64,000 nucleotides of DNA. It comes from Lytechinus pictus (Eukaryota). A program made the translations under genes and the position numbers. Shown here piece after piece: positions 1 through 64,000 of this stretch (the stretch's first letter is position 1; each line of letters opens with the position of its first letter). The notes beneath the pieces were generated by a model, which did not search any database, had not been told where the DNA came from, and worked only from the letters and a program-made list of their open reading frames with translations. The stretch is from assembly GCF_037042905.1 (NCBI RefSeq), contig NC_087245.1:9178001-9242000 (forward strand), in the 5' to 3' direction.

Positions 1-1268
1 GATGCGGTAATGCAGCCAAAAAAATCCGTAATTTACTGCTTATCTTTTTACCCGATTTTATACGGTATTATAATTATACTGAGAATGCCAAGTTTCTCTC
101 AGTCTTGAAGATGATATCTTTTGCTTACAAAGTTCGATCCATGAATGGTTGAAACATATATTCAGACGTGGGACGTACCAGGCCCCAATCCAGGTTGAAT
201 CTCGTCCTTCCGGTCATGATGAGATATTTCCTAGGAAATTCTGATTCTCGCGAGCATCCCTTGATCCAGATATCATGGATGGTTTGGGGGCCACTTGCCG
301 ACAAAACAAAGTTTCACGACCGAGTACCCGCCCCCCTCCGCTAGAACCTTTGTCCTTCATTCACGGTGCCGCCACTAGATATTATGATTTCTATTTGTGC
401 TCTGATTTTCTGCCTTTGTTTTATTTACTGTAGGATATGTTAGGGGGTTACTGATAAGGAATAGTTGTATCATTACTCTTATCAATTATTGTCAGTAGCA
501 TTAGGAGTAGGCCTATTTTATAATTATTGATATTATCATAATAATTATGATTATCTTCATTAGGATAATTACCATTATTATTATTTTCATCATCATCATC
601 TTCATCATTATCATCATCATCATCATCACTATCATCCACCATCAGCATAACCATTAGGCCCATATATAAAGTGGAGCAAGAAAATAAAATCTGAGTTGAG
701 TTTGATTTGTTTCAAGCAATCAAAATGACTGCAAATGTATCAAACATTACAGAACAGTAATGAATGTACAGTAGTTTAATTCAATGAAAAATTAACATTA
801 ATCATAGGCTACACACCAAAAACATTGTTTGTAGCAACGACAAATTCGAAGCCAGGGGGTCTTCAATCATGAACTGCCTTATAACGTGTTAAAAAATGAT
901 ATCTTAGTTTTCATTCAATGGATACAAACTAAGATATCATTTTTAACACGTGACATGTTCACGGAAGCATCCGTGATATCAGCCCCACACAATTCCTCCT
1001 GAGATCGGCATAATGCCTTTGGATCGTTAATTGTTTGCTTTTTTTATTGGTTCCCCACGGTGAAATGGGGGAAACCCCCTCACAATCCCAATAATCTTGG
1101 CAAGGGAAATTGGGGAAACAAAAAGGATAAGATATCATAATTCATGTTAATTCAACTCGGAAAATAATAATAAAAGATTGAAGAAAAAACATCGTTCATT
1201 CGGGGCGGGACGCTTCCTTCTGAATAGTTTGTTTAATTTTGTCATAGTCATTATTATTCAGTTCTTAA

Positions 1269-1690
1269 AGGGCAAGTCCACCCCATCAAAAAGTTTATTT
1301 GAATTAAAGAGAAAACAATCTAAGAACACTGGAAATTCATCAAAATCTGATGTAGAATAAGAAAGTTGTGTTACTTCAAAGATTCGCTTAATTTCTCAAA
1401 ACGGTATAAGGCCTTAATGCAAATCTTGGTGATTATGCAAATGGAGGGACTGATGACATCACCCACTCACTATTTCTTTTATATACCGTATATATGAAAT
1501 ATGACATTCAATTATCTCCCCATGGTCATGTCAATCAAAGTTTTATTCCTCCCTGAACATGTGCAGTTAACCATTGTTTTGAGCTCCAACCAAGAGGGTC
1601 CTTATTGTCAAATATGTAAATATTGGAATATTGTGTAATTCGAACAATAAAAAAAAAAGAAATAGTGAGTGAGGGGCGTCATCGACTTCA
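1269..1690. mobile_element. Truncated Kolobok-like MITE (same family as 19016 and 50992)
   Basis: TTAA followed by AGGGCAAGTCCACCCC; internal sequence matches the other two copies; right end missing. Confidence 0.65.
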
Positions 1691-2109
1691 TCTTCTTCTC
1701 CTTCTCCTTACATGTATGTTGGTTTGAGTGGCGATTAGTCATATTTGACTGTGGTCGCCATTGACTTTATCTAAAAAAATCTCACTTCTCACATAACAAT
1801 ATTCTCACGTTTGCATCACTGATGATGTGAAAAGTTAGTGTTTATCAATGGAGGCTGTCAGATAATATCAAATAATCAATATTGAAATGTGGACACTGAG
1901 GGGATAGTGAAATGATAGTTTTGCAGAAATGTCAATTGAAAATAGTAGGAAAAGGCAATGATAATGATGTTTTAAGGTGAATATTAATGAATGAAGGAGT
2001 TAGGGGGTCATATAATGGGTGCCAGGTAAAAATGGCATTGCATGGGGGTTTAAGACTGGCCATATTTTACCTATAGCTGTCATTTTTACCTCTCCCATTA
2101 TAACCCCTG

Positions 2110-3169
2110 CAGAGGCGTCGATCCTGGGGGGGCAGGGGGGCGATCGCCCCACCAATGAAAATATTGGAGGGGGGCAAACATATCGTTTTGCCCCCCCCCC
2201 CAATAATTCCGCATGTGCAAAAATAAAATATGATTGTAATGTTACACAGAAATCAGCAAGCGAGATTGAGATACACAACTCGTTCTTCATTTAAAATCGC
2301 GTGCTCAAAATGTCCGTTTTTCCAATTGGAATGTAAAAATTTTCAGCTCGAGCTTCGCGCTCGCATGCTATCTTGAGCAAAAACCCATACTTTTCATGAT
2401 TAAATAGGTGAATAGAATGTCCCGTTTTCAGTTCTAAACCTCAAAAGAACTCCTGCTTCGATTTGCAATAATCTTTTGTTGGATATATATCTTGTTCTTT
2501 TATTAAAAACGTCCATTAAACTGTCATTTTTTTAAGATCGAAATATCAAAATTTTCAGCTCGCGGTTCGCATGATATCTTGAGCTAAAACCCATACGTTT
2601 CATGATTAAATAGGTGAATAGAATGTCCCGTTTTCAGTTCTGAACCTCAAAAGAACTCCTGCTTCGATTTGCAATAATCTTTTGTTGGATATATATCTTG
2701 TTCTTTTATTAAAAACGTCCATTAAACTGTCATTTTTTTAAGATCGAAATATCAAATTTTCAGCTCGTGCTTCGCGCTCGCATCTATTGTTCTTTTAGAT
2801 ACCTGTCTTAATCGTTGGTACCATAAATGCTTAAAATATCAAGCATTCAGTTCAGAATATAAAGAAATTTAAGCTCACTCTCAGCACTCGCATTATCTGT
2901 GTAGTGAGATACGTATTCTCCTCATGAGTTACTACAATCAGTCCTAAACAAGTACCTTTTTCCTGTTTTCAGGACAGTATACTAAAAAAAATCAGCCCGC
3001 GCTTCGCGCTCGCATTAATTTGTTGGTGAGATATGTGTCTCTTTCTCATGAGTCACATATATATATATGTGTGTGTGGGTTTGTTGGTTTTGTGTGATCG
3101 AGCGCCTTTGGAACGTTGATTCATGATTTTGCCCCCCCCCCCAATCTGAAAAATGGATCGACGCCCCTG
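2110..3169. mobile_element. hAT-type non-autonomous element with internal ~206-bp tandem duplication
   Basis: TIRs CAGAGGCGTCGATCC / GGATCGACGCCCCTG; perfect 8-bp TSD AACCCCTG (2102-2109, 3170-3177). Confidence 0.88.
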
Positions 3170-3176
3170 AACCCCT

Positions 3177-3365
3177 GCCATTTTACCTCTGCCATTTTTA
3201 CCTCTGCCATTTTTACCTCTGCCATTATTACTTCTGCCATTTTCACCTCTGCCATTATTACCTCTGCCATTTTTACCTCTGCCATTTTTACATCTGCCAT
3301 CTTTACCTCTGCCATTTTTACCTCTGCCATTTTTACCTCTGCCATTATTACCTCTGCCATTTTTA
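3177..3365. repeat. 15-bp minisatellite (GCCATTTTTACCTCT), about 12 copies
   Basis: Direct tandem units; degenerate units also at ~2060-2100. Confidence 0.95.
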
Positions 3366-4029
3366 CACCGAGCCATATAATGAGGGGATCTGATTATGAG
3401 TCTTATCAATGGGCAATGTCGGTTGATATCAGATAAATAAACAGTATCGAAACGTGGATGAAGGAGTAGCTCATCAAAAATTGTCTGAAGGTCTCAAAAA
3501 TTGTCTCATCAAAAATTGTCTGAGCAGCAATAGACATTCTACTTTGATCGATGAACAGGCTTAGTCCTACAACATCGTTGGAGTAAACTAAACTAAACTA
3601 AACTAATGATGTCAAAATGCAATTGGATAATATGAAAAAGAAATGATGAGATGAAGAATTGATGAAGAATTGATGAAAATGACCAGGACAATATTTTATT
3701 AAGATCTTAATGATCATAATGATCAATGAAATGTGGATAAAGGAATATAGTGATAGTGATATGAAATAATAATCTAAATGTTGTGAATAATAGTAGGGAT
3801 AAAAAGGAATTAAAATTATGATAAATTGACGATAATGATAATGAAGACGATGATCATGAAACTTATGGATGTAGGCCTATGATGATCATTGAAATGTGGA
3901 AAAAGAAATGTGGTGATAGTGATATGAAATGAATGTCTAAATGTCAATGTATAACAGTATTTATAACGAACTGCGTAATGATGTCAATGACAATGATAAT
4001 AAAGGCGATGATCAGGATAATTACAAAGA

Positions 4030-6660
4030 TAACTTCTGCATGAAGCTGTAAGCAGCAACCCATCATACTTGCTTGTTGTAGGAGATTTCAACTACCCCAC
4101 CATCTGTTGGAACCTTTGGTCCTCCCGTTCTCCAGACGAAAGGAAATTTATTGACTGTGTACGTGATTGTTTCTTGCACCAGCACATCACAGAAAGCACT
4201 CGGAGTAGGGATGGGCAGCATCCTAGCACCCTTGATCTACTGATCACAAACAAGGAGCAAATGATCAGTGATTTGTCCTACCTCCCAAATTTAGGGCTAA
4301 GTGACCATGTGTGCTTGCTATTCATGCACTGTAGATCTTTATGCCAATACCTCAACCAGAAAACAAACAGGATATGTACCATAGAGGAGACTATGCAGCT
4401 ATAAACAGAGATATACTAGATGTCGACTGGGAGGAAGAGCTTGAGGAACTGAATGTCTATCAAGCATGGGACCTCTTCTCATCCAAACTTCAGAAAGAAA
4501 TAGACAAAAACATTCCTAAGACAGACTCTAAAATGAGAAGAAAGACAAAGATTTGGATGACAAGAACTGCAATGAGGCAACACAAACGCAAGTGTAGAGC
4601 CTGGAGGTCATACAGAAATAATGGTACCAGGAGAGATTTAGAGAGATCAAAGTGTGAAGCAAAAAAACTTCGGAAAATGCTCAGAAAACTAAGACTAGAC
4701 TTTGAGAAAGATGTTACAAGAAATATTAAGACCAACACAAAAACATTCTGGAATTACGCAAATAGTTCACTTAAGTCTCATAGAAGCTTGGGAGTCTTAA
4801 ATAATGAACAAGGTGTTACTGCCAACACTGACAAACAACGTACCGAGCTCCTCAATAGCTATTTTTGTAGCGTTTTCACTGAAGACAACATCAATCATGT
4901 TCCTGACCTGACAGAAAGACATAATGGAAGTTCTCTGGCTGACATTGACATCACCTCCAGCTCTGTGAAGAATAAACTCAAAATGTTGAGGAGTTCTAAA
5001 TCTGGAGGACCAGATGGATTTCATCCAAGAATACTAAAAGAAACTGCTGACACAATATGTACTCCCCTGACTATCATCTTCAGGAAATCTGTAAGGGAAG
5101 GTGCACTCCCGCAATCATGGAAAGATGCAAACATCACTCCTGTGCATAAGAAGGGAAATCGAAATGCTGTTGAAAATTATCGTCCAATTAAAGTCCAATC
5201 TCGTCTGTTATCGGCAAGATTCTGGAATTTTTTATTCGAGGCATTGTCATTCAACACTTGTGCGAGAATGATATGCTCTGTCATGCTCAGCATGGGTTTC
5301 TTCCTGGCCGGTCATGTGTAACTCAGTTGTTGGAAGACATGGAGCTCTGGACATCATCATTAGACAGTGGACACGAAGTTGACACAATATATCTAGACTT
5401 TCGCAAAGCTTTTGACTCTGTACCTCATGAACGTCTTTTAAGCGGGCTTTTAAGCAAACTCAAAGCATATGGAATATCTGGCAAGCTAGAGGACTGGTTC
5501 CGTGCTTTCCTGACGGGGCGTAGGCAGAGAGTTGCTATCAATGGCCAGGTGTCAAAGTGGAGTAGAGTAAAGAGTGGAATACCGCAGGGAAGTGTCCTCG
5601 GGCCAACATTATTTTTGATTTATATCGATGACCTGCCAGAGATAGTTACAAGTCTAGTCCGAATATACGCAGATGATACCAAGATCTTCAGAGAAATAGT
5701 AACAAATGCTGATTGTGAAATCCTGCAAACTGATCTAGATAACCTTATCAAATGGTCTGAAGAATGGCAGCTTCAGTTCAACATAGCAAAATGTAAATTC
5801 TTACACATTGGGAGAAACAGCCTGCATTACAACTACAGCCTTGATGGAACTGCTCTTGAGGAAGTATCTGAAGAAAGAGACCTAGCTGGGCATTATCGTG
5901 GATTCGGAACTGAAATTCCACACATATGTTGCTTCAGCTGTCATGAAAGCTAGCCGAGTACTTGCAATCATCAAGAGAACCTTCCTCACCAGGGATAGGG
6001 ATACAATTCCAAAACTCTTTAAGGGTCTTGTACGACCAATCCTCGAATATGGGAATGCAGTTTGGCACCCAAGACAGACATGAAAGAGATTGAGAAAGTA
6101 CAAAGAAGAGCAACAAAACTCATACCATCCTTAATTGGCAATGCTAGACTATGGAGACAGACTTCGAGCCCTAAAACTACCATCCCTGCAATACAGAATG
6201 AGAAGAGGTGACATGATCCAGACTTATAAAATAATGCATGGAATCGACTGGCTTGACAAGGATATGTTCTTCTTGTCTATTACTGTTGAGGCAACCCGAG
6301 GTCACCCATTTAAACTCTTCAAGAAAAGAAATAGACTCGGATGTAAGAGCAAATGCCTTCGGAGCCAGAAAAGTGCATGACTGGAACCCGCTACCAAATG
6401 AAGTTGTCTCTGCTCCATCTGTAAACTCCTTCAAAGCCAGGCTTGATAAGTTCTGGAATAGAGAATGGTACAGTCACCCTTGGGAATGATTTGATTTGAC
6501 AAAAATGATTGCAAATGCACCATGTACACTGGACACTGACACTGTCACATATATATGCTTGTGCAAGAAGATTAAGCTTGGACGAAAGCTAGACCTGGAA
6601 ACTTGGCTGCAGCTTTCTGCATTTTTCCAGTACATCCGGTAATAAGGTAATAAGATAAGG
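4030..6660 (+). mobile_element. 5'-truncated CR1-group LINE (APE endonuclease C-terminus + reverse transcriptase), frameshifted
   Basis: VGDFN, LDL and SDH (APE); GPDG, KKG..NYRPI, QHGF, YLDF.KAFDSVPH, GIPQGSVLGP, YADD (RT); split over several frames; short ATAAGG-type 3' tail. Confidence 0.93.
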
Positions 6661-7689
6661 ATTATGATGATCACTAGTCGGAAGGAATGCGTTGTGCATC
6701 ACTGTTTTCCGGGACTGTTTTACTCTGAGAATGGTACCGGTATGTCGCCAGCTACGGCTGAGAACGATACAATTACGCGCGTTCTTCAAAGATTTAATGC
6801 TCACGGGAAAAATTAGAAGTTGACGTTTTTCTACGCTACGGTTGCCGTTCCGATGGTGTATTCAACTAAAATAGAATAATGAAAAGGTAAAAATCACACC
6901 CCATGATTAGATGGTTATACTAAGTTACCGTACGTCTTCAATCTTAAAGTCTGCGTGAGTAATGTCATGAGTCTAACAAACGGAGGAGGCCATCTCTTTT
7001 TGGCGTGTGCAATTTGAATTTGTTATGCACACATTTCTTATAAGGTTGTCACAATTCTGTGTTACGGTACCATTGGGATTGTACAGGAGCTAAATCGCGA
7101 GGTATACATGTAGTAGTATGGTAGTGAGTCCAAAGGACCAAACCTCGCGTGTGTCCATCATGTCCCACTCTACCTCGAGCGATGTTCGTGCAGGCTCCAC
7201 TCACTTGTTCACTGCAACCACCCTGTCTGTAACCCAGGGAGCTGGGGCCTGTTGGCTGTTGCATGTGAAGCGGGGGCTGGTTATAAGATGAAATGGTAAT
7301 AAGCCAATCTCCGCTTACCGACTTTATGCGTGTAGAGATCCGACAGACAATCCTCTAATATAACAAAGTGTTTCAATTATTGCACAATCCCAATGACACA
7401 GAATCACACAAGATTATATCACAAAAAATAACTTGGCTAGCTCAAGCGGTAGGCCCTATTTGGATTTTCTCTGACTTAGTGAAAATGACGGAGAAAAAAG
7501 GGTAGTACGCAAATTAGAAATGATATGCTGTGGAAGATGCAATGGATGAATTTGCATCAAGTGAGATGATGGAATCCACAAAATGTATCAAGTATTTGAC
7601 GACGTTCTCAAAAACACGTGTTTACTAAAGTAGAAAACTTTGAGAAGTGTGTTCAGAAAAGAAAGTAGTAGTTTTCATCCCAAATGTGA

Positions 7690-7918
7690 TGTAGGATGTA
7701 AACAAAGAGAGAGGGGGGAGAGAGGTACCAATTCAGAGAATTTATAGTGAGTCACAGGTGAGTGTGCTGTGTGAGGGTCATTCTTGACCACTTGTTGACA
7801 TATTTATTGCTAAGGAGTGGAAGTAACTGGTATCCAAGGGTAATGTCCTCTCGAAGATGATGAGTAATAGAAGACAAAGTTGAGAAATGAAAAAGGATGA
7901 AATTTGGAAAATACTACA
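7690..7918 (-). repeat. Putative 3' LTR of the Gypsy element
   Basis: Minus strand: polypurine tract AGGAGGGGG at ~7923-7931, then TGTAG...CTACA termini and an internal AATAAA; distal boundary tentative. Confidence 0.6.
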
Positions 7919-8002
7919 TCAGCCCCCTCCTAGATCGTTGAATAAAATGAAACGGTCGATAACAAAGAAAATAGTAATAGTCCAAATGAAGAAAATAATT
8001 TC

Positions 8003-9718
8003 TCAATTAAAATGAAGGACTTGAACAAAGCGCTTTGGAAAATGCACTTTTCGACCTGAACGAGTTTGTCTGATTTCAGGCTCGGTAGATGATGAAGAAG
8101 GAGTGATGGAGGGAGGCGGAGGCTTAGTGGTTGGTGTAGTAGTCACTTGAGAAGGTTTAGGGTTTTCAGGAGTAGATAAGCTAGGTTGAACTGTGGTTGG
8201 AACGGTTGGTGAAATGGGTGGTTCCAAATATGCTGGTTTCAGACGGTCGAGACTGATAGTTTCATGTTTTCCTTTGAGTAGGATGGTGAAAAACTTATCA
8301 GCTCGCTTGATGACTTGATATGGGCCATCATAGGGTGGTTGAAGGGGTTTCTTGACAGCATCATGACGCACAAAGACATGGGTGCATGATGTGAGATCAG
8401 GGTGGACCTGTGGTTTGCGATGCTGAATACGAGTGGGCTGAGGTTTGAGGTTCTCCATTTGTTTTCTCAGTCGATGGATATAGTTGCTAGGGTCCAAATC
8501 ACAATCTTTCTGTTTAGGTGCTACAAACTGACCTGGCAATCTTAAAGTTGTTCCATATACCAGCTCAGCAGCGCAACATCCCAAATCAGATTTGACTGCA
8601 GTTCGAATTCCAAGCATGACGAGAGGGAGAGTTTCAGTCCATCGTGGAGAAGAGGTAGTTTTGAGTGATGCTTTAAGTTGCCGATGAAAGCGCTCAACCA
8701 GTCCATTTGATGCAGGATGATAAGATGTAGTTCGAATTCTAGAGCTACCAAGAAGATGAGTTAGAGCTTGAAAGAGGGAAGATTCGAATTGTCGACCTCT
8801 GTCGGTAGTGATGGTTGAGGGAGCACCGAAACGAGATACCCAGTGTGAAATGAATGCTCGGGCAACTGTCTCAGCTGATATGTCGGGGATAGGCATTGCC
8901 TCAGGCCATCGGGTGAAACGGTCAACACATGTGAGAAGATATGCATTGCCATTTGAAGGAGGTAGTGGTCCCACGAGATCGATATGAATGTGATCGAATC
9001 TAGCATCAGGTGTTGAAAAAGTACCTATCGGTGTCTTGGTGTGACGGTGTACTTTACAACGTTGACACTGTATGCAAGTTTTGGTCCAATTTCGAACATC
9101 TTTGTTAATTCCAGGCCAAACAAATCTGTCTGTGATGAGTTTTTGGGTAGCATTGATGCCAGGGTGAGATAGGTTGTGAAGAGCATCAAATACAACTCGT
9201 CTGAATTTAGATGGGATGTAAGGTCGAGGATTGGTAGTTGAAGTATCGCATAGGATAGTAGAGTCAGAAATAGGAAGAGGTAGAGGTTCGAGTTTGAGCG
9301 AGGTTGAAGTGAGTTGTGGAGACACTTTACATGTACATTGCTGCTTATGTCTAAGACTTAGAAGGGTATTTACATCATATTTAATTCTATTAGACATTAA
9401 GGCTTTTTGACTAAGAAGTCTTTGAGTATTGCCTTGATTAGTTAATGTGTTATTATTGTTGCTCAAAGGACCAGGATTGGGATGTACATCCCCACATTGT
9501 ACTAACTTTATACGAAATGTGGATGTGCATGAAGTTCCATGATAGTATGGAGTTTCTTTTCCTACATATTTGACATACATGTAAGTACAACTAAATGACA
9601 GAGGGCTGAGATACACAGGAATTAGCCCATTGTCAAGTGATTCCTTAGAAGATGTAGCAACATAAAAGGATAGTGAAAACAGTACAATGGTAAGGGTAAG
9701 GCCATGGAAGAAGGCCAT
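8003..9718 (-). CDS. Chimeric ORF: hydrophobic LINE-type leader with 2A-like motif fused to Ty3/Gypsy integrase
   Basis: 571 codons without a stop; GDVHPNPGP at aa 76-84; integrase HHCC (HNLSH...CIQC), D (HIDLVGP), D (TDRGRQF), E (NGLVERFHR) and GPY motif. Confidence 0.85.
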
Positions 9719-10705
9719 TGTAACCAGGTGTAGAGCTGCTGATTTGAATAACAGTCAAAGAGTGGTTTTGACACACACAATGATAAGCATAATAAACATG
9801 GTTCAAGTGTCTGTTGACACTGTACACGACACAAAAATGGTTTCTTACTTAGATGGCTACTCACCCAGTACAACTCAAAAAGTAAAATTGTTAACTGTCA
9901 GATAAATACACAAAGTTAACAATCAAAACTGGTCTACTTTGACCTCAAGTATAAACTTACAAAACTGGTACAACAATATAAGCAAGAAATTAACCCAGTG
10001 CTCAATAAACAAGGAAACTAGTGGAGCAGCTGTTACGCGCACCACCAGCTTCCTTTGCCGATCCTACAGCATTTTTCCATCCATCTGATACAAATATCTC
10101 ATTACCAAGGCAGTACATTAGTTCATGTAATTGACCTCGCATGAGCTTGAGTTTTTGTTTCAAATCTCCACACAACTTTGGTCCGCGAAGTTAGATCACA
10201 CTTTTTCAGAACACAGGGCTTAGATTAATCGATGCCCCTATAACTGGCCGTGATGCCCTTTAAAAAAATGAACAATTCACGGTCAAAAAGGCTGTGCCCT
10301 TTTTTTCAAACTGGCCGATGTGCCCTTTTTTCAAAACCGGTCATGCCCTTTCTCACTGTGAAATTAAACTTTACAAAGTTCTCCCATATTTCACAAGCAA
10401 AAATACAGAAGAGAGAGAGAGAAAAAACAAAGTTAACAACTTCCCTCAATTCAAATTGCAAGCCATTTCCCGCTATTTTCTGTGATCTACACACAAACGC
10501 CAGTCATGGAAAGTTCACTAGCTGCTGCACGTGGCATGTCCTCCTGCCTGTGTGTGGCATGCATTGGTACATGTACTTTGCAAACTCTGAAATCAGAGTG
10601 AACAATCGCACATGATTAACTGTTTTTCCACCAAAATAATCACAAATTCGGCAGGAAATTTATTTTGAATGTATTTGGATTCTCAGATTACTGATTTGGT
10701 GATGT

Positions 10706-11159
10706 AATAGACCAGTTCGTAGTTACTCATGGACAATTTTCGGTCAAATGACCTTTCATTTCTTTCATTATGATAGGCAGATTTCAAAGCAAAATATTAC
10801 GTAAGCTTGCCTTATATAGCAAGATGAAGAAATTGAATAGACCAGGTGACTAGAATAGCACACCAATGAACACTTTATGAAGGTATTTGTTGCATTCCTA
10901 CTTTGAATGCATATCATATCATGTTGCACAATGTACTTGGCAAACTGTGAAAACCAGTCGTTCGTGGACGCGTTGTTGTTTTTTGTGGATGTAAATGAAA
11001 ACCACAATTCAAAAGAATATATGAATAATCAAGACATCAAAGTTGGTGCTTATCTCATTAGATTTTAAACCACCATGTCACTTTAGTACAAATGACCTCC
11101 TCTGATCATGCGTAGAATCTTTTGATCATGCGCAGAAAGGAACTACGAACTGGCTTATT
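10706..11159. mobile_element. MITE with ~19-bp terminal inverted repeats
   Basis: AATAGACCAGTTCGTAGTT ... AACTACGAACTGGCTTATT; superfamily not assigned. Confidence 0.55.
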
Positions 11160-11699
11160 GGAGGAGCTTGTTTTTTAGTTTTCATTACTAGATCGGTCTA
11201 GTTTCACCTTTTGTTTTGAGTCTATTTTGAGTTTTTGAGTGTTATCGGTGCGAACTTGTAATGGGAAGAGAGATGCCTGTGTATGTGTGATGCCCTGATG
11301 TTTCACCTAATTTTTAAGTTTGATAATGTTTCACTTTAAAAAATTTGTATTCATTTTTAAAACATGTTAGTTTTCTAACAATTTTAAGAGTAATATATAA
11401 AAAACTAATATCAGTAAGATTATTGTTAGATAATTACATTTTTTTTGTTTGCTTGAAGTTTGAACTTTTCCCTCTTTAATTTTTTGCTTCTAAAAAGTTA
11501 TGTAGCACCTATATGACCTTGTACAAGAGTAAGTACATTTGACATCTAAAAATACCGTAAAATATTGGCCTTCAATGCCCTTGGAAAAGGATTTTGGCCT
11601 TTGTGCCCTCCAAAATATAAGGTATTTCAAGGCCAAACTGGCCTTGCCCTAAAAGTGACAAAATTTAAGGTCTGATAACAGATTTCCATTACAGCATGC

Positions 11700-12725
11700 A
11701 TTTGCCAATCCAATGCATTTATGGTTGTAGCACGAAGGGAGCAATTTGTGTACAATTGGCTTCATCCAGCATTACGAGATATTGTCTTCAGCTTGTTTCC
11801 GATGGTGTTTACTCCAAGAGGACTGTTAAAGTACCACAAAGATCCATCTAGGAGCTTTTGGTTTGGGCCTTTGCCATAGCCAGGGGCAATTTTGGTTAAG
11901 TTTACTGACAAAGTTCTGGAATGCAGTTACAGGACATGATTTACTCCCTGGAATCTCATACTTGCGGCCACTGATTGACACCTCATCCTGATTTTCTTTG
12001 TGAGAGGGTCTTTCTTCTTAAAGTAAGTCAGGCCACTGTCGACGTCATTCTCGACTGTAAAATCGTGAGGTTTCATTCCACAAATATTTTCCCGACCACG
12101 GTTACAGAAGGTCATGATGTCGACAAAATAGTTTGTAATCCGTATGGTGTCATGTCGAGTTCCTCCGAATTCTGCATCGTTTGCATGTCCGTTGGGCTAA
12201 TCACGGGTTATGTGCTGAACATTACCCTTTCCTTCTTTCTTCAAACTAACCAATATGGCTTTGAACATGCGATTTGACTGAGGAAATTTCACCTTGTCAC
12301 AAATATCTAAGCCGGACTCCTCCAAATAGTGTCGTTGAACTCCATATTTTAGAGTTTGCATAGTCCATTTTTTGTAATTTGTCCCATCTTCTTCTCTGAT
12401 CCCGGTGTAGAACTTACAAAGAAAGGAATCTAGATTAGACAGATCAGATTTAAGGCTCTCCAAATTTGTGTCAGAATACTTGGCAAATCCAATTAATTTC
12501 TCTCTTGCAAATTTTAAGGATCTCTTGGTGTTGTCACTATCCATCTGGCCCAATGGGTCAGCATGTTCTTCGTCCGTGGGGACATGAAACTTATTCGCCA
12601 TTTTGCACGATTATACCAAACGATAGTCCTAGTCTAACGTTAGACCCAATAATCAGCTCGGCAATCCATTTGCCCAACGGGTCAGCATGTTCTTCGTCCG
12701 TGGGGACATGAAACTTATTCGCCAT
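11700..12725 (-). mobile_element. Degenerate Crypton-like tyrosine-recombinase transposon (DUF3504/ZMYM-KCTD1-related domain)
   Basis: NTKRS, LCKFYTGIREEDGTNYK, F..SN.MFKA...LKKEGKG, NRGREN, CPV..F..F.SKL, WY.NSPLG.NTIG, YTNCSLRAT across frameshifts and one stop. Confidence 0.82.
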
Positions 12726-12794
12726 TTTGCACGATTATACCAAACGATAGTCCTAGTCTAACGTTAGACCCAATAATCAGCTCGGCAATCCATT
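12548..12794. repeat. 124-bp tandem duplication
   Basis: 12548-12670 repeated at 12672-12794, near identical. Confidence 0.93.
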
Positions 12795-13043
12795 AGCTTT
12801 CCGAATATTCCGCAAAATTTTTAGCGATATTGCTCTCCCGCTCGTTTCTCTTGGACTTGGCGTGTCAGTGTTACTGGTACTCAAATTCTAGCTAAAATGA
12901 GTGCAATATCAATTTCCGTTGCACGCCTGCTGCACAGCCATGCAGACTGCGCAAAAAAAGTTGAATGTCATGTGACGAATTTTGACCATTCACGAATACA
13001 GAGTTTTGTATAATAAATAAGACTGAACTTGTAACTTAGCAAT

Positions 13044-13400
13044 CTACTGACATAAATGAGCCAGGAACTTTCTCCTCAGTTCTGACACATCTGCATTTGC
13101 TATCATTCTGTCATGTAGCTGCAGCATGTGTTTTTCAGGATTCAGATTGGCAGCCTGTTGTGGTGCTTTCTTTTGGAAAGTTGGTTTTGTCAATAACAGT
13201 GCCAACATACTCTCTTGTTTCAGGCTTGTTCTATTATCTCTTGAACTCAATTTCAGTTGACTAAAGACTTCTCCACTGATGCACTTGAGGAAGGAGAGCA
13301 AAAAACAGTGTTATGACTTTGCACAGATTGGGGTATTCTTGGTTTCCTGTTAATGCATCTTTCAGTGAGAATACCCCTTTCCGGTATTCATGAGGTAGAA
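13044..13400 (-). pseudogene. hAT transposase C-terminal dimerisation-domain remnant
   Basis: EYPNLCKV..., then (frameshifted) EVFSQLKL...RTSLKQESMLALL, resembling the ERxFS...RxxL motif. Confidence 0.65.
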
Positions 13401-14241
13401 TGTTGGCATTCAAGGCTGGAGAAATCGAATGTATCATCAGCTTGTTGAACTGGGGCAACCTTCTAGGGGAAAAGTCATCCACATTGAAGTTGTGCAATTG
13501 AAATAAAGTCTTAAAGGATTATCTCACTTTGTCAGTACACAACTTGTCCTTGTTTCTCTCACTCAGACAGTATTTATTTTCAGACTGGTGCCTTTACTGA
13601 TCATATAGTTCTTTTATTCATTTTTCCAATTTTATGGCCTATGGCCAAGGCCACTCACACCAATGCAAATTTAATATGGTATACTACTGAACTATAAAGG
13701 TACATAAATGGTAATGGGCCTATAGCACATCATGGGGTTGAATTCTATATTAAGTATGGCAGTAGCTAGGAGTTAAGTTTTCCATGAGTCTAACAAAATA
13801 TGACACAAGCTAAAAAACTTTCATAGTAATTTTGATGTTATTGATTTCTCTTCCGATTGATAGATTGCATGAATCCATGAGCTACCTGTACAGTACATGT
13901 GCATAGATGTTTAGTCTGATGACTTTGACCAACATCCTGTGGAAATATGGGCAAACCAACCAAGACAAGACCACCCACAAAGGTAAATAAAGGCCTACTA
14001 GTAAAATCTATACTACTAAATACAATAGTTAAAGCAGGTGCCCAAAGGTTGCCTCTGCTCACCATAGGTGGGTCACCATGTGTAGGGATACAAGTAGTTT
14101 GTTACATGATTCACCAACTCTCATGTCAGATCGCGAAGCCTGGCATGCCATTGTTGATTCATTCTCGGATGCGTCCGATTTCTAGTGTAGTAGTGTACGG
14201 GCATTGTGTTTTGGGTCCTCTTGTTGTCAATCCCGTTCCAG

Positions 14242-14307
14242 TTAATCTCAGCAATAAGCTACATGTACCTTATGCTAAAGCTACCAGCAAGTTCTGCTGT
14301 TGCTCAG
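14242..14307 (+). CDS. DNA2: Possible upstream DNA2 exon (LISAISYMYLMLKLPASSAVAQ)
   Basis: ttccag acceptor, strong CAG|gtaagt donor at 14308, phase 0 matching the next exon; no homology support. Confidence 0.35.
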
Positions 14308-14590
14308 GTAAGTTTTGCAAAAGTCAAATTGACAATTTTTCTTTGGTATAATCGGCAAAACTGGGATAGGTTGCTCTAGTAATGCTGTTATACCCCTAAT
14401 GTACCTGTTTTAATCATGTTCTGTACATTTGAATATGATTTGTATGCTGGCCAAGCAGTGCTTACATTGGGAACTTAATAGTCACAATGATTTTTTTTTT
14501 CTGTACATAATTTCCATACTCATACTTTGTTATGGTATTCTTCTTATAGTTATTTATCTTTTGAATGGTTTCCTCTTTATTCAATTGTAG

Positions 14591-14647
14591 GGGAATGGTC
14601 AGTCTATGCATGGACACCAGTCTTCATTGGATAGCTTCTTCAAAAAG
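14591..14647 (+). CDS. DNA2: DNA2 exon ([22 protein letters not shown]-box-like)
   Basis: ttgtag|...AAG|gtaggg, 57 nt, phase 0-0; in-frame ATG at 14606 could be the start. Confidence 0.7.
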
Positions 14648-17600
14648 GTAGGGAAATGTGCTATTCATGCTTATAGCATTCAATTAATAAATATAATACA
14701 GAAAAAAGCACATGTAATTAGAATTGACTCAGTCTCCTGATGTCTACATGTATTCAATTTAGAGATGTATTTGAGGTGTTGATGTTATCTATTCATATTG
14801 ACTTTTTTTTTTTTTTTTTTTTTTTGGGGGGGGTTAGATTGAAAAAAAATATATAACATCCTTCATCGTCCAGTAGTTCTGATTCTCCCCTTTGAACAAA
14901 GGGTCATAGGTTCAAATCCCAGCCATGCAGAGTGTTACTGTCAATTATCAGTGAGACATTCAACCACATTGTCATGCACTCAACCCAGATAATGAATGGG
15001 TATCTGGCAGGATTCGAACAACTTTATGGGCTAACAGACATGCCAACAGTTCACTTTTTAGAGTATGTGTTCCTCTTTTTATGCCCCCGCAGATGAAGTC
15101 CGGAGGGGGCATTAAGCGTTGCCCCTGTCTGTCACACCAAAATGACACCAAAAGACAGGCTAAGTTCGAATTCAGAATCTGCAGGTCAAAGGTCACAGCT
15201 CATTAAATATGCGAGTTGGTTTCCGCATGAAAACTTAACAAAATATTCAACAGCTTTAAAAAAAATTGGTTGTGTAGGTAGATGACACCAAAAGACAGGC
15301 TAAGTTCGAATTCGGAGTCCGCAAGTCAAAGGTCACAGCTCATATATATGTGAGTTGGTTTCTGCATGATAACTTTGGAAATATTCACCAGATATTAAAC
15401 ATTTTTGGTGTCTGGGTAGATGACACCAAAATACAGTCAGGTCACATCAAATGACCTGACTGTTATATCTTCTGTCAGAGATTATTATGGAAAGGGCAAG
15501 TCTTTAGGTCAAAGGTCTTAATTTGTTCATTATATATATATATATATATGCATATAGAATTCTGCACGATATCAAGTTTATCATATTGAATGAATTTCTG
15601 ATCGCATTAAGCGGGGGCATCTGTGTCCTTTGGACACGTCAAGTTTCTAGTTTGCTATGAATACACCAATACTTTTTGGGTATGATTTTTTTTTTAAATT
15701 CCGATCATGGAGTATGTTTTATACACAGCGCGTGACACTAGTGCCAGTCCGACAGTCCCAGACCGGTAAAAATCACTGTCAGGCCAGTAACTTTTTGCAT
15801 GAAAAGAACAAGTAAATTCTTGCCTTCGAGCACATGTTTAAAAGGGTGAATTATCAAGTTTTCAAGTAGAGTCATTTCACATGTTTTGTCACTGATCTCA
15901 CTACAACAGGCTGGCGATTGTTACGTTGAGACAAATTTTTAAAATATTCTTTTTCTTAAAAAAATACTTTTTTTTCTTTTTAAGAATACTTTTTTGTTGT
16001 AGAAGGTTGGCAGCTCTGGGCTAATGCCAGGGTAACGATTATAATTTATTTGCCTGTGATTTTGAATAAGCAACTACCTAGAAAGCATGCTTAGAATATA
16101 CTGATCATTATTGTTATATTTTCTAGAAATCAGAGCTACCATCCCCTCTTTTTACTCAAGTTATATCGACTTCACAAAAAGGTAAGCGATGTTTACATGG
16201 AGAGGTTTGTGATAAATCCCATTTTCTCAAATTTCTTCAATTTTTATCAATGAATAGCAAAATAATTGGATGTACCTTTTTTCTATAAATTTGTTCTTCT
16301 GTTCTACTTGATAATGGGTCTGTTTTCTTTTTAATTAAAAACTTAAGTTAAAGGCAATCAATGATAGACTGTACATGTAGATTAGTATGATAAATTTGAC
16401 TTCCATGATGGCTGAAATATGAAGAAGAACATTCTTCTTCCTCTTCTTTAACCACCCCCCCCCCCCTTACTGTATTGCTTTTTTTATTCTAGCACTTGCA
16501 GTACCACCTAATCTTTATGATTTAATTTGAATGCAAAATGTAATGGTTTTTATTTGCCTTCGCTTATTCCTTTACTTTAATGCCCTTTTATCAGCCTGCC
16601 ATAAATTACAGTATCTAGGGACTGTTTTTAGGTATTCAAATTGTACCATTTGATTGGCTATAAAGCAACATTGCATGAGATTTTTGTCAATGAAGACAAA
16701 GAGATGAGAAATCAAACTTATTCTATAGATATGTGTTTACATGTTGGTGTGGGGATTATTGAAACAAAAATGTCTTTGTTAGCAAAATAATGATGCAGCG
16801 CATATTTGTTGTACAAAAATGTTGTACAATTTATGGCAACCTTACTCCAATGCAACCCACAACATGTATATTGGTGAGGCAAGATTTTTTCATTGTAGTA
16901 AGATTGAATGGTAATTGGGAATCACTAATTGAAAAAAAAAAAAAAAAAAAATAGGATCATCTGACTCTAAAGAGATTCTATTCTCCAGACTCCTACAAAA
17001 CCTGTACATGTCCTTGGACCTTTGTATCATGTATTTGTGTTTTATACCAAATATATAAATAAATACATCCATGCAATTCAGACAAACCACGGAAGTGGGA
17101 GGTTCCCTGGATGAACTGTATCTTGCCCAGTATGCACTTGTCATGTTTGAGTAAAACACCAACCACTGACCTTGTTTTTTTTTTCTTCCATGTTCATTGA
17201 ATCACTTGAATCTATCCTTCAAAATATTTCAAATTAAATCAAGAAGTATTTTGTTGTAGTTAATCATTTTGTACAAACAATGTGTTACTTTTAAAGCTTT
17301 TGATCTTTTTTTTTATTTCAATCTATGTAAATGGAATTTATTTTTAGTTGAATTGTTGCTTTTCATTCACTTACAAATATTTTAACTGCACCCTTAGAAA
17401 TGTATCATTATCATATTATGCACTTTAAAGACCTTTTACTTCTTGTAGGTTTTAAGAAGCAGAAAGACCCGAAATCCTCTATATGTAAGAAGCCTGCTCC
17501 TATTGCACCTGCCAAGGAATTCAAACGACAGCCTGCTTCATCACTGCCTATAATAGACCCACAAGATGTTCTAGGTGTGTTATGTTTGTAACTGATCAGG

Positions 17601-20600
17601 GAGAGAGAGAGACAACATGTTGATGTTTGGGATAAATATGAAAAGAAAGAATTGATTCCCTAAAGATACTTCATTTTCTCACTCTGCACTGCACTATGCT
17701 CATATGTACTGCATTACACTACACTACATTAGATAGATAGATAGATTAGATAGATAGATAGATAGTTTATTAATAAAAATCAAGACATCATCGCCGCTAA
17801 GGCCAAATTGCGATGTATTTACAGGGTAATAATGACACAAAAAATGTTCAAACAATAAAAAAAATAATTATAAAATCAATAATACGGATAAAGTATGGTA
17901 TTGAAACTACTTGTGTGAAATCCTAGAAAGGAATATTAACTGATAGTAAATTGTTTGTCTGGCAAATGACACGTGTGTATGCCATTGTAGTATTACACTA
18001 CACTACTGTATACAACATTAACCCTAAATAGACTGAGCTATTTTGACACCGAAGAAGACTGGGTGACTGAATCAGCTCCCCCCCCCCCCCTCTTATGATC
18101 TCGGCTGTCGATTGCTACGAAAAATTGGCACAAACGTCACCCATGGCATAATCTACGAAACTATAAGATCTAATTCTGTGAAAATCTCATTAATTAATTA
18201 TGCTGATTTATGCATAAAATCAAAAGTCTGCTCTAATTAACTAAATAATGCCCCTAAAATGTTCATGATTGGTTCACAGACTCTTTATAGGAATCTAATC
18301 AAATATCCTTTTTTTTTAATTAAACATCACATTTATTTTCTTATGTATTTTATTGTTTTCTAAATTTCTCTTGTATTTCCTTTCTTTTGGACTTTTTGTT
18401 TTTATTGTTTTTTTCAATGGAAATTGTTGGGAACTTTAATTTGACCATAAACAAGATGAAATTAATTGATTTTAATCAGTAAAAGGAAAAATAATGATAC
18501 ATTTATGAATTTTGGCTAAAAACGCTATTTGTACACGAATTCACGTTTTTGAGCAATTTTGGGTCTGCATGCACTTACGAAATGTTGCATAATTTTGGAT
18601 CCGCCCCTGGGGGACACGATTTTGGTCTCAAAAGTTGCGCAAGACTTGAAAGTAAAAAGTCAGTGAGCGAGGCGGTCAAAAAAATTGCACGGCGGATTTA
18701 TCGCGAAAAATGTTATGGTTAAACCTCACTACATGTATACTATGCTATAATGCTACAGTGTACACACTATGCTATCTCTTGTCTAGATAAAGTTAACCAC
18801 AACTATTGCTGTTATTTGGGATATTATTGAAGAAAAAAAATGGAGCCAAAACATGCATATTCTTTGCCATTTAAAAGGCTTGTGCAGTATTTTGTTTTTG
18901 TCTCTTGTTTTTTTTTTACTTTTGTGTGTTATTTTTTTTACTTGAATGAGCTCGTCTTATATTGTACATGTGTAAATACCCATTATTGGGTGTGCATGTA
19001 TATGCTTTTTAATAAAGGACAAGTCCACTCCAACAAAAAGTTGATATGAATAAAAAGAGAAAAATCCAACAAGCATAACACTGAAAATTTCATCAAAATC
19101 GGATGTAAAATAAAAAAGTTATGACATTTTAAAGTCTCGCTTAATTTCTCAAAACAGTTATATGCACATCCTGGTCTGTATGCAAATGAGGAGACTGATG
19201 ATGTCATCCACTGACTATTTCTTTTGTATTTTATTATATGAAATATTCTAATTTTCTCCTGATTGCCAAGTGAAACAACGATTAATTCCTCCCTGAACAT
19301 ATGGAATTAGCGTTGTTTAATACGATATGATTCAGTCAAGTTGGTCCGTGTTGTCAAATTTGTAAAAAATTAAATATTGTATAATTCAAACAATAAAAAA
19401 CAAAAGAAATAGTGAGTGAGTGACATCATCGACTATTGCATTTGCCTGTCACTCAGTTGTGCATATCACTGAATTGTGAAAAATAATTGAAACTTTAAAA
19501 TGTCATAACTCTCTTATTTTATGGCGTGGACTTGACCTTTAATCTCTAATGTCCATCTTAATAAAAGAGAAATATCAGACCCATTCAACCCATTATAAAT
19601 ACCGGTACTATCTTGGTTGATTTCCCTTCAATGAATAGGGATGAAAAGCCATAGAAATGTACTGAATTTGTTCAAATATAATGCATTCATTAGGTTTTGC
19701 TTTATCTGTTTTCTCCATTTTGACTTTACTGTTAACAGTTATACCAGCAACCCCAGAATCTGTACAGTCAAGTACAAAAGATTGCTTCCAGTCACCACCT
19801 GCTGTTAACAACCAAGATACAACTGATTCTCCTTTCTCACAAATCATCATTCCAGACACACCAGACAATGTTATTCCAAAGAAGAGGCCATTTACCAGTC
19901 TCCTCAATCACAGTAGGGATATCTCGGGAAGTACCTTCAAAGTAGATGATTTCAGCAGGAAGGACTCCTCAAACAAATCAAAATGTGGAAGAGACATTGA
20001 GAGAATCCCTTTACCTCTTCTCCAAGCCACCAATGCGGAACTGCCAAAGACAAAAGTGAATTTAAAAGGCTCTTTGGTAAAGAATGATAGAAAGATTGAT
20101 CAAAACTGCTCAAAAGGCAAAAAGGAACCAAGTGCTTCTGGAGAAGATAATATGATTGCTATTAGTGAAAGAGATAATAAAACAAAGCCATCTAACAAAC
20201 TGAGCAGGTTGTCAAGAAAAGGCAACAAGTTAGCAAAGGCTAGTAAAGAGGTTTTACCAAAACCAACTACTGGACTAGAAAATGAAGAATGTAAGGTAGA
20301 AGCAGTGGACGACCGATTGGAAGAACTTGAGGATCGTCATGTAAATAGGATTGAGATCAAACCAGCTGTGTGCAGGGTAAGGAACTCCTCAAAGAAGAAT
20401 ACATCAAAGCTGAGTCTATCAAGGAAAGTCCAGAAACAATTGCTGGATACAACTGTCAGAGCTGTCAAGAGATCACCTAGCAGAGGAAACTCCCCATATT
20501 CAAAGCGATTCCAGGATTCTGTATGCACCATCGACGACATGGATCATGACAGAAAAGACAGGGTTAAGAAATCTCTCCTTGAAGAGTATGGAGTTGACAG

Positions 20601-23600
20601 TCATCTTGCCAAAGAAGTGCTACCCTGTCCTCCAAAGGAAGAGCCAGAAGAGTTCATCTCAGTTATTCCAGATTCCTGCCCAACACAAATGGCAAGGGAG
20701 CAAGATGCATTGATCATTCCAGACACCTGCCCTATGGTGGAAGATACACCGGAAAAGAGCATTCCTAAGGTTTCAGGATCTCTGATCTCTGAGACAGTAA
20801 GTTTATCTGTAGAAAGCCCAAGTTTACAAGTTTCATCAACTCAGGAAAAAGAACACAAAGTGCAATATGATTCCTACACTGCCAGTAAAAATGATTTAAC
20901 TTCAGAACAACAGAGTGTTCTGCAGGAGAATATAGAGTGTGGAGTAAATAATGATGATGATGTCAGTTTAGGGGAATCATATTATAAACCTGCTCATTCC
21001 AGTGAAGCTACCAGTACAATGGCAGCAAAGATAAAGATACCCAAGAACCATGTTCAGACAGGACCTATAGATCATCTAGATGCCCATAAAATGGATAAAA
21101 CAGCATCCAAAGCTCTGGAAATAGACATCATGCAAGACAGTTCTGTAGCATTTGATTCCAAGGATTTCAGTACTCCAAATGAAACTCAAAGTGGAAAGAT
21201 TGATCATGGAACTAATATCAGCAGTCCAGGAACAGCTGCCCTCTTAGAAGGACTGGATGACTCATTCCTGGATGGCATCAATTTAGATGAATTGGATAAC
21301 ATGCAAGATGGCAAGGTCAGTGTTTTAACTCCTGGTTCATCAATATCCCATAAAATTGTGTGTTGAATTTTCTTCACAATTTCTTTGATAGACTACACAA
21401 GTTATTTCCATAAATAACAAAGAGCCTTATATAAATATAACATCATAGATTATAATTCAGAGCCTAGCACTGCATGAGAAGAGTGTACAAATATTCAATG
21501 CCAAAATGATTGTAAGGAAATAATTGTTACAATTGAATTGTGGGGGGGGGGTTTCAGTCCCGCCCCCCAGCCGCTCCGCTTCTGCAGCCCCTGAAAGATA
21601 CTTTTTCTTTAACTTCATTTATATCTGATTTACATGTATGTACATAAAAATGTAAATCAATAAATGCTAATTTTAGGCTTCAATGATTAATTGGATGATC
21701 CACTGGTGATACTTGTCTCAAGAGATAGTTTGACAACATTAACATAGAAATAGGTTCATGTCCACTATAATTTATCTTTAATTGATGCCTTCATTTTAAT
21801 TTTCTAGGTTGAAGGAAATGCGATTTCCAATATTGATAAAAAGTTTCGTGAGTTTTCACCATTTAAGATGAAACCTGGAGCAGACAGCAAGCTCAATCAA
21901 CCTCTTGTTGACCTTTGCCGATACGTTGTGACAGGTGTTCAGGACAACATCAAGTAAGGGCAGATGAAATGCAAATATCAGAACTTGTGCAACTAATCAT
22001 AAGGGAAGGAGAGGCAGCCCTTCAAATTTTTGGAAAAAAATAATTGAATGTTTTGGGCATGTCAACTCATATTGAATAATGATAATGTGCCAATTTGCTC
22101 TGACCAAGATTATATTTTTCATATATTTGATTTTGATCTACACAGATGTCTTATGTTGAGAATGAAGACCAGGGCTCTATAACACAAAGGTTTGAGATGA
22201 ATTGCAAATATAAAGGAACCGCACTGATTGGTTCACGGTAATTATATTAAATAGAGTGCACATACAAGGATGATCTTAATTGGTCATTCATATTTAACAA
22301 TTGATTGCAAACCTTTGTGTTGCAGAGCGCAGGTATTAAACTAAAACTAATAATTTATTTTGTAATCACAGGTACATGTACAGAATGACAATAATTCTTC
22401 TCCTTGTTCACTTTTAATGTAAAACAATTGCAATGTTGGGCCTGTAAAATTAGCAGTTAATACTTTCCCAATCTTCTACTTTACTGTACCAGTACATACA
22501 GAGATACGTTGCATTGTCTTTTTTTTTGTGTTATTGTTTGATAGTTAATTTATGTCAAGTGTTTACTTATCATTTTATTAAAACCAGTAATAAGAGGCTG
22601 AGTGTAAGGAGTATGTCAGACCAGAGTGATAAGTTCTGCATCCTCAAGGACACATGGTAAGATTATTGGATGGCTTGATAGAATTTAAACTGCCAACTCG
22701 TTTAAATTGAACTGACAGTTCGAATTTATATACTGAAATGTAGTATCAATCTTGAGATATAGTGACAATAGCTCTTTTGATATTTTTGTTTAAATCTTGG
22801 ATGTTTGTTTTAAAATTGCAGTTTGAATTCCCAGTTGCATGTGGTTTATAATGATGACCACATTGGTAAGATTATGCAAAGGGGAATGTGCACTACTATG
22901 TAATCTTCAATTAGATTACATGTTTGATTACACTACAATACTACATGTACACAGTAGTGCATCATTTTGTCATTGAATGAAAGTCATTACACATGGAAAT
23001 TATCTAGATCCAGTTCATCAGGGAAGGGAAATAGTGTAATGATGTCAATTGTATCCATTTATTGTGACTTGAGCCCCCCCCCCCCCTGCTCACACTTATA
23101 CAGATGTGCATCAATTATGCAAAGCCAAAGAAGCCAAATTATGTCCCACATCACTGCAGTTTAACAGTTCACTTGTGATGACAGTAGAATACCCAAATAT
23201 TCAGATCGAGCAATCCCATTTAAGATGTACTTGTAGGACTCGTTATGCTCTCATGGATTATCGGTTACCAATACTTTGTCAATGGTTATAGCACTTTATG
23301 CTATAAAGAGAATTGCATCGAGTACTCTTGATCAAATAAATATTGTTATTTTCATGAAAAATACTGTTGCAAATTGCAGAACCTGAGTGAGAGTGAAATA
23401 TTGATTGCTGTATATTCTTGCTTGTATCTCAGGCAAGACTCCCTTGTTGAAGAGGGTATGGTGATTGCTATCCATGGGACGTTTAGTGCTGATGGTATAT
23501 GTGAGCTCAACAATCAATCAGGCTATCTTATTATCAACCCTGATCATTTACTCACTGGAACAGCAGTGTCAAACAGCATCAGGTGTATGAGAAGGTGAGT

Positions 23601-26600
23601 GGCATGTGAAACCTGTTTTACAGGTGTTTGTAATACTTGGTAATTGGTAATAAGTTATAGAAAATTGCAAAAAGGCCAAGAATCATAGTGTTGTCACACC
23701 TGTTGCAGCGACCGGTATTTTATTTTGCTTTCCAACCTGAATGCCAAGAACTGAAAGCAATGTTAATACTTATATTTGGATGTCCATATTGGATCTCTGT
23801 CATGTACATTTTACAACTTGAACTCTTTATTCCTTCTTATAGCAATTTTCATTAAAATACAGTCACAGTCAATCACACAGTGTGATGTTTGATATTAATG
23901 CACACCTGGGCTCCGTAACACAAAGATTAGCGATCAATCGCTAAATGAACTGACCAATCAATATCAATGTTACACGCGCATTAGGTTTAAAATACTGACA
24001 AGGGACCAATCAGTCCGGTTCTTTCATATTTGCAGTTCATCGCAAACCTTTGTGTTACGGAGCCCTGGTGAGATTTCAGTTCAGGTGATGTATGTATTGG
24101 AAGAAAGGTTATATTATTTTAATGTCTTGGAGAAATAAACAGATTTTTAATTAGAAATCTAAGAAACTAATTTTTATGAATTCTTGAAACTCGGTGCACA
24201 TGACAACAATTACGTGACATATTCACTGCAAAATAATGAATTGACTGGTAATCATTTTTTTTTTCTTCTTTCTTTATTGCAGATCTGTCTTGAGTGAAAA
24301 TTTTAAGGTAAACCCTCCCGTTCTTCCATGATATATATGTCTGTGCATCAGGATAGCCGCTGGGCCATAAAATGAGAGAAATTATTTTTTGAAATGAGCA
24401 CCTTGACTGTGTTGTGCTTCATTTTTTTAGCATTAGTATTATATTTTGACATAGATCTAGTAACATATTGACATGCTACATGATGTACTGAGAGATTTTA
24501 TTTCAAATAAGTTTGTGGGGAACGGGGTTAATTGTATGAACACAAAATAAAGTTTTATCAAATTTGTACTGTATTTGCCATACCCTTAAAAAAAAATGAT
24601 ACCAAAGTCCTCAATTTTGAAGATGTGCAACTCCTAATACTCCTTATATGTATATCAATGTCACATTTCAAATCAGTACATTTGTAATATTGATATATTT
24701 GTGGTGACTGTTTTGATTGCTCAGGGACTGGAGAGAGGGAATCGTGCCATGCTTCTTGGGTCTCTGCTTCATGAAGTCTTTGATCAGGTAAGCTCCAACT
24801 CATCTTTTTCTTTATCTCTATTTGCTAAAAGATTCATGTCAATACTGTACTGTTCTTGTACATGCACATATTATTACTGTTTCAGCAGCAACTTAAGGGG
24901 TTTTTCATTACCCCCCCCAACATTTCCTTCTTCATTCTTAACTCTCTTGCTTTTTGCCTTATAGATTATAATAGGTAAATGTACATTTTCTTGCTACTGC
25001 ATGTATGTAACTTTTCAACAACATGTCAATATCTCTGTGTCATTCTTTTAATTGGGATTGGAAAAAAAAAACATACTTGAACTTGAACATAAATGTTATC
25101 AATTATCACCAGTCATATGAAGAGAAATTTATAGGTCTTGGGTTTAAGGTCGTAAGTCACTTAATGTTAATAAACTGACAAAAATTCATAGTTTTTCACA
25201 ATTAAAAAAGTTTAGGATTAAATCTTATGAAATGTATACCTGTGAGTCACCAGTGATCACACATCTTTTGATAGTTTCCAAGGCAAAGATTAGAGTCATT
25301 TGTGATCAATAAACTTAATACCTTATAATAACTTACAAATTTTACCATGATTTAGAAATTACATTTTTCATATTCAAATCATTTTTATGTTCCATGACAT
25401 ATATTTAGGTAGTTCTCAAGGTCAAAGGGCAATTCAGGTCACTAACCTTGGAGGCTCATTTAGACATGGCGTGGCAAGTTATTATTCTATCAAATTTTTC
25501 AGTCTTGAGTATTCAACTATTAAAATTTATTTTCTTTCATTTTATAGGCCATTTTGAAGAATCAGTTTCAAAAACCCCATCTAATGCAGATTGCCCGTGA
25601 TATACTCAAGCAGCCTGCATTCCTCTGTGACATGTGAGTATCTGTGTGCACATCACATCACTGCTTGGCAATGTGCTAACATTCATTTTGCAAGATATGT
25701 TTCCACCTGACTATAGCTGCTAGAGCCTAATATTATTATTAAATGTAAAGATTTGTCTCTTTAACAAAGTACTTTCAGATATGCACTTATAAACTATCAT
25801 TCATACACGTATCTTGATACCATGTTAAAGATCAGAATGAGCTTTGTATGCCTCTGCTTATTGAAGGTGATTGCCAGAGGCAGTTTGTCTTTGAGCTGTC
25901 CATCCGTCTCATTTTCAATTAGTGATAATAAGAGAACTGTTTTAGGAATCAATTGCAACTTAGTTTGTGTGTGGATATGGGAGGGACAATGATCTGATTA
26001 GATATGGGGGTCATGAGGTCAAAGGGCACAGAATTCATTGTATGCATTGTAATAATTTGTTCTTGCGATTACTTCTGAAGGTTGAATCGCCAACTTGGTT
26101 CATGTTTGCATACTGGAGAGTCGATGATCTTATTAGATTTTGGTCAAAATGTCAATAGTAAACACTCAATCAGGTCATATACTCAAAAATATCTGGTTCT
26201 CTTAATGACTGAAGTACCATTTGAGGGTTCAACTTCAAACTTATACATTTATGCATATCTGAAAGACGAAGTGATTGATCTTTGCTTTTGGTCCAAAAAC
26301 AGGTCACAGAAGTTTCAATTTGAAGATTTTAGAGAGTGGGTGTTTAATACATGTATATTCTTGATCTGGAAATGGCAGAGGCATAAATTTGATTGCATGC
26401 AGTCGAGAATCCATCTAGGGATAAAACCAATAACCTGAAATTAATTTGATTGACAGGTACTCATTGAAAGTAGATGAGGAAAACCTACTAGAGGAGGTGG
26501 AAGAATATGCTGATACTATTAAAAGATGGAGTGATTCCTATCTGGGATCAAAGCCTCGGGGCAATGTTGACATCAAATGGTAGGACTTTCCTTATATGAG

Positions 26601-29600
26601 GCAATATTTGTACGAGACTTCAAAATATAGATCTTTTTTTTTTAAGAAACCGAAGCTCTATTAGAACATTTGTTATAATTCAAAGTGAGAATAAAAAAAA
26701 CGATTTGGAAAAAAAACAAAAAAACATCATAATGGGTTATGAAATTAGAAAGTTATGCAAGTTTTAAAGTCTCAATTTACTTTCTGTTGCTATCAAACTC
26801 CTATTAACAGCAAGAACTGGTAACATTGCAGCTATTAAATCAAAATTTGGCATAACCATGGAAATTACAATTTTTTATGACTTTTATATTGTAGCTACAT
26901 GTATTGCAGCTTATTAACATGCCAGAGTTGTATATTTGCACCACTGAATAAAGACATTTTAATCCCATAGGTCTGTATTCTAGACTCTAGTTGAATTTGA
27001 ACTGCGGTCTTAAGTTGTGGTTTAACTGAGATAAGCAAAATGTGATGCAAACCCTTAACAGTAGAGGTTCAATTTAATATCACATTTACACTCAAATCAA
27101 TATTAAATGCCTGGAAAAAAAAAATAAAAAAATCCTCTCCATTCCAGCATGAGGAAAGAAATTGTTAACATAAGAAACATAAAATGTCAACAAAGTATGG
27201 GCATTTTTGGCTGCCTATGAATTTAGCACAAAGACCATGACTTCGGTTAAAATGAGATTCAGAATATGGGCCAGAGAGTTGAATATTTCTCAGGCATGTG
27301 TAGAGTTAATACCAAAGTGCAAAGAAGCAACATATATATTCTATAAAACCTCAAATAATATATTTTCTTCCTGTTCACTTGTAGGCCTGGCTCCTTCAAG
27401 TCTGAGAATTGTAACATGAGTGTTAGCAAGGTAACAGATATTGAAGAGACTATCTGGTCCCCTAGGTGGGGTGTTAAGGGAAAGGTCGATCTTACGGTAG
27501 AGGTCAAGGTAAGAATAGATAGGATGTAACACTATTTGAATGAATTCAATTGATATTAAAATCTGTAAATGGTGATTTTTATATTTTATTATATCAGCTT
27601 GTTGACAGTGATTTACACATTTTCCATGAAAATTAATTGTTAGGATACTTGTATCTAAAGTTTGAGTAATTTTATGCATTTTGATTTCGAGCAAGGTTCA
27701 AATTTGTTTCAAATCATAGTTTAATCACTGTGAGGTCATTATGATTAGATAATAAACTGATTTTTACTTTTATTAGATAATAAAGCCATTCTCATTAATT
27801 TGAACTTCAGTATTCATGTTATGATTAAGAACTAGGCACAATACAATATTTCATGTCTCAATGCTCACATCAAAATATATGATGTTTAATTTCAAATCGG
27901 GTCATTTACCAATTCATAAGTTGTGTGATGGCCTTTGCTTTGCTTGATGATGGTCTTGAGCTCTCACCACAGATGCTAGGGTTCAACAAAAAGATTTTTC
28001 CCCAACATGAATGCTATTAGAAAATCCTAGCAAGAGGATGTCCTTGAAGATACAAATTCAGAATTCATCGGAATTTACTTTTCAAAGTATTGAATTATAC
28101 TGTATGTTTGTATTGTTTGTCATCCTTGTTCTCAGATTCACAGACCATCTTGTTCACAATCTGTTGAGCATGCTATGCCTCTAGAACTGAAAACAGGCAG
28201 GGAGACCAACTCTATTGAACATCGTAGCCAGGTAATTTTCAAGATGTAAAATGAGCCCATGAATGCAAGAATACAAATAAATCTAGCTTCCAATGGCTTT
28301 CAAATTAGTGCATAAAAGATGAGAAATTCAATATATCATAAAATTAGAAATCTATACATAAACATAAGAACGTAATTAATTTTTGCAATAACTTAATACC
28401 CCTATATGATGTCTGCATGCTACTACCCCCATATGAAATGTAAATATAATGATTGTATTTTAGTGATAGAAGGATGATAATGATGGTGATGATTAATATG
28501 TTGTAATTTTGTTTTATTTTCATTATCTTTGCAATGTTTTGTTGTTTTTTCATTTACAGTTGATACTGTACAGTCTGATGCTAGGTGACCTTCAAACGAC
28601 CTCTGACCTTGGGTTTCTTCTCTATCTCAAGACGGCAGCGATGAAATCTGTTCCTGCTAACCATATGGATAAAAGAGGTATTCAATATTAATCACTGATT
28701 TGACATTAAATGTACATGCAGTTTAAGTACTCTGGTACAAGTCATCTTCGCTAACTGCTTTGGTAATAGAGGTGTTTATTACATGTTAAACCAAAAAGGT
28801 TTGCCAATCCATCTATTTGCCAATAATTGGACTGACATGATTATTTCAAAGCAGATCCCACAATGTCCAACAGCCATATCAAAGACAGTACAAGGGGAAG
28901 ACCGGACACTTCGGTAATTTTTTAAACGCCTCGATCTCGCTCATGGGGAAGGGTGCCCAACAGCGTTGAGTAAGTGAACCATCGCACATCGGCACGCGGC
29001 TGTGTATAAAACATATGGGGAAAATGAGAGAGAGGATTTGGGAGAGGGCACAAGGGTGGAGCATGGGAATAATTCCACCTTTTATTACCCAGAAACCCCT
29101 AAAATATATTCAATTCTAATTTTTGAAAGAAAAAAATTGAAGGAAATTTTTTTTAATGTAAAAATCGTCTATTCCTCCATCCCTCCACCATTTCCCTCAT
29201 ATGTTCTGTACACAACCCAAAATGGCGATACGTGAAGGCTGGCAAAGGTTTACCTACTCAATGCTGTAGGGTGCTCTACCCAAGCACTCCATTACGCACA
29301 CTATTGAGTCTTCCCTTTGTAGTGTCTTGGGCCATACTGATAACAGGGGGGAAATTCTCTCTATACTGTTTCCATAATATTCTTATAATACTGTATGTGA
29401 TTGAAAATACATGTCACAGTATTAAGGTTAATAGTTACCTCAAAGACAATAGTCAAGATGTACTTTTGCCAATTATATAAATAGACTAGAATTACCCCCA
29501 TATTTTTTAAAGAAAAAAATTCACTTAATTCAATGAATGTATGTGTTTGCTGAAAATGGTATTAGTGGGGTTTTTGTTTTTTCCTATTCCAGATTGCAAT

Positions 29601-32600
29601 AGTGATACCAATCCTAATTGTTTTCTATAAAATGGAAACCTAAAAACTGTAAAAAGTTTACTGTAGTTTTAATTATCTTTCTCTCCAATTCCTTTGGCTT
29701 TGTGTTCACAGAGCTCATCCATCTACGTAACCAGCTGGCCTTCTACCTCTCCCGGACTGCCAGGTCAATGACCACATCCACTGCCCCTTCCTCAGCTGAC
29801 TGGCCATCCCAAACTAAACCTAATCTCATCCCACCGGTCCTCCCAGAACCAATCCGTGATGATTTCTCCTGTAAGCGATGCGCTCATCTCCAAGCCTGTA
29901 GCAGCCTTCACAAGTATGTTGTACCAAATTTTCTTGCTCCATAGGTTTCTCTCTCTGCATTAATGCAGCCGCAAAGTTTTGTCAATTAAGGACGTTCCAC
30001 AGTTAAAATGAAGTCCGTGTCATTTTCACCAAATTTTGCAGAGAGTTACTTTGGTATCTATGCATTATGAAAGTGCAAAAAATAATATAGGTTCATGTGC
30101 TTATTTTTTTTCTACGGGACTTCAAAGTCGCCGTATTTGAATGATATGAAATGCTGCGCAATCATGAGAATTATGCCTCTCTTAGACCTCACGAATTCAC
30201 CAAATGAGTTTAAATCATCTTTACTCTCTCAATATCCCATCAAACTTCATCAAACTTTCAGAATGTGTAACTTCGTAGATACCAAAGTAGGAGAAAGTCT
30301 TTTAATTGGTTAAACTATATCTAATTCTAAGTCAGCAGCGCCCTCATTTGGCAAGAATGGTGCAAAAACTCGAAAAAAAACAAATCTTCAAAGACGTGAA
30401 TCTACTCAAAAGTTTAAAAAGTATAGTTTAAGCAGCACTTGATTCAAAATCCATGTCATTTTCATCAAATTTGGCTAAACTGTAGAAGAATGTATATGAA
30501 AGATGTAGGGAAGTTAAAAATATAGGGTCCATGTGTTCGTTTTTTAGTTATCAGTGTCCAAAGTGTTGTGAGTTGGCTTGAAAATCGCCTAAAACGCGCC
30601 GAAAACGTCCCAAAGTCTAATAATACCGTCTAAAATGCGAATGGTTCCCGTATTTCGCTCCCAAACATTGAAAATCCATGTCATTTTCATCATACTCTCT
30701 AAATTTGTAGAGGAATATATTCTGAAGCCGTTTAAATATTAGAAATATGGGGTCCATGTGCTCGTTTTTTTAGTTATCAGTGTCCAAAGTGTTGCGAGTT
30801 GGCTTGAATATCGCATAAATATGCCGAAAACATGCAAAAGTCTATAATAGTTCCGTCTAAAATGTCTAAAATACGAATGGTTCCTTAGTTCTGCTCCCAA
30901 ACATTCGAAATCCATGTCATTTTCATCATAATCTCTAGATTTGTAGAGGAATATGTTCTGAAGACGTTAAAATATTAAAAATATGGGGTCCATGTGCTCG
31001 TTATCAAACTATCAGTGTGTCTAAAGTGTTGCGAGTTGGCTTGAAACAGTCTATAATGCGCCTACAACGGGCAAAAGTCTACTACCGTCCAAAATGTCTT
31101 AAATACGAATTGTTCCTTAGTCCTGCTCCCAAACATTCAAATTCCATGTCATTTTCATCATACTCTCTAGATCTGTAGAGGAATATATTCTGAAGAAGTT
31201 AAGACATTTAAACTATGGGGTCCATGTGCTCGTTTTCAAATTATCAGTGTCCAAAATATTGCGAGTTGGCTTAAAACAGCCCAAAATACGCCGAAAACAA
31301 GCAAAAGTCTGTTAATACCGTCTAAAATGCGAATGGTTCCGTAGTCTTGCTCCCAAACATTGAAAATCCATGTCATTTTCATCATTCTCTGCACATAGAT
31401 ACTTTAGCACCTGAATATTCTAAATATGCAAAAAATAATATGGGTCTATGTGCTTGATTTTTTATATAGAGCTTCAAAGTTAACCCAAATGGATGTTCTT
31501 GAGAATTGCGCATTCAAAAGAATTTGGCATTTTTAGACCTCACGAGATCACAACAATGAGTTTAAAGCTCTATAACTCAGTCAAAACCCTTGCAAATTTC
31601 ATCAAATTTTGCAATATGATTATTGTATCCGTAAAATGGATAATCTATATATAGTGCTTTCAATCGTTTGCTCATTTAAGTTTAACAGCACTCTCAGTTC
31701 TTGAAAATTGCGGGAAAGATAACAAATACTCAACCTCAAAAATTTCAAATTTCAATAGCAAACTTAAGAAGAAAAAGAACTGCTGCACTTTATTCAAAAT
31801 CCATGTCATTTTCAACAAACTTTGCAAAGTTGTAGAGGAAGGTATACCTAAGAGGTGCAAACATTAAAAAAAATATGGGTTCATGCGCTTGTTTTCAAAC
31901 TATCAGCACTCTTATTAGAGCAAACGTTCTTCTTTAAACACCTCAAAACGCGCCAAAAGCTTTATATCTATGTGAGGAAAAACTCCGAACCACTCTATCA
32001 TTTATTCAAACTCAGGGTCATATTCATCATACTTTGCAGCACTACAGAGAAAAGTATTTTGAAATTGTAGAGGAATAAAAAAAAAATGTTCCATGGAATA
32101 ATTCCAGTTTATTAGCTTCATAAAATAACACACCGGATCTGCAGTTAGTACAGTAAGGAGAAAAATCAGCTCACAATACCTACAGCTGATTAATCACCAG
32201 TTCATCATTGTGACGTCAGCGCGCAGAGTGTAAAATATGCGCAGATCATGATGCGCACAAACATAACTGTGGAACATCTTTAAGTTTTGGCATTGCAAGA
32301 TGAAGGGCTGTGAATATCACAGAAAAATAATTAATCATGAACAGATACTTGCAATTTAAATTTAGTCATCCTGTTAATTTAATTAAGTTATTCATGAAAA
32401 TGAATATGAAATATTTATGAATATTTTTGTTTGATAGTAGATCTTATTTTGTATGAAAAGATCACTCTTTATAGGAATCCTTGAACGTGTGTACATCACC
32501 CAAATGTTTATAGCTTATCTATAGCTCATCTCAGATTTTACATTCATGTATAGCTTGCATCTCCATTGTTAGATTGTTACAACCCTGGAAAATGTTTTCT

Positions 32601-35600
32601 TACAATAAATGCTCTTTAGGATTAGAAGCTGATGCAATTTTAACTAAGTAGGTTGGCTGAATTTGTTCCTTCTGATTGTTTTATATTCTCCCTCTTTTGT
32701 TCAGATTGCAGGGTTCCCCCACCCAGCTACCTTCATCTGTTCAAGATCTATTCAATGAAAGCATTGAACATTTACAAGACTCACACCTCCAGTATTTTGC
32801 TCACTGGTATCTACTCTGCTGCCTGGAGCTTGAGGCCACAAAGAAGAGGAACAAAAGTAAAAACATCTGGTGCAAGGAGTCTATTGAGAGGTAGGTAATG
32901 TGTTGTGTGTGCTACACATAATACTCAGTATCTATTATTTACCTGGAACCAAAGTAATAAGAACTTGATTGGAGGATACCTATGGTAATGTATCATCAAC
33001 AGATTACAATCCATTATTATCAATGAAAGCAAATACCACATGCAACGAGACACACTGAACTGAACTGAAACATCCCCTGGAAAATCAGACATGCATTGGA
33101 CCGAGGGGCAATTTATAAACCAATGCCATCTGTGTTTATTTTGTAGAGAGAAAGATGGTGAATGTTGGAGTAACATGGAGTTCATGAGCTCAACACCTAG
33201 AGATCAACAGAATGGAGGATTTACACTGGCCTTTAGAAGAAAACAAGGAGTGAAAGGGTAAGTAATATTGTAGTACCTAAGTAGATATTATCAGTACTGT
33301 TGGTAGTGGTGGTAGTAGTAATGATGGTGGTGGTGGCTGCGGCTGTAGCGGCATCAGAGGCTGTAGCAGCAGTAGTGATAGAAGTGGAGTGGTAGAACCA
33401 GCAGCAACTGTACTTTTGTACACATTAGTTGTCTGTGTAATAAGTTTAATGTCATTTAGAATTACTTGCTTTTGACCACTACAATTGTTTATTTTTCAAA
33501 TCAAGTATGCAATCTAATTTATTGGTTGCAAGCCAGAAACGTATTTACATTACAATTCTCCCTATTTTAAAGTATTTTAGTTGATGCCTTTCTGTCTAGT
33601 AAAAACAAATAAATGGTAGTACTCATGGAATTAAAGTAGACACAACATTTAAATCTCAGTCAAATATATTACAATTTGATTTACCACCTTTACAGTGTAA
33701 TCTTTTGTAAAATGTTTCAATTTGATTGGTACTGGTAGAAAAATTAATGCCTTGCTTATTCTTTTTTCCAGATGTTCAGCAGCCAGCTTGGATAAATGCT
33801 TGATGAGAAATGGTGACAGGGTAGTCATTAGCATTGAAGGGAGTAGAAGAGTTGCTATCTGTGTGGGGTTCATTGATACAATTACTAAAACAGATATCAA
33901 GATTAGCTCAGACAGGTGGGTTCATAGATAGATAGATAAATAGATAGATAGATAATTATTTTTTTCTATCAAAGTTCAGCTCATCAATACAATCAGGTTC
34001 AGATTGATTGGTTGGTCAATCAATCGATAGCTAGATACACATATTTAAAAGGTAGAGGATATGAAGATTGATAGATTAGTATCAAGGCGAAATAGATTTT
34101 TGAAAAATAAAAAAAACCATTGGTAAAACAGTAACTATGAATTAACTGAAAATTTGCATGGATGAAAAAGAATGAATCAATTTAATGTTATATGTTTTAA
34201 ATTTTTCAAATTTTGAAAACAACTCATGAAGAAATGAAATGTTTGAGTACTTTGACAAAACATCTAAAACACTTATTTTATACAATCATCAAGGATGCAT
34301 GATTATTGAAGCTATGAATTACTAATGATCTATAGTTTTCACTAATGTGAATGATTTTGTAACTTTGTTTTTCATCAGCCAATTGAAGAAGGATGGCAAA
34401 GAAAGCACTCTTTATCGTATTGACAAGGATGATAGCTACAACAGCATGGCAGCTAGTATGGTCAATCTTACCAAACTCATGAAACCTGAACATACCAAGT
34501 AGGTATCAACTTACATGAAATTTATTAAGGGGAAAATAATCACCCAGTCCTCAAGATTTACATCACAGAAAGTTTTTACTAATTTTGTGGATTGTCAAGT
34601 TGTTTATTTGAAGATATTTTTGAAAATTATGTGCTGTAATGTTATTTATTAGATCTGTTTAATTCAAACAAATTGTACAAATTTTTTTTGTAATTATTAT
34701 TACAGGGTATAATATGTGATATGGGTGATATAAATAATTCGTGGAAATCTAATATTTATATAGATGGTATTTCATTTTCAAGCTTTATAAGGATGTTGAG
34801 CACATGTATTTTATCTTAAAGTTTTGGTATAAAAACATGTTAACTGAGATTTTTTGCCTTAAATATTGTAGCATAACGAGTTATACCTTTAAGATGTATT
34901 TCATAGTTTAATCGTAGAGGGCGATATTTTAGTTGTGATATGCTTTGCGATTATTGGAGAAGTACGTCAGTTCGCTGGGAGCTGCGGTGGCGTGCGGTTG
35001 TAAGATGTAAGCTCCGAATAAATCAAGTTGAACGGTATACTGAATATCTCCCAAGTTGCTTCATTTGCATGATTTAGGGTGAGTGAGCGGGTGATCCGGT
35101 GTATTTCAGAGGAGCGAGAGAGTGTACCACGTTGCACAATATACTTTTGTGAACGAACCTGCCCCAAAAGAGATATAAAAGTGAGGAGAAGCGTGGACCG
35201 GGTTCTGGAGACTGCGAGACGGCAGAACGCTACCCCGACAGAGCTCGGTTACGCCACACTGGTGGCCGCGGTGGGATTGAACAACGTGGTGTTGGAAGCT
35301 CAGACAACTTATATAGGCGCCTGTATTACAGGAAGCGCCACGTATATCGCCTATGAGGAAGGAAGCCTGGAGAGAGGCAAGAAGAGAGCACCTATGCACG
35401 TTGGTGAATAGCACCCGGAGTGTGTGTGTTGGCGACAGCGTGGATAGCGCCGAGGAAGGGGAGCATGGAGAGAGGCAAGAAGAGAGCGCCTATGCACGTT
35501 GGTGAATAGCACCCGGAGTGTGTGTGTTGGCGACAGCGTGGATAGCGCCGAGGAAGGGGAGCCTGGAGAGAGGCAAGAAGAGAGCGCCTATGCACGTTGG

Positions 35601-38600
35601 TGAATAGCACCCGGAGTGTGTGTGTTGGCGACAGCGTGGATAGCGCCGAGGAAGGGAGCCTGGAGAGAGGCAAGAAGAGAGCGCCTACGCACGTTGGTGA
35701 ATAGCGCCCTGGGTGTGTGTGGCGGAGATAGTGCCTACACACGTTGGTAAATACTGGATGTGTGTGGCGGAGATAGTGCCTACACACGTTGGTGAATAGC
35801 GCCCTGGATGTGTGTGGCGGAGATAGTGCCTACACACGTTGGTGAATAGCGCCCTGGGTGTGTGTGGCGGAGATAGTGCCTACACACGTTGGTGAATAGC
35901 GCCCTGGGTGTGTGTGGCGGAGATAGTGCCTACACACGTTGGTGAATAGCGCCCTGGATGTGTGTGGCGGAGATAGTGCCTACACACGTTGGTGAATAGC
36001 GCCCTGGGTGTGTGTGGCGGAGATAGTGCCTACACACGTTGGTGAATAGCGCCTTGGGTGTGTGAGCGGAGTTAGCGCCTATACACATTGGTGAATAGCG
36101 TATTGAGTGTGTGTGGCGGAGGTAGCGCCTACGGAGAGCGCTTGCGACTGAAAAGATAAGGCGCCTTGTATATAGCGCTTGTACACGTTGGTGAATAGCG
36201 CCTTGAGTGTGTGTGGCGGAGATAGCGCCTACACACGTTGGTGAATAGCGCCTTGAGTTTGTGAGGCAGAGATAGTGCCTACACACGTTGGTGAATAGCG
36301 CCCTGGGTGTGTGTGGCGGAGGTAGTGCCTACACACGTTGGTGAATAGCGCACTGGATGTGTGTGGCGGAGATAGTGCCTACACACGTTGGTGAATAGCG
36401 CCCTGGGTGTGTGTGGCGGAGATAGTGCCTACACACGTTGGTGAATAGCGCCCTGGGTGTGTGTGGCGGAGATAGTGCCTACACACGTTGGTGAATGGCG
36501 CCTTGGGTGTGTGTGGCGGAGATAGCGCCTACACACGTTGGTGAATGGCGCCTTGGGTGTGTGTGGCGGAGATAGCGCCTATATACACGTTGGTGAATAG
36601 CGCCTTGAGTGTTGTGGCGGAGATAGCGCCTATACACGTGGGTGAATAGCGCCTATTGAGTCGGTGTGTAGACGACAGCGTGGATAGCGCCTATACATGT
36701 GTATAGCGCCTACGACGAGTGGCTATGAAGAATGGATCTGAAATTCCTTGCAGGATAAGTGCAGCGTGGAGATGGGGATCTCTGAACGTCGAAGAGAAGT
36801 ACTTGTTGGATATGCAGATACTAGCAACAAGGGAACTGGAGCTGTCCTATGTTGGGAAGGAGCAAGTCATATCCTATGCTAGTGGGGTACTGCATTAAGA
36901 AAGCAGAGAAAAAAACTACTATGGGGCTCAAAAGGAGTCATGGGCCATGGTAGTATTTCGGAGCTGCAACAGAACTTCTATGGGCGGAGATCAGGACGGA
37001 TCATCGGGCACTTGGTTGGATCTTTGCAGAGGCAAGGGTGGTTACCGTGGAACTTGACATCAGCAATGAGCAGATACCAACAGAAAGAACCTTCGATCAG
37101 GTAGATCTTGGAAGCAGAGCATCAGTCAGTCGACCGGCCCGATTGGTCAACGGTGGCTTCAAAGTCTAGTGTGGAGAAGTCCTATTGGAGGATGCACAGC
37201 TGGAGATGAAGCAAGACATACTCTTCAGGAAGTAGGAGTGTGACCAAGGTTGGAATGTAACCTGGCATGTGATGTTGTTCTTCAGATAGATAGTTCGAAG
37301 GAATTGCGTTGGATGCACATCCGCTGATTGTTACGACAGGGTAACGCCTTGGCCTCCAAAGAAGTCTTTATAGAGAGAGATCGAGATGATGAAAAGTAGT
37401 TCTAGACATGCGCCTTGAAGAAACCCCCAAGAAGAAATCCTCTAGCACTTAGAAATCCGCAGAATAGATATTGGACATAACTTTCGCTATAACTTTGTGC
37501 CAGAAACAGTAAAAGACTCTGATGCATTTGATTTTTGTATTCAAAATGTTGTTTTATGCCTTGATGTATGCTTTATTTTTTGTTGCTTCCATGTTTTCCC
37601 TTTCCTATTTTCTAACCTTTCTTATGTAATTCTCATCTTGAAATTTTCCTGATCTCAATGCTACTCTCTTTACTCTTTCTATCTATTTCTGTATATAGAT
37701 TACTTTGGTTGTTAATGTAAGAACGGTACTTCCTTTATGTACTATGCCAATGTATATACCTGTATACTTTTAACGATGTCTTAATGTTTTCTATACTTCT
37801 GTTCTTGGGAAGAGCGAGATAACATTTAAAGAAATTCACTTTTATGCTTTGTTGTTAATATACCTGGTCTGAGGACAGCCCAGACTTGGGGAGGGGCTGT
37901 GTAGCATAACGAGTTATACCTTTAAGATGTATTTCATAGTTTAATCGTAGAGGGCGATATTTTAGTTGTGATATGCTTTGCGATTATTGGAGAAGTACGT
38001 CAGTTCGCTGGGAGCTGCGGTGGCGTGCGGTTGTAAGATGTAAGCTCCGAATAAATCAAGTTGAACGGTATACTGAATATCTCCCAAGTTGCTTCATTTG
38101 CATGATTTAGGGTGAGTGAGCGGGTGATCCGGTGTATTTCAGAGGAGCGAGAGAGTGTACCACGTTGCACAATATACTTTTGTGAACGAACCTGCCCCAA
38201 AAGAGATATAAAAGTGAGGAGAAGCGTGGACCGGGTTCTGGAGACTGCGAGACGGCAGAACGCTACCCCGACAGAGCTCGGTTACGCCACAATATCATAT
38301 TTGATTGTTTTTAACTAACTATTTTCAGGTTACAAAACATTGTGATCAATAAACAGCCGCCTACATCTATCAAGAAACCCAACTTGCCTTCTCGAGCCAG
38401 AGGTGAGGTAGCAATAATTATGAAAGACTTGAATGAAGACCAACGTGCTGCTATCAAGGCTGTCCTTCGAAGCCAAGACTATACTCTCATCATTGGCATG
38501 CCTGGCACAGGTTAGAATCTTTATCTCAAAAGATTTTTTTTTTTTAAGATAACTTGTGCGCTGTTTTAATTGTTGTTTGGTCATTGTAGGTAAATACCAT

Positions 38601-41600
38601 GGATTACTCCTGAAAGAAAATATTTCCCCTGTCAGACAAGTTTACATGAGTTATAAATGAAACTTTTGTATTTTTTTTTAGAATTTAGTGATAGTTTGTA
38701 TTTATGGTTTAGTTATTGAAGAAAAATATAGATATTCTAGAAGAATATTTTAAATGAAATAACTGTGAAATAGAAATATGCTCCTTTTCCAGCAAATCCA
38801 ATTCTGTGTAGAAAATCAGTTTATTTCTTAATTGGGAATAAAGAGTATTTTTGTGTGTCCAGGTAAAACAACCACCATAGTAGCGCTTGTGAGAATCCTT
38901 GTAGCATGCGGTATGTCTGTTCTTCTAACCAGCTACACTCACTCTGCTGTAGATAACATACTACTCAAACTACTCAAGGTAAGAATACAATCTCAATTTT
39001 TTTTCCTACATTCATTCATTCACATTCTTTAATTTCACATCCCATGTGTTGTTAGGTTTCCTTACTGGTTTATGGATTATGCATTTGCCTACTTATACAA
39101 GTGCATACATTTTGGCATATTCATCCATGGTGTATTTGTTCTTGAGATGAAGTAAAAATCATTTGACAGCCAATTTCAAGCTGGATAATGTATGCAGACA
39201 GAAGTGATAATGATCTGATTAGATTTGGGGGCATCAATGTTGAAGGTCTTTGGGGTCATGTAGTAACTGAACTCTTCATGCATTTTGCCTCCAAAAAGGA
39301 AGTGGATATTTTTGGCTTGACAGGCTCTTAACCCTAACTCTCCCGGGGTATTTTGATTCTTGTCATTCCGGGGGGGGGGGGGGGGGGCCATTATGGCCCC
39401 CCCTTAAGATCTCGGCCGCGCGAGTGACGCAAAAATTTGCACGCTGGTAGTGTGCGATGTAATCTCCAAGGCTGTATGGTAAAATTTTCCAAAATAATGA
39501 GATTTTGTTTTATATGAATTAATTATGCTAATTTATGCATAAATCATACTTTTTGCTCTAATTCACTAAATAAAGCTCCTAGAATGCTAATTTTTGGTAA
39601 AAACATTCTTTGTAGAATTCTTAACAATCGTAATTAAAAAAAACTTCAGTTTGGAAATCAATTTCTTATGTATTTTATTGTTTTATGAATTTCTTATGTA
39701 TTTCTTTGTTTTTTTACTTTTTGTTTTTTATTGTTTTTTCAATGGAAATCGTTCCAGACTTAATTCTGATCATAAACAAGGCAAAATTAATTAATTTCAA
39801 TCAGTAAAAGTAGAAATAATGATACATTTATGAATTTTGGCTTAATACACAATTTGCATTGGATTTGTACATGAAATCACGTTTATGAGCAATTTTGGGT
39901 CTGACATGCACTTACATAATGTTGCGTAATGTCGTAACCGTGTACCCGGGCGTCACAAATTTGGTCTCAAAATTTGCGCGAGACTTGAAAGTAAAAAGTC
40001 AGTGAGCGGCGAGGTCAAAAAATTTTGCGCAGCGGATATATCGCGAAAATTGTCGAGGGGGGGGGGGCATTATGGCCCCCCCCCCCCCCCGGGAGAATTA
40101 GGGTTAAGCTTGGTTTGTGAACATTATGGATTCAGATTCCGACTCGAAGTGTGGTGTTGAGTGATACCAACAACTTAGATGAAAGAAACATTGACTCTTG
40201 CCCCTCTCGTTGCAATCTCTCTCACCCTCTCCTTCAACACTTTTCTCTCCCTATTTTCCCCTTCCTTGCTTTTTGCTCGTTCTCACTGTGTCCTTCTGCC
40301 TCTCCCTCATTTCTCCTGGAACTTCTCCAACATGATAATACCTTCCTTGGGAATGTTTGTGTCTGGCATGGAATCCTATGGAGGCGTTTCAGAGGGAAGA
40401 TTAGTGGGAACATCATCTTTGTTCGTGAAAGTCATTATAAATTGAATTATTTAGCCAATCTTTCTTGTGGGGACTTCTTGATCAGTACAATTATCATACT
40501 CTTTGGATTCATCAGCAGTTGAAAATTACTCAAGATGGTTCTGTTATGCATTTGTTGTTTTGGATTGGATGAGACATTTCAGATTCTGCAATTCAGTCTC
40601 GAGAAAAGAGTTTTCTTGTTTGTGTAACCTGCCCCTCTTGCAAATCAGGGGCACGCTACAGAAAGTGTTGCAATCAATCGTAACTCTAAAAATCATGCGC
40701 AACTTGATTTTCAACCAATCAACAGCGTGCATTTGGGACTTGCGATTGATTTTTTGACTTGCGTTTAAACGCAACTCTTTCTGCAACAGGCCCCAGATCA
40801 CAAATAGCCTCAGTAATCCATGGCAGGTCCTGTTTTGGTTTGAGTGCAGAGTGGATGAATGCTTGCATCAATACCCATCTTAAAGAGCTGCAAAAGGTCA
40901 TGTGCTGGTGTACTGAATCAACTTATATTCTTGTGACCTTCTTTATATGTTCTGTAAATTTATATAATTTACTACCTACTTATAAGGCAGCTCTTTTTTT
41001 ATCTATTCACTTTCAAAAATACCTAGCGGGAGACTTATGTATTTTCTGTGTTAATAAAAACAAATAAATGCACCCCCACTTAGGACAATCTAGCTGGTTA
41101 ATTAAATGAGAGATCTGGAGAAAGAGAGAAAATCAATAATGCATATTCATGGGACAATACCCAGGAAGTCAATTGAAAGAGAGAGAAAAGAAAATCAATA
41201 AATCCTCACCATGGGACAATACCTAAGAAGATCTTTGAAGAGATCATTGTCAGGAGCTTGAGTTACAGCCTTTGTGAAAAGAGGCTTTTCTCAAAGACAC
41301 AGGGATCCTGATTCAAATTCCTTTCTTTTGTATGGGCTATATTAGTCAAATTATCAATGCTTTGGTAGCAGCGGGAAGCTTACGCAATCTGACCAAGTAA
41401 ATACTTAGAAATCTACTCTACAAGACCAGTAGGACTTGAGTTGGGCAGTATTTCTGGGGCCCGTTTCATAAAACATTTGCCGCAGCGGCAACTCCCATTT
41501 TCTGCGGCAAATCTGTGTTTCTGCGGCAAATCTTAAAACAGCGTCAAGTTTCCGTTTCATAAAACTTTGCCGCAGATACTTTCTGCGGCAAATGACAATT

Positions 41601-44600
41601 TCAGCGGCAATATTTGACGCAGCTCAAGGAGCTGCGGCAAATGACAATTTCTGCGGCAATATTGCCGCAGAAACAGCTTTTTCATCAAAATACCAACAAT
41701 TTTGAGGGCCTAAGAGCCATATTGGTCAATTTTTTGATGATTTTGATTTGATAAATTGCTTTTTGTCATTCTAAATAGAAAATACATGTATTTTTACTCA
41801 TTGACAAATAAAAAGTAGATATTTATTGAATCATCATTCATTCTTTTTAAAGTCAAATTTATTTCAATAAATAGATACAGAGGGAACATACATTGCGTTC
41901 CTGCAAATTTACACTTTCAAAAAAGCTTTCCTTTATCCTGTAAAAGAATGAACAAATGATGTCTCATTTTGTAAAAGATGTTTCCTCATTGGCTTTTGAG
42001 TTTTAATTAAATTCATTTCATAAGTGCTGTTGTTGCTGCTGCTGTTGGTTTTTGCTGATGTGTTTGTTGAAACTCTTGCTGAAGTTGTGGTTGCTGTTAA
42101 TGTTCCCGGAGTGGTTGTTGGACATCTTGATGTTGTTGAGGTTGCCGGTGTGGTTTTTGCACCTCCTGCAGAAATTGTTTATGCTGCTGTTGTTGTTGCT
42201 CCTGCTGCTGTTCATGTGATTGAAGTACCTGAAATAGAAATTAATTCATAATGCATATAAGCAAGATACCAAAGTTATTCCTAATTTCATTTTCATTGTT
42301 AACCCTTAATAGACTGGGGGGGGGGGGGGTGGAGGCACCTTTCGATACTTTGCAAGATTTCTCAAAATGGACAAGATCCTCAGGCGCCCCCGGGATGATC
42401 TACCAGAATAGCCTCACCTAGTAAGGTTTATTAACAGGATTTTGTACTCCTTACATTCAGTTGATTTTGCATCAACTCAATTCATCAAATGAATGTAAAG
42501 GGTCTACCAGTAAAAAAAATTATGTGAGCTTCTTCGGGTAATCTACCTGAGTCCTATTACTCCTTTACTGACAAATTAATAATTAAAAATATGATGAAGT
42601 GAATAACTAGCATCTATGTCTTTGCAGTAATTTGACATGTTGCATCTTAGGTGGTAGTGGTGGGGGTCAATAATTATAGAAATGCAGAATATTCATGTAC
42701 CACTTTGGCAAGAGAAAGCAAGTCACATTATCTACCAATGATTGATATTGGTTTGTTGTTTTTGCAGCTGTAAAAGAAATATCATATATCAATTTAACAC
42801 TTGACGAAGAGCAAATCAAGAAGACAAAAATCATTCAAATTGTTATCATGTGACATACTTCCTATGCCAAAGTGAATCAGAATTATAATCAAGAGTGTTT
42901 AACTTACAGGTGATATCACATTTCTAGGCTCTTTGAATGGCTCTCCGAACCCTTCAGTCGTTGATTTTGGCATGGCTTTCTGATACTATCTTGTGTCTTT
43001 CTGGAAATGTGGACAAAGCCTCACCTGAAGGAATAAATTAAATTGAAATTTTCAAAAAATGTTTGGCACTTTTTTCTCTCACATGTATACATTGCATGTA
43101 TATCAAAAGAAAATAAGAGGAAACGTCATTTGACTACTAAGTTTTTATCATGGGGGGGGGGGGGTAAAGGGATCAAGATGGGTTAATATGATGAACAAAA
43201 ATGCAAACATGCAACAATAGATAATATATAAGGAATATCTGGTTGAGAAACATCACTTCATATGCTATGCAATTGTTCCTCATAATTTATCTTGCACACA
43301 CATGTACACGTAGTGAGGATGGGTGAGGGAGAGAGAGCGAGCGTTGTCATCGTACATGCAAAAAGTATTAAATCCATCACTGGTGTATAGATGAGGGGGC
43401 AATGCCTCCCCCCCCCCCCAATGTTTCATGACCAAGAAAAAAAAAGGGAATGGGAAAGGGTGAAATAGTCTATTATTTTCTGATTACATCAAAATCTTTC
43501 TAAAAATTTGATTTCTGTATTTAAAAGTTCAACAATTTTGCTCACTCCCTTCGCTCTCTTGCATCTTTGGAGAACTTTTGTTCCATCCACCATATTTAGC
43601 CCTCTCAAAATATTTGGCTCATTACGCCACTGAAATCCATTGTAAGAATTTTATATTTTAATGTAAACCTAATCTAACCCTAATAAGACTGCCAGGGTAT
43701 TTTGGAGGCAGGAAAGATGGGCGGAAGGGGGGTGGGGGCCCTCAAGATCTTGACCGTTAATTGCGCAATTGTGAAAAAATGCAACATGCCTGTCACAGAT
43801 GAAAAAATTGTATATTTGATCGTTCTAAAATTATTTAAATTTATTTGTAATTAATAAATTTTACTTATTCATGCATGAAATTAGAATTTGGCTGGAAATC
43901 TATAAACAAAGCCCTCGGCTTGAAGTGTTTTTTTTTTGGTTCAGACACATAAACGTTAAATGATATCAAATTCCATTCATCTGTTGTTTTTTTTTCTGAA
44001 GTATTTCTTTGTTGTTTTTTTTTACTTTTTTTTTATATTGTTGACAAAATTTTCTGATCATAAGCAACTTGAAAGTAATTGATTTTAATCAGTAAAAATA
44101 AAAATTACCGGTATGATACAATTATGAATTTTGGCTAGAAACAGAATTTGCATTGGATTTGTTCATGAAATCACATTTTAAAGTAATTCTGACATGTACT
44201 TACACAACGTTGCGTAATTACAGAACCGGGTACCCACGTGTCACAAATTTTGTCTGAAAACTCATGAATCTTTAAAAAAAAAGGCATATAATGACGCGGC
44301 ACCATCTTTCACGTTGTGGATTTATCGCGAAAATTTTTGAGCCCCCCCCCCCCCCACCGCCTTTTTACGGTTAAATCAGATTGCACATCATGATGGGTTT
44401 TACTGATATTCATTCTGCAACCCATATTTCAAAGACTATCCATCATATCTGACATTGATTTTTACCTGTGGCTGCATGTTAGTCTCTGCTTTTCTACAAC
44501 TGTGGCCAAATATTCTGCAACAAGTTCATTAGATGGGCCCTTGGCATTTTTCTTATTGTAGGAGACCGGCAAGCCCTGGCTTTGAAGTTCCTTGTCTATC

Positions 44601-46322
44601 CTTCTCCAGCTGAAATATCTGGTCAGTTGAGGACTTGGGGGCTTTGTGTCAGGAGTGGTCTTGGTAGTGGCGGTGGCAATGGTGATGGCAGTGGCAGAAG
44701 CAGACTTGGTGGTGGTGGCATTAGTAGCACTGATGGTGGTGGCAGCAGTGGTGGTGGTGACTGCAATTGCAGCATTGTTGATGGTGGTATACGCCTCATC
44801 ACGACCAACATTTGCTCCTGCTGCCATCTATTATGTTTTAAGTAGAATAAACATTAAAACATTTGATTATTAACACATCAACTTCAGAACACTAGTATAT
44901 TGATAATAAAACTTGTAGATATAGCAGTCAAAGCATAAAATGAACTTCCACAGAAGAGTACATGTACCTTCTTCTAATAGAATTTCAGACCACCTTGAGG
45001 ATGTTATGCTCAAAGCAAGGTTTTTATTTGACAACATTGGTCAAAGAGGAACATGGATTTAAATCTCAGAATACAACTCGTATCATTGGTTGATCAATAG
45101 TACTGTACAATACCCCATTCAGATATACGTTGACCAATTATTTCTTGTTGAAACACATATGTCTTTGTTAAAAATCTTGTAGGGTATAGAGAGCATGCTG
45201 ATTCTATAGCTATCAGTGTTGTGTACCGAGGACGGCCTCGGGACCAGAATTTGCGTCCTCGGCCTCGAAGCCTGATGTCTCGACCTCGGTCGCTCTGTCT
45301 TGATGTCTCGGCTCCGAGGCCTGACAAATGCAGTCATTTCCAGCACATAAATTGTGTCCATCATCAACGCAATGTGAATTTCTAATGCACACACTATTAT
45401 TAGATCTAGATTCCACCCCACCCCCCCCCCCTCTCTATAGATTATACCGGTAATATATATATATTTTGCCTGTTTTTTTAATTTATTCTATTTATTTATT
45501 TTCAATTTTTTACATTCATTTATTCATTTATTTATTTTTCTTGAGGGGGGGTCAATGGTCAATTGAATTCAACAAAAAAACATGCAAATTTTTTTAGCGG
45601 TCTCTGTCTCGGCTGACCCAGCCTAGGATACAACACTAATAGTTATGCATTTAGATATGATTCACACATAGAAGTGTTGTATTGTCTAAATTTAAAAAAA
45701 AAATGGTCTATTGAGAGACACATTCCTAACGTCGATGCATAAACTGTAAGCTCAAAAAAGCAAAAGTAGCCCCGGTATCGATCTGTCATTTTGTTTTCAA
45801 TTTTGAAAGCAGGAGAACGAAAGCGACATAACTTTCGCCTTTTTTGAGCTTACACTTTATGCATCGACGATAGTATTGTGTCTCGATAGATCTTCATCAA
45901 TGTAATAGAGGCAAGTGCATAATTTTCCCCCTTTAATTTGGGGTGATATGGTGACCACAATTCTACCCCATTTGTCTGCCAACTAGCGCTAGCCCAGGAG
46001 CTGTCCGTGTAATACACGGGCAGCTCCTGGGCTGCAGCCCGTACAGCGGGCCGCAGTTGCCTGGGTTACTCGAAATCTATCACAAAATCAGATTTTGTAT
46101 AGAGTCTAGATCTAGAAGTACTTAGATCCTCTAAAAAAGGCCCAAATTTTTGCTAACTGACTCACAGCTTTCAAAAAAAAAAAATTTTGCCTTTTTTTTA
46201 TTACTGTCTGGCCACCAAACTGTTTATACTCGCAAGCCACCCACCCCCCTGAAAACTAAAAGAAAAACAATCCCTCACAGTTACAGAGTACAATATTTGT
46301 GACAGTCACCCCCCCCCCCCCC

Positions 46323-46357
<35 letters not shown>

Positions 46358-49300
46358 ATGCCAAAGCCGAGGCCAAACATGAGCGTGAATACCAATCAAC
46401 ACCCATCAATGCTCCTCGATTCTTGACTGTATTTTTGTCGCCCACAACAACCCAAGCCACAAAAAAATAAAGGCTCACTCTCACACAGCTGTTCACATAT
46501 CGCACTGAATTAGGTAATTAAAGACTAAAGTCAGAAAGAAAGACAGATGCAACTCAAGTCGCAACGCCGCTCATTCGAGCTCCACCCCGGCCCCACACAC
46601 ATCAACACTACTGCCGTGTACTACGCCGAAGCTCCGGGATAGCGACCACTCGGCATCTCGATGATGCCTCCACGATATCCCCGGGCAAAATGCATTTTTA
46701 CCTCGTAGAAAACGATGGAAATATGATATGTATTATCAATGTCATTCTTTTGGAAGTGATTTATTTACTACTTTATCAAATGATGTAATAATTGAATAAA
46801 TACAATAATTAGAAAGTACTTACATCTCCGATTCAAATTTTACTTCAATTCTGTCACCATCAACATTTTATCGCAGACGACGTGTGTGAAGAAAAAAACC
46901 GGCTGTTAGCTGCAAATCAGGCTCGTTCACGAACTATTTTTCATTTATTTATTTTTATTTACGATAACAATTTGTTATTGCTTTTATGAAACGGATATTT
47001 GCAACTATGACAAGTTGCCATTGCAATAACAAGATTTGTCATAGATATGGGAGATGTTACAGTTGCAAGTCAAAAGTTTTATGAAACGGGCCCCTGATCT
47101 TCATTAAATTCACCCAATATGGAATATTGTTATCCTCTTGCAAATAGCCAAAAACTTGCAATGTACAACTCACTTTCACATGCGACTGCAATTAATAAAG
47201 TCATCCAGGGGAGTGTAACACAAACATTAGCGATCAATCGCTAAATGAAATGACCAATCAAGATCATTGTTACTAGCGCATTTGGCTCAAAATACTGACC
47301 AGTAACCAATCAGAAGCTTTCTTTCATATTTGCTATTCATCACAAAGTTTTGTGTTGCGGGCCCAGATGGTATCTTACCCCTTCGGCTGAATGAAAAAAT
47401 TGGTCTTTGCACCATGGCCTTCCATTATCTTCTTCTTTTTCGTCTTGTTTGAAATGTGGTCTCTGTATGAGATGCCAAGGTATCTTCTAAAACTTCTCAT
47501 CTCCATGGACTGTATCTTTTTCTCAGTTTCTGTTTTTAATGTCCTTGACTCACATACATTTAAAATATGGACAGGACCAGGGAACGTAAGTCTGATCTTT
47601 GATCTTAGGGCTATAATAGTGCAATGCTGATGTCTGGGCTGTCCATGAGGGACTTATTTGCTTACATTTTCTACTGTTCATTATAAAGCAGATTTCAGTT
47701 GAGACAATTTATTCATTTGACTTCTATTCATTTGTTAGTTTGTTAAATTTAAATTGGTGACTCTCTCTCTCTCAGTATCAATACTGTTTTCATGAGCAAC
47801 CTGGTACATAAAATGATACACAGAAAATTGAGCAAATTTATAAAGAAATATGTATATGATTGACTGTTTGTATCTTTTTAGGTTATATCAATGGTAGGTG
47901 TTTGGGTGTATCATTCTAAATAAAGTAATTTAATAATCATTTTGATGTGATTTGTATTACTTCCCAGTACAAGATTGATATCTTACGCCTTGGAGCACAG
48001 CATAACATCCATCCTGAATTGAGAGATTTCTCCGATAGCAAACTAATGAAGGAAGCATCGGGCGTATCACAACTGGCTACACAGATGGAGAGAAAGGTAT
48101 GAAGTCATTCAGTCTCTTTTCATTTAGTAGTAAAATATTTAATGCTTATTGGAACAAGCTAATGCATACATACCAACATTGAGAAATCTGAACAGCCTTC
48201 TTGGGAGTGAAGGGAACAAGCGCAGTGTGAATGCGTAAGAGGGTGTGCCCCCTCCAACAGACGTTTTGCACTTCTTACTTTGCAATGTGAGCCATACTCT
48301 AATGACTATTATATGCAACACTTATGCCCATATTAAAGCTGAATTGATGTGTAAAATTAGATGAAGTGGGCTATTGACTCTTAATCAGTTCTAGTAAAAT
48401 TACATTTAGGATCCAAATTTGATTGTGCAGGAAATCCAGGTTCACCATGTATATGAAATCAAAGTAGAATTGTTATTATGCATAAAATGGTGTACGAGGA
48501 AAAAAAAAAGATTTGGGGTTTCTGACATAAATGTAGACATTTACTGCATTGAATCTGGGTAGAAGCACTTCATTATGACACAAGGCCTAGCCAGTCTCTA
48601 GCACATATTGACACTGATCAAATACTCAGTTAACATACATTTTGTGTCCTCCTACTATTAAGATTTTGACAAGTAAGTTGCACTCTTTGATTCCTTCAGT
48701 AATCCCTTTGGATGAGACAGAGAGAAACATGCACTCCTCATGGCTTGCACATCCATCGTGTGGCACATCAATGCCATTTAGGGGTGCAGTTCCCATGCTC
48801 GAACTATGCTTGATTTTTTTTTCGTCTGTGAGAGATAATTTTCTGTCACAATCATTAGTGCTATGGGATATTGTAAGAACAGTCATCACTTTACTGAGAA
48901 GTTATTCTTGTTAAGTTATTCTTGTATGAATCTCCAAGCTGACCAGTCTTGAAGCACTTCTGATATATTCTCATCTCATTGCTCTTCTCTTACTCTGTCA
49001 AGCAGATCATCCATGATGTAGAATGAACTCCCCTTGAATTTTGTGGCATTACCTAGAACCACAACCTTGTGGTTGTAATGGAGATACCTTGCTTCTGATT
49101 GGGTGTTATTGTGAAATCGCAGATACACTGTGTACACACTGATGTTTAATATCCTCAATATCTATTCATTGGTCAGCCCAAACTTATTTATTGTATAGTC
49201 AAAATGAATTTACAATACACGAACATAATCATAATTTGACATAATAAAGTACATTATCATGTAACAATTTGAGAATAGAGGTGTGATAACATAATTTAGA

Positions 49301-52300
49301 CAATATTTTTTTAGCACAAGACACATTGAAGTACAATACTGTAAGCACAAGATATAGTGATGAAATAAAAAATGCAGAGAACAACTTGAGTCATAGCAAC
49401 CATGAATGGATGGGCTACATGGAAACCAATTAAATTACTCCGGTCTATACGAAAAAAGGATTCTCCTTCTCAGACTTTTCCAGAATGCCCATGATTACAA
49501 TACTCTCATGGCAAACAAAGGTGGAGATTCAATTCCCCTTTGTCCAACTGTTCTGTTTTATTTATGTGTCAAAAAGAGGAAACTACTTCAGATGCTTGGT
49601 TTGTTCTGCTTAGAATTTAAGTGCTTCTGAACCCTTTTTCCTGTATTTTCCACATGTACATGCTGTGAAATGTTCTTTCATCTTACTCCATATGCGAGTA
49701 TATTTTCAATAGCTTTTCAATAGATGGAAGTAATTGGGGGCTCTCCAACGTTCCGTAGCAGAACCATCCCTTCTCCTGACGATGTGGTCCGTTTGGTTGC
49801 AGTATACAACTAGTTGATGTAGAACTTTTATTTTTCATTTCTGGCTCTTTGCTTCTTCTTAACCTCAATTACATCTGTGGAGACACAAAACCGACCCACA
49901 ATACTGCACAACCATGTCAAATCCCCTCAACACAGCACAACCATGTCGAAGGCAGCAGTACCATGCATGGTTTTCTTTTAATTCTAGGAAGACCATACAC
50001 AGTACTTGTTATTCAGTCTTTCCAAATTTCCTGTCATTCCAGTATTTGTAGTATTTTTAAGTTCCAATATTTTTAGTATTATTCCAATACTCCCGTATTT
50101 CAAATTTTGATTTCTCCAATATTCCAGTAATTCTTCTTTCTCAACCATGAATTCTGTCGCCCAATTTGAACACAGAAATGATGGCACTCATATAGCTGAA
50201 ATACTGTATTTCTGTATAAAGTTCACTAGAACATGCTGACCCTGGCACAGCAGGTAACAAAAATCTTTGGACAGAATATCATGTAGAATCTCTTCCAATG
50301 ACATGCTTAATGCATGCCAAAGAACCTAGCATGAAGCAAGATTGAATTGATCAGGCTCAATGATTCCAGAGGCCGCTTATCGGGCCATATACTTTGAGCT
50401 TATTTTTAAAGATTAGTAAAAAAAAAATGATTTCAGCAACAATCATGGCTGTTTATACTTTTCTTTATGATTAAACCATGCAGAATAATCCATTTCAATT
50501 TCAAATTATTCAACAATATGAAATACAGAAAATTCATAGTGAACTTACATGTGATCAGAAAAAATAAACACCATGATAGGACTGGGACCATAAATAAGGC
50601 AAATTGCTTGTAACAAATGGCCAAGAATACAAAATTACAAGCTACAAACAAAATGTAAATTTCAAAATATGTCAAATTCCATCTGCAAACACATGCAAGC
50701 ACACACACAAACCCTGATAATGTTATAGATTTCTAAGTAAATAATTCCTACAGTCTTTTAAAACAGGATAGTGTTGTACATTCTTGAGAGAATTTGGAAG
50801 CTGATTCCACTTTTCTTATACCAATAAAAGCTAGAGAATTTAGAGAGGAAAAAAGTTTCATTATAGGAACATGGAAATTATCATTTTTTTGAGTAGCATA
50901 TGAATGAATATTGGAATTGAGAGTAAATATATTACAATATTTCAATGGAAAATCCCATTCTTAGGCAAGTATCTAAAGATTTGATTATTAAAGGTCAAGT
51001 CCACCCCAGACAAAAGTTGATTTGAATAAATAGAGAAAAATCAAACATGAATAATGCTGAAAACTTAATTAAAATCGGATGTAATATAAAAAAGTTATGA
51101 CATTGTAAAGTTTTGCTTATTTTTCACAAATCAGATCTATGCTCAACCCAGTGATATGCAAATGAGAGAGTTGATGATGTCACCCACTCACTATTTCTTT
51201 TGTTCTTTATTGTTTGAATTATACAATATTTCAATTTTTACGAATTTGACAATTAGGACCCCCTTGCTTGAACCACAAAATGTTAAAATAATGGAATTCC
51301 ACCTGTTCAGGGAGGAATGAAACTTTGTTTCACATGACAATGACGAGAAAATCAAAATATTTAATATAATAAAATACAAAAGAAATAGTGAGTAGGTGAT
51401 GTCATCGGTCCCCTCATTTGCATACCTAACAGGATGTGCATATAACTGTTTTGAGAAATTAGACAACACCCAAAAATGTTGTAACTTTCTTATTTTACAT
51501 CCGATTTTGATGAAATTTTCAGTGTTATGCTTGTTTGATTTTTCTCTTTCTATTCAAATTAGCCTTTTGTTGGGGTGGACTTGTCCTTTAACAGTGATTA
51601 GTTCATGCAAAGGCAAAATATTGTGTGAAAAGGGGTTTACTTGCACTTTGCATGTTGGACTTTGTAATTAATCAGATCAATTTTTTCTGTAGGTTATGTG
51701 GTGTTTGGAAGTGAGATTTATAGGTATTACCCCAAGTGTAGTTACAGTAATTCAGATATGTCAAGATAAGGCTATAATATAGGATATTTAAAACTTTAGC
51801 TGGTAATATGAACTATGTAAAGATGCACACTAAGTATAACCATAAAGTTCTAAACATTGTTAGTTTGATGTGAATGGCATTTTGAATTTGATTTGAACTC
51901 AGGGTGCATGTCTATTTCAAAGCTCTTTCAAACTTGAATGAACCACTGACCAATCTAAATTATTCTCATTGCATCTCACAGAAAGTAGTTGCAACAACAA
52001 GCTTGGGTATGAAGCATGCCCTCTTCACCCGGCATAGCTTTGATGTGTGTATCGTAGATGAAGCATCTCAGATCAGTCAACCTGTATGTCTAGGACCACT
52101 CTTCTCTGCTTCCAAGTTTGTTCTTGTAGGAGACCAGTGCCAGCTACCACCTCTAGTACAAAGCTCCAGAGCGAGGTTATTGGTCTTTCTTTTATCATAA
52201 GCTCACTATTTGTTTTGCCTCCACCAACCTTCTAAATAATGTTTTAAGGACCACTCAACCATTGTAAATTTTGATGAAAAATTTATGAATTTTTTACCAT

Positions 52301-55300
52301 TCTTGGCTCCTGTTTGGATATGATTTTCCTCTTTCTCTTGTCAACTTAACTGTAAAACCTTGTGGGAAGTACTGTTTCTATCTTATTTTCTGAGCAAAAT
52401 CATCCATATTTTCCATTTACATGGGATGGGAAGTCTATTTTTATGTCCAAAACATCTGCGGATCATTGCTTCTCATGTTCCGTTTCAAAGATCTACAGCA
52501 CAACATAACATGATGTGATAGAAAAGGGTATTATAAATATGCAGTAATATGATACAGTTGAATTATGAGTCTCATCTCACCTTGTGGTAATGGTTGCTCA
52601 GACCAGATATACAGTGGGACAGGTTGTGTGTTGTTGAAGGTTGCAGTAGAGGGCAAGAAGCCCATTCCATGAGGATAGGATTTCAATTATTCTTGCCATT
52701 GGCTTTTAATAATAATCTCAATAAAATGGGGGGAAAAAATAATAATAAAGGTATGCTCAAAAGGGTCTACCTAACTGTAAAACCTTGTGGGAAGTACTGT
52801 TTCTATCTTATTTTCTGAGCAAAATCATCCATATTTTCCATTTACATGGGATGGGAAGTCTATTTTTATGTCCAAAACATCTGCGGATCATTGCTTCTTA
52901 TGTTCCGTTTCAAAGATCTACAGCACAACATAACATGATGTGATAGAAAAGTGTATTATAAATATCCAGTAATATGATACAGTTGAATTATGAGTCTCGT
53001 CTCACCTTGTGGTAATGGTTGCTCAGTTCAGATATACAGTGGAACAGGTTGTGTGTTGTTGAAGGTTGCAGTAGAGGGCAAGAAGCCCAATCCAAGAGGA
53101 TAGGATTTCTATTATTCTTGCCATTGGCTTTTAATAATAATCTCAATAAAATGGGGGAAAAAATAATAATAATGCTACGCTCAAAAGGGTCTACAAAAGA
53201 AAAAAATGTAGGTTACTATTATAGATGTATGTCATTATTATTGTATTGCAAATATCGAAATATTATAATATTTTTTTTTAATTTAATGCGCTATCTTTTG
53301 TTACCATAGGGATCTTGGTATGGATGAAAGCCTCTTCCAGAGACTGGTGTCAGCTCACAGCTCAAATGCTATGAGCCTCAGTCTTCAATTCAGAATGAAC
53401 TATGAAATAATGGCTATATCCAATCACATGGTCTATGATGGAGCAATGAGATGTGGCAATGAGGCAGTTGCCAAAGGAACTGTCTCTTTGCCTAACTGGG
53501 ATACATGGTGTAAGGTAGGTTTTAAATCTTTTAGTTTATTTCTAAGATAATCTGTATTGCAAAAAGGTGATATAATTATAAAGGAATTATTGGAATACTA
53601 GACACCTCTACCTAGCACCATATTTTTTATAGCAATGTACATGGAGACCTCAGGTCAAGTAAGTTTTTTACTTACCCTCATAACAGTCAATTTGCCAAGA
53701 TTTGTGCAACACTTTTGATGTTAACCATATTGTAATATATGGTTTCAAATTGTAATCTTCCAGGTATATGACCATTGGGGAAAACAATATTCAACCAATG
53801 GGGGATTTCTGGTTTTGTGTTGAGAGCTGATGTTGGTTTTGGGCTGACTTTTATACCAGCCATAGCTCTGAACTTGAATTGAAGCTTGTGCTGAGACTCA
53901 TGTCACTAGGTGTTGAACTACATGTATCAATGTATGTATCTTATGCTAATTACATCATATTCTCATAGCGCCCTCCCTCAGAGGATATAGGAATACACGT
54001 AAACAGAGTTGTTAGAGATGCGCCAGCTGCAGATCACCAACGCGCATAAGGCAATAGCTTCGAGCTCTAAGATGGCCATCCGATGACATCAATGCATGAG
54101 GTCAATAGTATTATTAGTACTATTATAATACAGCTATATTCAGTGTTGGAGCTAGGCTAAGCAGCCAGTTTCTCACCCTTAACACAAACACTACTGGAAA
54201 TTATCAATTAAACTGTCACACCTTTATACTTGACTCCAAATCCTTCCCTTGTGCTCTCCTATAGGAATCCTGTGAAGATGCCTGGTTAGAAGATGCAGTA
54301 GATCCTAAAACCGTTGTGTCCTTCCTCAATACTGATCAAGCCTGTGGTCCAACGGATGAAGCGTCTCCAAGCAACACCAATAGGCTTGAAGCCATCCTGG
54401 TCAGGAGTATTGTAAAGAGCCTCATGCAAGTATGTATAGCCTTTTGAAAATAATTTGTGAAATTTTTCCATGTTGTGTACTGACTAATATGAAATTAGCA
54501 AGACAAATTTTATTTTTCCCCCTCCTAAAAATGGTGCCTGTTGCACATGCCCCCTAATAAATAGTGATTCATTTTTAGCCCTGATTATGTTGTCAACCTT
54601 TTCTCTCGTTCAGTTGAAGCTTCTGATTAAAACTGTAACTTAACTTAACTTAACCTAGAATGATTCCTTATTTTGCTGTTATAAGGGATAATGATTTTTC
54701 TATTGAGAGTGTAGAACACTACAAGATGTGTAAACCCAAGTGCAATTTTTTTTTGCAAATTGCAAGACAAGTAATTCTAATAATATCTTACTGTCAACCA
54801 CAGTTTAAACTTAAAGAAAATAATAGCCTAAAATCTTACCTTTATTTTATGTATTGCATCTTTGTTCAGATGATTTTTCTGCTACATACCATTACATATA
54901 TAATAAAATATAAAGGAAAAATTTTCAGCATGAGGTACCCCTTATTATGACCTGCATTGGTATCAGTACACATAATTTTCTGTGTCAATCCATATTTCAT
55001 TCAGGCTGGTTGCACTGCTACTCAAATTGGAGTCATCTCACCATACCGCAGGCAGTGTCAGCTACTCACCTCTACACTCGCCGACCTAGGGTCAAAGGTC
55101 AAATCACTAGAGGTCAACACAGTGGACAAGTACCAAGGTCGTGATAAGGATGTCATTGTTGTGTCTTTCTCTCATAGCACGGCTGATTCTCAGGTATAAC
55201 TTTTCTTTATTCACTGCTAACACATGATAGCTAGTGCCTCGAGCACTTGTCAGAGTAGATAGAAGAACTTGCTAAATTTCATTACATGTATCATTATTGC

Positions 55301-58300
55301 TATTGCATTAATTATAATAATAATGTGCAACATATTTAGAAAACTTAATACAATGTTTCGAGGTGCTGCATGCTATTACCCTTGCTTTAAATAGCATGGT
55401 TATCCTGAGCAGGTGCTTCTGCTGTAGAATGTTTGGTACTTGAGATGGTGTTATTGGTATTCACAACATATCAAACATAACTGTGGTAGCATTATGAAGA
55501 TTATGTGCAAGGATGTGTCCAGAGTGCAAAAAATATAATTGATGAAAAACATAACAATCAGTTAAAGTTATGTAGCTTCACAAAAGTCGTTGCAGCATTA
55601 TTTTACTCAGGAATCCTGCAATTGCATATTAAAGGAGCAATAAGCTGATTGGATTTCAGGGTCATGTGGACAAAGGTCACAGGGTCAAACGTCACAGCGG
55701 TAAATACATACATGGAAATATGTCATTCTTGAGAAAATTAAGAGCTGTTTTTAGGGATTGACTTCAAATTAAATACAAGTATGCATATTGGTGGAACAAT
55801 CTGATTAGATTAGTGTGTAATATATTCTTGATTTGACAAATTTCAATTGCATGCAGTTGAGAATTCATCTAGTTTTGTCTAATATCATACTGCAGGGTGC
55901 GACATAAGCGCTTGCCCGATTGCCCGGGGCAAGTAAAAGTTAGAGTCGGGCAAGTGTTTTGAAGCAAAGACAAAAACTGCTTGCCCAAATCGGGCAAGCA
56001 AAATTCTCCTATGGAAATTATATTTTAGAAAGATTCCCCATATTTCACCATCAAAATATAGAAAAGAAAAGGAGACAAAAAAAAAGCAATATCATTAATT
56101 TCTTCTTTCGAATTGCAAAATTTGCGCAATGTGCGCCATTTTCTGCAATAAACACACTGCTCAGAGACGTACACACACACACAGAATCAATGGCAGTCTA
56201 GCATACCTAGCTAGCTAGCGCCTAGTCCACGCAGCCAATAAGCATGTAGTTAAGTTTCTACGGAGTACGGTGCTGCACGAACAAAGTTTGCTCTGGAAAA
56301 AATCTCCCACAGAACTGTCAAAATTCACATTTCTTACCAATGAAAATTCTTGTAGTGTCCATATTTCCTAAAAATTGAAGGTAGCTCTGTCATTTGTAAG
56401 CAGTAAAAGGAGAAATTTTCACTTCTGTTATGCTTAAAAAAGATCGGGTTTCGAATGATCGTCTGTATCGCACACACTGAAATACATTGTTTGACAGTCC
56501 CACATATGCATTTGTGTGTATGTTGATAAACGTGGTTTCTTTCGTAACTATTTTTGTAGCCAAGGAAATTGATAAATTTTCTTCTTTATTTATGACTGGA
56601 TATTTTGAGCTTTCTTCCTCTCTATTTTCTTTCTTTCTGCCTATCTTTCCTTCTTTTGAATCTATCTTTATTTCTTTAAATTTCCTTCCTTCTTTTGTTA
56701 TTTTTTTCTGTTACTATAGCTGTCTTTCTTTTTGTCATTCTTCTCTTTCTATCTTTTTATCTTTCTTCCTTCCATCCAACCTTTGTTTACCTATTTCTTT
56801 AATCCTTCCTTCTTTTTCCCCTTCCTTTCATTCTTTCTTACTGTCTTCCTTCCGTCCATCCATGCTTTACCTTTTCTTCCTGTCTTTTTTTCTTCCTTAC
56901 TTTCTTCATCCCTTTCATACTTTCTTTTCTTTATTTCTTTCTTTCCTTCCTTTCTTTTTGTCTTTCATTCTTTCTTTCTCCTTCCTTCCTTTCTTTCTTT
57001 CCTTCTGTCTTTCTTTCTGTTTTTCTTTATTTCTGTCTTTCGTTCTTTTGATCTTTTTTTTCCATCCATCCTTTCTTTTCTTCCTTATTTTTTCTTTCTG
57101 CCTTCCTTCATCTCTTTCCTTCATTCCTTCCTTCATTTCTTTCTGTCTATCGTTCTATCTTTTTTTTTTCTTCCATCTATCCTTATACCTTTTCTTTCTT
57201 CCTATCTTCCTTCTTTCCTTTCTCTCGTTTTCTTTCTCATTTCCTTCCATCAATCCTTTACCTTTTCTTTTTCTCTTTTCTTTCTTCCTTTCTTTCTTTT
57301 TACCTTTTTTCTTTCTTTTTCTTTTTTTATTCGTTCCTTTCTTTCCTTCCTTTCTATTCCCCTCATTTTTTTCTATTTTTTTTCTTTTCTTCTTTCTTTC
57401 TTTCTTTCTTCCTTTCTTTCTTTCCTTCTTTCTTTCTGATTTCCTTTTTTTTTCTTTTTTTTTCTTTTTTTTTCTTTTGTTCTTTTGATCTTTCTTTTTT
57501 TCCATCCATCCTTTCTTTTCTTCCTTATTGTTTCTTTCTGCCTTCCTTCATCTCTTTCCTTCATTCCTTCATTTCTTTCTGTCTTTCGTTGTATCTATCT
57601 TTCTTTCTTTTTTTTCCTTCCTTCCATCTTTCCTTATACCTTTTCTTCCTTCCTTTCTTCCTTCTTTCCTTTCTCTCGTTTTCTTTCTTTCCCTTTTCCT
57701 TCCTTTCTGTTGACCTTTTTTCCTTTTATTCATTCCTTTCTTTCTCTTCCTCTCATTTTTTTCCTATTTTTTTCTTTCTTTTTTTTTCCATCCTCCTTTC
57801 CCTTCCCTTTTTCCTTACTTTCTTTCCACCTTTCTCTTCCCCGCAGCCATTCTCTCTCTCTCTTTCTTTCTTTATTATTTTTTTTTTCTTTCTTCCTTCC
57901 TTTATTTCTTCGTCCTTTCTGTCTTTCTTCTTACTTTTTTTTCTTTCATTCTCTCCCCCTCCTTTATTTTTTTTTCTCTGGTTATTTTCAGTGATTTCCC
58001 CATTTTTTATTATGTGTCCTTGTCCCCTCCAAAATATATGGAAAATATATGAGATTAGGAAATTAATTTAAGAGCATATTTACCATATATTTTGTCATGA
58101 TGTTCAAGATAAAAATCATTAAAAAAAAAGAAATACAACTACAAGGTACATCAGTAGTTATGTTGAAAAATGTATTTTTAAAGCCGTCAATGGTATGGTA
58201 AGTAATACTATAAGGCTATAAATTGTTTTAAAGCAATAAAACTTTGTTTTGAAGGATTTTTTCGGGCAAGTGAAATCTATATTCGGGCAAGTTTTTTCCA

Positions 58301-59094
58301 ACTATTTGAAAATTTACTTGCCCGACTGGGCAAGTGCTTCAAAAAAGTTATGTAGCACCCTGCATACTGTACATGTAAAAGCAATATTTACAAACTTACT
58401 ATGCAGGATTTTTATTCAAGACATAACATTCATATCTTATTGATTTTATTGCTTTTTATTCTCTTCATACATGGAGGTCAAGTAATGTACATCTTTGTGT
58501 GTTTTAAGTTGCAAAATTGTATAATTCTTTTCATTTTTTTACCCCCTTGATGCTGCAGGGTGGATCTATTCTAAATGATCTTCGTCGACTCAATGTTGCC
58601 ATGACGAGGGCCAAGCACAAGTTGCTTTGGATTGGTAGCCTCAAGTGCCTGTCACAGTTTCAACCTGTCCAGAAACTAATTGCATTCATGCAACAGCATC
58701 AACTAATATCCTTGACAATTACTTAACATATGAACTATGCTTCCATAAAGAGTAGAGATTTTCCAAGTTACTGTACTCTTAATCGCATGCTATATTGGTA
58801 CCTTACCAAGAAGCATTCTCCCCCTCCCCTGCATATTTCAGATATTAGCTTTTAAAATGAGAGTCATTAATTGAATGCTATATTCTCTCTACTAGCTTTT
58901 TATTTTGTAGTCTTATTGACTATGATAATGGTGTTATTATTGAGGTTAATAATGATGATGATGGATATGATTTGGTAGTGGTGGTGGAGGTGATGATGAT
59001 GATGATGATTTTGTTCTTAGTGAAAGTAAGAAACCTTGACTTTCTTCTATACATCAGAAATCTCCCTCATGATGCCGGAAAGCAGACAACCTGA
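14591..59094 (+). CDS. DNA2: DNA replication ATP-dependent helicase/nuclease DNA2 (spliced, 28 coding exons traced; 5' end uncertain)
   Basis: Exons join in frame with consistent intron phases (4959 nt including the stop). Motifs: [73 protein letters not shown] (Fe-S), GMPGTGKTT (Walker A), IVDEASQ (Walker B), [39 protein letters not shown]. Confidence 0.96.
14870..15015 (+). mobile_element. tRNA-derived SINE fragment
   Basis: B-box GGTTCAAATCCC at ~14909, followed by a CACTCAACCCAG...AATGGGTA core-like segment; no intact cloverleaf. Confidence 0.5.
15076..15653 (+). mobile_element. Helentron-associated non-autonomous element (HINE/DINE-like)
   Basis: Starts in a T-run; subterminal IRs ATGCCCCCGC (15081) / GCGGGGGCAT (15611); 3' hairpin GTGTCC-TTT-GGACAC; ends CTAGTTT; ~140-bp internal tandem units. 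Confidence 0.75.
16127..16181 (+). CDS. DNA2: DNA2 exon ([18 protein letters not shown])
   Basis: ttctag|...G|gtaagc, phase 0-1. Confidence 0.7.
17449..17574 (+). CDS. DNA2: DNA2 exon ([11 protein letters not shown]...DPQDVL)
   Basis: ttgtag|...G|gtgtgt, phase 1-1, open frame. Confidence 0.75.
18022..18718. mobile_element. piggyBac-like MITE (family of 39332)
   Basis: TTAA-CCCT start; body similar to 39332-40103; eroded right end ...GG-TTAA. Confidence 0.7.
19016..19538. mobile_element. Kolobok-like palindromic MITE
   Basis: AGGACAAGTCCAC ... GTGGACTTGACCT, flanked by ATAA/TTAA. Confidence 0.75.
19739..21315 (+). CDS. DNA2: DNA2 large exon encoding the low-complexity N-terminal extension
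   Basis: 1577-nt open exon within ORF 19681..21366; aacag| acceptor, AAG|gtcagt donor, phase 1-0. Confidence 0.85.
21808..21953 (+). CDS. DNA2: DNA2 exon (VEGNAIS...[13 protein letters not shown]), start of OB-fold region
   Basis: ttctag|...AA|gtaagg, phase 0-2. Confidence 0.85.
22173..22329. mobile_element. Harbinger-type MITE (~157 bp)
   Basis: TIR GGCTCTATAACACAAAGG / CCTTTGTGTTGCAGAGCG; CAG TSD. Confidence 0.7.
22588..22656 (+). CDS. DNA2: DNA2 exon (NKRLSV...KFCILKDTW)
   Basis: accag|...TG|gtaaga; resembles the DNA2 CILxxxW segment. Confidence 0.9.
23433..23594 (+). CDS. DNA2: DNA2 exon (QDSLVEEG...SNSIRCMR; first Fe-S Cys)
   Basis: ctcag|...AG|gtgagt; conserved [16 protein letters not shown]. 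Confidence 0.95.
23909..24064. mobile_element. Harbinger-type MITE (156 bp)
   Basis: Perfect TIR GGCTCCGTAACACAAAG / CTTTGTGTTACGGAGCC; 3-bp CTG TSD. Confidence 0.85.
24283..24307 (+). CDS. DNA2: DNA2 25-nt micro-exon (RSVLSENFK)
   Basis: Long pyrimidine tract, ttgcag|...AAG|gtaaac; restores the frame and the RR(A/S)VLSE.F motif. Confidence 0.9.
24725..24787 (+). CDS. DNA2: DNA2 exon ([21 protein letters not shown])
   Basis: Canonical splice sites; nuclease G..LHEVF motif. Confidence 0.95.
25548..25633 (+). CDS. DNA2: DNA2 exon (AILKNQF...AFLCDM)
   Basis: ttatag|...AT|gtgagt, phase 0-2. Confidence 0.9.
25843..26418 (+). mobile_element. Older HINE/DINE-like Helentron derivative
   Basis: Subterminal IRs ATGCCTCTGC (25848) / GCAGAGGCAT (26375), 3' hairpin, ends CATCTAG; a related 3' end lies at ~55840-55872. 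Confidence 0.6.
26457..26579 (+). CDS. DNA2: DNA2 exon ([17 protein letters not shown]...)
   Basis: gacag|...TG|gtagga, phase 2-2. Confidence 0.9.
27385..27508 (+). CDS. DNA2: DNA2 exon ([24 protein letters not shown]; nuclease catalytic Asp)
   Basis: Canonical splice sites and the hallmark DNA2 nuclease motif. Confidence 0.97.
28136..28231 (+). CDS. DNA2: DNA2 exon ([19 protein letters not shown])
   Basis: ExK nuclease motif; canonical splice sites. Confidence 0.97.
28560..28677 (+). CDS. DNA2: DNA2 exon (LILYSLML...LLYLKT...HMDKR)
   Basis: ttacag|...G|gtattc; continues the QxxxY nuclease motif. Confidence 0.95.
29712..29913 (+). CDS. DNA2: DNA2 exon ([10 protein letters not shown]...[10 protein letters not shown]; Fe-S Cys cluster)
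   Basis: CxxCxxxxxC motif; canonical splice sites. Confidence 0.95.
29990..32279. mobile_element. Kolobok-like non-autonomous DNA transposon with internal ~230-bp tandem repeats
   Basis: TIR GGACGTTCCACAGTTA / TAACTGTGGAACATCT; TTAA on both sides; units marked by TCCATGTCATTTTCATCA at ~30450, 30674, 30910, 31143, 31367. Confidence 0.82.
32705..32890 (+). CDS. DNA2: DNA2 exon ([20 protein letters not shown]...NIW)
   Basis: ttcag|...AG|gtaggt; an alternative in-frame acceptor lies 6-7 nt downstream. Confidence 0.92.
33147..33257 (+). CDS. DNA2: DNA2 exon ([10 protein letters not shown]...FRRKQGVK)
   Basis: ttgtag|...GG|gtaagt, phase 2-2. Confidence 0.9.
33772..33915 (+). CDS. DNA2: DNA2 exon ([10 protein letters not shown]...KISSD)
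   Basis: ttccag|...AG|gtgggt; GDRV.IS motif. Confidence 0.92.
34379..34498 (+). CDS. DNA2: DNA2 exon (LYRIDKDD...NLTKLM)
   Basis: catcag|...AA|gtaggt; YRID motif. Confidence 0.92.
34867..38291 (+). mobile_element. Non-autonomous Gypsy-derived LTR retrotransposon, structurally complete
   Basis: 392-bp LTRs (34867-35258, 37900-38291) TGTAGCATAAC...GTTACGCCACA; ATAT TSD; PBS TGGTGGCCGCGGTGGGATT (tRNA-Leu-like) at 35260; PPT GGGGAGGGG before the 3' LTR; decayed RNase H-like remnant at ~36810-37020. Confidence 0.95.
35360..36710. repeat. Tandem arrays inside the LTR element (~98-bp units, then 50-bp units)
   Basis: 50-bp unit GCCTACACACGTTGGTGAATAGCGCCCTGGGTGTGTGTGGCGGAGATAGT; the larger unit shares the CACGTTGGTGAATAGC core. 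Confidence 0.95.
38329..38510 (+). CDS. DNA2: DNA2 exon ([25 protein letters not shown])
   Basis: Q motif and first half of Walker A; canonical splice sites. Confidence 0.95.
38863..38978 (+). CDS. DNA2: DNA2 exon ([10 protein letters not shown]...[14 protein letters not shown])
   Basis: Second half of Walker A and motif Ia. Confidence 0.97.
39332..40103. mobile_element. piggyBac-like MITE (772 bp)
   Basis: TIR CCCTAACTCTCCCGGGG / CCCCGGGAGAATTAGGG; TTAA TSD on both sides. Confidence 0.9.
40320..40900 (-). pseudogene. Highly decayed LINE ORF2 fragment
   Basis: [28 protein letters not shown]...MPDTNI resemble the CR1-group APE-RT linker; many stops. Confidence 0.4.
43378..43632. mobile_element. 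hAT-type MITE nested in the Harbinger element
   Basis: CACTGGTGTA / TACGCCACTG termini; perfect 8-bp TSD AAATCCAT. Confidence 0.8.
43678..44370. mobile_element. Diverged piggyBac-like MITE nested in the Harbinger element
   Basis: TAA-CCCTAA start, GG-TTAA end; body similar to 39332-40103. Confidence 0.65.
45214..45638. mobile_element. hAT-type MITE nested in the Harbinger element
   Basis: CAGTGTTGTGTACCGAGG / CCTAGGATACAACACTA; TSD ATAGCTAT / ATAGTTAT (1 mismatch). Confidence 0.7.
45708..45889. repeat. ~180-bp foldback (palindromic MITE)
   Basis: CGTCGATGCATAAACTGTAAGCTCAAAAAAG pairs with CTTTTTTGAGCTTACACTTTATGCATCGACG. Confidence 0.8.
47209..47363. mobile_element. Harbinger-type MITE (third copy)
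   Basis: Shares ATTAGCGATCAATCGCTAAATGAA with the 23909 copy; CAG TSD. Confidence 0.75.
47968..48096 (+). CDS. DNA2: DNA2 exon (YKIDILRLG...IHP)
   Basis: cccag|...AAG|gtatga; LRLG motif. Confidence 0.93.
48620..49130 (-). pseudogene. Decayed LINE ORF1 C-terminus / ORF2 start fragment
   Basis: [36 protein letters not shown] resembles the CR1/L1-type ORF1 RRM-CTD region. Confidence 0.45.
50992..51587. mobile_element. Kolobok-like palindromic MITE (596 bp, complete)
   Basis: AGGTCAAGTCCACCCC ... GGGGTGGACTTGTCCT, long imperfect inverted arms, TTAA on both sides. Confidence 0.85.
51982..52175 (+). CDS. DNA2: DNA2 exon (VVATT...IVDEASQ...[11 protein letters not shown])
   Basis: Walker B and motif III. 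Confidence 0.97.
52347..53194. repeat. 425-bp intronic tandem duplication
   Basis: 52347-52770 repeated at 52772-53194 with few differences. Confidence 0.95.
53310..53514 (+). CDS. DNA2: DNA2 exon ([10 protein letters not shown]...QFRMN)
   Basis: Canonical splice sites; SF1 helicase motifs. Confidence 0.96.
54265..54429 (+). CDS. DNA2: DNA2 exon ([18 protein letters not shown]...NRLEA)
   Basis: ctatag|...CAA|gtatgt; FLNTD and NxxEA motifs. Confidence 0.94.
55005..55193 (+). CDS. DNA2: DNA2 exon ([10 protein letters not shown]...[11 protein letters not shown])
   Basis: Helicase motifs IV/V. Confidence 0.97.
55893..58362. mobile_element. Non-autonomous TIR element (P- or hAT-like) carrying a CT-rich tract
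   Basis: TIR CAGGGTGCGACATAA / TTATGTAGCACCCTG; 7-bp TSD CATACTG; subterminal CGGGCAAG/CTTGCCCG repeats at both ends. Confidence 0.85.
56580..57990. repeat. Polypyrimidine low-complexity tract (TTTC/TTCC-like)
   Basis: Almost only C/T on the + strand; internal duplication ~57040-57240 vs ~57480-57690. Confidence 0.95.
58559..58705 (+). CDS. DNA2: DNA2 exon ([18 protein letters not shown]...QQHQL)
   Basis: Motif VI; ends at the U12 donor ATATCCTT. Confidence 0.95.
58706..59052 (+). other. U12-type (minor spliceosome) AT-AC intron
   Basis: 5' site ATATCCTTG; branch site CCTTGAC at 59034-59040; AC 3' site at 59051-59052; splicing keeps the frame. Confidence 0.88.
59053..59094 (+). CDS. DNA2: DNA2 terminal coding exon ([13 protein letters not shown])
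   Basis: Follows the AC acceptor; gives L-I-x-x-L-P, like the DNA2 C-terminus. Confidence 0.85.
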   Translation: MRNLPHDAGKQTT

Positions 59095-61646
59095 CAAGAC
59101 TCCTGATTATCTAACATGTGGTGATAGATGGTACTCCAGGAAAAGTTCAGGCAAGCAAGTGGCAGATCCCTTTCATATTGCTATTTAATGTCAAGAATTA
59201 TTGATGGTTTAATGATGAAAAATATTTTTTTAGATGGTGTTTGTGAGTAACTTGGAAGACTTTCAAAATCAGTTGTCAGACTGGTTCTATGGTAGATGGT
59301 GTGAAGATACATCCATCAGTGAATTGGCTAGGTTTGTATGTCTTCTTAAGAGGAGCGAATTCTACAAAAGAATGGTGCTGATATCATACCTCTATTACAC
59401 CTTTATATCAAAATACATGAATAACATCATTATAACACCATACCTACATGACATCATTATAGCACTTACCTTGATAATACTTACCGGTACATGGCATTAG
59501 ACATATCAGTATTTTGCAAGTATACAAGTTTTCTGGAGTACATCTACCAGAAAGCAGTAAATGGTGTCAAATATTTTCTTTTATATTCTTCACCAGTCTG
59601 TATCACACAACATTGTCACTGTTTTCTCAGTCACCACAAGGGAAGTCACTTGTGGGAAAGATGACAATACTTGGAGCTATCAGATTCTCATTTTACTTAG
59701 GCAGATGTTTTACAAATTTGACTGTTAAAAGATTGCCCTTCAAATGTCCTCTAATTATAGTGGCTTGTGGGAAAAAAGTCACAGCTGACTTGATCGGGTC
59801 GACCACTAGTGTGTAGTCCCATATATACATTTATGTGCTCACTGCATGTGGCTGTCATCAGAATAGAGTCATTTTTTTATCACTTCAGTATTTCCCAAAC
59901 AAGAGAGCAAGCAAACATTAGTTTGTTATTGGTGCATGATGCACTTTGAAACCCTTTTTGAAAAGCACTTTATAAATATTAAGCAAATCACTGTTGATAA
60001 AGATGATGGGAAAAATGGCTTCCGGGGCAAGCAGGATATCAATATCTTTCCAAAGCGAAGCTGAGGAAAGATAGCGAGTACATCCAGCTGCCGAGGAAGT
60101 GATAGTTTGCCTCATCACCTGAAATCAAGAGGTGATTATATGCTTTATATGCCACATCTGGAACCACTTTAAAAAGAGAAATTGATAGTCATACATCTCT
60201 ATGAAATGGAGGTTTGATTTTACAAAATCAAGATTTTCTAAGAAAACCAAAAAAATCACTCTGATATGCTTATTTTAGTGCTTGTGCATATTTAAACTGC
60301 ATGCAAGTATTTAGATCTTGAGTCAAGTAAGATGGTGACACAACATTTGCTCCTGTGACAATTGCTCCAGGCTTAATTTCGTCTAAGATGTAGGGTTAGG
60401 GTACGGGTTGCAATAGGTTTATATGTTGGATTTAGGGTAGAGTATAGTGTTAGGTCCAGAGTTAATCATTAAATTAGTGTGTAAAATCTAGAGCGGACGA
60501 TGCATGTTCATTTTGCGCAAAGTTTTACTGCTAGTGCTTATGTACACTTTGCACATGCATATAGATCTTCAGCGATCATCACTACATGTGGAGTAAGATG
60601 GAACAAAAAGCATTGCGTTGCATTGACCTATTTATTTCTTGTGTACAATGTGTTATGACCCTTTGGGGAGAAGTGGTCAGCGAAACACAGAAGTTCCATC
60701 ACCACGAGTGATGCTTAATAGGTAGGCTACACTTTATAATGTGTTGATTTTCGACCAATCCTATAGCAAGATTCTTAGTATCTGAATATTAAATGCATTA
60801 TTATTATCATTATGAATAGTACTACTATTATATGTCACACCGCCAGTATTGGACATATTCTTCCATATTTCAGTCTCTTGACCTTCTTGAATACTACATT
60901 GTCTGATGCCCATTATGTCAATGCAGGGACAACTAGTTGCCTGTATTCACTAAGTTTATATTTATATGAGCAATAATTTATTCATGTGCATGTGTAATCA
61001 TCCAGTACTAGAGCAAGTAATCTATGCAAATATGATCATTGTACTCACATACTCTATGCAATGAGCTTGCACATGCTTTTAAGATTAAGTATGGTAAACG
61101 TGTTATCATTGAGGGTTTTTTTTCTGTCTTTTTTTTGGTCAAATTTGACAACTTTAGACGACTTGTGAATAGGAGAATAAGATTTTGACACGGATGAACT
61201 ACATGTAATTCAATTAATAGAAAAGTTTTTAAAAATACATGAATTTGATAAATAGGAAAGATGATAAGTAGGACATTTGAATTTTCAAATGTGTGATAGA
61301 AAATTTAACTTATATTACTTATCAATGTGTGAGATTAAAAAAAAAAAGAGATTTATATAGAAAGAGACTTTGTGAGAGAAATTTGTTATTTAAATTACAG
61401 TATTTATTGCCCAAATGATATTGTGTAATAGATGTGAATGATTGGATCTTAGCACTGCGATAAGAAGGATTGCATTTGTGATCTAATTTACATTAATATT
61501 TCTTATTAAATAGATCTCAGTTACAGTAATCATTACGGTGAAGAATTGGAGTGTGAGATTTATCCTGATTAGATAATTTTAACAATCCATCCTTTTAGTG
61601 ACTGAGATTTACCAAAGACCTGGAACCTTCTGCCTTCCTGCCAGGC

Positions 61647-62723
61647 TGTAATGTGAAGGGTAGTACTACATATTATGTTATGCAGTGCCCATTGGAAGAT
61701 CAGGCTGTACTATTGAAAGAAAGCCAATTTCAGACTGGTTTGCAGTGGTAAAGGTATTTTAATCCATGAAAGACAGCCTCGCTGCAGAGACATAAATAAT
61801 AAAAATACAATGTAAATACATATTGATAAAATAACATCATATGACCCATGTAAAACATTTATTCCATGTGATAATTTACAATTATTTCAATAAATAGTTT
61901 ATACAATATTATGATTATAAGTCTCAATATGACATTTCTTTATTCTTGCTTCACACATAAGGGTTGATAAAAATATACATATATATCATCCATAACTAAA
62001 CTGCAGTTTGGATAAAAAATGCAAAAAAACAATTCCTGCATATTACATAATAAAAAGACAGGTTTTATTGCAATACGATCCAATTAAAATAACTCACCGC
62101 CCACACCTCTCAGTATCTCTGGTTTAATGCACTCTGGTAATTACAGTATTGTTATGTTGAGCTAAAGGGAAAATAAAACAAACTACAATCAACATCATGA
62201 AACAGATCTGACGGTAAGTGGTTACAGTCGCATATTAGTGTAAAAACATTTATAAAAATCTTAACTTCAGAGGCATAAAATATGTCAGTTTACATATTAA
62301 AAATTCATATAAAGTAATCCCATAGGCATCAATAATTATTTAGTAAGAGTAAAATACATGATCACACAAAGTTTACAAGTATACAGTAGTATAATAACAA
62401 TAATAATTAACTCACTTGTACTTTGACTGAAACTAACACGGGAAGACAACCTTCTTCTTCAAAAGCTCAATCTCTTCTGCCCTCTTCCCGCCAATTTGTG
62501 CTCTAGCTGGCTTCAAAAGAAAACCTCCTACAGCTATTGGGGGTACATTATTGCTACCCCCAACTGACTCTTGATTGGTCAAGAGATCAACCCAGCCAAG
62601 TATATCCAGGGATGCTTAAATGCATATTTGAATACACTTTGAACAATAGCCATTGTTCACCAAACTACAGCAAATTTAAATAGCCTGATGCAACCCAATG
62701 GGGGTAGCCATTTTCACATTACA
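61647..62723 (-). repeat. 3' LTR (1077 bp) of the right-edge Gypsy element
   Basis: Perfect 11-bp terminal IR TGTAATGTGAA / TTCACATTACA; minus-strand PPT GGGGGGAAA just upstream (~62729-62737). Confidence 0.8.
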
Positions 62724-63059
62724 ACAAATTTCCCCCCAATTAATGAAATTGCCTGGCAATACATTAATTAAGCAATAAATAATTCAAACCGCCAATCACA
62801 AAATGACAAAATATAAAAAAAATATACATGTATGATAACATCTGTTTGCAGTCAATTATGGTAATTATGACAATAACTGGTAGTAACCTGGTAGATAAGG
62901 CAATAGAAAAATCAAAATACATGTAGCGAATCACAAATATCAAAATAAATAGAAACATTTGTTTGTTGTCAACCAAAATAATAACTTTTGACGATAACCG
63001 GTCAAAAAAACAAAATGAGCTTCTTGTTGTTCCCCCCTTATGGGGGAGACGACTTCCTC

Positions 63060-63998
63060 TTACGACTTTAGCACAGAACGAGGGAGATGATTCAGGTTAC
63101 TATGGATCCCTTTATTTATTCGGCTCGAACGCCGAGGACCATCACATGCATGTGCATCTGGTGACTGTACGACTGACTGGTCACCTGGGTGTGTTGAATC
63201 CCAAACAAAGATCAATGGGAGTTGTTCCTCATTACCAGCATCTTTGGCTTGGACCGTTATTGGGTCTTCGCACTTTTCATGCTGAAGGGAAGAGTCCTCA
63301 AATCCGCAAGGCATTCCATCATCCCTGGGGTCCTTGACGAGGAGTTTTCGATTCACTCTCATCATGCGACCACCCAACAATGGGCGGATTTCATACACGT
63401 CATCTGACATGTTTACCTTGGTAATGACATAGGGGTTGTTGTCAAATTTATCGGCCAGTTTATGCCTTCCGGTGAATGCACACTTTTTTAGGAGGACTCT
63501 AGTGCCAACTTTCAAGGGGTCACTCATTGGCAGTGCATCATGTCTTAGCTTCTCAGTCTGGAGTGTTGAAGAAATATTACTCTTAGCAGCCTCATGCGCC
63601 TGTTGAAGAGATATGGATTGCTCCTTGACATACTCTTCATTCCAGTCTCCATGCGTATTTCCTAGTAGTTGATCAAGAGGTGTGTATGGCTCTCTGCCAT
63701 ACAACAGATGAAAGGGTGAAAAACGTGTCACTTTATGTGGAGTGTAGTTGTAAAGTGACACTAGATGGCCTATAACATCTGGCCACTGTCGTCGCTCTGA
63801 TGAGGGAAGGGATCGGATCATTGCACAGAGAGTTCGATTGAACCTCTCAGTCTGACCGTTCCCTTGAGGGTGATACGGGGTCGTTCTTGATTTAGTGATT
63901 CCATACAACTGGCACAATTCACGTATGATAGCACTCTCAAAGTTTCTCCCCTGATCGGAATGGATCCTCAGGGGAACACCATAGTGTGCAAACCAGTG
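63060..63998 (-). mobile_element. Ty3/Gypsy pol C-terminus (integrase), continues beyond the window
   Basis: Frame is open to the edge: YGVPLRIHSDQGRNFES, TTPYHPQGNGQTERFNRTL, YNYTPH..T.FSPF.LLYGR. Confidence 0.93.
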
Positions 63999-64000
63999 GG

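Follow-up and report, generated by a model that had tools for sequence, protein, structure and literature searches.

In the described sea-urchin 2A LINEs (STR-51, -61, -69, -133, -142 and -197_SP; PMC3708506, PMC12338488), the 2A-like motif lies about 40 to 80 aa from the start of the ORF, follows a shared upstream tract (Y..N..STF.I.L..[CAS]GD), has a residue other than E at the E position and is separated from the APE domain by a further tract. The locus described here shares this arrangement up to the point where its LINE part is cut, and STR-133 and STR-142 have a core, GDVHPNPGP, identical to its own. Leaders of the same subtype have been found in L2 and Rex1 elements (PMC3708506). In sea-urchin NLRs with N-terminal 2A-like signals (Roulston et al. 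2016, PMC4981915), a single peptide of ~26 aa serves as signal and 2A in many host genes, with tested activity; the skipped product is cytosolic and the unskipped product enters the secretory route. Integrase domains outside retroelements are likewise known, from GIN1, GIN2 and CGIN1 (PMC3424704), which are ancient, conserved across species and expressed. No paper on an LTR integrase led by a 2A was found in a literature search that ran mostly without subscription journals. Here, we describe a locus in a 64,000-nt stretch of Lytechinus pictus DNA (the window) at which the front end of a 2A-bearing LINE is joined in frame to the integrase of a Gypsy element.

The ORF comprises 571 aa without stops on the minus strand (9718-8003 in the ORF listing of the window), as had been proposed in the original prediction. 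It combines the 5' end of an APE-type LINE with the last 2.05 kb of a Gypsy element. Separate searches of the genome with the two halves located both parents, a LINE paralog on contig C8 and a set of Gypsy copies, so that the predicted joining of a LINE 5' end to a Gypsy 3' end is borne out. The switch between them, anticipated at about 9320, is real and falls exactly at nt 9317, after residue 134. The junction (9316..9318, minus strand) is in frame, with 1 nt common to both parents (A at 9317): the window reads CTCCA/CAACTC, the LINE parent goes on GAAG, and the Gypsy parents show CAAA or CAAG ahead of CAA. A splice product is ruled out by the lack of a GT-AG arrangement. Pfam assigned Integrase_H2C2 (residues 168-223, E 2e-18) and rve (241-335, E 1e-12) to the ORF and matched no gag, protease or RT family in it, in agreement with the predicted absence of all three. 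The position of the cut disregards domain borders, lying mid-tract in the LINE and inside the N-terminal extension in the integrase. AlphaFold modeling without an alignment was uninformative (mean pLDDT 35), and a search with residues 1-170 among proteins of near length gave one match in 836 candidates, an ordinary Gypsy polyprotein aligned on its integrase side.

The LINE contributes ~340 nt of 5' UTR and 134 codons. The probable 5' UTR (9719..10057, minus strand) may hold an internal promoter, and its presumed 5' boundary adjoins a different repeat that starts at 10058. Open LINE relatives have 5' regions of 368 and 292 nt, and the UTR seems complete; it includes a 14-codon upstream ORF (9799-9755, minus strand). 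Residues 1-22 (9653..9718, minus strand) form a hydrophobic, signal-peptide-like N terminus by the Kyte-Doolittle scale. A signal- or TM-like start had been predicted, and the hydrophobic start is present; its best 19-residue mean, however, is a moderate 1.75, so that it resembles a signal h-region rather than a membrane anchor. Past the 2A-like motif, a LINE tract of residues 85-134 (9317..9466, minus strand), 90% identical to the C8 copy, is cut before the APE domain. Within it, YDVNTLL (residues 114-120; 9359-9379, minus strand) is what we take to be a candidate fit to the eIF4E-binding pattern YxxxxL-phi, retained in the chimera. The ESM Atlas held no usable match for the leader.

A DNA search with 9330-10100 gave one real paralog among the matches listed, the C8 copy (L002), which is 90% identical over 9616-9314 and extends beyond the point of the join to encode an APE endonuclease (Exo_endo_phos E 5e-5, slightly under the curated threshold). 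This copy is 41% identical over aa 54-284 to an intact LINE, L029, which starts with a like hydrophobic segment, has the identical core GDVHPNPGP and carries APE and RT domains. The intact LINE ORFs L029, L030 and L035 all begin with a hydrophobic start like that of the window leader, and in L029 and L070 Exo_endo_phos and RVT_1 stand in a single ORF with the leader. The parent family is thus a 2A-bearing APE-type LINE, of which the window copy itself is cut before the APE domain. By its motifs, the RT of L070 looks L2-like, which we take as a provisional placement. In an unpolarized comparison of the window leader with the C8 paralog, 4 codons differ synonymously and 7 non-synonymously; the window leader is open, whereas a stop codon and a 15-nt gap interrupt that of the paralog. 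A MITE-like repeat truncates the paralog (L002:1501-3270, L047, L050) on the 5' side; at L002:2216/2217 the paralog gives way to the linker-RT region of a LINE from another family, a region that is itself tandemly duplicated.

The leader belongs to a large family. A protein search of the genome with it gave at least 131 matches (150 scored of 209 candidates), and the motif is present in 19/19 of the top other genomic loci fetched, with H at the E position in 11, Q in 4, D in 3, S in 1 and E in none. A profile of 10 leaders matched 1,024 public representatives, the best 150 of which show N (45), H (28), E (22), S (19), Q (16), D (11), K (1) or A (1) at this position and lack the pattern in 7 cases, counts that are biased by a profile built from non-E leaders. 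Among public relatives, 108 of 131 have a hydrophobic 12-mer upstream of the motif, and 2 of 133 have one downstream. It follows that a signal-like start with an H-type motif is the normal front end of the window LINE's group. Pfam found APE and/or RT in 28 of the best 150 public relatives, Dam in 1, integrase in none and no family at all in 121; these proteins are mostly fragments (17/150 reach at least 420 aa), which makes them a weak test for integrase partners. Across the large LINE group as a whole (L028-L046; P0002-P0151), the single ORF opens with a signal-like hydrophobic segment and a conserved Y.G..I.YY.N..STF tract, followed by a 2A-like motif in which the E position is free to be N, H, E, S, Q or D. 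In one public protein, P0046 (587 aa), the canonical 2A-like pattern (GDVExNPGP) occurs five times, and Dam methyltransferase is matched weakly, below the Pfam cut-off. A literature search run mostly without subscription journals (including Luke et al. 2013, PMC3894237) found no paper on signal peptides ahead of LINE 2As, and the words signal, hydrophobic and membrane are absent from the main text of Odon et al. (PMC3708506).

A 2A-like motif had been predicted at nt 9467-9493, and GDVHPNPGP indeed stands there (residues 76-84, nt 9493-9467). With its conserved upstream tract, the 2A/StopGo-like element spans residues 51-84 (9467..9568, minus strand; core DVHPNPG/P at 9490-9467), and residues Y58, Y59, F68, G76, D77, N81, P82, G83 and P84 are invariant in 10/10 aligned leaders. 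A chance match is ruled out, as this is a conserved motif of the parent LINE family. The window core, DVHPNPGP, departs from the classic D(V/I)ExNPGP in having H for E, and the upstream tract ends in CG before D, as in L-rich motifs, with one leucine among the six residues preceding D. That H arose by decay of a once canonical 2A is rejected in view of the residues at this position in the public relatives and in the 19 genomic relatives fetched, none of the latter having E. Reports on H at this position differ. Crack-15_BF, with H in place of E, was reported to have very low activity, and non-conservative changes were called inactive (Odon et al. 2013, PMC3708506). In viruses, H is over-represented at the E position and listed as a rare functional variant; a viral variant was >95% active in its own context, and DVHPNPGP occurs 6 times in the dataset of that study (2026 PNAS study, PMC12846837). 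Among S. purpuratus elements, STR-51, -61, -69 and -197 are listed as active, three of them with D, Q or N for E, while STR-133 and -142, with the H core, are listed as untested (Rao et al. 2025, PMC12338488 supplement). The upstream tract of the four active elements is of the same subtype as that of the window leader. Since H is a rare functional variant in viruses, failure to fit the classic consensus does not exclude activity, and skipping is plausible because sea-urchin LINE 2As of the same subtype are reported active. The reading of H as inactive, taken from Crack-15_BF, is weakened by the viral H variant and the active STR relatives. The caution in the original prediction that H for E may weaken skipping therefore agrees with Crack-15_BF but not with the viral variant, and H is a family trait here, not decay. 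We would put real skipping at the window motif at about even odds.

Residues 135-571 (8003..9316, minus strand) are the coding part of a Gypsy integrase, with H181/H185/C215/C218, a D-35-E triad (D247, D306, E342) and GPY at 465, and this part can be aligned with integrase chains of foamy virus and Ty3 in the PDB. The cut lies 28 codons past the RNase H end motif ADALSR, so that the N-terminal extension has lost up to 28 residues, depending on the true protease site; of the predicted intact integrase, the HHCC, D-D-E and GPY motifs are all present but the N-terminal extension is shortened. A polypurine tract and an LTR were correctly expected to follow. The polypurine tract region (7919..7931, minus strand) reads AGGAGGGGG, with the purine tract proper at 7931-7923, then 4 nt, then the LTR start. 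By alignment to family copies, the 3' LTR is complete at 653 nt (7266..7918, minus strand), with TG...CA ends. Its end is as in other copies, without poly(A), which indicates that the 3' end was made by integrase and not by LINE machinery. Searched against the whole 64-kb window for a 5' partner, the LTR matched only itself. As to Gypsy membership, an integrase of the kind that follows RT-RNase H, with HHCC, D-D35-E and GPY, was found, and two LTRs, gag, protease and RT were not.

The Gypsy family counts at least 21 copies in the assembly, including the window copy (three probes each). The 19 copies fetched have 93-98% DNA identity to the window; all align from 9317/9316, 18 of them through to about 7266, and in 19/19 the sequence upstream of the junction point is the RNase H end of pol, never a LINE leader. 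Divergence over the integrase part is 0.31-4.35%, the nearest copy differing at 4 of 1310 nt, and this part is open in 14/19 other copies. The family is young, and with so many open copies and so near a neighbor, an open integrase is the default and no sign of selection. LTR-to-LTR distances fall into two size classes, 4309-4315 nt in 9/13 pairs and 4884-4886 nt in 4/13, the form shorter by about 570 nt outnumbering the long one.

The joined form itself occurs once. A junction pattern with up to 2 mismatches allowed had 1 match in the whole assembly (812 Mb, 368 contigs), and 0/19 fetched Gypsy copies carry the LINE leader; the copies sharing this exact junction, counted as the original prediction proposed, thus give no spread of the joined form. 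A single occurrence raises the question of whether the assembly is in error, through a chimeric read or a mis-join linking a LINE fragment to a Gypsy copy from elsewhere. Among the pieces listed for 4 of 14 runs, whose contigs were compared over 5950-12500, none bridges nt 9317, a weak argument for such an error. Yet three changes are private to the Gypsy half, which is therefore not a duplicate of another assembled copy, and the single nucleotide shared at the junction offers no overlap to mis-join on. Run X1, the 1 of 14 runs that holds more than half (87%) of the words of 9200-10140, also has contigs that match the leader (9486-10258) and the far flank (6857-7199) without a difference, at a depth of 2-3; these do not span the join, and X1 may be the source sample of the assembly. 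None of the runs listed as sharing these words is on record as RNA, which speaks neither for nor against expression. We accordingly regard an assembly error as very unlikely. In run X12, which has another organism label, contigs cover 9318-9854 and 9834-10038 as related sequence, with 66 letters beyond 9318 in the LINE contig that are unlike the window. Gypsy contigs of X12, X7 and X2 stop matching the window at 9316-9317 and then run on. Because these contigs diverge at the junction, both parents exist unjoined in other samples. X7, with the same organism label and study as X1, and X2 have no cover at 9454-10110, a lack that is uninformative.

The locus has its two halves, one junction in a single copy and a young Gypsy half, with neither a 5' LTR nor a LINE remainder. 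We infer an unselected deletion between neighboring elements, with the in-frame join an accident, and give this reading a probability of roughly 0.7. A full-length young Gypsy copy would have integrated downstream of a 5'-complete APE-type LINE in the same direction. A later deletion, repaired by end joining at 1 nt of microhomology, would then have removed the rest of the LINE, the intervening DNA and the Gypsy 5' LTR, gag, protease, RT and RNase H, and the join would have fallen in frame by chance. Sister copies, whose LTRs are spaced by 4313 or 4885 nt, put the Gypsy loss at 2.9-3.5 kb or more; LINE relatives, at 1,000-1,180 open codons, suggest that about 3 kb of LINE went as well. A neutral leader of 402 nt stays stop-free with a probability of 0.39-0.68 at 5-2% divergence, indels ignored. 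Insertion of the Gypsy element inside the window LINE, with the LINE remainder downstream, was rejected after tblastn with two parts of an intact relative came back empty in the flank.

The join could instead have been made during retrotransposition, either by a switch of the Gypsy RT onto LINE RNA or DNA or by one-ended integration of a truncated Gypsy cDNA, in which the CA of the LTR is the proper end and the opposite end became attached within the LINE as target DNA was lost, an event that would be no less accidental. That the C8 paralog has likewise lost its 3' part and now adjoins a different LINE (L002:2216/2217) suggests that RNA of this LINE subfamily gets joined to other retroelements, and a template jump accounts for the 1-nt overlap as well as end joining does. 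However, a capture event in the course of Gypsy reverse transcription should leave an upstream 5' LTR, and none is present in the window; had only one end integrated into the LINE, LINE sequence should follow the LTR, and none was found; and a copy primed in the LINE manner would terminate at R with poly(A) rather than in a full LTR. The flank on the distal side of the LTR (7265-6654) had no long match elsewhere (best 40 of 652 candidates scored). An origin in retrotransposition is therefore possible but unlikely, and deletion between neighbors remains the preferred account.

What the locus might make is a separate matter from how it arose. If the LINE promoter fires, the hydrophobic start would take the ribosome to the ER. 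Skipping between G83 and P84 would then yield a 488-aa cytosolic protein (51 LINE and 437 Gypsy residues); with no skipping, the whole fusion would enter the secretory route and have no access to DNA. This product behavior is modeled on that described in PMC4981915 and PMC12846837. By analogy, the locus could yield a little cytosolic integrase by skipping. Lacking RT and gag and having a single LTR, it is unable to move by itself. Should there be any effect in trans on its own Gypsy family, interference would be more likely than help.

A stronger proposal is that this is a young gene under selection, in which a LINE promoter, a signal-like peptide and a skip motif were moved onto a Gypsy integrase as a ready expression cassette that delivers free integrase. 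Its product might be a dominant-negative brake on its own active family, through mixed multimers or binding of LTR ends, or a helper in trans, with skipping setting the dose. The catalytic and zinc-binding residues are intact, the leader is open behind an apparently whole 5' UTR, and relatives of the motif that share its upstream tract appear as active in a published list (PMC12338488). Precedents exist for domesticated integrases in GIN1, GIN2 and CGIN1 (PMC3424704) and for signal-2A leaders on host proteins (PMC4981915). All 3/3 changes private to the window integrase are synonymous, at sites fully matched by none of the 20 other copies found, and private changes in the 19 other copies comprise 29 synonymous and 49 non-synonymous ones. 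The chance of 3/3 synonymous changes is p of about 0.04-0.05 in a post hoc test, a weak hint of selection; the three changes may also have been inherited from an active source copy absent from the assembly. On the other side, the junction is single-copy and very young, no integrase stands behind the leader in 150 public relatives or in the near-length protein search, the 14-codon upstream ORF lies in the UTR and the N-terminal extension of the integrase is shortened. The stand-alone, skip-released integrase driven by a LINE promoter that the original prediction envisaged is thus possible but unsupported, given a young, single-copy junction and 0/150 relatives with an integrase, and we consider a young gene under selection the least probable of the readings weighed here.

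Other features of the window were recorded alongside the chimera. At 14592-21955 (plus strand), a probable host gene has exons that by eye lie at 14592-14648, 16128-16182, 17451-17575 and 21810-21955, with a large exon within a 561-aa ORF (19681-21366) for which Pfam gave only a sub-threshold DUF2712 match. Its first exon (14592-14648) resembles what we presume to be a PIP-box pattern. A 134-aa ORF at 12197-12794 (minus strand), with a sub-threshold QRICH1 match, overlaps a 124-nt tandem duplication and may be a transposon remnant. A broken LINE remnant of another family lies on the strand opposite to the chimera at 4341-5953 (plus strand; RVT_1 E 3e-24). At 34867-38199, two identical copies of at least 300 nt stand 3033 nt apart, with 98-nt and 50-nt tandem arrays between them; this may be a young non-autonomous element bounded by LTRs. 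A 253-aa ORF at 63060-63821 (minus strand) looks by eye like the C-terminal half of another Gypsy-type integrase.

As a deletion scar, the chimera matters little. It does illustrate that a single deletion is enough to bring an entire LINE front end (UTR, signal-like start and 2A-like motif) into frame with an unrelated protein, and capture of such a front end is a plausible route to 2A-led host genes. Were the locus fixed, expressed and capable of skipping, translational recoding rather than protease cleavage would be what sets a retroelement integrase free; were it a newborn gene, it would be a snapshot of signal-2A leaders reaching unrelated proteins, as on sea-urchin NLRs. The broader lead, and one of more interest than the chimera, is the leader family. 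With more than 1,000 representatives, a signal-like start and a freely varying E position, it opens the purpose of 2A in LINEs to direct test.

Set against the known systems, the locus resembles each in part. Compared with the sea-urchin 2A LINEs, its ORF is cut 50 residues past the motif and goes on as a Gypsy integrase, without APE or RT. Its likeness to the 3' end of Ty3/Gypsy pol extends to all integrase motifs, the PPT, the LTR and the 93-98% DNA identity to 19 copies; unlike a Ty3/Gypsy element, however, it has no 5' LTR, gag, protease, RT or RNase H, and the N terminus of its integrase comes from a foreign leader and not from the element's protease. If expressed, the chimera would follow the same dual-targeting logic as the sea-urchin NLRs, but its signal-like segment and motif are about 55 residues apart, and it is a single locus. 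Like GIN1, GIN2 and CGIN1, it has an integrase domain outside a retroelement, fused, as in CGIN1, to foreign sequence; in contrast to those genes, it is nearly identical to active copies and retains its PPT and LTR. The joined form is therefore neither a LINE nor a complete Gypsy element nor, on present evidence, a domesticated gene, although each of its halves belongs to a known family.
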